From contig CAWFPH010000002.1 of NCBI GenBank assembly GCA_963817615.1, positions 769,168-833,167 on the forward strand: a DNA stretch of 64,000 nt, in the 5' to 3' direction. Within the stretch, counting starts at the first letter, position 1; every line of letters starts with the position of its first letter. A program made the position numbers and the translations under genes. Source of the stretch: an uncultured Gammaproteobacteria bacterium. Lineage in GTDB: Bacteria; Pseudomonadota; Gammaproteobacteria; Steroidobacterales; Rariloculaceae. Below are positions 1 to 64,000 of this stretch, piece after piece. The notes under the pieces were generated by a model. The model ran no database searches, was not told where the DNA came from, and was given only the letters and a program-made list of their open reading frames with translations.

Positions 1-384
1 CGCCGTCTCGGCCTGAGCCTCGACGAGGCCGCGTGCCTTGCACGGTGCAGCGGCGCCGAAGCGGCGCTCCAGCGGCCGGGTGCCGAGCACGGTATCGAGC
101 GTTTCCGCGCGCAGGTCGTCGAGAGCTCGAACCGCGAAGACGCTCCCGTGCTCATCGTCAACTACTCGCGGCGCGCGCTCGGGCAAACCGGCGACGGTCA
201 TTTCTCTCCGATCGGCGGCTACCACGCGGGCGCGGACCAGGCTCTGGTGCTCGATACCGCGAGGTTCAAATACCCGCCCCACTGGGTCCCCGTCGAGCTG
301 CTCTTTGCCGCGATGGAGGCTCGGGACGACGCGACCGGCGAGCCTCGCGGCTGGCTCGGCGTGCAGGCGGTGCGCTGCGCGTAG
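1..384 (+). CDS. phytochelatin synthase-like (papain-fold) protein, C-terminal part; 5' end lies outside the window
   Basis: Frame 1 is open from base 1 to TAG 382-384. The translation contains GHFSPIGGYH...ARFKYPPHWVPVELLFAAM, the conserved block of phytochelatin-synthase-family proteins. Confidence 0.75.
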   Translation, partial: RRLGLSLDEAACLARCSGAEAALQRPGAEHGIERFRAQVVESSNREDAPVLIVNYSRRALGQTGDGHFSPIGGYHAGADQALVLDTARFKYPPHWVPVELLFAAMEARDDATGEPRGWLGVQAVRCA

Positions 385-427
385 CCGCAGTTTTGCTGCA
401 GATGACGTTCGACGCCGCGGGCGTTAG

Positions 428-670
428 TCAAACCTGTTCGTTCTCCCACCAAACGCGCTGCCGACCAGCGGCGCGTCGGCGAACCCAAGCTTGAATCTCG
501 GTGTCGATCCAACCGACAGCATGATCGGTGATCTTCACGCTCTGCGGGAACCGCTTTCGTTGTTGGAGGCGATAGATCGTCGCCCGCCTCAAGCCCGTGA
601 CTTGGCAGACCTCGGGAAGTCGGAGGATTCGTGGGCTGTGGTCGCGGGGGAGTCGGCAAGTGTCGGACAC
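428..670 (-). CDS. alpA: AlpA-family island/prophage regulatory protein (MerR-like HTH, excisionase type)
   Basis: 80-aa ORF. ILRLPEVCQVTGLRRATIYRLQQRKRFPQSVKITDHAVGWIDTEIQAWV is the typical AlpA/Xis HTH signature. Confidence 0.8.
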   Translation of the reverse strand: MSDTCRLPRDHSPRILRLPEVCQVTGLRRATIYRLQQRKRFPQSVKITDHAVGWIDTEIQAWVRRRAAGRQRVWWENEQV

Positions 671-865
671 TCCAAGGCAACGGACGGAATGAGATCACGA
701 GGGCGCACTCGGTGGCGAGCAGCGATCGTCACCTACTTCGACTCCCGCACTACTCGCAACGTCACCTTGATAACTCCCATTCGATGACCCAAACGTGTAG
801 AGAAACTGTCGCGGCTGACTTCCGGCTATCGCCACGCTCTTCGGGCGGATAGATTCTTCCGTCGA

Positions 866-3277
866 TCATTCCGTCTTCAGCGTCTCGACCGGGTCGATGC
901 TGGCCGCGCGGCGGGCCGGCACGTAGCTCGCAAATGCCGCCGCGACGAGCAGCACGCCGAGCGCCGCGAGATAGGTCGGCGCATCGAGCGGACCGATGCC
1001 GAACAGCAGCGACGACATCAGGCGCGTCAACGCGAACGCGGCTACGAGCCCGACGACGACGCCGATCGCCACCCGCGCGAGAGCGCCGAGCACGAACATC
1101 CGTTTCAGTGCGGCCGGTTGCGCGCCGAGCGCGAGCCGGATTCCGATTTCGCGCGTCCGCTGCGAAACGACGTACGCCATCACGCCGTAGATGCCGACGA
1201 CTCCCAATCCGAGCGCCATCGCAGCGGCGATCGCGAGCATCACGAGCGTGAACGACGTCTGCGCGAGGAAGTCGGCGTAGAGATCCTGCACGGTACGCAC
1301 GAGAAACACGGGCAGATCGGCGTTCACCGCCCACACGGCTCGGTTGATCTCGATGGCGAAGCTCGCCGTGCCCGCGCGCTCGCTGCGCACGACGTAGGCG
1401 ATCGCCGGCGTGCCGTTCTTCGGCTGCCCGAGGAAGCTCTCCATCAGCACCGGCCAGTAGACGAGTCGCGGCGCGTCCAGGCTGACTCCGTCCTCGTGCA
1501 CGTCGCGCACGACCCCGATGACGTCGCGCCAGATGCCCGGTGCATCCGGCCGCGATTCGCGGACGCGCTTGCCGAGCGCGGCCTTAGGCTCGCCCCAAAG
1601 CTCGCGCGCGAGACCCTCGGAGATCACGGCAACCTTGCCGCCCGCGTCGATATCCGGCCACGTGATGTCGCGCCCCGCGACCATGCGCGTACCCACGGTC
1701 GCGAAGTAACCGGGCGCCACGTATTGGAATCGGCGTATCGGCGCCGTCTCTCCGGCCTCGTAGCGCTGGCCTTCCGCGTACAACGCGTTTGACGGCGTGC
1801 GCCCGGTTTCCATCGGCGCGCCGAAGCCGAACGACGCGGCCTCGACTCCCGGTATCGCCGCTAGGCGTTCGAGAATCTGCCGTTGGATTTGCGTGGTGCG
1901 TTCCGGATCGGTGCTGATCGCCGGGGTGATCGCGATCCGGGCGATTTGCACGGCCTCGGGCCGCGAGACGCCGGGATCGACATCGCGCAGCGCGCTGAAC
2001 GTGCGGACCATCAGGCCGGAGCAGACGATCAGCACGAGCGCGAGCGCTACCTGCGCCACGACGAGCGCGTTGCGCGCTCGATGACGCTCGCGGCTCGCGG
2101 TCGCGCCGCGGGCCGCCGAGAGCGGCGCCGCGCTTTGCGCCGCGTGCTTGAACGCCGGGATCGAGCCGAGCAGCAAGCTCGACAGGAGTGAGGCGACAAT
2201 CACGAACGCGAGCACGGACGGATCGATCGAGATTTCTTGAAGCCGCGGCAGGTTCGTCGGTCCGAACGCAACGAGCAGGCGCAGCCCGAGATAGGCGAGC
2301 ACGAGCCCCGCGGCGCCGCCGAGCGCGCCGAGCACCGTGCTCTCGACGAGCAGCTCTTTCGCGATGCGTCCGCGGCCGGCGCCGAGCGCTGCGCGCACCG
2401 CGAATTCCTGGCGGCGAGCGTCCGCCCGCACGAGCATGAGGTTCGCGACGTTCGCGCAGGCGATCACGAACACCGCGCCGATCGTGCCCATCAGCACCCA
2501 GAGCGTGCTGGCGATGTTGCCGACGATCGTGTCCTTGAGCGACACGAACGCCGGCGCGACACGCCAGTTCGCGACCGCGTCGCGCTGCGCGCCGCCGGGC
2601 GCCGCCGGCCAGGCGTCGAGCCAAATCGGCAGCATGCGCGCGGCGTCCGCCTCCGCGTCGGCGAGCGTCACGCCAGGTTTGAGTCGGCCGATGCCTTGCA
2701 AACCGCCGAAGCCCGCGAGCATCAATCGGCTGGGATCGAGCTGGATCGGCAGTATCAACTCGGCCTCGGGCGTCATGTTGAGGAAGCGGAATCCGGCGGG
2801 CATTACGCCGACGATTTCCGTGGGACGCGAATTGATCGACATGCTTCGACCGATGACGCCCGGATCGCCGCCGAATTTCCGCTGCCAATACGCATGGGTC
2901 AGGATCACGGTACCGGCCGTTTGCGGCGCATGGTCGGGCTCGGAGAACCAACGGCCGAGCATGGGCTGAACACCGAGCGCTTGGAGCACGCCGTCCGACA
3001 CGAAGCGAACCCGCGCCTGCTCGGGGTCGCCGACACCGGTCACGGTCGCGCCGCCGTCTATGAAGACTCCGAGGTGCTCGAAGGTCCGGTTTTCGTCGCG
3101 ATAGGTGAAGTAAAGATCCGGCGACATCCCGAGCGCGCCGGCATTCAAACCGGGCGCGACGTGCTGCAGGCTCACGAGCTGGTTCGACTGCGGGTACGAC
3201 AACGGCTTGAGCAGCACGGCGTTGACGACACTGAAGACGGCGGTGTTCGCGCCGATTCCGAGCGCGAGCGTGAGCAC
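866..3277 (-). CDS. FtsX/MacB-type ABC transporter permease with duplicated permease module (ADOP-like); N-terminal region disrupted
   Basis: 803-aa ORF beginning TLALGIGANTAVFSVVNAVLLKPL, with two FtsX-like 4-TM modules and large periplasmic loops. The expected N-terminal DLRxxxRxL motif is found upstream in another frame (see finding). No partner ATPase is adjacent. Confidence 0.8.
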   Translation of the reverse strand: MLTLALGIGANTAVFSVVNAVLLKPLSYPQSNQLVSLQHVAPGLNAGALGMSPDLYFTYRDENRTFEHLGVFIDGGATVTGVGDPEQARVRFVSDGVLQALGVQPMLGRWFSEPDHAPQTAGTVILTHAYWQRKFGGDPGVIGRSMSINSRPTEIVGVMPAGFRFLNMTPEAELILPIQLDPSRLMLAGFGGLQGIGRLKPGVTLADAEADAARMLPIWLDAWPAAPGGAQRDAVANWRVAPAFVSLKDTIVGNIASTLWVLMGTIGAVFVIACANVANLMLVRADARRQEFAVRAALGAGRGRIAKELLVESTVLGALGGAAGLVLAYLGLRLLVAFGPTNLPRLQEISIDPSVLAFVIVASLLSSLLLGSIPAFKHAAQSAAPLSAARGATASRERHRARNALVVAQVALALVLIVCSGLMVRTFSALRDVDPGVSRPEAVQIARIAITPAISTDPERTTQIQRQILERLAAIPGVEAASFGFGAPMETGRTPSNALYAEGQRYEAGETAPIRRFQYVAPGYFATVGTRMVAGRDITWPDIDAGGKVAVISEGLARELWGEPKAALGKRVRESRPDAPGIWRDVIGVVRDVHEDGVSLDAPRLVYWPVLMESFLGQPKNGTPAIAYVVRSERAGTASFAIEINRAVWAVNADLPVFLVRTVQDLYADFLAQTSFTLVMLAIAAAMALGLGVVGIYGVMAYVVSQRTREIGIRLALGAQPAALKRMFVLGALARVAIGVVVGLVAAFALTRLMSSLLFGIGPLDAPTYLAALGVLLVAAAFASYVPARRAASIDPVETLKTE

Positions 3278-3467
3278 GGCCGCGAGCGTGAACGTGGGCC
3301 GGCGCTAAGCCCGCGAAACGAATGGCGCAGATCCCGTCCCACGGAATCTGCGAGAGCGATTGTGCTCGTCGGCTGGCGCTGACGCTGGGCGTTCTCGAAC
3401 TGGGTCCATGTCGTGACTCCCCCGGAAAAAACCTGACCCGCGGATGCGATTGCGAGAGGTCGCTGCG

Positions 3468-4007
3468 CTAGTTCCCGTACAGCTCCTTCACCTGGAACAG
3501 GAGATACCACTCGATGACCGTGCCGACGACGGCGCTGACGACGGCGCCGACGTTGAACGAAAGGAGTGAACCCGCGAGCGACACGATCGACGCGTAGAAG
3601 ATGAGTCGCCACGACCCTGCCGTGCGCTTGAAGAAACCCGGGAGCGCCATGGCTTCGAGAACGAGAGCAGCCGCACCCGCCACGAACGATTCAATCCGAA
3701 TGTAGCTCCAGCTGGCGGCCTTCATGCTCAGCGCACCCAAGGTCACCCCCATAAAGCCCAAGATCGAAAGGGCAACTGTGAGGACAAGGAGAACGACGCC
3801 GATGATCACGAGATACGGCGCGATGGTTGCGATGCGCTCTTTGATGTTCTTCGGAATCTGAAACGGCGCCTTCTTGATCATCACGTCGTCGAGGAAGGCT
3901 TCGAGCTGCGCCAGAATCCCACGCAGCTGCTGCTGCGGTGAGTCTGATAGGCGATTGTCGGTCGCGGGCTGCAGCGGCGTTACGGGAGGCACATTAGGAG
4001 CATTCAT
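3468..4007 (-). CDS. conserved hypothetical integral membrane protein
   Basis: 179-aa ORF with four hydrophobic spans after a polar N-terminus. It has protein-like composition and lower GC than its neighbours. No family was recognised with certainty. Confidence 0.65.
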   Translation of the reverse strand: MNAPNVPPVTPLQPATDNRLSDSPQQQLRGILAQLEAFLDDVMIKKAPFQIPKNIKERIATIAPYLVIIGVVLLVLTVALSILGFMGVTLGALSMKAASWSYIRIESFVAGAAALVLEAMALPGFFKRTAGSWRLIFYASIVSLAGSLLSFNVGAVVSAVVGTVIEWYLLFQVKELYGN

Positions 4008-4148
4008 GAGGAATCCTCTTTGTTATTCGAAGTGCCGGACGCGAGAGACAAGAGCACGAGCATCAGATTCGATAAGCATGTCTCGCAGGTGAGACCGAGG
4101 AAGCGCCTCCGCGCCGACATTCTCGCCGCGAGCCGAAGCGAGTGGCGA

Positions 4149-4655
4149 TTACCTGACTTTCTTGAAAACCAGAAAGAACGGCGTCTCCTTACCGTTCTGA
4201 TCGATGGCCGTGACGTCGATCCGCATCGTCTTGCCGTCTGGCGCTACGCGTCGCACACCTTTATTGATGACGCGGTCGCCGTACTTCGCGACGACGTTGA
4301 CGGCGTGCTCGTCGAGCACGGTTTCGGAGTACGTGAGGGGCGTCTTCGTGCCGTTGATCTGGAACTCGGCGAGCGGAAACGATGAATACTGCGGATAGTC
4401 CTTGCCGTCGCTCTTCGAAACAACCTGGATGAAGTCAGGGTGCCCGTTCGACACTTTGCGGATCACGACGTTGACGAGGTAGCCGTCGTCCCGCAGATCG
4501 TAGCTGCGAGTTTCGGACTCGAGCAGAAAGCCCTTCGGTAGCTCAGAGGCCTGCGGGTCGAACTCCCAGACGCCGAGCACCTGGGGAACTTGTGCCAGCG
4601 CGTTGGTGGCGCACAGAAAGAGCGCGCAGGCGATGCGGGCCGCGGTCTTCTTCAT
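4149..4655 (-). CDS. small exported protein (signal peptide, beta-rich, lipocalin-like build)
   Basis: Start chosen at the internal ATG 4655 (MKKTAARIACALFLCATNALAQ signal peptide), preceded by AAGGAG 6 nt upstream. A G-x-W motif follows right after the predicted cleavage site. Confidence 0.65.
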   Translation of the reverse strand: MKKTAARIACALFLCATNALAQVPQVLGVWEFDPQASELPKGFLLESETRSYDLRDDGYLVNVVIRKVSNGHPDFIQVVSKSDGKDYPQYSSFPLAEFQINGTKTPLTYSETVLDEHAVNVVAKYGDRVINKGVRRVAPDGKTMRIDVTAIDQNGKETPFFLVFKKVR

Positions 4656-4824
4656 CGAGGTTCTCCTTCGGCGGTCTGTGGAGCAGAGCAAGCACCGTGC
4701 CAGTCAACGCGTTCCGCCCAGTTCGTCGGGTGTTCGCGCTGCGCCGCGCAGCGGCCGTCCCACTTTCGCGCCACGCGCGTCGCGAAAGCGAGACGGAAAC
4801 GCGCGTTCAGTGCGAGGTGGTTCG

Positions 4825-6378
4825 TCAGTCACGAGAATGCGCTCGCGCTGCGATCGGCGACCCATCCGCGTCATCGACTTCGAACGCGACGCGCGTCCGA
4901 ATCCGCTCGTCGAAGTTACGCGGCGCAAGGACCTCCGCTCGAGCGGCCACGGCGAACGCCAGCATCGCAACGACCGCCACGGCGCCGAGCGCGGCGACTT
5001 GCTTTAAGACCCGTTTGGCGCCGCGCTCAGCGGAGCCGTGGTTCTTCATGCCGAGCCAGAGCAACCACGCGAACACCGCTGCACTGGCGGCATACAGCAC
5101 AGCCCAAGCCGCGTTCGGCAGATCCCACGCCAGGGGCATCCAGCGGGGCATGACGTTCACGAACACGACCCCGACGATCGCGGCAGGGAGCCACGCGAGC
5201 AGCGCGCGCACTCCATTGGTGCTCAGCGAGGAGGCATACAGGCTCACGGTCGCAGCGGCCGCGATCGCCGCCGCCGGTGGCCAGCCGAGTCGGACGGGCC
5301 CCGGGCCCGACGCGAACAGCGCGTAGAGGATTGCAGGCACACCGATGGCAAGGCCGAGCGACAGGACCAGGACGACCGCGGCCTTGATTGCCCACTGCCG
5401 CCACGCGGCGATGGGCAGCAGCACCTGCCAGCCCAGCGTGCCGAGCTGGCGCTCTTCGGCGCTGGCGAGCGAGCCTGCGAGCAGCGGGATCGCGCCGGCG
5501 TGCAGCAAGGTCGCCACGGTCATCAGCCCGGCACGCCGGGTCGGAAACAAAGACTCGCCGACCAACACGACCGCGAGCCACGTCGCCACGTACAGTCCGG
5601 ACACGACGAACGTGAGCTGCTGGAGGTGCAGCTCCTTGCCGAGCATCTGCTGCCACACCGAGCGCGCGGAGCGCGCCGCGGCGAAGTGCACGCGCGGCTT
5701 CAACAACCACGCCGGCAGGTGTAGCTCGAGCCCGCGGCCCTCGATGGCTTCGAGGCGCATGAACAGCCGCCACATCAGGAGCGCGCTTAGCACCACGACG
5801 GCCAGCATCGTGTGCACGAAGATATCGAGGAACCGGGCGTTCGCCTGTGCAAGCGTCGCCGCGTCCCCGTACAGCCACGGCACAGCGGCTCGGCTGCCGA
5901 TCACCATCGCGAGCGAAAGACCGATGGTCAACACGCAGCCCGCCAGCGCACTGCGCGTGAGCAGCGTCAGGCACGGGGTGAGCAGCACGCCGCCTAGCAC
6001 CGGCAGCACGGTCACGAGCAGGCGCCCTGTCGGCGAGATCTCGGGCCACACGCGTGCGACCGCGAGGGGCGTCAGCCCGTAGGCCCACTCCAGAGCGCCC
6101 AACCCAAGCAGCATCGCGGCGACGACGCCCAGTTTATGCAGCAGCACGCTGGAGCGGGCCGCCGGCTGCGCCAGCAACCCGGCCAGCGTGCGGTTGGTGA
6201 ACTCTTGCCCGATCGACAGCGCGCCGAGCAAGGCACAGGCGCCAACGTAGAAGAGCACGGTATCGAGGCCGGTTTCGACAAAGCCGACGGCGACGAGCAG
6301 CGCTGTCGCGGTCAGCCATGTCGGCCCGAGGCCGCGGACTTCCTTCCAGACGAGCGCAGGTCTGAGCACGGTCGTCAT
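4825..6378 (-). CDS. multi-span ABC-2-type transporter permease-like membrane protein
   Basis: 517-aa very hydrophobic ORF. Its start overlaps the stop of the upstream ATPase gene by 4 nt (6375-6378), indicating operon coupling. Confidence 0.7.
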   Translation of the reverse strand: MTTVLRPALVWKEVRGLGPTWLTATALLVAVGFVETGLDTVLFYVGACALLGALSIGQEFTNRTLAGLLAQPAARSSVLLHKLGVVAAMLLGLGALEWAYGLTPLAVARVWPEISPTGRLLVTVLPVLGGVLLTPCLTLLTRSALAGCVLTIGLSLAMVIGSRAAVPWLYGDAATLAQANARFLDIFVHTMLAVVVLSALLMWRLFMRLEAIEGRGLELHLPAWLLKPRVHFAAARSARSVWQQMLGKELHLQQLTFVVSGLYVATWLAVVLVGESLFPTRRAGLMTVATLLHAGAIPLLAGSLASAEERQLGTLGWQVLLPIAAWRQWAIKAAVVLVLSLGLAIGVPAILYALFASGPGPVRLGWPPAAAIAAAATVSLYASSLSTNGVRALLAWLPAAIVGVVFVNVMPRWMPLAWDLPNAAWAVLYAASAAVFAWLLWLGMKNHGSAERGAKRVLKQVAALGAVAVVAMLAFAVAARAEVLAPRNFDERIRTRVAFEVDDADGSPIAARAHSRD

Positions 6379-7292
6379 GCGAGTGCTGCGCTCGCGCGGG
6401 CGGGCTGCAGCGCTGCGACGAAGATCTCCTCGAGCGTCAACGACTCGGTCGTGACCACCTCGGGCGATCGGGTCTTCAAACGCTCGACGACGCGCTCGGC
6501 GTCGCCCTCGGCGAGCACCTCGATCTCGCGGCCGTTCTGCTTCAGCACCCGCGCGGCGCCGAGATCGAGCGTGCCGCGCAGCGGCGCCGCGAACCGCGCG
6601 TAGACCTTCTGATAGCGGTCGCGTGCGCGATCCGCGTCGGCCGACAAGACGGCGCGCCCGTCCTCGATGATCGTGAATTCGTCGATGAGTCCCTCGAACT
6701 CGGCGATCAAATGCGTCGAGACGAACACGGTCCGCCGGCCCGGATCGCCTTCCTGGTAGGCGCCGATGACGGCCTCGATGAACTCGCGGCGCACGATGGG
6801 ATCGAGGCCGGCGGTCGGCTCGTCGAGCACGAGCAGCTCGGGCTCGGCGCAGATCGCGGTGATCAGCGCGAGCTGCGTTCGCTGGCCCTTCGACAGGTGC
6901 GTCGTGTTCTTAAGCGGATCGAGCCTGAACCGCTCGAGCAGGGCGCTCTCGGTCGCGCGGTTCCAGCGCGCGCGGAAGGCCGCGAAGTAGTCGAGCGTCT
7001 GGCGCACGGTCATCCACGGATAGAACGCGACGTAGTCGGGCACGTAGGCGATGCGTGACTTGACGGCCACTTCTGCCTTGCGCGGATCGAGCCCGAAGAC
7101 GCGCACCGTGCCGCTCGTTGGGCGCAACAGGTTCAAGAGACACTTGATCGTCGTCGTCTTGCCGGCGCCGTTGCGGCCGAAGAAGCCGTAGCAGCGGCCG
7201 GGTTTGACCTCGAGCGTGAGTCCGTTCACGGCGTCGGTATGCCCGTAGCGCCGCACCAACCGATCGATGTGGATGGCCGCGTGGTCCGTCAT
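6375..7292 (-). CDS. ABC transporter ATP-binding protein
   Basis: Walker A GRNGAGKTT, signature LSKGQRTQLAL and Walker B LLVLDEPTAGLD are present. Start taken at ATG 7292 (MTDHAAIHIDRLVRRYG), which overlaps the GntR stop as ATGA. Confidence 0.9.
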   Translation of the reverse strand: MTDHAAIHIDRLVRRYGHTDAVNGLTLEVKPGRCYGFFGRNGAGKTTTIKCLLNLLRPTSGTVRVFGLDPRKAEVAVKSRIAYVPDYVAFYPWMTVRQTLDYFAAFRARWNRATESALLERFRLDPLKNTTHLSKGQRTQLALITAICAEPELLVLDEPTAGLDPIVRREFIEAVIGAYQEGDPGRRTVFVSTHLIAEFEGLIDEFTIIEDGRAVLSADADRARDRYQKVYARFAAPLRGTLDLGAARVLKQNGREIEVLAEGDAERVVERLKTRSPEVVTTESLTLEEIFVAALQPARASAALA

Positions 7293-7693
7293 GTCGCTAC
7301 CTTGCTGTGGCGTTGTTGCTCGAAAGAATCGAGGCGTTCCTCGACCAGCTTCAGGAATTCCGCGCGCGTCACCTGTAGGTGATGTGCCTGCACGACGGCT
7401 TGGTCGACTTCCTCGGCGAGCAGAGTCAGGCACGCCTTCTTCTTGAGCGGTGTGCCGGTATTGCGCACGAAGCAGCCCTTGCCGGCCGCGGTCTCGATGA
7501 CGCCCTGGCTTTCGAGCTCCGTGTAAGCCTTGGCGACCGTGTTGCGATTCACGCGCAGCTCCTCGGCGAGCGGCCGGATCGACGGCAGCGGCTCGCCCGC
7601 GCGGATCGAGCCCGCGGCGACGGCCGCGCGGACCTGGTCGACGATCTGCAGGTACACGGGCTTGCCGGATTTGAAGTTGAGTTGTAGGCGCAT
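7289..7693 (-). CDS. GntR-family transcriptional regulator, short YtrA-like type
   Basis: 134 aa. PVYLQIVDQVRAAVAAGSIRAGEPLPSIRPLAEELRVNRNTVAKAYTELESQGVIETAAGKGCFV is a winged-HTH GntR domain with a short C-terminal tail. It is the first gene of the ABC operon. Confidence 0.9.
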   Translation of the reverse strand: MRLQLNFKSGKPVYLQIVDQVRAAVAAGSIRAGEPLPSIRPLAEELRVNRNTVAKAYTELESQGVIETAAGKGCFVRNTGTPLKKKACLTLLAEEVDQAVVQAHHLQVTRAEFLKLVEERLDSFEQQRHSKVAT

Positions 7694-7698
7694 CGGTT

Positions 7699-7724
7699 AT
7701 CTGTCCTATGACAGTAGGACAGAT
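7699..7724 (-). promoter_or_regulatory. perfect 10-bp inverted repeat, candidate GntR/YtrA operator
   Basis: ATCTGTCCTA-tgacag-TAGGACAGAT lies 5 nt upstream of the GntR start codon. It contains the GT...AC half-sites typical of GntR operators and overlaps the likely RBS (AGGA). Confidence 0.5.
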
Positions 7725-7902
7725 GCCGCGGCGCGTGTCAACTCCCGCGCGGCCGAGCCGTGCCGGCGTTCACAGGGGGCAGAGGCAACCACCCTGGTCG
7801 CCACCCAGCAGTTCACCGATCCCGCTTATCCCTACGAGGGCGCTCGCTAGGATCCACCGGCAATGCGCAACGGTTATCGATCAGCGGCGGGAAGCTTGTT
7901 GA

Positions 7903-8215
7903 CTAGATCGGGAAACTCATGGCGACGGTTTCCCAGACGACATCGAGATCGACGTCGAAGTAACCGTATGCAATTCGGTTCCGCATCCCCTTCATGCTCT
8001 TCCAGGCTATCGTCGGGTGTTCCGCGGCGAAGTCCGGGTACTCGTTCAACAACTTAGTCGCCGCTTCACCGATGACGAACAAGTTCAAGATCACGGCTTG
8101 CTGAGTGCACGTCGGCCATGAACTGCGCCTTCGTCATCGCCTCGACGTACGACAGCGCGAGTCGTGCGGCGTTGGCGATGTACGCTAGATAGTCTCCAAG
8201 ACGGCTGGTCGTCAC
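7903..8215 (-). pseudogene. hepT: HepT-like (DUF86) RNase toxin gene, frameshifted and with altered catalytic motif
   Basis: A GTG at 8215 overlaps the MNT stop (GTGA) and opens MTTSRLGDYLAYIANAARLALSYVEAMTKAQFMADVH. The family continuation TQQAVILNLFVIGEAATKL...MRNRIAYGYFDVDLDVVWETV is in another frame, with the shift near 8103-8110. The Rx4HxY motif reads RNRIAYGY. Confidence 0.7.
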
Positions 8216-8502
8216 AACGCCCGGGCCTGTACGAGCACTTCGGCGCGCACGCGTGCTGGCAGGTCGCCCGGCACGCGAACGTCGACGTGAACGCCAAGGA
8301 GTTCTTCGAGTTCTTCCTGTAGGCCACCAAGATCGAAGAGCGTTGTCTGCGGCAATGGGTCGACCAGAAGGTCCAGATCGCTGCCCTCGCGATCTTCCTG
8401 CCGGGCGACCGAACCGAAGACCCGTGGATTAGTGGCCCGATGGCGTCGCACGGCATCACGTATGGCTTCCCGATGCCGCTGAAGTGGCTTGCTCGGCGTC
8501 AC
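8212..8502 (-). CDS. mntA: MNT-type nucleotidyltransferase antitoxin
   Basis: 96 aa. FGSVARQEDREGSDLDLLV is the GSxxRGxxxxxSDxDL nucleotidyltransferase motif. It lies immediately upstream of, and overlaps, the HepT-like gene. Confidence 0.85.
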   Translation of the reverse strand: MTPSKPLQRHREAIRDAVRRHRATNPRVFGSVARQEDREGSDLDLLVDPLPQTTLFDLGGLQEELEELLGVHVDVRVPGDLPARVRAEVLVQARAL

Positions 8503-8683
8503 ATTCGTCGTTATAGCGGCGCCCGGACCACTTCGGGCGGCGGATAGGAATTTGAGGCACGCCTTCTGCCGGTGCGCGTAACAGCCAGAGGCGCGGATTC
8601 TCCGCTCGGCTCATCGACGGGCTCGGGATCCGGCCGCACCTCCTGTACCGCGGCGGATCGTCCATCCGCAGCGGTGCTCGGAT

Positions 8684-9109
8684 CTACTGCGATGGTGGTG
8701 GAGGAAGATCCTCGGGCGGCGTCAGATCGAATTGTTGTCGCCCGGTTTCGTGATTGACGGAACGATCATTCGTTTCGCAACTGGACGCCTCGTGGAAGAC
8801 ATGGCCGGAATCGCGCCGATACACGAACGTGGTCTCGTAAGGCGCCGTCAAGACATCGGGCGCGACGAGTTGCCGCGCAATCTCCATGGTGCCGGCGTCC
8901 CTGAGGGTGAAGCGCTCGATCATGTGCGCACCCCTGCCCGTTTTGAGCAGCAGGACGGTGCCGGCAAACTGCCCGGCAGGGTCGAGCCCCGACGTCTCGA
9001 CGACCAGCGTCTTGCCTTCCCAGTGTCCAACCGAGGTACCCATCTTGCTCTCGTCGACGTGGTGTGGCGGGCTGCGCCATTGCGATAGGGGCACCCGGCA
9101 AACAACCAC
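8684..9109 (-). pseudogene. probable 5'-truncated remnant of a conserved exported protein
   Basis: The ORF carries GHWEGKTLVVETSGL...FTLRDAGTMEI...YRRDSGHVFHEASSCETNDR. I recall this as the C-terminal half pattern (GHWEGDTLVV ... CxENNR) of a common proteobacterial family. No signal peptide or N-terminal half is present. Confidence 0.4.
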
Positions 9110-9419
9110 AGCTCCTACAGAGGGCGGTCAATACGGCGCCGAAGATGAATCTCGCGATGCGTCAACTCGGTAGGTCTGATGGACGCGATCTCTATTACAA
9201 GATGGTCATGCCTACTGTCGATGCGGGGTCGAGTAGCCGTTCACGCGTCACGGAAGGAAACCATGACTGAGGCGAGTTACCCGGGCGATTTTTCAGTTCT
9301 TTTGGACCAAAACCATCGACTCGCGGAACCGATGTTGAGCACGATTCGCGCGCACTACGGGCAACCGTTCTCTCCGAATTCGCAGGCCCGTTAACCGTCG
9401 CGGGCATGCGTCGATCGCG

Positions 9420-10600
9420 TCAACCAGGCCAAGGTGGCGCGCCGCGCGTATGCGTGACGGTGCGTAGGAAAGCAATGCCGTCCAAATCGGCAACGCCCTG
9501 CGGGGACAGCGGCGAGTAGGGAACATATGGCCGAGCAGCCCCGGTCCTTACCGGGAGCGCAACCAGTGCGCCTTCGGGAACCCGGCGACCTCGCCAAGTC
9601 GGCAGAAACAGATCCGACTGCTGCCCCAGCAAGCGTGCCTCGATGCTCCGTGTTCCGGCGCGCCGATGAAATTGGCTTCGGACGAACCCACTGCCCCGCC
9701 GATCACGGCGAAACGCTCGCCGAAGAGCTGGTCAAGATGCGCGCCCGTCGGCAAGAACTCATACCAAGGCAACTTCGTCCTGGTGCGTCGCAGGTGAGCA
9801 TTGTGCAGATGGACCATCACCTTGCCGCGCGTCCGCTCGCGCTCGGCGATGTAGCCGAGATGCTGGCCGGCCATCGAATCGCGCATTGAAACAAGCGTGC
9901 CAAGCGGCTCTCTCCGCGCAAGCGCCGCGTGCAAAGCGAGGAGATTTCTCGCGACGAAAAGATCGTGCAGCGCGTCGTCGAAGGTCGCTCGATTGCTTTG
10001 AGCGACGAACTCCGGCTGGCGCATGCGTAATTCAAACACCAGGTTCTCCACCGCGAGCCGGAGCGCTTGCGCCCTCGGTGAAACGCCGAACGCCAGCGCC
10101 GGGTCGGGGGCGCGAGTATCCGACGCGTCGGCGCCGCCCATCAGCTGCACCATCAATTCCGCCAGAAGGGCGGTGGCCGGGCGTTCCCAGTCCGCGTCCG
10201 GCCCGACGAGCGGCTCGATGATCGCTCTGTGCCGAGCGGCACCGGCCGCGTCGACTGACTGTAAGTAGGCCAGTACGACTTCGAGCGCTCGCCGCGGACT
10301 CTCCGTCGTCTCCCCCTGCTCCGACGGCAAGGTCCCGTAGAAGCTGAGTTTCACCGCATGCGCGGGATCGGAGTTGTACTGCTTCATCCACTCCACGAGC
10401 TCGCGATTGGCGACATAAAGTCCGGCGCCGTAGCTGAATCCGCTGTCCTGGATTTCCTCGTACGTCGCCGCGCCGCGACCCGAGATGTAATCCTCGACGA
10501 GCCGCGCGCGGGAATCCGTGATCTCGAGCGTGTGACCGGAAATGGAGGCAAAAGGCCGGCACCCTTGGTGCCAGCCCGCCGTGCCGACTTCGTCCTCGGC
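9420..10600 (-). pseudogene. erythromycin-esterase-family gene remnant (5'-truncated, frameshifted near the 3' end)
   Basis: In-frame translation runs LVEDYISGRGAATYEEIQDSGFSYGAGLYVANRELVEWMKQYN...KVMVHLHNAHL, which is Ere-family like. There is no start codon, and the reading frame runs straight into the preceding gene at ~10600. The C-terminal continuation (LGQQSDLFLP...ADLDGIAFLRTVTHT) sits in another frame (ORF 9420-9632). Confidence 0.6.
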
Positions 10601-10601
10601 G

Positions 10602-11069
10602 TTACTGGCGCTCGTACACCTCAGTGTTTGTGAACGCCTTGCCGCTGGCGTCTGTGCCCTTCACCACGCGCGTCAACATCTTGCCATCACCGCTGACGGT
10701 GGCGTGAGTGCTGCCGACTTCTTTGCCATTCAGGGTTGCCGTACTGTCTATCGTGCTCGCGTTCACCCTCTTGGCCACTACGGTTGCGCCGGATGCGGGG
10801 GCGCCTTCCGTGTAACTCAACGCTCCACCCTTCATCGGAAACATGTACTGCACTGACGTCGCCTTGCCAGCGCCATCCGTGCCCGTTCCGCTGACCGCAA
10901 GATCAGCGCCCTTCTCAGTGACCACAGCGCTCAGGGCCTTCACTTCCATGCCCGGCGTAAACTTCGATTTTGCGACGTTCAAGTTCCACGTGCCCGTGTA
11001 CACGTCCGCCGCTGACACCGTGCCAACGAAACCGAGAGCCATCAGTCCCACAACGAGTTTCTTGATCAT
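10602..11069 (-). CDS. small exported protein (signal peptide, beta-rich, lipocalin-like build)
   Basis: Start at ATG 11069 (MIKKLVVGLMALGFVGTVSA), with AAGGGGG 8 nt upstream. A GTWNLNVAKSKFTPG motif follows directly after the signal peptide. Confidence 0.65.
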   Translation of the reverse strand: MIKKLVVGLMALGFVGTVSAADVYTGTWNLNVAKSKFTPGMEVKALSAVVTEKGADLAVSGTGTDGAGKATSVQYMFPMKGGALSYTEGAPASGATVVAKRVNASTIDSTATLNGKEVGSTHATVSGDGKMLTRVVKGTDASGKAFTNTEVYERQ

Positions 11070-11339
11070 GCGTAATTCCCCCTTCGAGGTTAGTTCAATG
11101 CCTTTTGCCCGTCCGACCTTGCTCCGGCTTGCTGAGTTAGACCGTGCGTTATCGAACAGACATGCGGGTACACGAGAAATCGCAGCTCGTGCCACCGCTC
11201 CCGCTTCCCGAAATACATATCCTCGTCGAATCCGCGGAAAGACGACGACCACGTCGCGTTACCTTCTCCGCTGCAAACCGACAACAATCAACGAGGCGAC
11301 GCTCGCCCGCCGCGCCGGAGCGGCTAGCGTCGAAGGACA

Positions 11340-11551
11340 TTCGCATGAACTGGGCACGGCGCCTGAAACGCGTGTTTGGGATAGAGATCGAGCAGTGCGC
11401 GCGCTGCGGCGGGCGCTTGAAAGTGATTGCGAGCATCGAGGCGCCGGAGCTGATCGAACGCATTCTCGCGCACCGGCGTGAGTGGGGCGAGGAGGGGACG
11501 CCGATGGCCTCGCTCGGGCCGCGAGCGCCGCCGCAGCCGTGGCTGTTTTGA
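11340..11551 (+). mobile_element. IS91-family transposase, C-terminal fragment
   Basis: MNWARRLKRVFGIEIEQCARCGGRLKVIASIEAPELIERILAH...RAPP matches the conserved C-terminal zinc-ribbon tail of IS91-family (rolling-circle) transposases. No N-terminal part is upstream on this strand. Confidence 0.7.
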
Positions 11552-11775
11552 TTCGGCAGATCGTCGACGGGCTCGTGTGCTGCGGCGCGGGCGACGGGCG
11601 GCGCTGTGCCCGGAGGCGAACGGCGGCTGCCGGGAGCGTCCGCGCGTTCAAACTCTGCGCCGACGTCGGGCGTGACGCCAGATCAGCGTCGCGACCCGCC
11701 TGCGGCTTTGACACAACGGCGGTTACGCGCACCGCTGCCCGCGGAGCAGGGGGGCTTCAAAATTCCTATCCGCGC

Positions 11776-12324
11776 TGCGTGGTCTACCCGTCTTGCGACC
11801 TCATCGCGCCCGGCGTCGTGCGCCACACGGGCGGCGGCAACCGCTTCATGCTCGGCGAGCCGAACGGCGAGAAGTCCGAGCGCGTCAAAGCGCTGGCCGA
11901 GGCGATGGCGGCCGGCGGTTTGAAAGCGCCGGTCCGTGCGCGCATTCGCGACGATATTTGGTTCAAGCTGCTCGGCAACGCCACATTTAACCCCGTAAGC
12001 GTGCTGACGGGCGCGACCCTCGAGCAGATGGGCCAGCATGCCGGCGTGCGAGCCGTGATCAAGGCGCTCATGCGCGAGGTGGAGCAAGTCGCCGAGAAGC
12101 TCGGCGTGAAGTTCCCCATGGAGCTCGACAAGCGCATCGACGGCGCCACGGCCGTCGGTGCGCACCAAACGTCGATGTTGCAGGATTTCGAGCTCGGGCG
12201 CCCGCTCGAGCTCGACGCGCTCGTGGCCTCGGTCGCCGAGATCGGCCGGCTGGCCGCGTGTCCGACCCCGACGCTCGACGCTCTGCTCGCGCTCGTCCGG
12301 CTGAAGGTCGAGCTTCGTTCCTAG
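11776..12324 (+). pseudogene. 2-dehydropantoate 2-reductase (PanE/ApbA)-like gene, C-terminal domain only
   Basis: VVYPSCDLIAPGVVRHTGGGNRFMLGEPNG...DDIWFKLLGNATFNPVSVLTGATL...QTSMLQDFELGRPLELDAL is the PanE C-terminal domain. The N-terminal Rossmann domain (GxGxxG) is absent. Confidence 0.6.
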
Positions 12325-12596
12325 CCCGAGAACTCCTTGTCGAGGACGAACAGCTTCACCGTGTCGCGCTTGACGCCGTCGTTCTTCATGGCGGCCTGCG
12401 TGGACTCCGACTTGATGAAATCCATATAAGCGCTGACGTCATCCGTGTCGGTGCTCATGACCACATGGTTGTCGGCACCGACCGTGTACTGCATGGGACC
12501 GAGGCCCGCGGCCTTGAACAGCTCGCCATGCGTGCGAAAAGCGCGTTCCCAGCTCGCGCGGTCTTGGACATCCGCCGTCAAAATGACTAAAGCCAT
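12321..12596 (-). CDS. small hypothetical protein (91 aa)
   Basis: The internal ATG at 12596 gives MALVILTADVQDRASWERAFRTHGELFKAAGLGPMQYTVG...KLFVLDKEFSG, which has globular composition. The ORF upstream of this Met is an unrelated IS91 fragment read through in frame. Confidence 0.5.
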   Translation of the reverse strand: MALVILTADVQDRASWERAFRTHGELFKAAGLGPMQYTVGADNHVVMSTDTDDVSAYMDFIKSESTQAAMKNDGVKRDTVKLFVLDKEFSG

Positions 12597-12686
12597 TCTC
12601 GTTTCCTCTTCTCTCTTGTGTAACGCTCTGGAGTCTACACCACGCCGCCTGGGATTGAACCGGCACCTCACCGCTCCCCGTCCTCC

Positions 12687-12990
12687 CGGCGTGACCGCCG
12701 CCCGCAGCGCCGCGTGTGCGGCGAACACTCCATGAAATCTCGTTAGGTGTACCCGCGGCGGCGGCACCAGCGCCGCGAGCCGCGCGATGAAGTCCAACGG
12801 CTCCAGCACGATGTGCGTCGTCCCATCTTGATACGGTGTCTTCAATCGGTAGCGGACTTGGCCCTGCACCGTGAGATCGAGCCGCTCCTCCGCCACCCGG
12901 TGGGCGGCTCACGTAGCGGGTGAGCCTCTCCAGCTTCCCTCGCTGCTCGGTCTCCACACCAATGCCCGCAGCCCAACGCTCCAGCGGAAA
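12687..12990 (-). mobile_element. IS91-family transposase, internal fragment with frameshift
   Basis: AEERLDLTVQGQVRYRLKTPYQDGTTHIVLEPLDFIARLAALVPPPRVHLTRFHGVFAAHAALRAAVTP, together with the upstream RGKLERLTRYVSRPP in a different frame (shift at ~12897-12900), matches the conserved IS91 transposase core. Confidence 0.65.
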
Positions 12991-13264
12991 TCATGAGCGG
13001 GTGGTGGGCAATTCTAAGGGAATTCGAATTGGAGAGGGCTCTGTCCGAATGGGCGGTAACTCGATCGGAACCCGAAATTTTCTTCCCACTCATTGATGAG
13101 TGCATTGGCGATTTATCGCTCTCCGAGAATAGTGGAAGGACGAACTGGATTTCGCGGAACATCGAGGTCGTTCAACTCACTAAAAGCGGGACAACTTCGT
13201 GAGAATTGACCTTGAATGATGCGGAGCCCGATCTGCACAGTCCACAATCGACTCGCCATTGTGG

Positions 13265-13969
13265 TCAGCCGACGGTTTCAACAGCGACCGCTTTGCCCAA
13301 GCGCACACCTCGACCCGCCGCAATCTCTCTCCAATCCATTAACAGATCCGCAAAGACAATCGAAACCATCGCATACAAAATCACGGAATAGCTTCCTGCC
13401 TCAACGCTCAAGTGGTCCAGACCAGGAAGGTGACTGAGAGCTCGGCTCATAACAAAAACCCCTGGTCCAACCGCATAACCGCGGGCCATCCACCGGCGAT
13501 GCGGCCCAATTTTCCCTCTGCGTGCGGCGATCACCGCGGTAACTGTGCAGAGAATCCATGCGCCCGCCTGCGCTGTGGCGCTGCACGGAAGAAACGCGGG
13601 ATAGTGCCAGGCGAGAACAGGTGCCAATACGCCAGCCACAATCACCGCACCGAGATAGGTCTTGCCCAGCAACCTGTGCCGAGCAATATTCCTCTGCCTC
13701 AAGCGCGAAGAAAATTGCATGGGGCCTACGACCAGCGCGACTAATCCCGCGGCGATGTGGGGGAAGAGGAGCCAACGCTGCGAATACAGCAGGCTATGAA
13801 GCGGGTGCGCCGGACTCATCATCGGAATGCTGGTGAACAGGAAGGCCACTAACGCCATCGACCCGAAGACCATCCAGGACACGGTTTTCTTCAAGCCGCC
13901 AGCTGTCGGGCGCGTGACTTCGCCGTGCGTTTGAAGGTTTTGACTGCCAAGTGTGCTGACAGTATTCAT
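13265..13969 (-). CDS. DUF2306-like integral membrane protein
   Basis: Start at ATG 13969 with GGAGGG 5 nt upstream. HIAAGLVALVVGPMQFSSRLRQRNIARHRLLGKTYLGAVIVAG fits the DUF2306 pattern as I remember it. The gene lies in the low-GC segment. Confidence 0.7.
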   Translation of the reverse strand: MNTVSTLGSQNLQTHGEVTRPTAGGLKKTVSWMVFGSMALVAFLFTSIPMMSPAHPLHSLLYSQRWLLFPHIAAGLVALVVGPMQFSSRLRQRNIARHRLLGKTYLGAVIVAGVLAPVLAWHYPAFLPCSATAQAGAWILCTVTAVIAARRGKIGPHRRWMARGYAVGPGVFVMSRALSHLPGLDHLSVEAGSYSVILYAMVSIVFADLLMDWREIAAGRGVRLGKAVAVETVG

Positions 13970-14009
13970 AGGATCCCTCCAAAGAACGCCATCCATGGCA
14001 TCGCCAAGG

Positions 14010-14438
14010 CTATGCGCGTCTGATCGGATCGTGAGGAACGGCGTGGGGATCGATCGAAGTATTGTGGCCGTTGCAAATCTGCCATTCGCCACCCGCTTTC
14101 ACGGTAACGAGAGTCAGGCGGTCGACCACTCCACTCATGCGTCGTCCATCCGGTGTCACATAGTCACCCATCCTTAGAGTTAACGTCGCAATGGCCACAT
14201 CATTTGAAATCATTCGAATCTCAGGATCGCTTTGCTCCATAGCGGTTTCGCGGAACATTCCTGCATGCAATACCTCATGAGCTTTGACGATTTCATCGCG
14301 CCCCCTCCACCACATGCCCACAACATTCACCCAATCCGCATCCTCGGCCAGTATTTTGCCCAGATCCTCCAACTGGTGACGATTCCAAATGCTCCCCAGA
14401 GATCGAACGAGCGCTACAATTTTCGACTTGTCATCCAC
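14010..14438 (-). CDS. NTF2-fold / SnoaL-like (DUF4440-type) protein
   Basis: 142 aa. IVALVRSLGSIWNRHQLEDLGKILAEDADWVNVVGMWWRGRDEIVKAHEVLH...LVTVKAGGEWQICNGHNT is typical of SnoaL/SgcJ-type NTF2-like proteins. Confidence 0.7.
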   Translation of the reverse strand: MDDKSKIVALVRSLGSIWNRHQLEDLGKILAEDADWVNVVGMWWRGRDEIVKAHEVLHAGMFRETAMEQSDPEIRMISNDVAIATLTLRMGDYVTPDGRRMSGVVDRLTLVTVKAGGEWQICNGHNTSIDPHAVPHDPIRRA

Positions 14439-14541
14439 GACAAATCTCCCGATGTATGAACCGCACTTACAAGGCTGATCTGCCGAGTTAACTGGCTGCG
14501 GTACCTCGACATGCGCAGCTACTCGCCTTCATCGCCATAGT

Positions 14542-15495
14542 CTATTGGAGGTTCCCTGCGGAGAATTGTAAAAATGCGACATTTCCGAAAACTGGTGCTT
14601 CAGTTGACCGCGATGAACAAGGCTCGATCGAATGAAAGTCCACATCCGGCAGCGAAACGAGCAGCTTTTGCGGAGCGGCGCCTGCCAGCAGGCGCGTGTC
14701 TCGGATCAGATGCGCCTGGTCAAAGTAGCCGGCGTCTGAAGCAACCCTCGTCCACGAAAAACCTGGATTGGTTTGCTTTCTCAGCACGGCAAATTCAAGA
14801 CGCGCCACCCTTGAAAACAGCTTCGGCGCAACTCCCACACGTTCGCGAAACTGTCTTTCAAACTGTCGCAGGCTCAGATTGCATTGGCGAGCCAACAACG
14901 CCAAGTCTACCATTCCATGTCTTCGGCGTATCCATCTGGCCGCCAACTCAACCGGCGAAATTTCGATCGTCCGACGCAGTTGTCGTAGTAGAAATTCATC
15001 TGCCGCATCCGCAAGTTCCCGGACCGCGACGGCATTCTGCAGCCGGTTCAACAGATAAGAGACTTCTCGACCCAGTACGCTTTCCCCAGGCAGAGCCTTG
15101 TCGGCTAGTGGATGAATCGGAATGCGAAAGAGCGCATGTAGGCCTGCCGGATGGAAATGAATCGTGAACGTTCGCACCAACCTTGGATAAATCAGATCGC
15201 CCTTGATCTTCGTACTGGGACCGGCGAGCAGGACTTTGGGTGCAGTCCAGATCCTCGCTGGCGTACGAATCTGGTAAGAGTCAAGGAGGTAAAACTCCAA
15301 AGTCTGCTGTGTGCGCGCGTAGATTGGACGCAGCACCGCACAATCCTCCGACTTACCCTGCCGCAAGCCGTAATGAGAGACATAGCGCGAAATCGGCTCG
15401 CACGGAGGGAACACCTTTAACTGCAACCTGAAACTGGTTTCAGTCATAGACAGACCATTCACGGCGCAATCAATCTGCCATTTTGCGGCAATCAC
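14542..15495 (-). CDS. AraC-family transcriptional regulator
   Basis: C-terminal double HTH: LARQCNLSLRQFERQFRERVGVAPKLFSRVARLEFAV...ASDAGYFDQAHLIRDTRLLAGAAP. The start is uncertain (15495 or ATG 15447). Confidence 0.85.
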   Translation of the reverse strand: MIAAKWQIDCAVNGLSMTETSFRLQLKVFPPCEPISRYVSHYGLRQGKSEDCAVLRPIYARTQQTLEFYLLDSYQIRTPARIWTAPKVLLAGPSTKIKGDLIYPRLVRTFTIHFHPAGLHALFRIPIHPLADKALPGESVLGREVSYLLNRLQNAVAVRELADAADEFLLRQLRRTIEISPVELAARWIRRRHGMVDLALLARQCNLSLRQFERQFRERVGVAPKLFSRVARLEFAVLRKQTNPGFSWTRVASDAGYFDQAHLIRDTRLLAGAAPQKLLVSLPDVDFHSIEPCSSRSTEAPVFGNVAFLQFSAGNLQ

Positions 15496-15960
15496 CTAAC
15501 GGTCCCGCAAGTATATTTCACACTCTCCGTAAGACAATCATGAAGCACACGATGTGAAAGAACGCCTGGTAGATCGAGAGCGAACGATTTTAGCGTACGA
15601 CGAGGCGGCGGAAGTTGCTCAGGGTATAGCATGGGAGAACATTCCACGTGACGCTAAGACGTTCATCGTCGAAACATGGCTTGGGCCTGGCCCCACCGAG
15701 TTTCGCGTTGCGAGTCTCCATGAATTTACGCTCGCTCTTGGCGACCAAAGTGATTTAACAACTGCCTGCGTGCGACTTCCATAAGTCATTCGCCGCGGAT
15801 AGGAATTTTGACCGCACTTCCGTGCCAGAGGCAGAGGGCGCATAAAAACGGGCGGTGCACGGCCCGAAACGCAGCGTCTTATACGGCGCCACCGCAAACT
15901 TGGCGTGCGCAAACTCAGCCCGGCTGCACTTGGTACGCTCAGTGAGTAGCCCATCAACAG

Positions 15961-18459
15961 ATGACACACGCGAAAGACGACATTCTGCAAAAGATCGCCC
16001 GCGAAGAGGCGCGGCTGCGCGAGCTCGATCGAACTCGTGAGGAAGCACGAACGCGAATCGCCTCGCTGAGATCGGAGCTCGATACCGCGCGAGAAGGCCC
16101 AACGGCGCCTCTACCCTTCCGCTCGGCGAACAACAGCGCACCACAGACGCCGACCGACAAAGTGCGACTATTCATTTCACTGTTCCGTGGCCGTCCCGAC
16201 GTATTCCCAACACGTTTCGTCAGCAAGAAAACTGGCAAGCCGGGCTATGCACCCGCTTGCTCCAACAAGTGGGAGCCCGGGCTTTGCGCGCTCCGGAGCG
16301 GCGGGAAATGCGGCGAATGTGCGAACCAGTCTTTCCTCCCGGTCGGCGATCAAGTGGTCCTCGATCACCTTCAGGGCAGGCACGTCATGGGCGTCTATCC
16401 CCTTCTTCCCGACGAGACCTGTTGGTTCCTGGCAGCCGACTTCGACAAGAGCTCGTGGCAAGAGGATGTCATTGCCTTCGCCGAGACTTGTAGCATCGCC
16501 GGCGTATGAGTCTCGATTGAGCGCTCTCGTTCAGGAAACGGCGCGCACGCATGGTTCTTCTTCGCTGCACCCGTCCCTGCCAACGTCGCGAGACGCATGG
16601 GTTGCTACCTCATCACCGAGACGATGAGCCGGCGCCACCAGCTCAGCATGGAATCCTATGACCGTCTGTTCCCGAATCAGGACACGATGCCGCGCGGCGG
16701 ATTCGGCAACCTCATCGCGTTGCCGCTCCACGAACCGAGGCAGGAGGGGAACAGCGTCTTCATCGATGAACGGTTTGAACCTTACGCGGACCAGTGGGCG
16801 TTCCTCGCAGCCGCTTCGCGGATCGACCCCGCCGTTGCGGAGGCAATCGCCCGGGACGCGACACGAACGGGCCAAGTCGTCGGCGTGCGGTTCGCCGAGA
16901 CCACGGACGATGAAGGGGCGGCCGCCCCGTGGATGCGGGCGCCGTCGGGCCACGTGCCCGCGAAGCGGACCGTCGGTCCCGTCCCGCGCGTTGTAAAAGC
17001 CGTGCTCGCCCAGCGGCTCTTCATCGAGAAATCCGGACTCCCTTCGCCGTTGTTGACTGAGCTCAGCCGTCTGGCGGCCTTCCAGAACCCGGAGTTCTAC
17101 AAGAAGCAGAGCATGCGCCTGTCCACGGCGTTGACGCCGCGCGTGATTGCGTGCGACGGCGAGCTTCCCCTTTTCATGGCACTCCCCCGAGGCTGCGTGC
17201 CGGATGCGCAACGGTTGCTTCGCGAGAACGGCGCGGAGCTCGCGATCGAGGATCAGCGGTACAAGGGCGCGCCGCTCGCGCACAAGTTTAGCGGCGAGCT
17301 CACGCCCGTCCAGAAAGAAGCTGCCCGTGCACTCCTGGCGCACGACACCGGAGTGTTTGTCGGGCCTCCTGGCATTGGCAAGACGGTTCTGGGCACGTAT
17401 CTCATCGCGCAGCGCGGTTGCCCGACGCTCATCCTCGTCCACCGAAAGCCGCTGTTAGAGCAATGGATCGCTCAGCTGGCGATGTTTCTAGGCCTCGACG
17501 AAAAGGCGATCGGCCAGATCGGCGGGGGCAAACGCAAGGCGAATGGCCGCCTCGATGTGGCGATGATCCAGAGCCTCGTGCGCAAGGACAAGGTCGAAGA
17601 CGTCGTTGCGCGATATGGGCACGTCATCGTCGACGAGTGCCACCACCTTCCGGCGGTCTCATTCGAACGTGTGCTCTCCGAGGTGAAGGCGCGGTTCGTC
17701 GCAGGGCTAACCGCAACGCCGCACCGGCGCGACGGACATCACCCGATTACTGAAATGCAGCTCGGGCCGGTTCGCTACAACGTCAGCGTCAAGAGTCACG
17801 TTGCGCGCAGACCGTTCGAGCATAAGCTCATCGTCCGCGAGACTGCGTTCCGGATGATCGGCGACAAGTCCGGTGCCGGCATCCAGGAAATCTACGGCGC
17901 ATTGGCGAGGGATGAGACACGCAACAGACGCATTCTCGACGATGTCATCGCCGTGCTCGAGCAGGGGCGCTCGCCCATTCTTCTGACCGAACGAAAAGAG
18001 CACGTGGAGTACTTCGCCGATCATCTGCGCCGACTCGTGCGACACGTCGTCGTTCTACGCGGTGGGATGACAGCGATGGCGCGTCGGAGCTCGGTCAGTC
18101 AGCTCGCGGCCATCCCAGATAACGAAGAGCGTCTCGTGCTCGCAACCGGCCGCTACATCGGCGAGGGGTTCGACGACGCGAGACTCGACACCCTGTTCCT
18201 GGCCATGCCGATTTCCTGGAAAGGCACGCTGATTCAGTACAGCGGTCGCCTTCACCGACATCACCCCGGCAAGAAGGAAGTACGGATCTACGACTACGTC
18301 GACCGCGAAGTCGCGATGCTTGTGCGGATGTTCGAGAAGCGACTGAGCACGTATCGTGCGATCGGCTACGCCAGGGGCGAGGCGCCACTCGGCTTCGCCG
18401 AGCCGGCCGAGGAGCGCGTCATTGAGTACGACGAGGAGTTGCTCCGACACGCGACCTAA
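15961..18459 (+). pseudogene. archaeo-eukaryotic primase (PrimPol) - SF2 helicase fusion gene, interrupted by one in-frame TGA at 16507-16509
   Basis: ORFs 15961-16509 and 16597-18459 are in the same frame. Reading across the single TGA gives CSIAGV*VSIERSRSGNGAHAWFFF. The N-terminus has a coiled coil, a Cys cluster (CSNKWEPGLC...CGEC), AEP motif I (FLAADFD, 16438-16446), motif II (SGNGAH, 16531-16548) and FPNQD...GGFGNLIALPL. The helicase part has Walker A GPPGIGKT (17362-17385), DECHH (17632-17646), TATP and QYSGRLHR. Confidence 0.85.
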
Positions 18460-18462
18460 CGT

Positions 18463-19098
18463 CTAGCGCGGTGTCGGCGGGGCGTATTCTGGCGGACGCG
18501 TCGCGACAACTGCGCCGCCATCGTCCACGATGCGCTCGGGTAGCAGGCATTGCCCTATTCGCGCAGGACTGATTTCGAAGTGGCCATGGCAGGTTCTCAT
18601 CAGCCCTCTTGCAGAGCTGAACTGCCCAGGCGGCGCCGCCACGTAGTACTTCTTGTCGACGAAGCGGCGTCGAGTCTTCTCGATAGCGGGAACGAGATCG
18701 GAATCCGCGCTGACGATGACGGCACGGTCGTAGAGATCGTCGTAACCATCCTCGACGACTGCGAGCGCAAGGCGTACGTCGGTCTCCTTCTCCTCGTGGG
18801 CCTTCCAGCTATGCCCGCAACGCCGACAGCTTCGATACTTGTCCTTGAAGTGCGCCATTACTGGGGTCGTCCCGGTGGTCTCCAATGCGGCAACGTACTG
18901 GCGATGACGGGCATACGGCCCCGGTAGCCATGTCGCGTAAGCACTGAAGTATCTGACGCAAGCCAGAGTTTCGCCCGGTCGCAGCATCGTTCGGGCAAGA
19001 GCAGACAGGTCAACCCATTTCAGATGAGGACGCCCGAGCTCGTCGATGGCGTGATACAGATTGAATCCGTCGAAGTAGCAGCAAACTCGCGTGACCAT
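18463..19098 (-). CDS. NYN-domain (LabA/PIN-like) putative ribonuclease with inserted Cys motif
   Basis: Start at ATG 19098 (GGGAG 9 nt upstream). The conserved acidic positions of NYN domains are present: CCYFDGFNLYH, EKETDVRLAL and VIVSADSDLVPAI. There is also a CRRCGH element. Its stop lies 3 nt from the PrimPol-helicase stop. Confidence 0.8.
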   Translation of the reverse strand: MVTRVCCYFDGFNLYHAIDELGRPHLKWVDLSALARTMLRPGETLACVRYFSAYATWLPGPYARHRQYVAALETTGTTPVMAHFKDKYRSCRRCGHSWKAHEEKETDVRLALAVVEDGYDDLYDRAVIVSADSDLVPAIEKTRRRFVDKKYYVAAPPGQFSSARGLMRTCHGHFEISPARIGQCLLPERIVDDGGAVVATRPPEYAPPTPR

Positions 19099-19279
19099 CG
19101 ACTCATGCTCCCGCAAACAAAAAAGGCCAGGCACCTTGCGGCGACCTAGCCTTATCCGCGGGGACGTACCCCGTGGGTTTACCGAGGCGCAATTTTAAAG
19201 ACATCCCTCACCACTTCGCAACCTCACATCGAGACCAGCGTGACGGGCATCTCGCCGGCGGCCGTTCGCCATTCGCTTA

Positions 19280-20377
19280 TCAGCGGATCCCCGCCTGATC
19301 GAGGCGCTTGACGAGATCCTCGGCCCGCAGGTGCGTGTAGCGGCGCAGCATCTGCATCGACTTGTGCCCCGAGATCGACGCGGCTTCCTGATCGCTCAAA
19401 CCCGCTTCGACGAGTCGCGATACGGCCTCGTGGCGCAAATCGTGAAACCGAAACCCTTTGATCTTCGCGTTGCGCACGGCGGTAAACCATGCGCGCTTGA
19501 AATCGTGACCGCGGCGTTGCCCATCGCGCCCCGGCTCGCCGAAAAACACCAACTCCGTATCCTCCGGCCGAACGGGGTTCTTGACTGCCGCGCGCATCAC
19601 CTTCACGGCCTGCTTGGACAAAGGCACGGTTCGCGCGGACCCGTTCTTGGTTTCGTTGAGCCGAATGACTCGGCGCTTCAAATCGACCTGATCGAGCGTC
19701 AGTGACTGGATTTCGCCCTGACGCATGCCGGTATAGAGCGCGAGCTTCACCATCCATCCGAGCATCGGATTCGAGTGCTCGCTACAGGCTTTGATCAGCA
19801 GCTTTTCTTCGGCCGGTCTCAGCCGCCGCGCCCGGCCGGGCGCTGGCGACGGCTTGCGCACCAGCGAGACCGGGTTGTAGACGACACTGAGCCGCCACTC
19901 CCGAATCGCCGTCGTATATAGATGAGAGAGCAGAGCGAGATCGAGCCGGACGCTCGACGACGACTGCCCTTCCTTGGTCCTGTCGTCGCGATATTTGGCG
20001 ATCACATCCGGCGTCAACGCCGTGAGGCTGTACTTGCCGAGACGGTCCTTCAGCGTCTTCGCGCGGCGGAGCTCGCGCGAAGCGGTCGTCACGCGCTTGG
20101 TCGGCGTGATCTCCGACAGGTAGCGATCGAGCGCCACCTTCAACGTCAGTTGATGCGAATCCGCTCGGTTGATGAAAACACCGCGCACCATTTCATCTTC
20201 GACGTTGCGCGCCCAATCCTCGGCGTCCCGCTTTGTGCGAAACGTCTTACTCGAGATCGGCCAACCCGTTTTGCGGACGACCGCTTTCCATTTGCCAGCG
20301 GCGGTTTTCAGCAGAGTAGCCAAGGTAAGACCCCCAATGCTCACGGGCGCGAGGCCACTCTTTCGAGTGTACCTCAC
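19280..20377 (-). CDS. int: tyrosine-type site-specific integrase
   Basis: The C-terminal catalytic pattern is present: ALYTGMRQGEI...FHDLRHEAVSRLVE...ISGHKSMQMLRRYTH (R...HxxR...Y). The true start is possibly TTG 20323 (MATLLKTAAGKWKAVVRK) with GGGGG upstream. The gene lies 66-120 nt from the tRNA-Phe 3' end. Confidence 0.9.
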   Translation of the reverse strand: MRYTRKSGLAPVSIGGLTLATLLKTAAGKWKAVVRKTGWPISSKTFRTKRDAEDWARNVEDEMVRGVFINRADSHQLTLKVALDRYLSEITPTKRVTTASRELRRAKTLKDRLGKYSLTALTPDVIAKYRDDRTKEGQSSSSVRLDLALLSHLYTTAIREWRLSVVYNPVSLVRKPSPAPGRARRLRPAEEKLLIKACSEHSNPMLGWMVKLALYTGMRQGEIQSLTLDQVDLKRRVIRLNETKNGSARTVPLSKQAVKVMRAAVKNPVRPEDTELVFFGEPGRDGQRRGHDFKRAWFTAVRNAKIKGFRFHDLRHEAVSRLVEAGLSDQEAASISGHKSMQMLRRYTHLRAEDLVKRLDQAGIR

Positions 20378-20442
20378 TGTACCTCTGCTGTACCTTCCGT
20401 GGACTTACGAGCCGAGCACGGTAACATAAGTCATTGATTAGA

Positions 20443-20518
<76 letters not shown>

Positions 20519-20684
20519 GTGCGGCAGGCGCGCGGAGCGCCGAACGGGCGAGTATTAGAACGAGCCGGTCGCGGGCGCGTCAAGGCGTTCTCTCAGGATC
20601 CTCCGGATAGGCCGGCGCGGCGCCGACGGCATTTTGCCGGTGTCGACTGCGGCGCGCGGGCCCGCAATTTGCATTCCCGCGGGC

Positions 20685-22004
20685 ATGAGCCACGCTCTTG
20701 CCGCCCCGCACGCCGAGGAGTTGCCGGCGCGCTACCGGCGCATCCGAGAGGACACCTTGCGTCTCGCCGCTCCGCTCGCGATCGAGGACCAGGTCGTGCA
20801 GGTGAGCGCAGAGACGAGTCCGACGAAATGGCACCTCGCGCATACGACGTGGTTCTTCGAGCGCTTCTGCCTCGCGACATATGCCAGAGGCTATGAGCCG
20901 GTCGATCCGCGTTACGACACGCTGTTCAACTCCTATTACTACACGGTCGGCGAAATGCACGCGCGCGCCGAGCGCGGGCTGCTGAGCCGCCCCACCGTGG
21001 CCGACATCCGCGAGTATCGCGCTCGCGTCGACGCCGCCATGACCCGATTGCTCGCCGAGCGCAGCCACGAGCGTGAGATCGCGGCGATCGTCGAGCTCGG
21101 CTTGAACCACGAGCAGCAGCATCAGGAGCTGTTGCTCACCGACGTGAAGCAGGTGCTATTCGCGAACCCGCTCGGACCGCGCTACGCGGACTTGCCGCTG
21201 CCGATGCCATGCCACGCCACCGCGGTCGACTTCGTAACTCAACCGAGCGGCGTGCTCGAGATCGGCGCAGATGGGCGCAGCTTCTGCTTCGACAATGAGA
21301 CTCCGCGTCATCGCGTGCTCGTGCGGGAGCATGCGCTCGGCTCACGGCTCGTCGCGAACGCCGAGTACCGCGAGTTCATCGACGACGGCGGTTATGGCGA
21401 GCCGCGTCTATGGCTCGCGGACGGCTGGGCGAAGATTCGCACCGAGCGGTGGTCGCGACCGCTCTGCTGGTCCGAGGACTGCGAGCGTGAATTCACGCTC
21501 GGGGGCTGGCGCGAGATCGACGCGCAGGCGCCCGTCTGCCACGTGAGCTACTACGAGGCCGACGCGTTCGCGCGATGGGCCGGCCGGCGGTTGCCGACCG
21601 AGGCCGAATGGGAGATCGCCGCGGCCGCCACCGCCGTCGCGGGCAACACCCTCGAGACGGGCTTCATGCAGCCGGTCGGCATCGAGCCGCGAGCGCCGCC
21701 GGTCGGGTCGGCCGCGGCGACCCAATCCGCGATGCCCGGGGGGAGGCCGCCGGTTTCGAAGATCTCGCAGCTCTGGGGCGACGTCTGGGAATGGTGCGCC
21801 TCGAGCTACGGACCCTACCCCGGCTTCGAGGCACACGCGGGATCGCTCGGCGAGTACAACGGCAAGTTCATGTGCAATCAGGTCGTGGTCCGCGGCGGCT
21901 CGTGCGCGAGCTGGGCGGAGCATCTGCGGCCCACTTATCGAAGTTTCTTTTATCCGCAAGACCGCTGGCAATTTTTGGGATTCAGACTCGCGAATGATCT
22001 CTGA
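20685..22004 (+). CDS. egtB: ergothioneine biosynthesis sulfoxide synthase EgtB (DinB-like + FGE-sulfatase domains)
   Basis: SPTKWHLAHTTWFFERF, ELGLNHEQQHQELLLTD and C-terminal GDVWEWCASSYGPYPGF...RGGSCAS match EgtB. Start taken at ATG 20685. Confidence 0.9.
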   Translation: MSHALAAPHAEELPARYRRIREDTLRLAAPLAIEDQVVQVSAETSPTKWHLAHTTWFFERFCLATYARGYEPVDPRYDTLFNSYYYTVGEMHARAERGLLSRPTVADIREYRARVDAAMTRLLAERSHEREIAAIVELGLNHEQQHQELLLTDVKQVLFANPLGPRYADLPLPMPCHATAVDFVTQPSGVLEIGADGRSFCFDNETPRHRVLVREHALGSRLVANAEYREFIDDGGYGEPRLWLADGWAKIRTERWSRPLCWSEDCEREFTLGGWREIDAQAPVCHVSYYEADAFARWAGRRLPTEAEWEIAAAATAVAGNTLETGFMQPVGIEPRAPPVGSAAATQSAMPGGRPPVSKISQLWGDVWEWCASSYGPYPGFEAHAGSLGEYNGKFMCNQVVVRGGSCASWAEHLRPTYRSFFYPQDRWQFLGFRLANDL

Positions 22005-22161
22005 ATCCCCGCCTTGAGGACGCGCCGGGGCGAAGCGACGGCGAAGCGAATGCTTGCAGCCGCGCGGGTCGGCCGCTGCTCGGCGTAGCGTCGGGCCGCC
22101 CGAGCGCACGGGTCGCCACATGCACCGCGCCGCTGGCGCGCAACTTGCACTCCGGCCGGGC

Positions 22162-23142
<981 letters not shown>

Positions 23143-23171
23143 CCGCAGGGGCCGCGCTATGATCGGCCCTC

Positions 23172-25124
<1,953 letters not shown>

Positions 25125-25388
25125 GGCGCCGCGCACGCGGCTCTGCAATCGCTCGCACGCGCAGGCGTGCGCCCGTCGCGCCGACGTAGTCAGCGCTCGG
25201 CTCGAGGCCACGGCCCTGCACCACCGTCGAGCACCGCGCCCTCGAATCTGCCACGCGAATGCACGGCGCTTCGGCTCGAGGCGCCGCAAGACTTGGCGTA
25301 GCCCGCGGATTCACTGTGCCGGCACGATTCCTGCACAGGTCGGATCGTCCCGCGATCGCGGGAACTGCAATCCGCTGGAGTCACGCCT

Positions 25389-28325
25389 ATGGCCGACATC
25401 GATACCGGGTTCTCGAGCCGCGTCCACCGAGCCGCCAAGCGCTATATCTACGCGTGGCGCGGCGGCTACGCAGAGGGCAGCGGTGCGATGCGAGGCTTGC
25501 TCGGAGGCAAAGGTGCGGGTCTCGCCGAGATGGCAAGCGCCGGTCTGCCGGTACCGCCCGGCTTCACGATCACGACCGAGGCCTGCAACGACTACTTCGC
25601 GGCAGGGACGCGACTGCCATGCGGCCTCTGGGACGACGTCCTCGCCGCGGTGCGCGATCTCGAGCGCGACAGCGGCAAACGGTTCGGCGGCAGCGCGAAG
25701 CCACTGCTGGTGAGCGTGCGCTCCGGTGCGAAGGTGTCGATGCCCGGAATGATGGACACCGTGCTGAACTTGGGGCTCAACGAGACCACGCTTGCCGGAC
25801 TCGTCGCTCTGACGGGCGACGAGCGCTTCGCGTGGGACGCGTATCGGCGTTTCGTGCAGATGTTCGGCCGCATCGTGCTCGGCGTGCCGGCCGAGCGTTT
25901 CGAGCACGCGATCGATGCCCGAAAGGCACAGCGCGGCGTGCAGTCCGACTCCGCGCTGGATGTCGCCGCGCTGCGCGAGCTCGTCGAAGAGTTCAAACGG
26001 GTCATCGAAACCGCCGCCGCGCGGCGGTTTCCAGACGACCCCCTCGAGCAGCTCGAGCTCGCCGTCGAGGCGGTGTTCCGCAGCTGGTTCGGTCAGCGGG
26101 CTTGCGACTATCGGAAGTTCCACAAGATTCCCGATTCGCTCGGCACGGCCGTCAACGTCGTTGCGATGGTGTTCGGCAACATGGGACCGACGTCCGGCAC
26201 GGGCGTTGCGTTCACGCGCGATCCGAACACCGGAGAGCGCGTACTGTACGGCGAGTACCTCACGAACGCGCAAGGCGAGGACGTCGTGGCCGGCATCCGG
26301 ACCGCGCCGAAGATCGCCGAGATGGCCTCGGAAATGCCGTCGACCTACGCGGAGTTTCGCCGCATCGCCGAACGCCTGGAACGCCACTACCGCGACGTGC
26401 AGGACCTCGAGTTCACGATCGAGCGCGGCCGGCTGTTCATGCTGCAGACGCGCTCGGCGAAGCGCACCGCCGCGGCGGCGGTGAAGATCGCTGTCGACAT
26501 GGTGCGAGAAGGCCTGATCACGAAGCGCGAGGCCCTCATGCGCATCGAGCCTGCACAAATCGAGCAGTTGCTGCGGGCGCGCTTCGACTCTGCGGCGCGC
26601 GACGCCGCGCGCCCGGCCGCGCGCGGCCTGAACGCATCCCCCGGTGCGGCCGTTGGCCGGGTCGTGTTCGACGCGGCCGAAGCGGCCGCCCGGGTGGCCC
26701 GCGGCGACCGCGTGATTCTGGTGCGGCTCGAAACCTCGCCCGACGACTTTCACGGCATGGCGGTCGCTCAGGGCATCTTGACCGCGCGCGGCGGCGCGAC
26801 GTCGCATGCGGCGGTCGTCGCGCGCCAGATCGGTAAACCCTGCGTCGCGGGCTGCGGCGAGCTGACGATCGATGCCGCGACCAAGACAGCGCGCTTTGCC
26901 GAGAGCGGCGTCTGCCTCGCGGAAGGCGATTGGCTCAGTGTCGACGGCACCACGGGACACGTGTTCCTCGGGGAGTTGCCGTGCGTCTCCGCGTGCTTCG
27001 AGGATCAGCCGGAGCTCGCGACGCTGCTCGCCTGGGCCGACGAGGTACGTCGCCTCGGGGTCTGGGCGAATGCGGACGAGCCCGAGGAAGCGGCGCTGGC
27101 GCGCCGCTACGGTGCCGAGGGCATCGGCCTATGCCGCACGGAGCACATGTTCCGCGACGGCCGGCGCCTCGAGATCGTTCGCGCGGCGATTCTGGTGGCG
27201 CACCGGGCGAGCCGCGCCGCGGCCGACCGGGCGGCGGGTCTGCCGCTCGACGCCACCGCGGGCGCGGCGCTCGAGCGCTTCGAGAGTGCGCTTCACGAGC
27301 TCGAGCGCCTCCAGCAGCGCGACTTCGAGGCGATTTTCCGCGCGATGGACGGCTTGCCCGTCGTCGTGCGGCTGATCGACCCGCCATTGCACGAATTCCT
27401 GCCGAAGCTCGAGCAGCAGATCGCGAAGGTCGCCGCAGCCGAGGCCAACGGCGGCGCGGCCGCCGAGGACACGGCGCTGCTCGCAGCGATCAGGGCGCTG
27501 CACGAGCCGAACCCCATGCTCGGGTTACGCGGCTGCCGTCTCGGGCTCATGGTCCCCGAGCTCGTGAAGATGCAGACGCGTGCGATCCTGAATGCGCAGC
27601 TCGCCGTGCAACGCGCAGGCGGCCGCGCGATCGCGAAGATCATGATTCCGCTCGTCGGTCACGTGAACGAGCTTTCCCGCACGAAGCGGCTGCTGGAGGC
27701 GGAAGCCCGTGCCGTCGAGCGCGCGGCAAACGCGAAGCTCGATTATCAGTTCGGCACGATGATCGAAGTGCCGCGCGGCGCGCTGACCGCCGAGGAGATC
27801 GCTCGTGAGGCCGATTTTTTCAGCTTCGGCACGAACGATCTCACGCAGATGACGTTCGGCTATTGCCGCGATGCGGCCGAAGCGGGCTTCCTGCGGCAGT
27901 ACGTCGACGACGGCGTGCTGCCCGCAAATCCGTTCCAGACGCTCGACGTGGCGGTCGCGCATCTCGTCGAGACGGCCGCACGCAAAGGCCGCGCGACCCG
28001 ACCGGATCTCAAGCTCGGCATTTGCGGGGAGCACGGCGGCGACCCGGACTCGATCGCCATCTGCGAGCGCATCGGGCTCGACTACGTGTCGTGCTCGCCG
28101 TTTCGTGTGCCGGTCGCGCGGCTGGCGGCCGCGCGGGCCGCGCTTGCGGTGCAGACGACCGAGACTGCAAACCCCGCACGCGGTGGCGCGTTGCCGAGAC
28201 GTGGCGCTCGACGTCGCGGACCGCGTCCGACCGAGATCGCTGCGGCGCTGCTCGCCGGGATCGGCGCAGCCGACGGTACGCTGCCGGCGACGGAGGATAG
28301 GCCGGTCGACGCGCCGGCGCGATAG
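25389..28325 (+). CDS. ppdK: pyruvate, phosphate dikinase
   Basis: MRGLLGGKGAGLAEM, the phospho-His region TARGGATSHAAVVARQIGKPCV, and C-terminal GICGEHGGDPDSIAICERIGLDYVSCSPFRVPVARLAAA. The ORF continues ~55 aa past the usual family end. Confidence 0.95.
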   Translation: MADIDTGFSSRVHRAAKRYIYAWRGGYAEGSGAMRGLLGGKGAGLAEMASAGLPVPPGFTITTEACNDYFAAGTRLPCGLWDDVLAAVRDLERDSGKRFGGSAKPLLVSVRSGAKVSMPGMMDTVLNLGLNETTLAGLVALTGDERFAWDAYRRFVQMFGRIVLGVPAERFEHAIDARKAQRGVQSDSALDVAALRELVEEFKRVIETAAARRFPDDPLEQLELAVEAVFRSWFGQRACDYRKFHKIPDSLGTAVNVVAMVFGNMGPTSGTGVAFTRDPNTGERVLYGEYLTNAQGEDVVAGIRTAPKIAEMASEMPSTYAEFRRIAERLERHYRDVQDLEFTIERGRLFMLQTRSAKRTAAAAVKIAVDMVREGLITKREALMRIEPAQIEQLLRARFDSAARDAARPAARGLNASPGAAVGRVVFDAAEAAARVARGDRVILVRLETSPDDFHGMAVAQGILTARGGATSHAAVVARQIGKPCVAGCGELTIDAATKTARFAESGVCLAEGDWLSVDGTTGHVFLGELPCVSACFEDQPELATLLAWADEVRRLGVWANADEPEEAALARRYGAEGIGLCRTEHMFRDGRRLEIVRAAILVAHRASRAAADRAAGLPLDATAGAALERFESALHELERLQQRDFEAIFRAMDGLPVVVRLIDPPLHEFLPKLEQQIAKVAAAEANGGAAAEDTALLAAIRALHEPNPMLGLRGCRLGLMVPELVKMQTRAILNAQLAVQRAGGRAIAKIMIPLVGHVNELSRTKRLLEAEARAVERAANAKLDYQFGTMIEVPRGALTAEEIAREADFFSFGTNDLTQMTFGYCRDAAEAGFLRQYVDDGVLPANPFQTLDVAVAHLVETAARKGRATRPDLKLGICGEHGGDPDSIAICERIGLDYVSCSPFRVPVARLAAARAALAVQTTETANPARGGALPRRGARRRGPRPTEIAAALLAGIGAADGTLPATEDRPVDAPAR

Positions 28326-28391
28326 GCGTGGCTCGTCGCGCGATTCTCGCCCGGTCGCCGCGGCGCGTATGCTCGAGCCGGCTGGCGCGAT

Positions 28392-28667
28392 CTATTGCGG
28401 CTTGTAATCCGGCGGCGCCTCCGAACCCTCGCCGAACAAGAACTTCTGCATCTCGTTCTCGAGGAATTTGCGCGCCTTCGGCTCGATCGGCGTGAGCCGG
28501 TACTCGTTGATCAGCATCGTCTGGTGCTTGAGCCAGCGTTGCCATGCGACTTTCGAGACGCACTCGTAGATGCGCTGACCGAGCGCACCGGGGTACGGCG
28601 GACGGTCGAGCCCTTCGGCTTCGGCGCCGAGCACGACGCAGTGAATGGTCCTCGCCACGTGAATCAC
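28392..28667 (-). CDS. yggX: Fe(2+)-trafficking / oxidative damage protection protein YggX
   Basis: [54 protein letters not shown] matches YggX. The start may be GTG 28658. Confidence 0.85.
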
Positions 28668-28718
28668 CTCGCGACTTGCTGCATCCGCCGCCGCTTCGAG
28701 CAGCGGCGAACCATCCCA

Positions 28719-29909
28719 TTATGCAAGACGCGGCGCGGCGGCGTGCAGCGAAACGGCTGGGTCGGCGAGCGCGTCGACAGGCGGCGGGCTCGGCGCCTCG
28801 CCGCGGCCAAGCGCTGCGCCGAGCGCTGCGATCGGCGCGGGCACGCCCACCGTCAGAGCCTCTCCGGGCTGCCACCAGCGGCGATGGTCGCGGTCGGCGA
28901 CCCCGGCTCCAGGTGGCGTAATCTTGACGAGCAGCGGCTCGAGATCGAGGTCGAAATGCGTGAAGGCGTGCGCGATGGTCTCGAGCGGCCGCTCGAGCAA
29001 GACCTCGGCGCCGAGCTCGGCGGCGCACCACTCGCTCGCCGTCCGCGACTCGTCGAGCTCGGGCAGGCTGTAAAGACCGCCCCAAACGCCGCTCGGCGGA
29101 CGCCGCTCGAGCAGCACGCGGCCATCGGGCGCCTGCACGACGAGCACGCTCACGCGGCGCGTCGGCCGCACGCGCTTCGGGCGCGGCGCCGGCAAGCGCT
29201 CGTGGCTGCCCTCGGCGTACGCTAGGCAGCCGCTCACGAGCGGGCAGCGCGTGCATCCGGGTCGGACCCGCGTGCACAGCGTCGCGCCCAAATCCATGAT
29301 TGCTTGCGTGTAGTCGGCGACGCGATGGTTTGGGGTGTGACGCTCCGCGTGCGCCCAAAGGTCGCGCGCGACGCGAGGATCCCCTGGCCAGCCGTCGACC
29401 GCATGGACGCGCGCCAGCACGCGCTTCGCGTTGCCGTCGAGAATAGGCAGCCGCATCCCGCGAGACTGCGCGAGCACCGCGCCCGCGGTCGAGCGGCCGA
29501 TGCCGGGCAGCGAGACGAGCTCGTCGAAAGTCTCCGGCAGTCGGCCCCCACAACGCTCGGCAACGATCACGGCCGCGCGGTGCAGGTTGCGCGCGCGTGC
29601 GTAGTAGCCGAGCCCGGACCACAGCGCGAGCACCTCGTCGAGCGGCGCCGCCGCGAGCGAGCTGATGGTCGGGAACCGGCGCATGAAGCGCTCGTAGTAG
29701 GCGACGACCGTCGCGACCTGCGTCTGCTGCAGCATGATCTCCGCGACCCAAACGGAGTACGGAGTGCGCTCTCGCTGCCACGGCAGGTTGCGCCGGCCGT
29801 GCACATCGAACCATGCGAGCAGCCGCTTCGCGAGCTCGTCGTCGTCGAACGTGAGCCGCGTGCGCGTGGCCGCCGCCTGCACGCCGCACGGCGCGTGCGC
29901 TGCGGCCAC
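28719..29909 (-). CDS. mutY: A/G-specific adenine DNA glycosylase MutY
   Basis: LPWQRERTPYSVWVAEIMLQQTQV, GLGYYARARNLH, the HhH LPGIGRSTAGAV, the Fe-S cluster CTRVRPGCTRCPLVSGC and a NUDIX-like C-terminus. The long ORF (to 30395) overlaps the asmA-family gene, so the start was placed at GTG 29909 (alternative 29882). Confidence 0.9.
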   Translation of the reverse strand: MAAAHAPCGVQAAATRTRLTFDDDELAKRLLAWFDVHGRRNLPWQRERTPYSVWVAEIMLQQTQVATVVAYYERFMRRFPTISSLAAAPLDEVLALWSGLGYYARARNLHRAAVIVAERCGGRLPETFDELVSLPGIGRSTAGAVLAQSRGMRLPILDGNAKRVLARVHAVDGWPGDPRVARDLWAHAERHTPNHRVADYTQAIMDLGATLCTRVRPGCTRCPLVSGCLAYAEGSHERLPAPRPKRVRPTRRVSVLVVQAPDGRVLLERRPPSGVWGGLYSLPELDESRTASEWCAAELGAEVLLERPLETIAHAFTHFDLDLEPLLVKITPPGAGVADRDHRRWWQPGEALTVGVPAPIAALGAALGRGEAPSPPPVDALADPAVSLHAAAPRLA

Positions 29910-29941
29910 ACGCGCGCCGGAGCGTCTCGCGCGGCCGGAGC

Positions 29942-32002
29942 TCACTCGCGAAGCTTGCGCAGCCGGTCGCGCAGCTTGTCCTGAAGCTCGCCGCGCTTCT
30001 CCTCGACGCGGTCGTTCACCTCGTTCGTGACGCGCGCGCGAACGATCGCGCCGAAGTCGGGCAGGATCGACGGCGCATCGAGCGTGCCCGTCGCGCGCAG
30101 CGGCACCGCCGCGCCGGCGTACTTCGCCATCGCGGGATCGGACTGCAACGTCGGTCCGTCGATGAAAGTGGCTTTGAGATCGAAATCGATCGCATTCGTC
30201 AGCAGATTCACGGTTCCCATCCCGGTGAGCGTCATGAAGTCGAGCTTGCCCGTGAGATCGCGATTCGTGAGCACGGCCTTCTCGACCATGCCGCTCGCAC
30301 TGAGCGAGGAGAACGTCGTGCGCGCCGGCCCCTCGGGCCGCGCCGGCACGTCGGTCTTGTCGAGCCGCGCACGAGCGCGCCGCAGCTCGTACCACAAGTC
30401 CAGCCCCTCGACGGAGCCGTTCGAGATCGTGAACGACACATCGCCGTCGAGCGCGCGGCGCATCTCGCCCAAGTTGGTGCCTGCCGTCGTGAGCTTGAGC
30501 TGCACGTTGCCGGCGCCCTTGATGTCCTCCGACCCGAGCAGGTCGCGGCCGAGCGGACCCAGGTCGACGCCTTCGAGCCGCTGCTCGACCGACATGCGCG
30601 CGCTCGTCGGCTCGACCACGAGGTCGATCGTGCCGCCGTACTTGCCTCCGTAGAGCGTGGCGCTCGGCGTCAGTTTCAGCGCGCCGTTCGCAGCCGACAG
30701 CGAGAACGCCGCGTCCGTCAGCGTCATGCCGGACAGCTTCGCCTTGCCGAACTTGAGGTCGCCGGCCGCGTTCAGCGCGCGTAGCGCCGCGAGCGGCAGA
30801 TCCACGGCATCGAGGGAGCCTTCGTCGCCGCCGCCCGCGCCGTCGGCCGGCGGCAGATAGCGATCGATGTCGATCGAGTCGACGGCGAGCGCATAGGACA
30901 GCCGCTTGCCCTCGAGACCGATGCGCCCCGTGAGCTTCGAGTCGTCGAGCGCGAGCTGCATGTCCTTCAGGCCAATCTGCGTCGGGGAGTAGGAAAAGTT
31001 CGCTTTTGCGGTCGCGCGCTTGAGCGCCGTGGAATCGGCCGTGGTGAGCTCAACGTGCAGCGCGTCGAGCACGTCGTGCGGCTTGAACTCGCGGATGTCT
31101 ACGGCGCCGGTGAGCGACAGGTTGCCGAGCAGATGCTGGCCGGACAGCGACCCGACAACGGTTACACCGAGCATTTGCAGCGTCAGGCCACTTAGCTCGA
31201 GCGTCTGCTGGCCGAGGTCCGCCGCAAGCGAGTCGAACGCGAGCTGCGCCTTCCCCTGACCGCCCGGCCAGCCCGCCCCGCTACCGTCGATGTCGACCGC
31301 GAGCTTGTCGAGGCGATAGCGATCGTTGGCCAGGTCGATGGTCGCCTGCGACCGCGCATCCAGGCGCACGGCGACATCGGCGCCACGCAACGCGAAGCGG
31401 GTATGCAGCGGGAATGCGCGGCCCGACCCGAAACCGTCGGCGTCGAGTCTGAAGTCCGTGAGCTCCCAGCGGCTGCCGGTGGCTGCATCGCTCCAGGTCA
31501 CGCGCGCGTCGCTGACCGAGACCGCGCCGATCCCGAGATCGAACGCCTTTCCGCTCGAGGTTGGCGTATTGGCGGCGGACGGCGCGCCGGTCGTGCCTGC
31601 GCCGCCCAGATCTTGCCAGTTGTTCCGGCCGCGCGCGTCGCGCGCGAGGTTCAACTCGAGACCGTGCAAGCTCGCTTCGCGGATCTCGACGTTGCCCGCA
31701 AGGAGCGGCCAAAGCGCGAGCTTGAGCTCCGCGCTGCCGATCTTGGCCATCGGTTGGCTGCCGAAGCCCGGGGCATTGCTCAACGACGCCGCGCCGGCGG
31801 CGATCCGGATCGACGGGAAGACCGCGAGCTCGAGCTTGCCGTCGAGCGTGAGATTGCGGCCCGTCGCTCGCGACACCGCGGCTTCGATCTGGTCCTTGTA
31901 GTCGTTCGGGTCGAACAGCAGCGCAATCGCCGCGACGGCGAGCGCGACGAGCACTACGACCGCGCCGACGACGATGCCGAGCAGCTTGAGGATGCGATTC
32001 AT
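29942..32002 (-). CDS. AsmA-family outer-membrane biogenesis protein
   Basis: 686 aa with an N-terminal TM anchor (ILKLLGIVVGAVVVLVALAVAAIALLF), then DPNDYKDQIEAAVSRATGRNLTLDGKLELAVFPS, typical of AsmA-family proteins. Confidence 0.85.
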   Translation of the reverse strand: MNRILKLLGIVVGAVVVLVALAVAAIALLFDPNDYKDQIEAAVSRATGRNLTLDGKLELAVFPSIRIAAGAASLSNAPGFGSQPMAKIGSAELKLALWPLLAGNVEIREASLHGLELNLARDARGRNNWQDLGGAGTTGAPSAANTPTSSGKAFDLGIGAVSVSDARVTWSDAATGSRWELTDFRLDADGFGSGRAFPLHTRFALRGADVAVRLDARSQATIDLANDRYRLDKLAVDIDGSGAGWPGGQGKAQLAFDSLAADLGQQTLELSGLTLQMLGVTVVGSLSGQHLLGNLSLTGAVDIREFKPHDVLDALHVELTTADSTALKRATAKANFSYSPTQIGLKDMQLALDDSKLTGRIGLEGKRLSYALAVDSIDIDRYLPPADGAGGGDEGSLDAVDLPLAALRALNAAGDLKFGKAKLSGMTLTDAAFSLSAANGALKLTPSATLYGGKYGGTIDLVVEPTSARMSVEQRLEGVDLGPLGRDLLGSEDIKGAGNVQLKLTTAGTNLGEMRRALDGDVSFTISNGSVEGLDLWYELRRARARLDKTDVPARPEGPARTTFSSLSASGMVEKAVLTNRDLTGKLDFMTLTGMGTVNLLTNAIDFDLKATFIDGPTLQSDPAMAKYAGAAVPLRATGTLDAPSILPDFGAIVRARVTNEVNDRVEEKRGELQDKLRDRLRKLRE

Positions 32003-32125
32003 CGGAAAGGTCCTCTCGTCAGCATCGAGAGGACCATCCTAGCAACCTATGCGGTGTCCTGGGAGGCCGAATCGATCCGGCCAACGCTACGGTGCCGAGC
32101 GCAAGCCCCGAGCGCTCGCGGCTTT

Positions 32126-33325
32126 CTAGACGACGGCTTGCGGGCGGGGCTTCACTGCGAAGCGGCCATTCCAATCCGCGACGACGGCCGCGAGCTCCTT
32201 AGGGCGCATCGCCGCGCCGATGTAGTGACCCTGCACCTTGTCGCAGTGCATCGTCTCGAGCAGGCGCAGCGTCGCCTCGTCCTCGACGCCCTCGGCGCAT
32301 GCGCGCATCTTGAGCTTGTGCGTAAGGTAGATCAGACCTTCGACGAGCGCGCGCGCGTCCTCTCGCAAACGCATGTCGTTCGTGAACTGATTGTCGAGCT
32401 TCACCTCGCTGAACGGCATCTTGTAGAGATGCGTGAGCGAGGAGGCGCCCGTGCCGAAGTCGTCCAGGCACAGATTGATGTTCTTCACACGTAGACGCGC
32501 GAGGATGTCGAGCGCGACGGCGGGGTCCGCCATCGCCGCCGTCTCGGTGAGCTCGAGCGTGACCATCGACGGGTCGAGATTGTTCTCGCGAATCAACGTG
32601 AGCAGCCGATCCGGGAAGCGCAAGTCGCCCAGGAACTGCGCGGAGAGGTTGACACCGAGCTCCATGTACAGCCCGTTCGCGAACCAGACGCGCGCCTGCT
32701 CCATCGAGGCGCGGAACACGAAATCCGTGATCTCGGTGATGAGCCCGCTTTCCTCGGCGAGGCCGATGAATTCCTTCGGGTAGAGCAGCCCGTACTCCGG
32801 GTGCTCCCAGCGCACGAGCGCCTCTGCGCCCTCGATGATCCAACGGCCCGGGCTCTTGAAGGTTGCCTTCGGCAAGTAGTGGACCACGAATTGGCCTTGC
32901 TCGAGCCCCTGGCGCAAGTGGTTCGGGGTGATGACTTTGCGCTGCGATTTGAGGCGCACCAGCAGCACCTCGAGCTCATCGAGCGCGATCGGCTTGCAGA
33001 ACGATCCGGCGATGTCGACGCCCATCGAAATGCCGAGCTCCGATGCCGTCGTCAGCACGCGGCTGTCGAGGCCGCTCGCGATCAGCACCTTCGGACTCTG
33101 GCCAAGCGTCGACAATTCCCGCAGCAGCTCTATGCCGTCGCGCCCCGGCATCTGCAGATCGAGGAGGATGACGGTCGGCGAGAAGCCGAGCACCGTCGCC
33201 GCGAACTGCATCGGATCGTTGAGCACCTGGACCGAGAACCCGAGATCCTCACCGACTTGGCCGAAGAACGCGCCGACATCGATGTCGTCGTCCATCACAA
33301 GCAGGCGGTTTTCGTTTGCATCCAT
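32126..33325 (-). CDS. response-regulator receiver + EAL (c-di-GMP phosphodiesterase) protein
   Basis: Start at ATG 33325. REC domain: LLVMDDD...ILLDLQMPGRDG...CKP. EAL domain motifs: EALVRW, ELTETA, DDFGTGASSL, EVKLD, EGVEDE, QGHY. Confidence 0.85.
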   Translation of the reverse strand: MDANENRLLVMDDDIDVGAFFGQVGEDLGFSVQVLNDPMQFAATVLGFSPTVILLDLQMPGRDGIELLRELSTLGQSPKVLIASGLDSRVLTTASELGISMGVDIAGSFCKPIALDELEVLLVRLKSQRKVITPNHLRQGLEQGQFVVHYLPKATFKSPGRWIIEGAEALVRWEHPEYGLLYPKEFIGLAEESGLITEITDFVFRASMEQARVWFANGLYMELGVNLSAQFLGDLRFPDRLLTLIRENNLDPSMVTLELTETAAMADPAVALDILARLRVKNINLCLDDFGTGASSLTHLYKMPFSEVKLDNQFTNDMRLREDARALVEGLIYLTHKLKMRACAEGVEDEATLRLLETMHCDKVQGHYIGAAMRPKELAAVVADWNGRFAVKPRPQAVV

Positions 33326-33341
33326 CGTCGAATCCCTTCGT

Positions 33342-34544
33342 CTAGACGATTGCGTGCGGCAGATTCGTGAACGAAGCCGGGCGCTCGCGGTTCCAGCGGT
33401 TGACGAGGCTCGGAATCTCGCCGGCGGGCACGGCCCGGCTGATGAAGAAGCCTTGGCAACGATCGCAGCCCATGATGGCCAGCAGGTCGAGCGCGGCACG
33501 GTTCTCCACGCCCTCGGCGCAAATCTTCAGACCGAGGTTGTGGCCGAGCTCCACCAACGAGCCGACCATCGTGTTCGCTTCGCGGCTGTGCGGGATGTTC
33601 GTCACGAGACTCTTGTCGATCTTCATCTCGTTGAACGGCATCTGATAGAGCTGCGTAAGCGAGGAGTAACCGGTGCCGAAGTCGTCGAGCGACAGTCCCA
33701 CGCGCTTCACGCGCAGCCGCGTAAGGATGTCCATCGTGACGGTCGGATTTTGCATCGTCGCGGTCTCGGTGATCTCGAGAGCCAGCTGACTCCCGTCGAG
33801 ATGATGCTTCGCGAGCAGCTCGGCCACGCGATCCGGGAAGCTCAGATCCGTCACGAGTGTCGGCGGCAGGTTGACCGCGCAGCTGAGCCTGAGCCCCTGC
33901 TCGTTCCAGTCGGCCATTTGGGCGAGCGCCGCACCGAGCACGGCGCTCGTAAGATCGCCTATCACGCCGGTTCGCTCGGCCAGTGGCACGAACTCGTCGG
34001 GCATGACGATACCGAGCCGCGGGTGCTGCCAGCGCGCGAGCGCCTCCACGCCGTCGATTACCCAGCCATGCTCGACGAGACTCGCCTTCGGCTGGTAGTA
34101 CGGCACGATCTCGCCGGCCGTCACGCCGCGCCGCAGATCGGCGGCGTTGAGGTCGCGGTCCTGGTTGAGGACCGCCACGAGCTTCGTCTGCAGATCTCCC
34201 GCGAGCAACGGCTTCGTCAGCGTGCCGCACATCGCGAGTCCGCGGCTCATGCCGATCTCGTGAGCAGTCGCGAGCACCCGCTCGTCGACGCCGCTCATCA
34301 GCACCACGTGAGCCGTGCAATCGCGCGCCTCGAGCAAGCGCAGCAGCTCCACGCCGTCGCTGTCCGGCAAATGCAGATCCATCAGGATCATCGTCGGGCG
34401 AAAGGAATCGACGAGACGGGGGAACTCCGACGCGCTCGAAGTGCTCGCGACCGCGTAGTCGTAACGCGCCGCGACCTGCGAAATAAAATCGACGACGGCG
34501 GGCTCGTCGTCCACTATCAGCAGTCGATTGACGTTGTCGGCCAT
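33342..34544 (-). CDS. response-regulator receiver + EAL (c-di-GMP phosphodiesterase) protein, paralogue of the downstream gene
   Basis: REC domain: LLIVDDE...ILMDLHLPDSDG...TKP. EAL domain motifs: EALARW, EITETA, DDFGTGYSSL, EMKID, EGVENR, QGFF. It is colinear with the 32126-33325 product. Confidence 0.85.
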   Translation of the reverse strand: MADNVNRLLIVDDEPAVVDFISQVAARYDYAVASTSSASEFPRLVDSFRPTMILMDLHLPDSDGVELLRLLEARDCTAHVVLMSGVDERVLATAHEIGMSRGLAMCGTLTKPLLAGDLQTKLVAVLNQDRDLNAADLRRGVTAGEIVPYYQPKASLVEHGWVIDGVEALARWQHPRLGIVMPDEFVPLAERTGVIGDLTSAVLGAALAQMADWNEQGLRLSCAVNLPPTLVTDLSFPDRVAELLAKHHLDGSQLALEITETATMQNPTVTMDILTRLRVKRVGLSLDDFGTGYSSLTQLYQMPFNEMKIDKSLVTNIPHSREANTMVGSLVELGHNLGLKICAEGVENRAALDLLAIMGCDRCQGFFISRAVPAGEIPSLVNRWNRERPASFTNLPHAIV

Positions 34545-34685
34545 TTACGGCAAGACCCGATCGCTCGTTTAGGCAAGCCAGTGCATGCAGCGGACCGCAG
34601 CGTGCCGCCGGCTCGTTAGCGCATCTATCGACCGCCGCTCATTTTTCTTTACTTATGCTGTCGGCGGGGCGTTATGTAAAAGCCG

Positions 34686-35351
34686 TTAGTGGTGGCCCGA
34701 GTACCAGTTGACCGCGAATTGGACGAGCTGCGGCGCCGTGTGCAGGTTGAGCTTCTTCTTGATCCGCTGGCGGTGCGACTCGACGGTTTTCACGCTCAGA
34801 TTCAGGGTCTCCGCGATCTCGCGGGTCGTCTTGCCGCGTCCGATCAGGTTCAGCACCTGCAGCTCGCGGTTGCTCAGCCGATCGATCGGGTCGGCGCTCT
34901 GGACGCGGCCCGACACGGCAAACCGCTCGATCATGCTCGCGCCTACACGGTCGCTCACGTAGATTCCGCCGGCGAGCACACGCCGTAACGCGACCAGCAG
35001 CTGGTCGGCCGCGGCCTGCTTCATGATGTAGCCGTTGGCTCCTGCGCTGAGCAGCCGCTCGGCATAAATGCTCTCGTCGTGCATGGACAAGATCAGCACG
35101 GGAAGCTGCTGGTACTTGCTGCGGATATCCTTGACGAGCTCGAGGCCGTCGCTGTCGCGCAGCGAGAGGTCGAGAATCACGACATCGGGCACGATCTTGC
35201 TGAGCGTTGCGCGCGCCTCCTTGACGTCCGCCGCCTCGCCACAGACCTTGAGGTCCGGCTCCTGCTCGATCAGCTGCACGAGCCCCTGGCGAACGATCGG
35301 GTGATCGTCCACTACGAAAACATTGCGCTGCCTACCCGTCGACTCCGTCAT
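34686..35351 (-). CDS. NarL/FixJ-type response regulator (REC + LuxR HTH)
   Basis: VFVVDDHPIVRQGL...VILDLSLRDSDG...LSNRELQVLNLIGRGKTTREIAETLNLSVKTVESHRQRIKKKL. Confidence 0.9.
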   Translation of the reverse strand: MTESTGRQRNVFVVDDHPIVRQGLVQLIEQEPDLKVCGEAADVKEARATLSKIVPDVVILDLSLRDSDGLELVKDIRSKYQQLPVLILSMHDESIYAERLLSAGANGYIMKQAAADQLLVALRRVLAGGIYVSDRVGASMIERFAVSGRVQSADPIDRLSNRELQVLNLIGRGKTTREIAETLNLSVKTVESHRQRIKKKLNLHTAPQLVQFAVNWYSGHH

Positions 35352-35639
35352 GGTTGCCTCCCTTCAAGTCTCCGCGCATCTGCGCGGCGCACGAACAACG
35401 CAGGGCCATCCTGCGGGCGCCCGCGCTTCGATCTCGCGAAGTCTCGATGATACCGGCAAGCCTCGCACAAGCGCCCGCGTCGTCACGATACACCCGTTCC
35501 ACGAGGTCGCGGACCGCACGCAATCGTTCGGTCAGTGTGCGACTCTCGGCGAGGCTGCAATCGACGGCGGTCCGGCCATTTGCGGGCGGCAACGCCACAT
35601 AGGCGCGTTCGTTTGCAGCGCTATTCGGGAAGAGCCGCA

Positions 35640-35713
35640 TGGAGCGGGTGATGGGAATCGAACCCACGTCATCAGCTTGGGAAGCTGAGGTTCTACCATT
35701 GAACTACACCCGC
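35640..35713 (-). tRNA. tRNA-Gly (anticodon CCC)
   Basis: The reverse complement reads GCGGGTGTAGTTCAATGGTAGAACCTCAGCTTCCCAAGCTGATGACGTGGGTTCGATTCCCATCACCCGCTCCA, with anticodon loop UUCCCAA. Confidence 0.95.
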
Positions 35714-35767
35714 GGCGCAATCAAGTATAGCCTGCGGTCCACGCCGTTTGACCAGCTCCGCTCGCCC

Positions 35768-36484
35768 ATGGAAAGCACGCCCGTACCCGGCACGCACCGG
35801 CGCAAGATCCGCAGCTTCGTGCGACGCCCCGGTCGCATCACGCCTGCGCAGCGACGCGCGCTCGACGAATTGCTGCCGCGTTTTGCACTCGCCGGCGACG
35901 CCATGCTCGATCTCGATGCCGCCTATGGGCGTGCCGCACGGCGCGTGCTCGAGATCGGTTTCGGCGACGGCGAGGCGCTCGTCACCTGTGCGGCGAACGA
36001 GCCCTCGATCGATTATCTCGGCATCGAGGTCCACGAGCCGGGGATCGGCCATTGCCTGTTGCTGATCGAGCGTGCCCGTGTCACCAACGTGCGGCTCATC
36101 GCCGGCGATGCCGCCGAGGTCGTCCGCACGGCGCTCCGCGGGGAGAGCTGCGACGCAGTGAAGCTGCTGTTTCCGGATCCGTGGCCGAAGAAACGCCATC
36201 ACAAGCGCAGGCTCGTCCAGCCCCTGTTCCTTGCGGAGCTCGTTCGCGTCTTGCGGCCCGGCGGTCTGCTGCATCTTGCAACCGACTGGGCGGAGTACGC
36301 CGAGCACATGCGTGCGACGCTCGCGGCGGAGCCGCGGCTTCGCTCGGCCGAGGCGCACGAGTGCGTCGAAAGCCCGCTGGCGTTTCGTCCGCCGACCAAA
36401 TTCGAACGCCGCGGCCGGCGCCTGGGGCACGATGTCGTCGATCTCTACTACCTGAAGACCGGCAACCAACCGCTCGGCGACTGA
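35768..36484 (+). CDS. trmB: tRNA (guanine-N7)-methyltransferase
   Basis: Start at ATG 35768. IRSFVRRPGRITPAQRRAL, LEIGFGDGEAL, GIEVHEPG and FPDPWPKKRHHKRR match TrmB. Confidence 0.9.
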   Translation: MESTPVPGTHRRKIRSFVRRPGRITPAQRRALDELLPRFALAGDAMLDLDAAYGRAARRVLEIGFGDGEALVTCAANEPSIDYLGIEVHEPGIGHCLLLIERARVTNVRLIAGDAAEVVRTALRGESCDAVKLLFPDPWPKKRHHKRRLVQPLFLAELVRVLRPGGLLHLATDWAEYAEHMRATLAAEPRLRSAEAHECVESPLAFRPPTKFERRGRRLGHDVVDLYYLKTGNQPLGD

Positions 36485-36499
36485 GCGTCACGACGTCAT

Positions 36500-37903
36500 C
36501 TAGGACGACGAACGGCTCGGGGCTCTCGACGTCGCGGCCGTTCCCATCGAGACGTCGACCAATCCCAAGCGCAGCATGAGCCAGAACAGCAAGATTCCCG
36601 GCACCGCAACGACGGTGGTCAGCAAGTAGAAATCCACATAGCCGAAACGTTCGATCAGCGCCCCTGCAGTCGTTCCCGTCAGCACACGGCCGACGACGCT
36701 CCCGGCGGCGGTAAGCAACGCGAACTGCGCAGCCGTATAGCGCAGATCGCAGAGCGCCGAGAAATACGCGACGACGGCCACGCCGCCGATACCACTCGCG
36801 AGGTTCTCGAAACCGATGGAGCCCGCCATTGCCCAGTTCGATTTGCCGAGCGCGGCAAGCCCCGCGAAGCTCAGATTCGATACGGCCATGAGCCAGAGGC
36901 TGACCAGCACCGAACGCTTCATACCGAGCCGCACGTACAGGATGCCGCCGATGAAGATGCCGGTCAGATAACCCCAGAAGCCGAAACCGACGTCGAAAAT
37001 GGCGATCTCGTTGTTCGTGTAGCCGAGATCGTCGAACAGCAGGCGAAACGTGAGGTTCGCGAGCGTGTCACCCACCTTGTGAACGAGCACGAACAGCAGC
37101 AAGAGCAGCGCGCCCTTGCGCCGGAAGAACTCGGCGAGCGGTCCGAGCACCGATTGCGCGATCGCCGCGAGACCGGGTCGGGCGGCCAGATCGCGGTGCC
37201 GCGGCGGCTCACCGAGGATCAACCCCACGGCCATCGCCGGCACCGCAAACACCGCGCAAGCCGCGTATGCGCTTTGCCATCCGCCAGCGCTCGCGATGAC
37301 GAGCGCGAGCGCACCCGCGGCGACGGAGCCGATTCGCCAGCCGTACTGCGACATGCCGGAGCCCACGCCGAGCTGGCTCGGCTGGAGCGACTCGATTCGG
37401 TACGCGTCGATCACGATGTCGAACGTGGCGCCGGCGACCGCGAGGAGGATCGCAGCGCCCGCCGCGGCCGCGAGGCTGGTTGCGGGATTGACGAGAGCCA
37501 AATTCACGATCGCCGCGATCACGAGCACGCCGGCGAGCAGAAGCCACGAAACGCGTTGTCCCAAGCGGCCGATGATCGGCAATCGCACGCCGTCCACTGC
37601 CCAGGCCCAAACCCACTTCAGGTTGTAGACGAGGAAGGCCAACGAAAACGCCGTGATCGCACTCTTCTCGATGCCGTCTTGCGCAAGCCTGGTCGTGAGC
37701 GTCGCTCCGATCAGCGCGTAGGGAGCACCGGATGAGACGCCGAGACACAGCGCCGCGATGGGCGCCACTTCGGTGTACTGCCGAACACTCGCGGGCAGGT
37801 GTGCTCGCCATCCGGGCGTCGTCGTCGAGGGCTGCACTTCGCTCAAAGGTTTGACTCCGCGACGCCATGGCGCCGCAGCGATGATGCCGAACGCGCGGCA
37901 CAC
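36500..37903 (-). CDS. ampG: AmpG-family muropeptide MFS transporter
   Basis: Multi-span MFS protein with LGVSSGAPYALIGATLTTRLAQDGIEKSAITAFSL..YNLKWVWAWAVD, as in AmpG. The start codon is uncertain. Confidence 0.8.
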   Translation of the reverse strand: MCRAFGIIAAAPWRRGVKPLSEVQPSTTTPGWRAHLPASVRQYTEVAPIAALCLGVSSGAPYALIGATLTTRLAQDGIEKSAITAFSLAFLVYNLKWVWAWAVDGVRLPIIGRLGQRVSWLLLAGVLVIAAIVNLALVNPATSLAAAAGAAILLAVAGATFDIVIDAYRIESLQPSQLGVGSGMSQYGWRIGSVAAGALALVIASAGGWQSAYAACAVFAVPAMAVGLILGEPPRHRDLAARPGLAAIAQSVLGPLAEFFRRKGALLLLLFVLVHKVGDTLANLTFRLLFDDLGYTNNEIAIFDVGFGFWGYLTGIFIGGILYVRLGMKRSVLVSLWLMAVSNLSFAGLAALGKSNWAMAGSIGFENLASGIGGVAVVAYFSALCDLRYTAAQFALLTAAGSVVGRVLTGTTAGALIERFGYVDFYLLTTVVAVPGILLFWLMLRLGLVDVSMGTAATSRAPSRSSS

Positions 37904-37934
37904 CTAACAACCGCGCGGTGTAGGCGCAGGCTCG

Positions 37935-38726
37935 TCAGAGGTGCCAGTCGTAGTCGATCGTGAGCGGCGCGTGATCCGAGAAACGGCGGCGCTTATAGAT
38001 TGCGGCCGCCCGCACGACTTCCCGCAAAGCCGGGCTGACAACCTGATAATCGATGCGCCAGCCCACGTTCTTGTCCCAAGCCCGGCCGCGATTCGACCAC
38101 CACGTGTATTGCCCTTCTCCGGCGTTCACCGCGCGGAACGCATCGACGAAGCCGCGACCGTCGAACAACGTGTCGAGCCAGGCGCGCTCCGGCGGCGTGA
38201 ACCCGGGGTAGTCTCGGTTCGCTCGCCAATTCCTGAGGTCGATGTTCTTGTGCGCCATGTTGAAGTCGCCGCAAAAGATGAACGGCACACGATGCCGCTC
38301 GAGCGCTGCAAGACGCCGATCGAACGCCTCTAGGAAGCGGAATTTCGCCGCTTGTCGAGCGGGTCCCGCGGACCCCGAGGGAAAGTAAGCGCTCACGACC
38401 GCGATCGAGTCGAAATGCGCCTCGAGGTAGCGGCCTTCGGCGTCGAACTCCGTGACGCCGAGGCCTGTCACGACGTCCAAGGGCTCGCGACGCGAATAGA
38501 TCGCGACGCCGCTGTACCCGGGGCGCTGCGCCGCGACGAGCAAGCGATGGAAGCCGCGCGCGGCGAATACCTTGTCCTCGAGCTGGTGCGGCTGTGCTTT
38601 CAGCTCTTGCACGCAGAGCACGTCGGCGCGCTGCCGAGAGAACCAGTGGAAGAAGCCCTTGCGCGCAGCGCTGCGCAAACCGTTCGCATTGAAGCTGATG
38701 ACACGCACCCAAAAAACCGGCCGCAC
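37935..38726 (-). CDS. xthA: exodeoxyribonuclease III
   Basis: VISFNANGLRSA...DVLCVQELK...GYSGVAIYSR...GDFNMAH...WWSNRGRAWDKNVGWRIDY...SDHAPL. The start is GTG 38726 or 38708. Confidence 0.9.
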   Translation of the reverse strand: MRPVFWVRVISFNANGLRSAARKGFFHWFSRQRADVLCVQELKAQPHQLEDKVFAARGFHRLLVAAQRPGYSGVAIYSRREPLDVVTGLGVTEFDAEGRYLEAHFDSIAVVSAYFPSGSAGPARQAAKFRFLEAFDRRLAALERHRVPFIFCGDFNMAHKNIDLRNWRANRDYPGFTPPERAWLDTLFDGRGFVDAFRAVNAGEGQYTWWSNRGRAWDKNVGWRIDYQVVSPALREVVRAAAIYKRRRFSDHAPLTIDYDWHL

Positions 38727-38773
38727 AGAAATGAAGCGCTGTAATATACCGAAACCGTTCCGGACGATAGACC

Positions 38774-39430
38774 ATGCAGGCCTACAAGACCGAGTTTCTG
38801 GAACTGGCGCTCGAGCTCGGAGTGCTCCGCTTCGGCGAGTTCACGCTGAAGTCGGGTCGAGTCAGCCCGTATTTCTTCAACGCGGGTCTGTTCAACAGCG
38901 GCTACGCTGCGGCCAAGCTCGGCCGCTGCTACGCGGCAGCGGTCGCGTCTCTCGATGTCGAATTCGACATGCTGTTCGGGCCCGCGTACAAGGGCATTCC
39001 GCTCGTTTGCCTTGCCGCCGCGGCGCTCGCCGAGCGTCACGACGAGGACTACCCGTTCGCTTTCAACCGCAAGGAAACCAAGGATCACGGCGAGGGCGGC
39101 AATCTCATCGGCGCGCCCCTCGCGGGCCGCGTGCTGATCCTCGACGACGTGATCACGGCGGGCACCGCGATTCGAGAGGTGCTCGATTTGATTCGCGCCG
39201 CGGGCGCCACGCCGGCGGGCGTGCTGGTCGCGCTCGACCGCGAGGAGGTCGGGCCGAAGAGTCGCGTGTCGGCCGTGAAGCAGCTGGAAGGCGAGCTCGG
39301 CGTGCCGATCCGCAGCATCGTCTCGCTTTCGGACCTCATCGACCATCTCGAGGAGGACAAAGAGTTCGCGCACCACTTGGCGGCCGTGCGAGCCTACCGC
39401 AATCGCTACGGCGCACCACTCGAGGGTTGA
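38774..39430 (+). CDS. pyrE: orotate phosphoribosyltransferase
   Basis: [21 protein letters not shown]...GPAYKGIPL...[16 protein letters not shown]. Confidence 0.95.
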
Positions 39431-39539
39431 CCTCGGGTTGGACTGAGAGGTCCGTTGCAAAATTCGCCGCACCGAGCTTCCCCGGCGAACGAAATTTGGT
39501 ATATGTAGGGACCGATCGGGACCCGAGCTTTACATAACC

Positions 39540-40184
39540 ATGCGCAAATGGCTCGCCGTCGTTGCAGTTGCCGCGATCGCGGTTTCGGCCGCGGTCGTGG
39601 CACAGCCGCAGCAGAAGACGGGGAAGCTCTATCGCTGGGTCGACGAGAAGGGCGTCGTGCACTACGGTGACAGCATCCCGCCGGAATATGCCAACCGCGA
39701 CCGCAACATTCTGAACGAGCAAGGCGTCCGGGTCGGTTTCGAGCAGGGCGACCTCACGGACGAGGAACGCGCGGCGATCGCGAGGCAGAAGGAGGAAGGC
39801 GAACGACAACGCGCCGCCAGGGTGGAAGTCGCCCGGCGCGACCGGATGCTGCTCGAGACCTACTTGTCGGTCAAAGACATCGAGGATCTACGGAACCGGC
39901 GACTCGAGCTGCTCGAGTCTCAGATTAAGGTGACCGAGCTCTACTTGAACAACCTGCGCAAGCGGCTCGTGGGCCTCCAAGAGGAGGCGAGCAGCTATAA
40001 GCCCTACACCGCCCGCGAGGACGCGCCTCAAATTCCCGAGAACCTCGCGCTCGATATTTCGCACACGGCCTCCTCGATCAACGTTTACGAGCAGTCGCTG
40101 TCACGTACGCGATCGGACCAGCAGGCGCTCCGCCAGTCTTTCGACGAAGACATTCGTCGCTTCAAGGAGCTCAAGGGCGGCTGA
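39540..40184 (+). CDS. DUF4124-domain exported protein with coiled-coil tail
   Basis: Signal peptide followed by LYRWVDEKGVVHYGDSIPPEY, the DUF4124 signature as I recall it. Confidence 0.75.
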   Translation: MRKWLAVVAVAAIAVSAAVVAQPQQKTGKLYRWVDEKGVVHYGDSIPPEYANRDRNILNEQGVRVGFEQGDLTDEERAAIARQKEEGERQRAARVEVARRDRMLLETYLSVKDIEDLRNRRLELLESQIKVTELYLNNLRKRLVGLQEEASSYKPYTAREDAPQIPENLALDISHTASSINVYEQSLSRTRSDQQALRQSFDEDIRRFKELKGG

Positions 40185-40649
40185 TCAGCCGCGGCCCGTG
40201 TGGCCGAAGCCGCCGCTTCCGCGCTGGCTTTCGGCGAAGCTCTCCACGACTTCGAACTCGACGGGAACGACTGGAACCACGACGAGCTGCGCGATGCGCT
40301 CGCCCGGCTCGATGCGAAATGCCGCGGTGCCGCGATTCCAGCAAGAGATCAGTAGCTCGCCCTGATAGTCGGAGTCGATCAGACCCACGAGATTGCCGAG
40401 CACGATGCCGTGCTTGTGGCCGAGACCCGAGCGCGGAATGATCAACGCCGCAAGCCGCGGGTCGGCGAGATGGATGGCGAGACCGGTCGGGATCAGTGCG
40501 CTTGCGCCGCTTGCGAGCTCGAGCGGCTCCTCCAGACACGCGCGCAGATCGAACCCCGCAGAGCCGTCCGTCGCGCGCTTCGGCAGGGGCCAGAGCGTGC
40601 CGATGCGAGGATTCAGGATCTTGAGCTCGACGCGGCGCAGATCGGTCAT
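40185..40649 (-). CDS. dut: dUTP diphosphatase
   Basis: GSAGFDLRA...[29 protein letters not shown]...[10 protein letters not shown]. Confidence 0.95.
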
Positions 40650-41887
40650 GCGATCGCTTGCGGCGCGGCACCGCGCGTCTCACGGTAACGTTCCGCGAGG
40701 ACTTCAACCAGGCGGCGCGCGAGTGCGGGCTTCGAGCCCTCTCCGAGTGCCGTCTCGCCGCCTCGCCAGAAAACCGTGAGCGTATTGGTTTCCCGATCGA
40801 ACCCACAATCGGGTCCGACTCGATTCGCGGCGATCATGTCGAGCCGCTTGCGTTCGAGCTTGTCCCGAGCGTGCGCGGCAACGTCCTCGGTCTCGGCGGC
40901 GAACCCGACGGTGAACGGGCGTGCAGGCAGTGCGGCGACGCTCGCGAGAGTGTCCGGAGAACGGACGAGCGCGAGATCGAGCTCCGGCGCGCTGCGCTTG
41001 ATCTTCTGCGACGCGACAGATCTCGGGCGGTAGTCGGATACCGCCGCGCAGCCGATGAAAATCGCTGCGCCCGCAATCTGCTCGTGCACGCGGGCATACA
41101 TTTGCTCGGCCGTCTCGACGTCGATGCGCCGCACGCCGGGCGGCGTCGCGAGCGCGACCGGTCCGCTCACGAGCACGACGTCGGCGCCCGCATCGCTCGC
41201 AGCGGCCGCCACCGCAAACCCCATTTTTCCGGAGCTGCGGTTGGTGATGTATCGAACCGGATCGATCGGCTCCCGCGTCGGACCGGCGGTCACCACGACC
41301 TTGAGGCCGGCGAGCGTCCGCGGACGCAGCCGTCCGGCCCGCTCGACCAAGGCGGCCGCAATGTCGAGCGGCTCGAGCATGCGGCCCGGCCCGGTCTCGC
41401 CGCAGGCCTGGTCGCCGACTGCCGGACCGAGAAAGCGGATGCCGCGCGCCTCGAGCAGTGCCCGATTCGCCTGCACGGCGGCATTCGCCCACATTGCTTG
41501 ATTCATCGCAGGCGCGAGCACGATCGGCGCGGCCGTTGCGAGAGCCAGAGTGGCAAGCAAGTCGCCGCCGAGACCGTGCGCCAGAACGGCCATGAAGTTC
41601 GCGGTCGTCGGTGCGATCAGAACGACGTCGGCCCAGCGCGCGAGCTCGATGTGACCCATCGCGGCTTCCGCGGCAGGGTCCCAGAGGTCCGTGCGTACGC
41701 GGCGGCCCGACACGGCTTCGAGCGCAAGCGGCGAAACGAGCCGGCTCGCCCCGGCCGTGAGCACGACTTGGACTTCGCAGCCGCGCTCCGTCAGGCGCCG
41801 CACGAGCTCGGGCGTCTTGTAGGCGGCGATTCCGCCGGTTACCCCGAGCAGCACCTTGGCGGGGACGGATCGATCAGGTGGGGCCAT
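40646..41887 (-). CDS. coaBC: bifunctional phosphopantothenoylcysteine decarboxylase / phosphopantothenate-cysteine ligase
   Basis: Start at ATG 41887. [13 protein letters not shown]...APAMNQAMW...[28 protein letters not shown]. Its stop overlaps the dut start by 4 nt. Confidence 0.95.
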
Positions 41888-41994
41888 GGCGGCAATCTCC
41901 ACGGCTGAGCTTACTCGCGCCCTGCATCGGCTTGCCACTGGCGAATTAGCCTTTTCTTATGTCCTCGCGGACTAATCGGGCGTGAGCACTGCGC

Positions 41995-42711
41995 GTGCGC
42001 GCGCCACGATCGACTCCCGACCCTCGGAGCACCCCGTTGAGCATCCGTGATTGGCCCCCGTCCGAACGTCCCCGCGAGCGGCTGCTGGCAGCCGGTCCCG
42101 CGTCGCTCTCGGCCGCGGAGCTTCTGGCAGTGCTGATCGGCAGCGGCACGCGCGGCCGCAACGCAGCCGACCTCGCGCGCGAGTTGCTCGAGCGATTCGG
42201 CGGGCTCCACGGCCTCCTCGCGCGCGAAGCGGTCGAGCTCGGGCGCGCGCCGGGCATCGGACCTGCCACCGCGGCGCGGCTCGCGGCCGCGCTCGAGCTC
42301 GGCCGCCGCTACCTCACGGCTCCCGATCGGCCGCGCGGGGTGCTGCGGGCGCCGGGGGACGCGGCCCAATTCTTCAAGGCTCGGCTCCTCGACCTTCAGC
42401 ACGAGGTGTTCTGCTGCCTGTTTCTCGACACGCGCCATCGCGTGATCCGCTATGAGGAGTTGTTCCGGGGCACGATCGACGGTGCGACCGTGTATCCGCG
42501 CGAGGTCGTCAAGCGTGCGCTCGAGCACAACGCCTCCGCCCTCATCGTCGGCCACAATCATCCGTCCGGTGTCTCGGAGCCGAGCGAAGCCGACCGCTCG
42601 ATCACTCTCAAGCTCGCAAAGGCGCTCGCGCTCGTCGAGATTCGGCTATTGGACCACCTCGTGGTGAGCCGCGGCGGGCACGTCTCGCTAGCCGAACGCG
42701 GCTGGCTCTAG
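41995..42711 (+). CDS. radC: RadC-family JAB-domain protein
   Basis: ERPRERLLAAGPASLSAAELLAVLIGSGTRGRNA and the JAMM motif VGHNHPSGVSEPSEADRSIT. The start is GTG 41995 or TTG 42037. Confidence 0.85.
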   Translation: MRAPRSTPDPRSTPLSIRDWPPSERPRERLLAAGPASLSAAELLAVLIGSGTRGRNAADLARELLERFGGLHGLLAREAVELGRAPGIGPATAARLAAALELGRRYLTAPDRPRGVLRAPGDAAQFFKARLLDLQHEVFCCLFLDTRHRVIRYEELFRGTIDGATVYPREVVKRALEHNASALIVGHNHPSGVSEPSEADRSITLKLAKALALVEIRLLDHLVVSRGGHVSLAERGWL

Positions 42712-42796
42712 GCTCAAAGGGAGAGCTCATGAAGGGGTTCGAGGGAGAACGCGGCCGGGCCTGCCCGCGCGCGACGGATCTCGAGCGCGGCCGGCC

Positions 42797-42826
42797 TTGC
42801 CGCATGCCCTAGATGGACGGTATAGT
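42797..42826 (+). promoter_or_regulatory. candidate sigma-70 promoter of rpmB-rpmG
   Basis: TTGCCG (42797-42802), an 18-nt spacer, then TATAGT (42821-42826), about 35 nt upstream of the rpmB ATG. GAGGAA is the RBS. Pattern match only. Confidence 0.35.
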
Positions 42827-42861
42827 CGCGCGCTCTCTCGAGCCAGTGCGAGGAACGTGCG

Positions 42862-43098
42862 ATGTCGAAGGTCTGCCAAGTCACCGGCAAGCGGCCGATG
42901 GTCGGCAATACGGTTTCGCATGCAAACAACAAGACGCGGCGCCGCTTCCTGCCGAACCTGCATACGCAGCGCTTTTGGCTCGAAAAGGAGAAGCGCTACG
43001 TGAAGCTGCGTGTCTCCCATAAAGGCCTCAGAATCATCGACAAGCTCGGCATCGAGCAGGTGCTCCAGGACTTGCGAGCGAAGGGCGAGCAAGTTTGA
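42862..43098 (+). CDS. rpmB: 50S ribosomal protein L28
   Basis: [33 protein letters not shown]. Confidence 0.95.
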
Positions 43099-43127
43099 GC
43101 CGCGCGGTCTAGATCTCAGGAGCGAGT

Positions 43128-43283
43128 ATGCGCGAGAAAATCAGGCTGATGTCCTCGGCGGGGACCGGCCACTATTACACGACGACCAAGAACCGTCGTC
43201 TGCATCCCGAGAAGATGGAAGTCATGAAATATGACCCGCGTGTTCGCAAGCACGTGGTCTACAAGGAAACCAAGATCAAGTAG
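43128..43283 (+). CDS. rpmG: 50S ribosomal protein L33
   Basis: Not in the ORF track (51 aa). My own translation is [51 protein letters not shown], ending at TAG 43281-43283. Confidence 0.9.
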
Positions 43284-43306
43284 CCGCGATTACGCGGCTC
43301 GAAGCA

Positions 43307-43337
43307 GAAAAAACCCGCCTTGACGGCGGGTTTTTTT
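43307..43337 (+). terminator. rho-independent terminator, probably bidirectional
   Basis: GAAAAAA-CCCGCC-ttgac-GGCGGG-TTTTTTT lies between convergent rpmG and the desaturase gene. The flanking A-tract and T-tract allow function on both strands. Confidence 0.75.
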
Positions 43338-43359
43338 CGTTCGGGCACGATCGAGCGGC

Positions 43360-44574
43360 TCAGGCCGGATGTGCCTCGCGCAACGCCCGGAACGATTTCA
43401 AATACGCCACGAACTCCTCGAGGCCCTGAATTCCGCTTTCCTCGGCACGCGCGCACCATTCCCTGAAATCCGCGAGCAGCCGCTCGTTGCTCGTGTGCGC
43501 GCCCTCCCATAGGCTCTTGAGCTCGTTGCGGAACTGCAGCACCGTCTGAAAGCGCGGCAGCCGCTCCGTCAGCTCCGTGAGGCGATTCCGCGCGCTCGCA
43601 TCGAGCAAGTGGGGCTGCCAGCTCAGCCAGCGGCGGGTCGTCCGCAGCATCGAATTCGCATTGACACCGACGTTCTCGAGCTCGCGGCTGAGGACCGGCA
43701 GCGTCACGTTATGCGTGTAGTGCCGCAGCACGTGCATACGGTTCACGATGATCGCCCGCAGCTCGTCGATCTCGGGTGTCGCGGCGACGCGCGGCTCGAG
43801 CGCGGGCGGATTCGCGACGCGGCGGATCTTCGCGAGGCCGAGCTTCTCGAGCACCTTCAGGTGCAGCCAGCCCATGTCGATTTCATGGCGGCGCATCGAG
43901 AAACGGGCTGAAGTCGGAAAAGCATGATGGTTGTTGTGCAGCTCCTCGCCCGCGACGAACAGGCCGATCGGCCACAGATTCGTGGACGCGTCATCGGTCT
44001 CGAAATTGCGGTAGCCCTTCGCATGGCATAGGCCATTGATCACGCCCGCAGCCAGCAACGGCATGTTCGAGAGCTGCAACGCGATCAGGATGATGCCCGG
44101 TACTCCGAACAGCACGAGGTCGAGCACGACCAGCAGCGCCGGGCCGAGATAGCTCCCGTACGGATGCGCATAGAGGCGATTCTCGAGCCAATCGTTCGGA
44201 CAGCCCTTTGCATACTTCTCGAGCGTCTCCTGGTTGTTCGCCTCGGCCCGGTAGAGCTCCGAACCCTGCAGTAACACCCGTTTCAAGCCGAACAGCCGCG
44301 GACTGTGGGGATCGCCTTCCCTTTCGCAGTGCGCGTGGTGCTTGCGATGCACCGCGACCCATTCGCGCGTCGAAGATCCCGTGTTGAGCCACATCCAGAA
44401 GCGGCAAACGTGCCGAACCGCCGGATGGAGATCGACCGAACGGTGCGCCTGATCCCGGTGGTAGTACAGCGTGACCGCCATCATCGTCGCATGCATCCAC
44501 AGCAGCGTGACGACGACGTAGCCGGTGAAGCTCAGTCCCGCAAGCCCGTAAAAGTGCGAATAGAGAAAGTCCAT
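43360..44574 (-). CDS. membrane fatty-acid (acyl-CoA/lipid) desaturase with C-terminal helical extension
   Basis: Start at ATG 44574. The histidine boxes HRDQAH, HRKHHAHCE and HNNHHAF sit in a 4-TM core. Confidence 0.85.
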   Translation of the reverse strand: MDFLYSHFYGLAGLSFTGYVVVTLLWMHATMMAVTLYYHRDQAHRSVDLHPAVRHVCRFWMWLNTGSSTREWVAVHRKHHAHCEREGDPHSPRLFGLKRVLLQGSELYRAEANNQETLEKYAKGCPNDWLENRLYAHPYGSYLGPALLVVLDLVLFGVPGIILIALQLSNMPLLAAGVINGLCHAKGYRNFETDDASTNLWPIGLFVAGEELHNNHHAFPTSARFSMRRHEIDMGWLHLKVLEKLGLAKIRRVANPPALEPRVAATPEIDELRAIIVNRMHVLRHYTHNVTLPVLSRELENVGVNANSMLRTTRRWLSWQPHLLDASARNRLTELTERLPRFQTVLQFRNELKSLWEGAHTSNERLLADFREWCARAEESGIQGLEEFVAYLKSFRALREAHPA

Positions 44575-44789
44575 CGTGCCTCTGGTGGTTGGATTCGTGC
44601 CGTGCGCTCGACGACAGGGGTGCCGATCCAATATAGCCGATCGAGGTAGGCTACTCCAGGCGCCCTTGGCCTCGTGTGCCCACGGTCACGGATGCCGCCG
44701 GCGCGGCCCCGTGCACGGGCTCCGGACGCTACGAAAACGCGCGCGAAGCCCGACTGGCTCCGGTTCGTGCGGACACTTAAGCTGCCGCA

Positions 44790-45602
44790 ATGCCCGAGCT
44801 GCCGGAGGTCGAGACCACACGTCGCGGACTCGCCCCGTTCGTCGTCGGCCGCTCGATCGCGGCCATCCACGTACGCGAGCCGCGGTTGCGCTGGCCCGTC
44901 GCCCGCGATCTCGGGGCGAAGCTGCGCGGTCAACGCATCGACGATCTCGGCAGGCGCGGCAAGTACCTGCTGTTCGACACCGCGGCCGGTACCCTCCTGT
45001 GGCATCTCGGAATGTCGGGCAGCTTGCGATATCTGCCCGAACCGGACGAACCCGGCGCGCACGATCACATCGACGTGCGATTTGCGGGCGGGGGCTGCCT
45101 ACGCTTCAACGATCCCCGCCGTTTCGGGAGCGTGCACCTCACGAGCTCGCCGCTGCGCCATCCCCTCCTCGAGTCGCTGGGCCCCGAGCCGCTCAGCCAC
45201 GAGTTCACTGGCGAGTACCTCAGCCGTGCGGCGCGAGGCCGCAGCGTCGCAATCAAGCAGCTTCTGATGAACGGCCGAGTCGTCGTCGGTGTCGGCAACA
45301 TCTACGCCAACGAGGCGCTGTTCCGCGCCGGCATTCGACCGACGCGACCGGCGGGGCGCATCGCCCGTGCGCGGTTCGAGTCCCTCGCCGCGGCGATCCG
45401 GGAGGTGCTTGCGGATGCACTCGAGGACGGCGGCACGACGCTGCGGAATTTCGTGGGTGGCGACGGCCGGCCCGGATACTTTCGCGGCTCCCTTCAGGTC
45501 TACGAGCGCGACGGTGCGCCTTGCCTGCGCTGCGGCAGACCGATCGTGCGGCGAGTGATCGGCCAGCGAGCGACTTACTTCTGTCCGAGCTGTCAGCGCT
45601 GA
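44790..45602 (+). CDS. mutM: formamidopyrimidine-DNA glycosylase
   Basis: MPELPEVETTRRGL..., with the C-terminal zinc finger CLRCGRPIVRRVIGQRATYFCPSCQ. Confidence 0.95.
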   Translation: MPELPEVETTRRGLAPFVVGRSIAAIHVREPRLRWPVARDLGAKLRGQRIDDLGRRGKYLLFDTAAGTLLWHLGMSGSLRYLPEPDEPGAHDHIDVRFAGGGCLRFNDPRRFGSVHLTSSPLRHPLLESLGPEPLSHEFTGEYLSRAARGRSVAIKQLLMNGRVVVGVGNIYANEALFRAGIRPTRPAGRIARARFESLAAAIREVLADALEDGGTTLRNFVGGDGRPGYFRGSLQVYERDGAPCLRCGRPIVRRVIGQRATYFCPSCQR

Positions 45603-45618
45603 AACTCGCGCCGCCGGC

Positions 45619-47927
<2,309 letters not shown>

Positions 47928-48509
47928 TCATTCGCTTGCCGGCGCGAGGCGCAGCAGACCGTACTCGACCGCTCCGGCCCTGCCGCGCCTGTGCCATTCG
48001 GCAGCCGCGATTTCCGGCAGCCCCGCTGCCGTCGGTCGTTCGACGTAGATTAGCGCACCGCGCGCGAGCCACGGCGGCAGCGACGCAAGCGGCGAGTCGA
48101 GCGACACAGAGTAAGGCGGATCCAGGAACACCAGGTCGAACGTCTGACTCGGCGCCGCACGCAGAAACGCCATCGCGTCCTGGCGCGCAATCCGCGGCCG
48201 CGCGCCGAACGCGTTTGCCTGCGTGGCGAGCGCGCTGCAGGCTTCCGCGTCGCGCTCGACGAACCAGGCCTCCGCCGCACCGCGCGACAGCGCTTCGAAC
48301 CCGAGCACACCCGTCCCCGCGTAGAGATCGAGGCAGCGCGCACCTTCGATGAAGGGTCGCAGCCAATTGAATAGTGTCTCGCGCACACGGTCGGGCGTCG
48401 GCCGCACCGCGGTACCCGGAGCTACCGGCACACGGCGCCCACGCCACGCGCCGCCGACGATCCTCACGCTGCCCAATGGCACGCGCCGAACGTTGCCGCG
48501 CTTTACCAT
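47928..48509 (-). CDS. rsmD: 16S rRNA (guanine966-N2)-methyltransferase
   Basis: Start at ATG 48509. RIVGGAWRGRRVPVAPGTAVRPTPDRVRETLFNWL...DLYAGTGVLGFEALSRGA...FLDPPY. Confidence 0.9.
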   Translation of the reverse strand: MVKRGNVRRVPLGSVRIVGGAWRGRRVPVAPGTAVRPTPDRVRETLFNWLRPFIEGARCLDLYAGTGVLGFEALSRGAAEAWFVERDAEACSALATQANAFGARPRIARQDAMAFLRAAPSQTFDLVFLDPPYSVSLDSPLASLPPWLARGALIYVERPTAAGLPEIAAAEWHRRGRAGAVEYGLLRLAPASE

Positions 48510-48552
48510 GTGCGCAACACTAACAGAACGAATCGCAGGAGCATTGGAGTCG

Positions 48553-49497
48553 ATGGTCGCGGATCGCACGGAGCAACAGCGCGCAGGCTTTTTTTCGAAA
48601 CTCAAGGCGCGCCTGAACCGCGGCACCGATTGGGTCAAGTCGGATTTGCTCGGACTCGGCGGTCGGCCGCTCGACGACGCCACGGTGGAGGACCTCGAAA
48701 CGCGACTCATCACGGCAGACGTCGGTGTCGACACCACCGAGTGGCTGCTCGAGGAGATGCGCAGGGCCCAGCGTCGCAACGGCGCGGCCCAGCCGGCGAT
48801 TGCATTGCTTCGCGACGCCGCGACCGAGTTGCTACGGACGGTCGAGCAGCCGCTTGGAATAGATGCGTCGCACAAACCGTTCGTGGTGCTCGCTCTAGGC
48901 GTGAACGGCACCGGCAAGACGACCACGGTCGGCAAGCTCGCGTATCGAATGAAGCGCTCCGGCCGCAGTGTGCTACTCGCGGCCGCGGACACGTTTCGCG
49001 CGGCGGCCGCCGAGCAGCTCGAGGGATGGGCCGAACGCGCGGGCGTGCCGATCATTGCCCAAGCGTCGGGCGCCGACCCGGCCGCGGTCGTGCACGACGC
49101 GCTCGTCGCAGCCCGCGCGCGCGGCATCGACGTGGTGCTCGCCGACACGGCCGGGCGCCTGCACACTGCGACGGGGCTCATGGACGAGCTCGAGAAGATC
49201 AAAAAGGTCATCCGGCGCTTCGACGCCACGGCGCCGCACGAGGTGCTGCTCGTGCTCGACGCAAGCCAAGGTCAGAATGCGCTGCTGCAAGCGCAGCGAT
49301 TCCACGAGCGCCTCGGCGTGACGGGTCTCGCCATCACCAAGCTGGACGGCACGGCCAAAGGCGGAATCGTGCTCGCGATCGCTCGTCAGCTGCGGCTGCC
49401 AATTCGTTTCGTCACACTCGGCGAGGGAGTCGACGATCTCGATGAGTTTCGCGCCGCCGATTTCGTGCGTGCCCTCATCGGGGAGGCCGGCGCTTGA
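48553..49497 (+). CDS. ftsY: signal recognition particle receptor FtsY (short form without acidic A-domain)
   Basis: GFFSKLKARLNRG...LGVNGTGKTTTVGKLA...LAAADTFRAAA...DTAGRLH...TKLDGTAKGG. The start is ATG 48553 or ATG 48508. Confidence 0.9.
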   Translation: MVADRTEQQRAGFFSKLKARLNRGTDWVKSDLLGLGGRPLDDATVEDLETRLITADVGVDTTEWLLEEMRRAQRRNGAAQPAIALLRDAATELLRTVEQPLGIDASHKPFVVLALGVNGTGKTTTVGKLAYRMKRSGRSVLLAAADTFRAAAAEQLEGWAERAGVPIIAQASGADPAAVVHDALVAARARGIDVVLADTAGRLHTATGLMDELEKIKKVIRRFDATAPHEVLLVLDASQGQNALLQAQRFHERLGVTGLAITKLDGTAKGGIVLAIARQLRLPIRFVTLGEGVDDLDEFRAADFVRALIGEAGA

Positions 49498-50162
49498 TTC
49501 GCTTCGAGAACGTCTTCAAGCGCTATCCGAACGGCCGCGAGGCGCTGAGCGGCGTGACGTTCAATCTGGAGCGGGGCGAGTTTGCGTTCTTGACCGGACC
49601 TTCCGGCGCCGGAAAGAGCACACTGCTCAAGCTGATCGCGCTGATCGAGCGCCCCACCCGCGGAACAGTGCTCGTCAATCAGCACAACACAGGCCGGCTT
49701 GCGCGCCGAAAAATTCCGGCGTTTCGGCAACGACTCGGCGTGGTCTTCCAGGATCACAAATTGCTCTACGACCGTTCGGTGTTCGACAACGTCGCGCTAC
49801 CGCTCGTGATCGCCGGGCTCGGCCGGCGGGAAATCGAGCGACGCGTGCGCGCGTCGCTCGATCAGGTCGGGTTGCTCGGCCGCGAGTCGCACGCGCCGAT
49901 TACGCTTTCCACCGGCGAGCAGCAGCGGGTCGGCATCGCACGCGCGGTCGCGGGACGCCCCGACGTCGTGATCGCGGATGAGCCGACCGGCAACCTGGAC
50001 CCGGCTCTCTCGCTCGAGATCATGCAGCTGTTTGCGCGGTTCAACGAAGTGGGCGTCACGCTGCTGATCGCCACGCACGACCTCGAGCTGATCGAGCACG
50101 TCCCCCACCGGCGGCTGCGCCTTACGGACGGGCGGATTACGAGCGACTTGAACGCACACTGA
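49494..50162 (+). CDS. ftsE: cell-division ABC transporter ATP-binding protein FtsE
   Basis: TTG start overlapping the ftsY stop. MIRFENVFKRYPNG...GPSGAGKSTLLKL...LSTGEQQRVGIARA...IADEPTGNLD. Confidence 0.95.
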   Translation: MIRFENVFKRYPNGREALSGVTFNLERGEFAFLTGPSGAGKSTLLKLIALIERPTRGTVLVNQHNTGRLARRKIPAFRQRLGVVFQDHKLLYDRSVFDNVALPLVIAGLGRREIERRVRASLDQVGLLGRESHAPITLSTGEQQRVGIARAVAGRPDVVIADEPTGNLDPALSLEIMQLFARFNEVGVTLLIATHDLELIEHVPHRRLRLTDGRITSDLNAH

Positions 50163-50163
50163 G

Positions 50164-51084
50164 ATGCTGCGCCGCATTCGACACTACTTCGAGCTGCATG
50201 CGCAAAACGCGCTCGGCGCGCTCGGCCGCATCGCCCGCCAGCCCTTCGCGACACTATTGACCGTGCTCGTGATTGCGATCGCGCTCGCCTTACCGGCCGG
50301 ACTGCGCGTGCTCGTCGACAACCTCGATTCGCTCAGCGATTCGTGGCAAGGCGCGGCGGATTTTGCGGTCTACCTCAAAGCGGACGTATCGACCGATCGG
50401 GCGCGAGCCGTCGCGCATGCGCTCGAGGCTCGCAAGGATGTCGAGGCCGTGCGGCTGATCGACCGCGACGCCGCGCTCGCCGAGTTCAAGGCACGCTCGG
50501 GTTTCGGCGAGGCGCTCGACGCGCTCGACACGAACCCGCTTCCGGACACGCTCGTGGTCCGCCCGGCGAGCGGTGTCTCGGGCGACGTCGAAAACCTCGC
50601 GAGCGAGATCGGGGCGCTGCCCGAGACCGACCTCGTACAGCTCGATACGGCCTGGGTCGCTCGACTGCGGGCGATGCTCGCGCTCGCCGAGCGCATCGTG
50701 GAGTTGGCGACCGGGCTCCTCGCGTTTGCGGTCGCCATCGTGATCGGCAATACGATCCGACTCGAGATCAACAACCGGAGCGTCGAAATCGAGGTGACGA
50801 AGCTGGTCGGGGGCAGCGACGCGTTCGTGCGGCGGCCGTTCCTGTACCTTGGAGTTTGTTATGGTCTCGCCGGCGCCGTTGCCGCCGAGATTCTCATGGC
50901 CGGAACGCTGCTGCTCATGCGCCCCGCCGTTCGGTCGCTCGCGAAGCTGTACGGCAGCGGCTTCACTCTCACCGGGCTATCGCTGCGGGAGGCGCTCCTG
51001 CTGCTCGCGGGCGGCTCGGTGCTCGGCTGGGCCGGTGCGGGTCTCGCGACGGCCCGTCACCTGCGTGCGATCGAGCCCCATTAG
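50164..51084 (+). CDS. ftsX: cell-division ABC transporter permease FtsX
   Basis: 306 aa with a TM span, a periplasmic domain (AVYLKADVS...EAVRLIDRDAALAEF) and three C-terminal TM spans. The ftsYEX order is conserved. Confidence 0.9.
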   Translation: MLRRIRHYFELHAQNALGALGRIARQPFATLLTVLVIAIALALPAGLRVLVDNLDSLSDSWQGAADFAVYLKADVSTDRARAVAHALEARKDVEAVRLIDRDAALAEFKARSGFGEALDALDTNPLPDTLVVRPASGVSGDVENLASEIGALPETDLVQLDTAWVARLRAMLALAERIVELATGLLAFAVAIVIGNTIRLEINNRSVEIEVTKLVGGSDAFVRRPFLYLGVCYGLAGAVAAEILMAGTLLLMRPAVRSLAKLYGSGFTLTGLSLREALLLLAGGSVLGWAGAGLATARHLRAIEPH

Positions 51085-51111
51085 CCCGAGCCGGCGGAAC
51101 GCCGGCCCCGC

Positions 51112-51141
51112 TTAGCACTCTAAGAGTGAGAGTGCTAATAT
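51112..51141 (+). promoter_or_regulatory. AT-rich perfect inverted repeat overlapping a candidate sigma-70 promoter upstream of rpoH
   Basis: TTAGCACTCT-aagagtg-AGAGTGCTAA occupies 51112-51138. TTAGCA (-35), an 18-nt spacer and TAATAT (-10, 51136-51141) overlap it. The RBS GGGAGG lies 7 nt before the ATG at 51161. Confidence 0.4.
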
Positions 51142-51160
51142 CGAGCCCGGGAGGTGCACA

Positions 51161-52024
51161 ATGACTGCGACTGCTCTTGCGATCCGGCGAGCCGAGCAAA
51201 TGCTCAGCGGCCCGCTCGGCAGCCTCGACCATTACATCCACGCCGCCAATACGATCCCGGTGCTCACGGCCGAGGAAGAGCGCGCCCTTGCGATTCGCTT
51301 CCGAGAGGACAACGACCTGGACGCCGCCCGCCGGCTCGTGCTCGCGCATCTGAGGTTCGTCATTCACGTAGCGCGCGGTTATGCGGGGTACGGCCTGCAG
51401 CTCGGCGACCTCATCCAAGAGGGCAACGTGGGCCTGATGAAGGCCGTCAAGCGATTCGATCCGAACGTCGGCGTGCGGCTCGTATCCTTCGCGGTCCATT
51501 GGATTCGCGCGGAGATCCACGAGTTCGTGCTGCGCAACTGGCGGCTGGTCAAGGTCGCAACGACGAAGGCCCAGCGCAAGCTGTTCTTCAACCTCCGCAA
51601 GTCGAAGAAGCATCTTGGCTGGCTCAGCAAGGCGGAGACCGAGGCCGTGGCCGAGGATCTCGGCGTGACCACGCGCGAAGTGACGGAGATGGAGCAACGG
51701 CTTGCGGGTCACGACGTCTCGTTCGATCCGAGCCCGGACGAGGACGAGGACTTTGCGCCCATTGCTTACCTGCCGAGCCCTAACAGCGACCCCGCGGAAG
51801 CCGTCGAGCGGAACGACTGGGACGGCGATGCGCACGACCGTTTGACCGGCGCGCTCGCTCATCTCGACGCGCGAAGCCGCGATATTCTCGCGCGGCGCTG
51901 GCTGACGGATGACAAGTCCACGCTGCACGAGCTCGCCGCGGAGTATCACGTCTCGGCCGAGCGCATTCGGCAAATCGAGTCGAGCGCGATCTCGAAGCTC
52001 AAGGCGGAGATGACCGCGGACTAA
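51161..52024 (+). CDS. rpoH: RNA polymerase sigma-32 (heat-shock sigma factor)
   Basis: Contains the RpoH box [10 protein letters not shown], region 2 [19 protein letters not shown] and region 4 [21 protein letters not shown]. Confidence 0.95.
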
Positions 52025-52047
52025 GATACCGCCCCACCGTCTGGAAC

Positions 52048-52084
52048 AAAGGGCGCACCGCTCGAGCGGCGCGCCCTTTTCATT
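52048..52084 (+). terminator. rho-independent terminator between convergent rpoH and the ompA-like gene
   Basis: AAAGGGCGCACCGC-tcga-GCGGCGCGCCCTTTT forms a 13-bp stem with one A/C mismatch. The flanking A and T runs suggest it works in both directions. Confidence 0.7.
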
Positions 52085-52113
52085 TCCGTCGGGTGACGTC
52101 CGTCGGCCCTAAG

Positions 52114-52806
52114 TCAGCCCTGCAGCGTCAACGGCGTGAGCGTGAGCTCCACGCGGCGGTTCTGCTGCCGGCCCGCGGGCGTGTCATTGGTCGCGATAGG
52201 CCGCGTCTCGCCCTCGCCGACCGTGATGATCCGGTCGCTGCGCACGCTGCGCGTACGCAGATAAGCGGCTACCGCGTTCGCCCGGCGCTCCGAGAGCTGC
52301 TGGTTGTAAGCGTCGGTGCCCGTGCTGTCGGTATGGCCGGCGACCTCGATCACCGTCTGTTCGTACTCGTTCACGACCATCGCGACCGAGTTCAACACTT
52401 CGAAAAAGCTCGCGTTGAGATCGGCGCTGTCGGTTTGGAACGTGATGTTCCCCGGCATGTTCAGCGTAATGTTGTTGCCGATTCGAGTGACGCTCACCCC
52501 GGTGCGCTCGAGCTCGGCGCGTAGCTTCGCCTCCTGCCGATCCATGTAGTTGCCCACGCCGGCGCCCGCAAGCGCTCCGAGGCCCGCGCCGACCAGCGCG
52601 CGCTTCTTGCGCTCGAGGGAGCTATCCCCGGTGATCAGGCCGGCGACTGCGCCCGCAGCCGCGCCGATCACGGCTTGGCGTTGGGCTTTCGCCGTCTTCT
52701 CCTCGCGAGTGTACGGATCGAGAGTCGTACATGCCGATAGCACGACCACGAGCCCGAGCAGGCAGGCGGCGGCTTTCGACAGCTGCTGGTTCGTCATACG
52801 GCTCAC
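52114..52806 (-). CDS. OmpA-family lipoprotein (peptidoglycan-binding)
   Basis: Lipobox LLGLVVVLSAC, a Gly-rich segment, and the OmpA_C motifs VAGHTDSTGTDAYNQQLSERRANAV...GRQQNRRVEL. Confidence 0.85.
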   Translation of the reverse strand: MSRMTNQQLSKAAACLLGLVVVLSACTTLDPYTREEKTAKAQRQAVIGAAAGAVAGLITGDSSLERKKRALVGAGLGALAGAGVGNYMDRQEAKLRAELERTGVSVTRIGNNITLNMPGNITFQTDSADLNASFFEVLNSVAMVVNEYEQTVIEVAGHTDSTGTDAYNQQLSERRANAVAAYLRTRSVRSDRIITVGEGETRPIATNDTPAGRQQNRRVELTLTPLTLQG

Positions 52807-52983
52807 TCCTTACTTAGCACCCCATACACGCGGCGGTATCATGCCGAGCGCAAGCTGAACGGAACGTGACTTGACGCCGCGAACAGGATACCCGAAAGCC
52901 GCCGAGGCGTTCCTCGGCCCGAGCGCGAGCGCGCGCCGCTGCGGAGCGCGCGCGCCTCGATCCGCCCCGGCAAAGCTACAGCC

Positions 52984-53682
52984 ATGTCCACAGTCAAGCT
53001 AGTCGCCGTCGTCGAGGACGAGGTCGCGATCCGCGACAACTACCTGGCTGGCTTACGCCGCCAAGGGTACCGCGTCGCTGGCTATGCCTCGCGGAGGGAG
53101 GCGCTTGCGGGCTTCGCGCAGCGCTTCCCGGATCTCGTGATCATCGACATTAACCTCGGAGCCGAGATCGAGGGCGGCTTCGAACTGTGCCGCGAGCTGC
53201 GCGCACAGTCGGCGCAGCTGCCGATCATCTTCCTCACGGCCCGCGAGAGCGAGCTCGATGCGGTGTCGGGCCTGCGTCTCGGCGCCGACGACTACTTGAC
53301 GAAGCGAACGAGCCTCGAGCATTTGCTCGCGCGCGTGGCGGCGCTGTTCCGGCGAATGGATGCGCTGCGGTCGACCGCGACGGCGGGCGAGCGGCTCGCG
53401 CAGGGCGCGCTCGTGCTCGATCGCGATCGCATGACGGCCGCGTGGCGGGATCACGCCGTGCCGCTGACCTTGACCGAGTTCTGGGTCGTGCATGCGCTCG
53501 CCGTCCATCCCGGCCACGTTCGTAGCCGTGAGCAGCTCATGGCCGCGGCCAACGTCGTGCTCGACGACGGTACGGTGACGTCGCAAATCAAGCGGATCCG
53601 CGCGAAGTTCCTCGCGGTCGATCCGGGATTCGACGCGATCCAGACGGTATACGGAATGGGCTACCGCTGGCACGCGGACTGA
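52984..53682 (+). CDS. OmpR/PhoB-type response regulator
   Basis: VAVVEDEVAIRDNY...LVIIDINLGAEIEGGFELC...LGADDYLTK, with the winged-helix C-terminus LTLTEFWVVHALAVHPGHVRSREQLM...VTSQIKRIRAKF...YGMGYRW. Confidence 0.9.
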   Translation: MSTVKLVAVVEDEVAIRDNYLAGLRRQGYRVAGYASRREALAGFAQRFPDLVIIDINLGAEIEGGFELCRELRAQSAQLPIIFLTARESELDAVSGLRLGADDYLTKRTSLEHLLARVAALFRRMDALRSTATAGERLAQGALVLDRDRMTAAWRDHAVPLTLTEFWVVHALAVHPGHVRSREQLMAAANVVLDDGTVTSQIKRIRAKFLAVDPGFDAIQTVYGMGYRWHAD

Positions 53683-53987
53683 CCTCTTTCCGCGTCGGCG
53701 CCGCCGGCGTCCGCGGATTGACGCGACAAGCAGCCGTTCCATATAGTTGATGCTGGCACAGGCCTGCTCCGGTCAACGAACGGCCCCTCCGCGGCGGATC
53801 GACTGGCCGACGGCTTTGACAGATCCAGCATCGTTACTGCCAGCCTGAAACAACAACTTAGAACGCGGAGCCCTTGGGCCACCGCTGGGTATAACCATGA
53901 CTAGACGCGCGCGAACAACGATGGCTCGTCTGCCAAACGGCGCCCAAGCGTCCGTCGCGGGCGACGCGTGCGAGGAGCTGCGACGCC

Positions 53988-58586
<4,599 letters not shown>

Positions 58587-58616
58587 AGAACATGCCACCT
58601 AGAACCGACACCGCGC

Positions 58617-60110
58617 ATGGGTAAGCCGACGGGCTTCATGGAGTATCCGAAGAAGAGCGTCCCGTATCGGGACGCTACGCAGCGGCTTGGCGATTTCCGC
58701 GAGATCTTCACGGAGCCCGCCGACGAGCATCTGCGCAACCAGGGCGCGCGCTGCATGGATTGCGGCGTCCCCTTTTGCCAATCCGACAACGGCTGTCCGA
58801 TCGACAACCTGATCCCGGAATGGAACGACCTCGTCTACCATGGACGGTGGCGCGATGCGCTCGATCGGTTGCACAAGACGAACAACTTCCCAGAGTTCAC
58901 CGGCCGCACGTGTCCCGCACCGTGCGAAGGCGCCTGTGTGCTCGGCATCACGGACCCCGCGGTCACCATCAAGAACATCGAGAACGCGATCATCGATCGC
59001 GGCTTCGCGGAAGGTTGGGTCGGACCGAGCACGCCCGAGGCACGCACCGGCAGACGCGTCGCGATCGTCGGCTCGGGTCCGGCCGGTCTCGCCGCGGCCG
59101 ATCAACTGAACAAGGCCGGGCATACGGTCACTGTCTACGAGCGGGCGGACCGCATCGGCGGCTTGCTGATGTACGGCATACCGAACATGAAGCTCGACAA
59201 GCGGGTCGTCAACCGGCGGGTGGAGCTCCTGCGCGCGAGCGGCATCGAGTTCATCGTGAACGCGGACGTCGGCAGGAACGTGGATCCGGCAGAGCTGCGC
59301 GCCGAGAACGACGCGCTGCTGCTCGCGACCGGCGCGACGCAGCCGCGCGACCTCGTGATCCCGGGCCGCATGCTCGGCGGCGTGCACTTCGCAATGGAAT
59401 TCCTGACCGCGAACACGAAGAGCCTGCTGAACAGCAATCTCGTTGACGGCCGCTACATCAGCGCAAAGGACAAGCGCGTCGTGGTGATCGGCGGCGGCGA
59501 CACGGGCGCCGATTGCATCGGAACCGCGTTGCGCCATGGGTGCCGCAGCATGATCAACCTCGAGCTGCTCGAGCAGCCGCCGGAGCGGCGCGCGCTCGAC
59601 AATCCATGGCCGCTGTGGCCCAAGATCCGGCGCACCGACTATGCTCACGAGGAGTCGATCGCGCGTTTCGGGGCGGATCCGCGCAATTACGCGGTCGTGT
59701 CGAAGGAGTTCGTGAACGGCGACGCGGGCAGAGTCGGCGCGCTCAGGATCGTACGCGTCGAATGGCAGCCGACGGACGGCGCGCCGAAGATGGTCGAGCT
59801 CGAGGGCACCGCGGAATCGCTCGAGGCCGATCTCGTACTGCTCGCGCTCGGGTTCCTCGGTCCGGAGGCTTACCTCGCGCAATCCCTGGGCGTCGAGCTC
59901 GACGCACGCTCGAATTATCGCGCCGTGCACGGCCGGTTCGCGACGAGCGTGCCGGCGGTGTTCGCCGCCGGCGATTGCCGGCGCGGGCAATCGCTGGTCG
60001 TGTGGGCAATCAACGAAGGGCGAGGGGCTGCCCGCGCGGTCGACGAGTTCTTGATGGGGTCGAGCATGCTGCCCGCGCCGAAGCTCAGCTTGGGTGGCGC
60101 CACGAGCTAG
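58617..60110 (+). CDS. gltD: glutamate synthase small subunit (NADPH)
   Basis: [10 protein letters not shown]...CPAPCEGAC, then [17 protein letters not shown] and [13 protein letters not shown]. Confidence 0.95.
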
Positions 60111-60144
60111 CGGCTCCGGATTTTCGGTCTAGACTGGTAGAGCG

Positions 60145-60804
60145 ATGTTCGGCTGCAAAACCCTCGCGATGCCTTCGAAGGAACAGGCTCTGCCCGGCAG
60201 GCCCGAGCCCATCCAGCTCGTCGACCGTCACTTCGTGCTCGGCAACCCTTTGAAGCCGCCGTTTCCGCCGCGCATGCGGCGCGCAGTGTTTGGAATGGGC
60301 TGCTTTTGGGGCGCTGAGCGGCTGTTCTGGACGATGCAGGGCGTATACAGCACGGCCGTCGGCTACGCGGGCGGCTACACGGAGAACCCCACCTACGAGG
60401 AAGTGTGCAGCGGGCTCACCGGGCACACCGAGGTCGTCGTCGTGATCTACGATCCCGGAATCGTGGCGTATCGACGGCTGCTCGAGGTGTTCTGGGAATC
60501 GCACGACCCGACGCAGGGAATGCGCCAAGGCGCCGACTTCGGCACCCAGTATCGCTCGGCAATCTACTGTTTCGACGATGCGCAGCTTGAGGAAGCCGAG
60601 GCGAGCCGGTCCCAGTACCAGAGCCTGCTGACCGCGCGGCGCTTGGCGAGGATCACGACCGAGATCTCGGGCGCACCGGCGTTGTACTACGCCGAGGATT
60701 ATCACCAGCAGTATCTCGCTAAGAACCCTCAGGGGTATTGCGGCATCGGCGGCGTCGGCGTGTCGTTCACGTCGGCCGAGCATCGAGCCGGCGCCCGCGA
60801 ATAG
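60145..60804 (+). CDS. msrA: peptide-methionine (S)-S-oxide reductase
   Basis: [16 protein letters not shown]...[26 protein letters not shown]...[11 protein letters not shown]. The start is possibly ATG 60169. Confidence 0.9.
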
Positions 60805-60975
60805 CCCGCCGGCCGTTCGCTTCCACTCGTCGGCGTGCCGCCTGCCGCGTAGCGCCAGCGGCCTCGGCCGACCCCGAAGCGCGTCTCGACCGGCCGCCGC
60901 CCGAGCGGCGCTGCGCCGAGCGCGCAAGTCGAGCGATGGGCCAATCGATGGCGAACGTCCCGCCCGAAGCCGAGC

Positions 60976-61004
60976 TTGACTACATACCAACCAGTCGGTA
61001 TTGT
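60976..61004 (+). promoter_or_regulatory. candidate sigma-70 promoter with embedded imperfect palindrome (TetR operator candidate); predicts a leaderless transcript
   Basis: TTGACT (60976-60981), a 17-nt spacer, then TATTGT (60999-61004). The TetR ATG lies 7 nt after the -10 box. The spacer contains ATACCAACCAGTCGGTAT, with 14 of 18 positions self-complementary. Confidence 0.4.
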
Positions 61005-61010
61005 CCGCCC

Positions 61011-61646
61011 ATGGCACCGACCGATTCGACAGCCCAGCGAAAACCCAGCGCGCGCGACAAGCTGCTGGACGCGGCGCTGGCGCTGATCCGCGCGCGCGGC
61101 TACGCCGCGACCACGGTCGACGATCTATGCGCTCGGGCCGGCGTCACCAAGGGCGCGTTCTTTCATCACTTCAAGACCAAAGACGCGTTGGCGATCGCTG
61201 CCGCCAATCATTGGTCGGAGACCACCGGCCGGCTGTTCGCGGGCGCCTCGTACCACGAGCACGCCGATCCGCTCGACCGCGTGCTCGGTTATCTCGAGCT
61301 CCGCAAGGCCTTGCTCAAAGGCGAGGTCGCCGAGTTCACGTGCTTCGCGGGCACGATGCTACAAGAGGTATATCGCACGAGTCCCGATATCCGCGCGGCC
61401 TGCGAAGCGAGCATCGTCGGTCACGCCGCGCGTGTCGAGGCGGACATCGCCGCCGCGATGACCCACTACGGCATTCACGCGGATTGGACGGCCGAAAGCC
61501 TGGCGTTGCACACGCAGGCGGTTCTGCAAGGCGCCTTCATCCTGGCGAAGGCCAAGGGCGGCGCCGCCGTCGCGGCCGCGAGCATCGACCATCTACGCCG
61601 CTACATCGAGCTTCTGTTCGAGCGGCCGAGTCGCGCGAACGGTTGA
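61011..61646 (+). CDS. TetR/AcrR-family transcriptional regulator
   Basis: Start at ATG 61011. SARDKLLDAALALIRARGYAATTVDDLCARAGVTKGAFFHHFKTKDAL is the TetR HTH. Confidence 0.85.
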   Translation: MAPTDSTAQRKPSARDKLLDAALALIRARGYAATTVDDLCARAGVTKGAFFHHFKTKDALAIAAANHWSETTGRLFAGASYHEHADPLDRVLGYLELRKALLKGEVAEFTCFAGTMLQEVYRTSPDIRAACEASIVGHAARVEADIAAAMTHYGIHADWTAESLALHTQAVLQGAFILAKAKGGAAVAAASIDHLRRYIELLFERPSRANG

Positions 61647-61698
61647 TCCCATTGCCAACCGCGTTCGCGCGGCACAACTCACCACGAAGGAGAAGACC

Positions 61699-62052
61699 AT
61701 GAAGACGTTCTTAGCGATCTACACAGGCACCCCGGGCGCGCTCGAGTCCTGGCGCGCACTTCCCGAGCAGGAGCTCAAAGCGCGGCAAGCGCGCGGCATG
61801 CAAGCATGGCGCGACTGGGCCGAGCGCAATCAAGACGCAATCGTCGCCACCGGCTCGCCGCTCGGACGCACGAAGCGCGTATCGAAGCGGGGACTCGAGG
61901 ACATTCGTAACCAAATGGGCGCTTACACGATCGTTCGGGCCGAGTCTCATGAAGCCGCCGCCAAGCTCTTCGAGAATCACCCACACTTCACGACGTTCCC
62001 GGGCGAAGCCGTGGAAGTGATGGAGTGCCTACCGCTACCCCAGCAAGCGTGA
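61699..62052 (+). CDS. small hypothetical protein (possibly YCII/dimeric alpha-beta barrel like)
   Basis: 117-aa ORF with AAGGAGAAG 5 nt upstream of the ATG. It has globular composition. The family was not recognised with confidence. Confidence 0.55.
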   Translation: MKTFLAIYTGTPGALESWRALPEQELKARQARGMQAWRDWAERNQDAIVATGSPLGRTKRVSKRGLEDIRNQMGAYTIVRAESHEAAAKLFENHPHFTTFPGEAVEVMECLPLPQQA

Positions 62053-62057
62053 GCGCC

Positions 62058-62501
62058 ATGCCGAACACAGTACGTCTTCATCGCGTGCTCGCCACCAAGC
62101 CCGAGAAGATCTATCGCGCATTCGTCGAAGCTGACGCGATGGCGAAGTGGCTGCCGCCGAACGGTTTCACCTGCACGGTGCAGCACTTGGATGCAAAGGT
62201 CGGCGGGACCTACAAGATGTCGTTTCGCAACTTCACGACGGGAAGGAGTCACTCGTTTGGCGGTCGCTACTTGGAGCTCGTGCCGAATGAGCGGCTGCGG
62301 TATACGGATCGGTTCGACGATCCAAACTTGCCCGGCGAGATCCAAGTGACCGTCACGCTCGCGGCTACGCCGTTCGGGACCGAGCTGCAAATCGTGCAGG
62401 AAGGCCTGCCCGATGCGATACCGCTGCCGGCTTGCTATCTAGGCTGGCAACAATCGCTGCGCAACTTGGCGCGGCTCGTCGAGCCCGAGATCAACCAGTA
62501 G
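62058..62501 (+). CDS. SRPBCC-superfamily (AHSA1/START-like) protein
   Basis: Start at ATG 62058. VRLHRVLATKPEKIYRAFVEADAMAKWLPPNGF...GGTYKMSF...GRYLELVPNERLRY is typical of Aha1-domain SRPBCC proteins. Confidence 0.8.
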   Translation: MPNTVRLHRVLATKPEKIYRAFVEADAMAKWLPPNGFTCTVQHLDAKVGGTYKMSFRNFTTGRSHSFGGRYLELVPNERLRYTDRFDDPNLPGEIQVTVTLAATPFGTELQIVQEGLPDAIPLPACYLGWQQSLRNLARLVEPEINQ

Positions 62502-62539
62502 GCCGACGCATGCTCGAGCGGTACCGGGCGGCGGCGGGG

Positions 62540-64000
62540 CTACGGGGTGCGGCGCGGCAGCCGCACCGTGAAGGCGACCCCGCTGCCGTCCGGCAAATCG
62601 TCGGCCGTCGCGCTGCCGCCGTGAAACTTCGCGATCAGCGCGACGACATGCAGGCCAAGCCCGAGGTGCGGACGACCGTCGCGGCGATCGCGTATCGACA
62701 CCAGTGAATCGAACAGCTCACGACGCATCGTGCTCGGCAAAGGCGGCCCCCGATTCGTCACGCGCAGCTCGAGATCGTTGCCGGCCGGCTCGAGGGCGAC
62801 GTCGATGCGGCTGCCCGCGGGACTGAAGCTGACCGCGTTGTCGATGAGCTTGTCGAGCAGCTGCGCCATGAGTTCCCCCGAACCGAGCACCTCGGGGGCC
62901 GCCACGCGGTTCACGCACACGAACTCCCGCTGCGGGTACACGTCGCGATACGCACGGCAGCAGGATTCGACGACCGCACCGACATCGAAGGGCTCGGCCG
63001 CGGTCTCGCCGATCGCACGCTCGAGGTGCGTCGCTTCGCTCATCGCCGCCAAAATCGAGTCGAGCCGCTGCGCGCCCTGGCGCAGGCGTCCGAGGTATTC
63101 CCCGGCGGCGGGCGAGCTGCGCTCGTGCTCGAGATTGTCGAGCGATGTCGTGACGACGGCGAGCGGCGTACGCAGCTCGTGCGACAGCTTGCTCGCGAGC
63201 GTCTTGAGGTACTCCGTGTGCTCGCGCAGCCGCGCGAGCAGCTGGCCGAAGCTGCGCGCGAGGTCGCCGAGCTCGTCGCGCGCGGCGTCGCCCGGCAGGC
63301 CCGTACGAATCTCGCCGCGCGGACCGAGCGCCGTCTCAGCAGCGTGTGCGAGCCGGCGAACCCGCAACGATAGCCAAGTCGCGTAGCCGAGCAAGCCGAT
63401 TGCAACCACGATGCTTGCGAGAACGGTGATCGTCATCAGCCGGACGAGCGCCTGATTCGTGAGCGTGAGAATCGGATCGCTCGCCTGCTCGAGCAGCACC
63501 GCGCCCTCCAAGCCCGTCGGGCCGCGGATCGGTACCGCCGCCGCCACGATCGCATCGTGCTGCGCGCCCCGACCGTACCACGCCGTGGCCGGCGCGCCTG
63601 CCAACGCGCCGCGCAGCGCGTCCGCCGCGATGCGTCCGACGGGCTGCTCCTGCGGATAGGGCGGATCGTCGCGACCGAGCGCGAGGCGGAACAGCCGCGC
63701 GAGTGCCTCCGACGGCGTCGGTGCCGCCGTCGTCGAAGCGATCGCCCCGACGTCCGCGAGCACCCAGCCGTCCGGGTCGAGCACGCGGAACCGCCCGCCG
63801 CCGCTGCGACCGAACTGCTCGACGAGCGCCGCGAGCTCTGGTCTTTGGTAGACGAAGCGGCCGGGTGTCGCGGTCGAGTCGTCCCAGGTCGCGCTCAACC
63901 CGACGGTGTAGTCGGGACCGGGCGGGTCGACCCCGATTACGCCGACTCCGAGCGCCGAGCCTACGAGCGCCAGCGGCAGCCGCGCCTCGACCGCGTAGCC
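62540..64000 (-). CDS. sensor histidine kinase, 5' end outside the window
   Basis: The frame stays open to base 64000. It contains a TM segment plus HAMP-like linker, the H-box LSHELRTPLAVV, the N-box LLDKLIDNAVSF and the G-box HLGLGLHVV. Confidence 0.85.
   Translation of the reverse strand, partial: GYAVEARLPLALVGSALGVGVIGVDPPGPDYTVGLSATWDDSTATPGRFVYQRPELAALVEQFGRSGGGRFRVLDPDGWVLADVGAIASTTAAPTPSEALARLFRLALGRDDPPYPQEQPVGRIAADALRGALAGAPATAWYGRGAQHDAIVAAAVPIRGPTGLEGAVLLEQASDPILTLTNQALVRLMTITVLASIVVAIGLLGYATWLSLRVRRLAHAAETALGPRGEIRTGLPGDAARDELGDLARSFGQLLARLREHTEYLKTLASKLSHELRTPLAVVTTSLDNLEHERSSPAAGEYLGRLRQGAQRLDSILAAMSEATHLERAIGETAAEPFDVGAVVESCCRAYRDVYPQREFVCVNRVAAPEVLGSGELMAQLLDKLIDNAVSFSPAGSRIDVALEPAGNDLELRVTNRGPPLPSTMRRELFDSLVSIRDRRDGRPHLGLGLHVVALIAKFHGGSATADDLPDGSGVAFTVRLPRRTP

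What the first reader, a model, noticed from the sequence alone, without database searches (positions are those of the whole stretch)
15961..19098. PrimPol-SF2 helicase fusion paired tail-to-tail with a NYN nuclease next to the integrase: candidate conflict (defence) or element-replication module
- **The fusion gene:** one 833-codon reading frame encodes a coiled-coil N-terminus, a Cys4 cluster, and a complete archaeo-eukaryotic primase/PrimPol catalytic set (DxD in FLAADFD, SGNGAH, GGFGNLIALPL). These are fused to a superfamily-2 helicase (GPPGIGKT, DECHH, TATP, QYSGRLHR).
- **The partner gene:** its stop lies only 3 nt from the stop of a convergent gene for a NYN-domain nuclease, which has all the conserved acidic residues plus a CRRCGH insert. 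The pair lies directly beside the island integrase.
- **Why it is unusual:** AEP-helicase fusions are normally explained as replication initiators of mobile elements, but those usually carry SF3 or DnaB-type helicases.
- **Possible family:** an SF2/ResIII-type helicase fused to PrimPol is, as far as I remember, what NCBI labels as a predicted 'TOTE conflict system' primase-domain protein. I cannot verify that here, and I know of no experimental function for it.
- **Hypothesis:** a nucleic-acid-synthesising or remodelling enzyme coupled to an RNase-like effector in a tRNA island is a plausible uncharacterised two-gene defence system.
Basis: partly seen in the sequence, partly recalled or inferred. 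Interest (0 to 1): 0.8.

Follow-up and report, generated by a model that had tools for sequence, protein, structure and literature searches.

The report
Broken IEE gene beside NYN cargo
The primase-helicase fusion is a stop-codon-disrupted copy of the already characterised insertion-sequence excision enhancer (IEE) family, and the NYN nuclease next to it is an independent cargo gene of the same tRNA-Phe island, so this is ordinary and not a new two-gene defence system.

Summary
The sequence features are real. A reading frame at 15961-18459 carries an AEP/PrimPol domain and an SF2 helicase domain, and it ends 3 nt from a convergent NYN gene (18463-19098) beside an integrase and tRNA-Phe. The frame is broken by a TGA at 16507-16509, between primase motifs A and B.

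The fusion is not uncharacterised. It aligns end to end (46% identity over 756 residues, E=0) with E. coli O157 IEE (ECs_1305), the IS-excision enhancer. IEE is a Mn-dependent error-prone polymerase with microhomology end-joining activity. IEE itself matches Pfam "AEP-TOTE".

The NYN gene belongs to PADLOC family HEC-09 (E=2.6e-53), a single-gene defence candidate that gave no protection when tested.

The pairing is not conserved:
- None of 85 IEE loci has an NYN gene nearby.
- None of 80 NYN loci has an IEE gene nearby.
- Related tRNA-Phe islands carry int+NYN without IEE (L169), or int+IEE with AbiE and no NYN (L082, L002).
- DNA homology between these islands and the window breaks off at the ends of the IEE and NYN genes.

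No TPR, OB or TBP genes are present, so this is not a TOTE system.

Verdict: a decayed island with a recently inactivated iee homologue and an unrelated NYN cargo gene. Interest is low.

The parts
15961..18459 (+). iee-family gene (IS-excision enhancer homologue): N-terminal helical region, Cys4 cluster, Z1568-like/AEP-TOTE PrimPol domain and SF2 helicase-like ATPase. Disrupted by one in-frame stop.
   Evidence: Translation. Pfam AEP-TOTE 2.7e-90, ResIII 9e-22. BLASTP to E. coli IEE ECs_1305: 46% identity over 756 aa, E=0. At least 8000 homologues, those listed mostly about 835 aa with the same architecture.
16507..16509 (+). In-frame TGA (codon 183). It replaces a proline invariant in 15 homologues and lies between AEP motif A (D160/D162) and motif B (H196).
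   Evidence: The closest DNA relative L082 has CCG at this codon, so at least 2 nucleotide changes from any Pro codon are needed.
16597..18459 (+). Residual 620-aa ORF after the stop, starting at the first in-frame start codon. It holds AEP motif C and the whole helicase-like domain but lacks motifs A and B.
   Evidence: Motif positions.
18463..19098 (-). Intact NYN-domain gene (211 aa), a member of PADLOC candidate family HEC-09. An independent cargo gene.
   Evidence: Pfam NYN 6e-12. PADLOC HEC-09 2.6e-53, profile positions 2-199 of 203. 1355 homologues, those listed mostly about 205-215 aa. All invariant residues kept.
19280..20377 (-). Tyrosine recombinase (island integrase). This is the longest ORF; the true start may lie about 17-33 codons in.
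   Evidence: Phage_integrase 2.3e-34. 87% aa identity to the L082 integrase and 84% to the L169 integrase, both next to tRNA-Phe.
20443..20518 (-). tRNA-Phe(GAA), the integration site of the island. Its 3' end faces the integrase.
   Evidence: ARAGORN. Same arrangement in L082, L002 and L169. No second copy of the tRNA 3' end in the window.

Best explanation
The region is the integrase-proximal end of a decayed genomic island inserted at tRNA-Phe. It carries two unrelated cargo genes that happen to abut.

**Gene 1 (15961-18459)** is a homologue of IEE, the insertion-sequence excision enhancer of E. coli O157.
- Established for the E. coli protein: the AEP domain is a Mn2+-dependent, error-prone DNA polymerase. 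Together with the SF2 helicase-like domain (a DNA-dependent ATPase with no unwinding activity) it joins 3' overhangs through 4 bp or more of microhomology. In vivo it raises transposase-dependent excision of IS629, and reportedly of a wider class of IS that transpose through a circular intermediate, and it produces adjacent deletions.
- Inferred for the window copy: the same chemistry, because every catalytic residue aligns.
- Shown here: the window copy carries a premature TGA between polymerase motifs A and B. It therefore cannot make the two-domain protein that end joining requires, and it is most likely a recent pseudogene.

**Gene 2 (18463-19098)** is an intact stand-alone NYN (PIN-like) predicted RNase of the HEC-09 family. 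It travels with the integrase in a sister island that lacks IEE. Its function is unproven; a candidate defence or toxin role is inference only.

The 3-nt tail-to-tail spacing is a junction between two separately exchangeable modules, not an operon-like coupling.
For: **Identity with IEE.**
- BLASTP against ECs_1305 ('IS-excision enhancer IEE', L081:18953-21313) gives 46% identity over 756 aa, 635 bits, E=0, colinear from the Cys cluster to the C-terminus.
- IEE has the same Pfam set, led by AEP-TOTE at 1.7e-98.
- IEE catalytic residues D142, D144, H178, D216, K451 and R735 (PMC9943667) align with window D160, D162, H196, D234, K474 and R763.

**Recent inactivation.**
- dN/dS against L082 is 0.10 overall, 0.09 before the stop and 0.11 after it.
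- The window deviates at only 8 of 299 columns that are invariant in the other 15 sequences. That is within the range of intact homologues, which deviate at 2-15.

**No pairing.**
- tblastn finds no NYN in 80 IEE loci from 80 species, each with up to 10 kb of flank, nor in L082-L085, loci of the three closest relatives examined (81%, 77% and 76% identity).
- A HEC-09-type HMM finds nothing in the six-frame translation of 85 IEE loci (1.3 Mb), while the window scores 3.9e-115 as a positive control.
- None of 80 NYN loci (36 of them 5 kb or longer) has an IEE gene.
- NYN has no conserved neighbour at all; the largest neighbour cluster covers 5 of 82 loci.

**Modularity.**
- Window 18464-20585 (NYN + int + tRNA-Phe) is 76% identical in DNA to L169. 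In L169 the genes after NYN are not IEE.
- Window 15960-18449 and 19284-20587 are 79% identical to L082. In L082 AbiEi/AbiEii and two small ORFs occupy the place of NYN.
- L002 is a 5.6-kb island of att repeat, AbiEi, AbiEii, IEE, int and tRNA-Phe, with no NYN.
Against: - The stop cannot be checked against sequencing reads, so an assembly error or low-level TGA read-through is not excluded. Strong purifying selection along the whole gene fits either a very recent loss or an intact gene.
- IS-excision activity has been shown only for the E. coli protein, which is 46% identical. The natural role of the family outside E. coli is not established.
- The co-occurrence samples are modest: 85 and 80 loci out of at least 8000 and 1355 homologues. 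A lineage-specific pairing at a frequency below about 4% would be missed.
- No IS of the families IEE acts on was looked for outside 9-23 kb of the window.
Confidence: 0.85

Rival explanations
1. The PrimPol-helicase fusion and the NYN nuclease form a two-gene defence system, with a nucleic-acid synthesising or remodelling sensor coupled to an RNase effector.
For: - The two genes converge with only 3 nt between their stops.
- Both lie in a tRNA island beside the integrase.
- NYN matches a PADLOC defence-candidate family.
- The AEP domain matches a PADLOC 'PrimPol, CAS-associated' profile at 5e-83.
Against: - No co-occurrence in either direction: 0 of 85 and 0 of 80 loci.
- Sister islands carry each gene without the other, and DNA homology ends at the gene boundaries.
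- Convergent genes cannot share a transcript.
- The fusion is a pseudogene here while NYN is intact.
- HEC-09 is described as a single-gene candidate and showed no protection in tests.
Confidence: 0.03
2. The fusion is the replication initiator (primase-helicase) of the integrative element, like the AEP-helicase proteins of plasmids, satellites and PICIs.
For: - AEP-helicase fusions are typical replication modules of mobile elements (PMC5862659).
- IEE homologues sit in islands. A tyrosine recombinase lies within 10 kb in 19 of 85 loci, and a tRNA or tmRNA gene lies within 3 kb in 15 of 60 loci.
- The minimal island L002 has little besides AbiE, IEE and int.
- 313 plasmid records encode homologues.
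Against: - Purified E. coli IEE has DNA-dependent ATPase activity but does not unwind DNA, and it behaves as an error-prone gap-filling and MMEJ polymerase (PMC9943667).
- Its genetic phenotype is transposase-dependent IS excision.
- Most of the 85 loci (66) have no recognisable integrase nearby.
- In E. coli SpLE1, a separate DUF3987 protein and a weakly Rep-like protein (below Pfam thresholds) lie just upstream.
Confidence: 0.07
3. The locus is a TOTE conflict system (TPR, OB, TBP, Effector) with the AEP protein as a component.
For: Pfam names the domain 'TOTE conflict system, Archaeo-Eukaryotic Primase domain'.
Against: - TOTE is defined by TPR-CSD/OB and TBP genes (PMC12458937). None of the 13 main ORFs scanned between 9.5 and 23 kb matches TPR, OB/CSD or TBP families.
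- No neighbour is shared by more than 12 of 80 loci in the ORF clustering. The HMM recount raises the most frequent neighbour, AbiEii, to 15 of 80.
- E. coli IEE matches the same Pfam model even better, so the model covers the IEE/Z1568-like AEP family in general.
Confidence: 0.02
4. The gene is functional in the organism. The TGA is an assembly or sequencing error, or is read through often enough to give full-length IEE.
For: - dN/dS is about 0.1 on both sides of the stop.
- All catalytic residues are kept.
- The window's deviation count is like that of intact homologues.
Against: - The codon differs from any proline codon at 2 or more positions (TGA against CCG in L082). That is unusual for a simple base-call error.
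- A nearly invariant Gln after ALPL is also deleted.
- Single premature stops at other positions occur in 4 of 80 homologues, so inactivation recurs in this family.
- The island around the gene is degraded.
Confidence: 0.12

Closest known systems
IEE, IS-excision enhancer of E. coli O157:H7 (ECs_1305; Kusumoto 2011; Calvo 2023, PMC9943667)
   Same: Full-length colinear homology (46% identity over 756 aa). Same Pfam architecture of AEP-TOTE, ResIII and Helicase_C. Same Cys cluster and all catalytic residues. Both lie in an integrative element near its integrase.
   Different: The window copy is 46 aa longer at the N-terminus, carries a premature TGA and a one-residue deletion, and comes from a high-GC organism. 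No IS-excision activity has been tested. Its neighbours differ: in SpLE1, IEE follows DUF3987 and weakly Rep-like genes.
HEC-09 (Hma-embedded candidate 9; Payne et al., bioRxiv 10.1101/2024.01.29.577857; PADLOC PDLC04163)
   Same: Full-length HMM match (2.6e-53). NYN/PIN-like fold family with conserved aspartates. A single-gene unit with no conserved partner.
   Different: It is not embedded in an Hma, BREX or RM system here; it lies between an integrase and an iee pseudogene. The reference protein gave no phage protection in tests, so 'defence' is unproven for the whole family.
CRISPR-associated Prim-Pol (CAPP; PDB 7NQD-7NQF; NCBIfam PrimPol_Msp)
   Same: The nearest solved AEP structures by sequence profile (E=2e-17). 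NCBIfam PrimPol_Msp matches at 1.6e-24 and a PADLOC 'PrimPol, CAS-associated' profile at 5e-83.
   Different: The score is far below the NCBIfam cut-off (86 against 200 bits). No cas genes were seen among the ORFs scanned near the gene. CAPP lacks the fused SF2 helicase domain.
[quoted passage not shown] 2022, as cited in PMC12458937)
   Same: They share the AEP domain family that Pfam named after them.
   Different: The defining TPR-OB/CSD and TBP genes are absent. IEE-type genes occur alone with variable neighbours.
DNA polymerase theta and pAgo-associated PrimPol (AgaPP): MMEJ polymerases coupled to helicases (PMC11724360)
   Same: A functional analogy drawn in the literature: a polymerase plus a helicase-like domain promoting microhomology-mediated end joining.
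   Different: The polymerase folds or families differ. This is an analogy of mechanism only and was not tested here.

Membership tests
IEE (IS-excision enhancer) family | Full-length colinear homology to E. coli ECs_1305 | tested here: met
   BLASTP 46% identity, 756 aligned residues, 635 bits, E=0.
IEE (IS-excision enhancer) family | N-terminal Z1568-like AEP domain with motifs A (hDhD), B (sxH) and C (hD) | tested here: met
   PF22548 at 2.7e-90. D160/D162, H196 and D234 align with IEE D142/D144, H178 and D216. All are invariant in 16 sequences.
IEE (IS-excision enhancer) family | C-terminal SF2 helicase-like ATPase with Walker A lysine, DExH and arginine finger | tested here: met
   ResIII 9e-22 and Helicase_C 1e-4, just under its gathering score. 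K474, DECHH and R763 align with IEE K451 and R735.
IEE (IS-excision enhancer) family | Uninterrupted reading frame giving both domains in one polypeptide, as MMEJ requires | tested here: not met
   TGA at 16507-16509 between motifs A and B. The next in-frame start is at 16597. The gene is a member by descent but probably non-functional.
IEE (IS-excision enhancer) family | Enhancement of transposase-dependent IS excision; polymerase and MMEJ activity | not testable with these tools
   Shown only for the E. coli protein (PMC9943667; 10.1101/2023.06.07.543989).
HEC-09 (PADLOC candidate, NYN) | Full-length match to the HEC-09 profile | tested here: met
   PDLC04163 E=2.6e-53, profile positions 2-199 of 203.
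HEC-09 (PADLOC candidate, NYN) | NYN active-site aspartates conserved | tested here: met
   D10, D107, D132 and D134 are invariant in 18 sequences including the window. Pfam NYN 6e-12.
HEC-09 (PADLOC candidate, NYN) | Embedded within an Hma or other multigene defence system (the basis of its discovery) | tested here: not met
   It is flanked by an integrase and an iee pseudogene. No Hma, BREX or RM genes among the ORFs scanned.
HEC-09 (PADLOC candidate, NYN) | Anti-phage activity | not testable with these tools
   The published representative gave no protection against the phages tested.
TOTE conflict system | TPR-OB/CSD protein and TBP-like protein encoded with the effector | tested here: not met
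   No TPR, CSD/S1 or TBP match in the 13 main ORFs scanned between 9.5 and 23 kb. No such conserved neighbour in 80 homologous loci.
Two-gene PrimPol-helicase + NYN system (proposed) | Conserved co-occurrence of the two genes | tested here: not met
   0 of 85 IEE loci and 0 of 80 NYN loci. Each gene occurs without the other in sister islands.
MGE replicative primase-helicase | DNA unwinding coupled to priming at an element origin | not testable with these tools
   The literature reports no unwinding by E. coli IEE.

The most novel reading that the evidence does not exclude
IEE-family proteins may be conflict-system components that work with interchangeable toxin or effector modules placed next to them. 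AbiEi/AbiEii lies directly upstream on the same strand in about 15% of loci across several phyla. A NYN RNase occupies the neighbouring slot in this window. On this reading the window would be one (now broken) variant of a modular 'IEE + effector' system, rather than a chance juxtaposition.
Probability: 0.05. Interest if true: 0.6.

Novelty: new member of a known kind. Interest (0 to 1): 0.12.

Why it matters
The main value is as a correction.
- A gene that looks like an uncharacterised 'TOTE conflict-system primase-helicase' is in fact a member of the experimentally studied IEE family.
- The Pfam and NCBI labels ('AEP-TOTE', 'DEAD/DEAH box helicase') hide that link.
- The tight tail-to-tail NYN neighbour is a coincidence of modular island cargo. 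The result saves effort on a two-gene defence hypothesis that does not hold.

Minor positive value:
- The comparison shows a family of tRNA-Phe islands whose integrase-proximal slot exchanges NYN, AbiE and IEE modules.
- iee genes recurrently acquire single nonsense mutations.

Tried and rejected
- **Distal attachment-site repeat.** I looked for one to delimit the island. The tRNA-Phe 3' end (25 nt, up to 3 mismatches) occurs only once in the window. A 16/17-nt match at 9311-9327 does not extend and I treated it as chance. The left border stays undefined.
- **TOTE membership.** Rejected, because no TPR, OB or TBP genes are present.
- **NYN missed through divergence.** I tested this with a family HMM on six-frame translations. 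There were no hits even at E<=10, while the positive control scored 3.9e-115.
- **Obligate integrase partnership.** An iterated HMM found a tyrosine recombinase in only 19 of 85 loci.
- **Solved structures.** No IEE structure exists. The nearest are XPB-type helicases, CAPP PrimPol, RadD and UvsW. For NYN there is only a marginal hit, 2QIP. I did not run structure prediction because the sequence evidence was decisive.
- **Recoding at the TGA.** The stops in other homologues lie at different positions, so a conserved recoding site is rejected.
- **All3500-like AEP family.** Considered as a home for the fusion. It was superseded by the direct match to the Z1568-like/IEE family.
Full report
**1. 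Observation**

The frame 15961-18459 (+) translates as 833 codons, with one internal TGA at 16507-16509 and a terminal TAA. Taken mechanically it is two ORFs, 15961-16509 (182 aa) and 16597-18459 (620 aa).

With the stop bridged, Pfam finds AEP-TOTE (PF22548, E=2.7e-90, aa 66-291), ResIII (9e-22) and a weak Helicase_C just under its gathering score.

On the minus strand a NYN gene ends 3 nt from the fusion's stop. Its homologues are about 205-215 aa, which fixes its start at the ATG at 19098. An integrase (19280-20377) and tRNA-Phe (20443-20518) follow. The description is accurate. The one thing under-weighted is that the frame is broken.

**2. What the fusion is**

The family is very large and uniform. 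At least 8000 homologues were found. The 120 listed are mostly about 835 aa, share the same domains and are 67-82% identical to the window protein. A genome scan found it in at least 599 stretches of species-representative genomes spanning many phyla. Plasmids also carry it, in 313 records.

A literature search for AEP plus superfamily-2 helicase led to the E. coli O157 insertion-sequence excision enhancer, IEE. It is a 786-aa protein with a Z1568-like AEP domain fused to an SF2 helicase domain (PMC9943667).

I fetched ECs_1305, annotated 'IS-excision enhancer IEE', from the Sakai chromosome and compared it directly:
- It is 46% identical over 756 residues (635 bits, E=0), colinear from the Cys cluster to the C-terminus.
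- IEE matches the same Pfam models, and matches AEP-TOTE better than the window does (1.7e-98).
- The published catalytic residues D142, D144, H178, D216, K451 and R735 align with window D160, D162, H196, D234, K474 and R763.

So the Pfam name 'AEP-TOTE' covers the IEE/Z1568-like AEP family, and the window gene is an iee homologue.

**3. What is known about how IEE works (literature, not tested here)**

- IEE raises excision of IS629, and reportedly of a wider class of IS that transpose through a circular intermediate. The effect depends on an active transposase (10.1101/2023.06.07.543989).
- The purified protein is a Mn2+-dependent, error-prone DNA polymerase.
- It joins 3' overhangs with 4 bp or more of microhomology, and this needs both domains.
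- Its C-terminal domain is a DNA-dependent ATPase that does not unwind duplex DNA (PMC9943667).
- The literature compares it with polymerase theta (PMC11724360).

**4. State of the window copy**

- The TGA replaces a proline that is invariant in all 15 aligned homologues.
- It lies between AEP motifs A and B. Neither the 182-aa product nor the 620-aa restart product can hold a complete polymerase site, and the two-domain protein needed for end joining is not made.
- At DNA level the closest relative has CCG where the window has TGA, so at least two substitutions are involved. A nearly invariant Gln after ALPL is also deleted.
- Otherwise the gene looks healthy. dN/dS against L082 is 0.10, the same on both sides of the stop. 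It deviates at only 8 of 299 family-invariant columns, within the 2-15 range of intact homologues.
- Inactivation is therefore recent, or, less likely, the stop is an assembly artefact.
- Single premature stops at other positions occur in 4 of 80 species-representative homologues (L001, L026, L034, L064). Loss of this gene recurs, and the window's stop is not a conserved recoding site.

**5. The NYN gene**

- It matches PADLOC family HEC-09 over the full profile (E=2.6e-53).
- HEC-09 is a single-gene NYN candidate found embedded in Hma systems. Its representative protected against none of the phages tested (10.1101/2024.01.29.577857).
- The window copy is intact and keeps all family-invariant residues.
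- Around its homologues there is no conserved partner. The largest neighbour cluster covers 5 of 82 loci.

**6. Is the pair a system?**

Forward test:
- In 80 IEE loci from 80 species, with up to 10 kb on each side, tblastn with the window NYN finds nothing.
- L082-L085, loci of the three closest relatives examined (81%, 77% and 76% identity), also lack it.
- A HEC-09-type HMM finds nothing in six-frame translations of 85 loci (1.3 Mb), while scoring 3.9e-115 on the window.

Reverse test:
- None of 80 NYN loci, 36 of them 5 kb or longer, encodes an IEE homologue.

The most telling evidence comes from sister islands at tRNA-Phe:
- **L169** has tRNA-Phe, int (84% aa), NYN (83% aa), then a small Xis-like gene and unrelated genes. 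It is 76% identical in DNA to window 18464-20585, and the homology stops at the end of NYN.
- **L082** has tRNA-Phe, int (87% aa), an 85-aa gene, AbiEii, AbiEi, a 176-aa ORF and IEE (81% aa). DNA homology covers only window 15960-18449 and 19284-20587.
- **L002** is a 5.6-kb island bounded by a roughly 45-nt repeat of the tRNA-Phe 3' half. It contains AbiEi, AbiEii, IEE and an integrase.

Each gene therefore occurs without the other in the same island family, and the homology breakpoints coincide with the ends of the IEE and NYN genes. The 3-nt spacing is a junction between independent modules.

**7. Other readings**

- **TOTE system.** TOTE stands for TPR, OB, TBP, Effector. No such genes are among the ORFs scanned between 9.5 and 23 kb or conserved near homologues.
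- **Element-replication module.**
  - In favour: the island and plasmid context fits. A tyrosine recombinase lies within 10 kb in 19 of 85 loci, and a tRNA or tmRNA gene within 3 kb in 15 of 60 loci.
  - Against: IEE lacks unwinding activity, its known phenotype is IS excision, and most loci have no nearby integrase. I give this about 7%.

**8. Context of the window island**

Left of the iee pseudogene lie:
- an AraC-type regulator, a SnoaL/DUF4440 protein and a DUF2306 membrane protein, in a lower-GC stretch (0.53-0.56);
- then IS91/Y2-type transposase fragments around a truncated PanE-like ORF.

No distal att repeat and no Xis-like gene are present. Right of tRNA-Phe are EgtB/EgtD-like genes, followed by a long ORF that looks like acetyl-CoA synthetase (not scanned); this is chromosomal backbone. 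The island looks old and degraded, which fits a pseudogenised cargo gene.

**9. Verdict**

The fusion is a new, probably dead, member of the known IEE family. The NYN gene is a member of the known but functionally unproven HEC-09 family. They are not a system. Interest is low (0.12).

The most novel reading left open is that IEE works with interchangeable neighbouring toxin modules: AbiE in about 15% of loci and NYN here. I rate it at about 5%.

Noticed in passing
L002:597-4597; also L007, L012, L036, L049, L050, L053, L057, L076: AbiEi-AbiEii (type IV toxin-antitoxin / abortive infection) lies directly upstream of IEE on the same strand, with gaps of 0-56 nt, in 9 of the 67 loci that have enough upstream sequence. 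The loci span Proteobacteria, Acidobacteriota and Nitrospirota. AbiEii lies within 10 kb in 15 of 80 loci, and also in L082 and L166. It is the only recurrent neighbour of IEE. It is absent from the window.
   Followed up: partly
L001:9777, L026:2523, L034:10331, L064:1183: Four of 80 species-representative IEE homologues carry a single in-frame stop, each at a different position (aligned to window residues 131, 324, about 180, and 86). This suggests recurrent inactivation of this gene family.
   Followed up: partly
L002:353-6053: A minimal 5.6-kb integrative island bounded by a roughly 45-nt direct repeat of the tRNA-Phe 3' half. It contains only AbiEi, AbiEii, IEE and a 430-aa integrase.
   Followed up: yes
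L082:7244-7695 and 12500-12951; L169:2721-2978: Two 81%-identical direct repeats of about 450 bp, each encoding an 85-aa gene. By eye it looks like an AlpA/Xis-type HTH protein, but it has no Pfam match. The repeats bracket the IEE-AbiE segment in L082, and a single copy follows NYN in L169. The window has no copy. This may mark tandem elements or a recombination scar.
   Followed up: partly
L083:4363-6663 (same in L084:219-2519): A second AEP-TOTE protein of 766 aa, with no helicase-family matches, lies 1.3 kb upstream of the IEE homologue. A 196-aa ORF and a short integrase fragment separate them. Its relation to IEE or to true TOTE systems was not examined.
   Followed up: no
window 11144-12896: IS91/Y2_Tnp-type transposase fragments (12321-12896 minus strand; 11144-11551 plus strand looks like an IS91 C-terminus by eye but has no Pfam match). 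They flank an ORF (11482-12324) in which only the C-terminal ApbA_C domain of PanE matches. This is a rearranged, degraded stretch of the island.
   Followed up: partly
window 13001-16000: A lower-GC segment (0.53-0.56 against 0.62-0.70 around it). It carries an AraC-family regulator (14542-15495), a SnoaL/DUF4440 protein (14010-14438) and a DUF2306 membrane protein (13265-14092), all on the minus strand.
   Followed up: no
window 16726-16731 (codons after ALPL): A one-residue deletion of a nearly invariant Gln directly after the GGFGNLIALPL motif of the AEP domain. It is the only indel relative to 15 homologues within the catalytic core.
   Followed up: partly
L005, L007, L011, L015, L016, L022, L029, L033, L036, L044, L045, L050, L054, L055, L058: A tRNA or tmRNA gene lies within 3 kb of the IEE homologue in 15 of 60 loci scanned, often within 0.1-0.4 kb. 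The tRNA identities vary (Phe, Gln, Gly, Thr, Ala, Met, Asn, tmRNA). IEE tends to sit at the edge of islands that use different attachment sites.
   Followed up: partly
window 20634-23142: Immediately right of tRNA-Phe are an EgtB-like gene (DinB_2 + FGE-sulfatase) and an EgtD-like histidine methyltransferase (Methyltransf_33, E=1e-110). These look like an ergothioneine biosynthesis pair on the chromosomal flank.
   Followed up: no

Follow-up and report, generated by a model that had tools for sequence, protein, structure and literature searches.

Whether a lone in-frame TGA marks a dead gene, a recoding site or an error of assembly is the question raised by a locus in a 64,000-nucleotide stretch of DNA from an uncultured gammaproteobacterium (here called the window). 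The ORF list places two ORFs of the forward strand, 15961-16509 (182 amino acids [aa]) and 16597-18459 (620 aa), in a common frame. Retranslation agreed with an earlier note that had described the TGA as the only interruption between them: across the 833 codons of the region, the sole internal stop is the TGA at 16507-16509, in the context CSIAGV-stop-VSIERSRSGNGAHAWFFF. No ATG, GTG or TTG occurs between this stop and position 16597, where the first start codon 3′ of it is found. As the TGA breaks the frame that joins both domains of the encoded protein, the locus is very probably a recent nonsense pseudogene of an IEE-family gene (IEE, IS-excision enhancer), carried on a small tRNA-Phe island. 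Its importance is limited, the locus being an ordinary young pseudogene rather than a recoding signal or a sequencing error.

A single gene interrupted by one stop codon

A single Pfam AEP-TOTE match (PF22548; aa 66-291; E value, 1.1e-90) spans the TGA, and matches to ResIII, DEAD and Helicase_C lie C-terminal of it. Because one match crosses the stop, both ORFs are parts of one interrupted gene, with the TGA falling between AEP motifs I and II as the earlier note had proposed. The positions it gave for DFD (16438-16446) and SGNGAH (16531-16548) were also correct. For annotation, the two ORFs are best merged and flagged as one pseudogene. The features of the locus are collected in Table 1.

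Table 1. Coordinates of the interrupted gene, its motifs and lesions, and the neighboring island features in the window
Feature	Position	Strand	Evidence or remark
IEE-family gene, interrupted (AEP/PrimPol plus SF2 helicase)	15961..18459	+	Read-through translation of 832 aa; Pfam, BLASTP
AEP motif A, D160-F-D162 (IEE D142/D144)	16438..16446	+	Alignment to IEE; catalytic role from PMC9943667
Premature TGA, codon 183	16507..16509	+	Translation; identical in L001 and L002
AEP motif B, S189-RSGNGA-H196 (IEE S171...H178)	16525..16548	+	IEE mapping; homologue alignment
Downstream ORF, 620 aa, with motif C and intact SF2 helicase	16597..18459	+	ORF list; possible but unsupported restart product
AEP motif C, Asp234 (IEE D216)	16660..16662	+	SYDRLFPNQD identical to IEE 214-223
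3-nt in-frame deletion, between 16728 and 16729	16726..16731	+	Removes the Gln of GFGNLIALPL(Q)
Helicase Walker A, GPPGIGKT (K474 = IEE K451)	17362..17385	+	Alignment to IEE; PMC9943667
NYN-domain gene, variable cargo	18463..19134	-	Pfam NYN, E value 6e-12; PADLOC HEC-09, E value 2.6e-53
Tyrosine integrase	19280..20377	-	Pfam Phage_integrase, E value 2e-34
tRNA-Phe (GAA), integration site	20443..20518	-	ARAGORN; Rfam tRNA, 72.8 bits

Relationship to IEE and to other AEP systems

More than 8,000 homologues were scored in the homologue search, and the alignment counts given here are drawn from the 120 that were listed. Nearly all of these 120 were full length (∼835 aa), the best sharing 82% identity with the window protein. 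They were encoded in MAGs of Gammaproteobacteria, Acidobacteriota, Myxococcota, Planctomycetota and other phyla, a spread that points to horizontal mobility of the gene.

BLASTP alignment of the window protein with IEE of E. coli O157 (ECs_1305, Sakai genome) gave 46% identity across 756 aa (632 bits). IEE matches PF22548 with an E value of 1.7e-98 and has the same Pfam architecture as the window protein (AEP-TOTE, ResIII/DEAD and Helicase_C), and its residues D142/D144, H178, D216 and K451 align with D160/D162, H196, D234 and K474 of the window protein. Given this alignment and the catalytic residues and architecture held in common, IEE is, as judged by sequence, the closest characterized relative of the window gene, which is therefore labeled here as an IEE homologue and not as a generic "PrimPol conflict gene." No dedicated enhancer of IS excision other than IEE is known.

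The 786-aa IEE protein of E. coli O157:H7 joins a "Z1568-like" AEP domain to an SF2 helicase and promotes the transposase-dependent excision of elements from the IS3, IS1 and IS30 families (PMC9943667). In vitro it displays Mn-dependent polymerase activity and microhomology-mediated end joining, and end joining or end synapsis requires both domains (PMC9943667). Approximately 1.5% of E. coli IEE sequences are shorter than 750 aa owing to small deletions in either of the two domains (PMC9943667).

The window protein is colinear with IEE (ECs_1305/Z1568; Kusumoto 2011; Calvo 2023, PMC9943667) over its full length, and motifs A (hDhD), B (sxH) and C (hD) and the Walker A Lys are all encoded. Both genes are carried by integrase-bearing integrative elements, IEE by SpLE1 in the Sakai genome and the window gene by the tRNA-Phe island. 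Unlike in IEE, the frame of the window copy is interrupted, by the TGA at codon 183, and not all family-invariant residues are retained, an invariant Gln being missing. The window protein also has an N-terminal extension of ∼18 to 45 aa that is coiled-coil-like, and its host, unlike E. coli, is an uncultured high-GC bacterium. The island in the window is small, and the biological role of the gene, an IEE-like part in IS excision, would be as predicted by homology to IEE.

By its AEP domain the protein falls within PF22548, the Pfam family that takes its name from TOTE systems, so that the effector domain of such a system is present. TOTE systems are TPR, OB, TBP, Effector conflict systems, as summarized in PMC12458937 with reference to Aravind et al. 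(2022). No TPR-CSD/OB or TATA-binding-protein gene was found within ∼6 kb on either side of the window gene, and no conserved TPR-OB/TBP partner was found across 80 homologous loci; the neighbors of the window gene encode AraC, SnoaL/DUF4440, DUF2306, NYN and integrase proteins. With IEE as the closest characterized relative and with both TPR-OB and TBP partners absent, the description of the gene as a "costly conflict gene," put forward earlier, is not established.

The closest solved structure to the AEP half by sequence was that of the Marinitoga CRISPR-associated Prim-Pol (CAPP; PDB 7nqd/7nqf; E value, 9e-9; aa 127-282), and those nearest to the helicase half were XPB/XPBII. For CAPP of Marinitoga piezophila, the PADLOC model "PrimPol, CAS-associated" matches the window protein (E value, 1.9e-83). 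However, the NCBIfam PrimPol_Msp score of 87.5 bits falls below the cut-off of 200, no cas gene was present among the neighboring genes scanned, and the helicase partner in the window protein is, compared with CAPP, an XPB/UvsW-like SF2 enzyme. The locus also resembles nonsense pseudogenes of mobile-element and accessory genes, in which a single premature stop likewise lies in a well-preserved accessory island gene. Nothing essential distinguishes it from ordinary examples; its one unusual point is that two or more substitutions separate the stop from the conserved Pro codon.

Reality and decoding of the TGA codon

The exact 182-aa product was identified in two Logan assemblies of other runs. 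The contig from ERR11523651 (L001) is 100% identical to window positions 11724-17118, and that from ERR11718635 (L002) corresponds to window positions 12745-16728 except for four mismatches at its positions 7 to 36, at the contig end. Both read GTA TGA GTC. The evidence for the TGA is the consensus of three assemblies, these two and the source, and as L001 and L002 could share their site or project with the source genome, they prove reproducibility and not spread in independent populations. No sense-codon alleles at the stop site were detected in two pattern scans of JGI metagenome contigs.

Among the 120 listed homologues, the residue in the stop column was Pro in 114, Ser in four, Thr in one and Arg in one, with Cys and Trp in none, and E. 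coli IEE has Pro there. At the DNA level, CCN occupied this column in 71 of 81 loci, and TGA was found only in the window and its two identical copies.

A sequencing or assembly error concealing a true sense codon could be envisaged, given that the source is apparently a metagenome-derived contig of 2.25 Mb and that consensus errors occur in such assemblies. This explanation, raised in the earlier note, is very unlikely. The identical TGA, with identical flanks, recurs in two Logan assemblies built separately from different runs, and at none of its three bases does the codon agree with the CCG of the nearest relatives, although no indel is involved, which is an atypical error pattern. Programmed recoding, with the UGA read as selenocysteine or giving useful read-through to a full-length enzyme and perhaps throttling an error-prone polymerase, would suit a single stop beyond which the frame continues, and UGA is the leakiest of the bacterial stop codons. 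Against it, the homologues have Pro and never Cys or Sec at this position, and TGA occurs in none of the 80 other loci. The 81 nt from 16500 showed no SECIS-like fold, their minimum free energy (−23.9 kcal/mol) being no better than that of shuffled versions (mean, −25.1 kcal/mol; z = 0.39), and an Rfam scan of 11000-21000 returned the tRNA alone (72.8 bits), with no match downstream of the stop. Near-cognate read-through of UGA normally inserts Trp, which would here fall on a Pro conserved at 95%, and the Gln deletion is a second lesion in the same domain. Recoding is thus highly improbable. An alternative genetic code in which TGA is a sense codon in the source organism has only the in-frame TGA to recommend it and is effectively refuted: TGA terminates 15 of the window's 26 long ORFs, that of the integrase among them, and is the commonest stop codon there, and the G+C content is ∼65%. 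Known TGA reassignments are to Trp or Gly, whereas the homologous residue is Pro. There is therefore no support for selenocysteine, for a TGA-sense code or for a conserved read-through site, and the recoding site offered earlier as an alternative is countered by the Pro column, the unshared TGA, the missing downstream fold and the frequent use of TGA as a terminator.

Mutational path and age of the lesion

In L083 and L084, the nearest intact relatives, GTA CCG GTC stands in place of the GTA TGA GTC of the window. TGA and CCG differ at all three bases, so the mutational path is a deduced one; two changes or more separate TGA from any Pro codon. The sense codons one step from TGA that had been suggested for this position (TGG, CGA, GGA, TGC and TCA) are not those of the orthologues, in which Pro predominates (114 of the 120 listed), with CCG as the codon of the nearest intact relatives. 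Homologues with Ser in this column often carry another Ser two residues on (P0058, P0069 and L004; ...SVS...), and with the window reading ...stop-VS..., a path from Pro through Ser (TCA) to TGA appears plausible.

The lesion is young. The window protein deviates at two of the 267 columns with a conservation of 97% or more (family median, 2). In three-taxon comparisons, unique changes across the whole protein numbered 53 for the window and 50 for the comparator, and within the AEP domain they numbered 6 to 14 versus 9 to 18. Nei-Gojobori omega was 0.100 for the window against L083 and 0.107 against L084, compared with 0.103 for the intact L083-L084 pair, and the window value was similar before and after the stop. 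With omega at the intact baseline of ∼0.10 and no acceleration in rate, the earlier view of a recent lesion is borne out, and a rough upper bound on the neutral time is ∼0.01 to 0.015 substitutions per site.

The statement that the gene has no other decay, in turn, has to be withdrawn, as an invariant Gln codon has been deleted at 16728/16729 (CTC---CAC in the window compared with CTCCAGCAC). This Gln is invariant in all 120 listed homologues and present in E. coli IEE, and its loss is one of the two deviations counted above. In addition, P785 is replaced by Ala in the window protein, a position at which 117 of the 120 listed homologues have Pro. At least one invariant column is also broken in 42 of the 120, and a single invariant deviation is therefore statistically not unusual.

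Other inactivated copies

Clustering of the 620-aa ORF at 90% identity gave three fragments. The closest relatives of the window copy, L085 (JGI 3300036806) and L086 (SRR11835809), do not differ from each other and share 92% nucleotide identity with the window, only from window position 17194 rightwards; to the left of this breakpoint lie Fic and AbiEi genes that are unrelated. The reading frame of the remnant in L085/L086 is shifted over Walker A. For the final 323 codons, comparison of the window with L085 gave an omega of 0.089 at a dS of 0.27, and so low a value despite the decay argues that the inactivations in the window and in L085/L086 are, on the sequences compared, independent and recent. 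An origin of the TGA before the split from L085 was considered and rejected, with 6 to 14 unique changes in the AEP domain compared with ∼60 expected by a rough estimate.

Other damaged copies were also found. An in-frame TAG of their own was carried by 2 of the 80 species-level loci, L003 (at the equivalent of residue 613) and L044 (at the equivalent of residue 500), and P0123 looks frameshifted near residue 740. Inactivation of these copies is occasional and independent.

Predicted products and their possible functions

The upstream 182-aa product contains motif A only. Motif B, whose columns at +6 to +13 from the stop are invariant in 119 to 120 of the 120 listed homologues, lies inside the 29 sense codons (16510-16596) that separate the stop from ATG 16597 and is found in neither ORF product. 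The downstream ORF keeps motif C and the complete helicase. Neither product holds a complete active site, in agreement with the earlier note. In the sequence of events proposed here, a substitution-type nonsense mutation would have converted codon 183 (ancestrally Pro, and possibly Ser just prior) to TGA. Translation from ATG 15961 would then end after 182 residues and give a fragment with the metal-binding motif A only, the nucleotide-binding motif B would be encoded in no ORF, and any protein initiated anew at ATG 16597 would combine motif C with the helicase but lack a polymerase active site. Since microhomology-mediated end joining by E. coli IEE needs both domains, IEE-type activity, that is, transposase-dependent IS excision and repair, has probably been lost. 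No second copy of the IEE homologue was found in the window.

ATG 16597 is the start used by gene callers, both in the NCBI/ENA record of the source contig and in the Logan assemblies. No Shine-Dalgarno-like pairing was identified upstream of it (−3.0 kcal/mol, approximately the median of random positions), and as the native start at 15961 likewise has none, this test does not discriminate. Of the restart suggested earlier, the prediction of a helicase-only protein without a polymerase site stands, and the initiation itself finds no Shine-Dalgarno support.

A functional split, in which a helicase-only protein from ATG 16597, perhaps together with the 182-aa fragment, is retained for a new or residual role, would be consistent with the fully open 620-codon ORF, with its intact Walker A and other helicase motifs, and with the omega of 0.089 for the C-terminal 323 codons against L085. 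A very recent lesion explains the low omega equally well, and as the AEP part has an equally low omega without acceleration, there is no differential constraint between the domains. Moreover, ATG 16597 lacks a Shine-Dalgarno-like sequence, the nearest relatives have destroyed the helicase Walker A too, and end synapsis in IEE needs both domains, making such a split unlikely. Either a leaky stop, with trace polymerase made alongside a helicase from ATG 16597, or a positively selected loss of IEE would be a decidedly improbable account of the locus. Under the former, the UGA may be tolerated or selected, with an error-prone end-joining polymerase being throttled, and the locus would be a regulated split and not a dead gene. 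The latter, the weaker variant, may be suggested by the repeated independent knock-outs in the window, L085/L086, L003 and L044. If loss of IEE were selected, which is not demonstrated here, this would bear on the host-IS balance of excision versus proliferation. A recent nonsense pseudogene is the preferred reading.

Genomic context at tRNA-Phe

The pseudogene lies at the far end of its island, in the order tRNA-Phe, tyrosine integrase, NYN/HEC-09-like gene and IEE homologue. The tRNA-Phe gene abuts the integrase gene, and the IEE homologue is convergent with the NYN gene. HEC-09 is a candidate defense gene for which testing revealed no protection (bioRxiv 10.1101/2024.01.29.577857). A NYN gene also follows the truncated copy in L085. 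A role for NYN as functional partner of the IEE homologue was rejected, as NYN lies beside the homologue in 0 of the 80 species-level loci.

No distal att repeat of tRNA-Phe was found in the window, either as an exact match (≥12 nt) or with up to four mismatches in 22 nt. Repeats of 47 to 63 nt from the 3′ part of tRNA-Phe flank the IEE homologue in four other loci (L024, L028, L042 and L051). The order IEE homologue, cargo, integrase and tRNA-Phe recurs in L003 and L084, the cargo of the latter being AbiEi/AbiEii, and the integrases of these two loci occupy the same position and are 83 to 87% identical to that of the window. A tRNA-Phe gene likewise flanks the related islands in L003, L084, L024, L028 and L051. 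In soil and freshwater MAGs of several phyla, IEE homologues are commonly carried by small tRNA-Phe islands.

Lesions in the IEE homologue and its relatives

The premature TGA at codon 183 of the IEE homologue shares the AEP domain with a second lesion, an in-frame loss of 3 nt at window positions 16726-16731 that removes the final Gln of the motif GFGNLIALPLQ. This residue was invariant in 120/120 homologues and is likewise present in E. coli IEE. Truncated remnants were found in two fragments, L085 (JGI 3300036806) and L086 (SRR11835809), drawn from the 90%-identity cluster of the downstream 620-aa ORF. Their truncated allele is identical in the two datasets, lacks the 5′ end up to the point equivalent to window position 17194, is frameshifted over the Walker A motif of the helicase, and is preceded by unrelated Fic and AbiEi genes. 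Two species-level homologues, L003 and L044, each interrupted by a single in-frame TAG, are independent nonsense pseudogenes within the family. L003 also resides in a tRNA-Phe island, with an integrase 83% identical to that of the window.

Predicted ribosome-binding pairing was assessed upstream of the native start, ATG 15961 (positions 15936-15960; −2.6 kcal/mol), and of the candidate restart, ATG 16597 (positions 16572-16596; −3.0 kcal/mol), against a median of −2.7 kcal/mol at random positions. Shine-Dalgarno-like pairing was absent at both sites; initiation in this host, or of this gene, may be independent of such pairing.

Features of the island, its surroundings, and related loci
Feature	Locus	Position	Strand	Remark
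Truncated IEE-homologue remnant	L085; L086	5730-6994; 1127-2391		Closest relatives of window allele, 92% nt identity
Single in-frame TAG	L003	9804-9806		Equivalent to residue 613
Single in-frame TAG	L044	7327-7329		Equivalent to residue 500
Downstream ORF pair	L024	10499-10864; 10807-11718
Repeat-bounded segments	L024; L028; L042; L051	6806-12043; 195-6105; 3312-15404; 5094-12931
NYN-domain gene	Window	18463-19134	−	Matches PADLOC HEC-09 (candidate defence family), E 2.6e-53
Erythromycin-esterase fragment	Window	9548-10396	−	Profile positions 57-268 of 358
Y2 (IS91-type) transposase, C-terminal fragment	Window	12321-12896	−
EgtB-like gene (DinB_2 + FGE-sulfatase) and EgtD-like histidine methyltransferase	Window	20559-23142	+

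Genetic context of IEE homologues

Segments containing IEE homologues were bounded in four loci (L024, L028, L042, and L051) by direct repeats of 47 to 63 nt corresponding to the 3′ part of tRNA-Phe. L042 has four copies of the repeat, which suggests tandem islands. Homologues of the window's integrase, the only family looked for, were not found inside these segments; the one tyrosine-recombinase match in L042 was distant (29% identity) and lay in the adjacent segment.

Downstream of the IEE homologue, 12 of the 80 species-level loci, L024 among them, carry two further ORFs. The first, of 121 aa, gives a weak CcbP-like match, and in L024 its start overlaps with the stop of the IEE homologue; the second, of ∼300 to 380 aa, has no Pfam match. 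The three genes may form a conserved module, which is absent from the window. The truncated copy in L085 is, like the window copy, followed by an NYN gene, but no such gene adjoins the homologue at any of the 80 species-level loci. The NYN gene of the window, placed between integrase and IEE homologue, looks like exchangeable cargo.

A search of the window turned up no distal att repeat of tRNA-Phe that would define the left edge of the island. To the left of the island lie apparent gene remnants, the esterase and Y2 transposase fragments, and G+C dips to 0.54-0.60 across 12-16 kb. The core-genome side is marked by the EgtB-like and EgtD-like genes, probably an ergothioneine biosynthesis pair; they sit directly to the right of tRNA-Phe.
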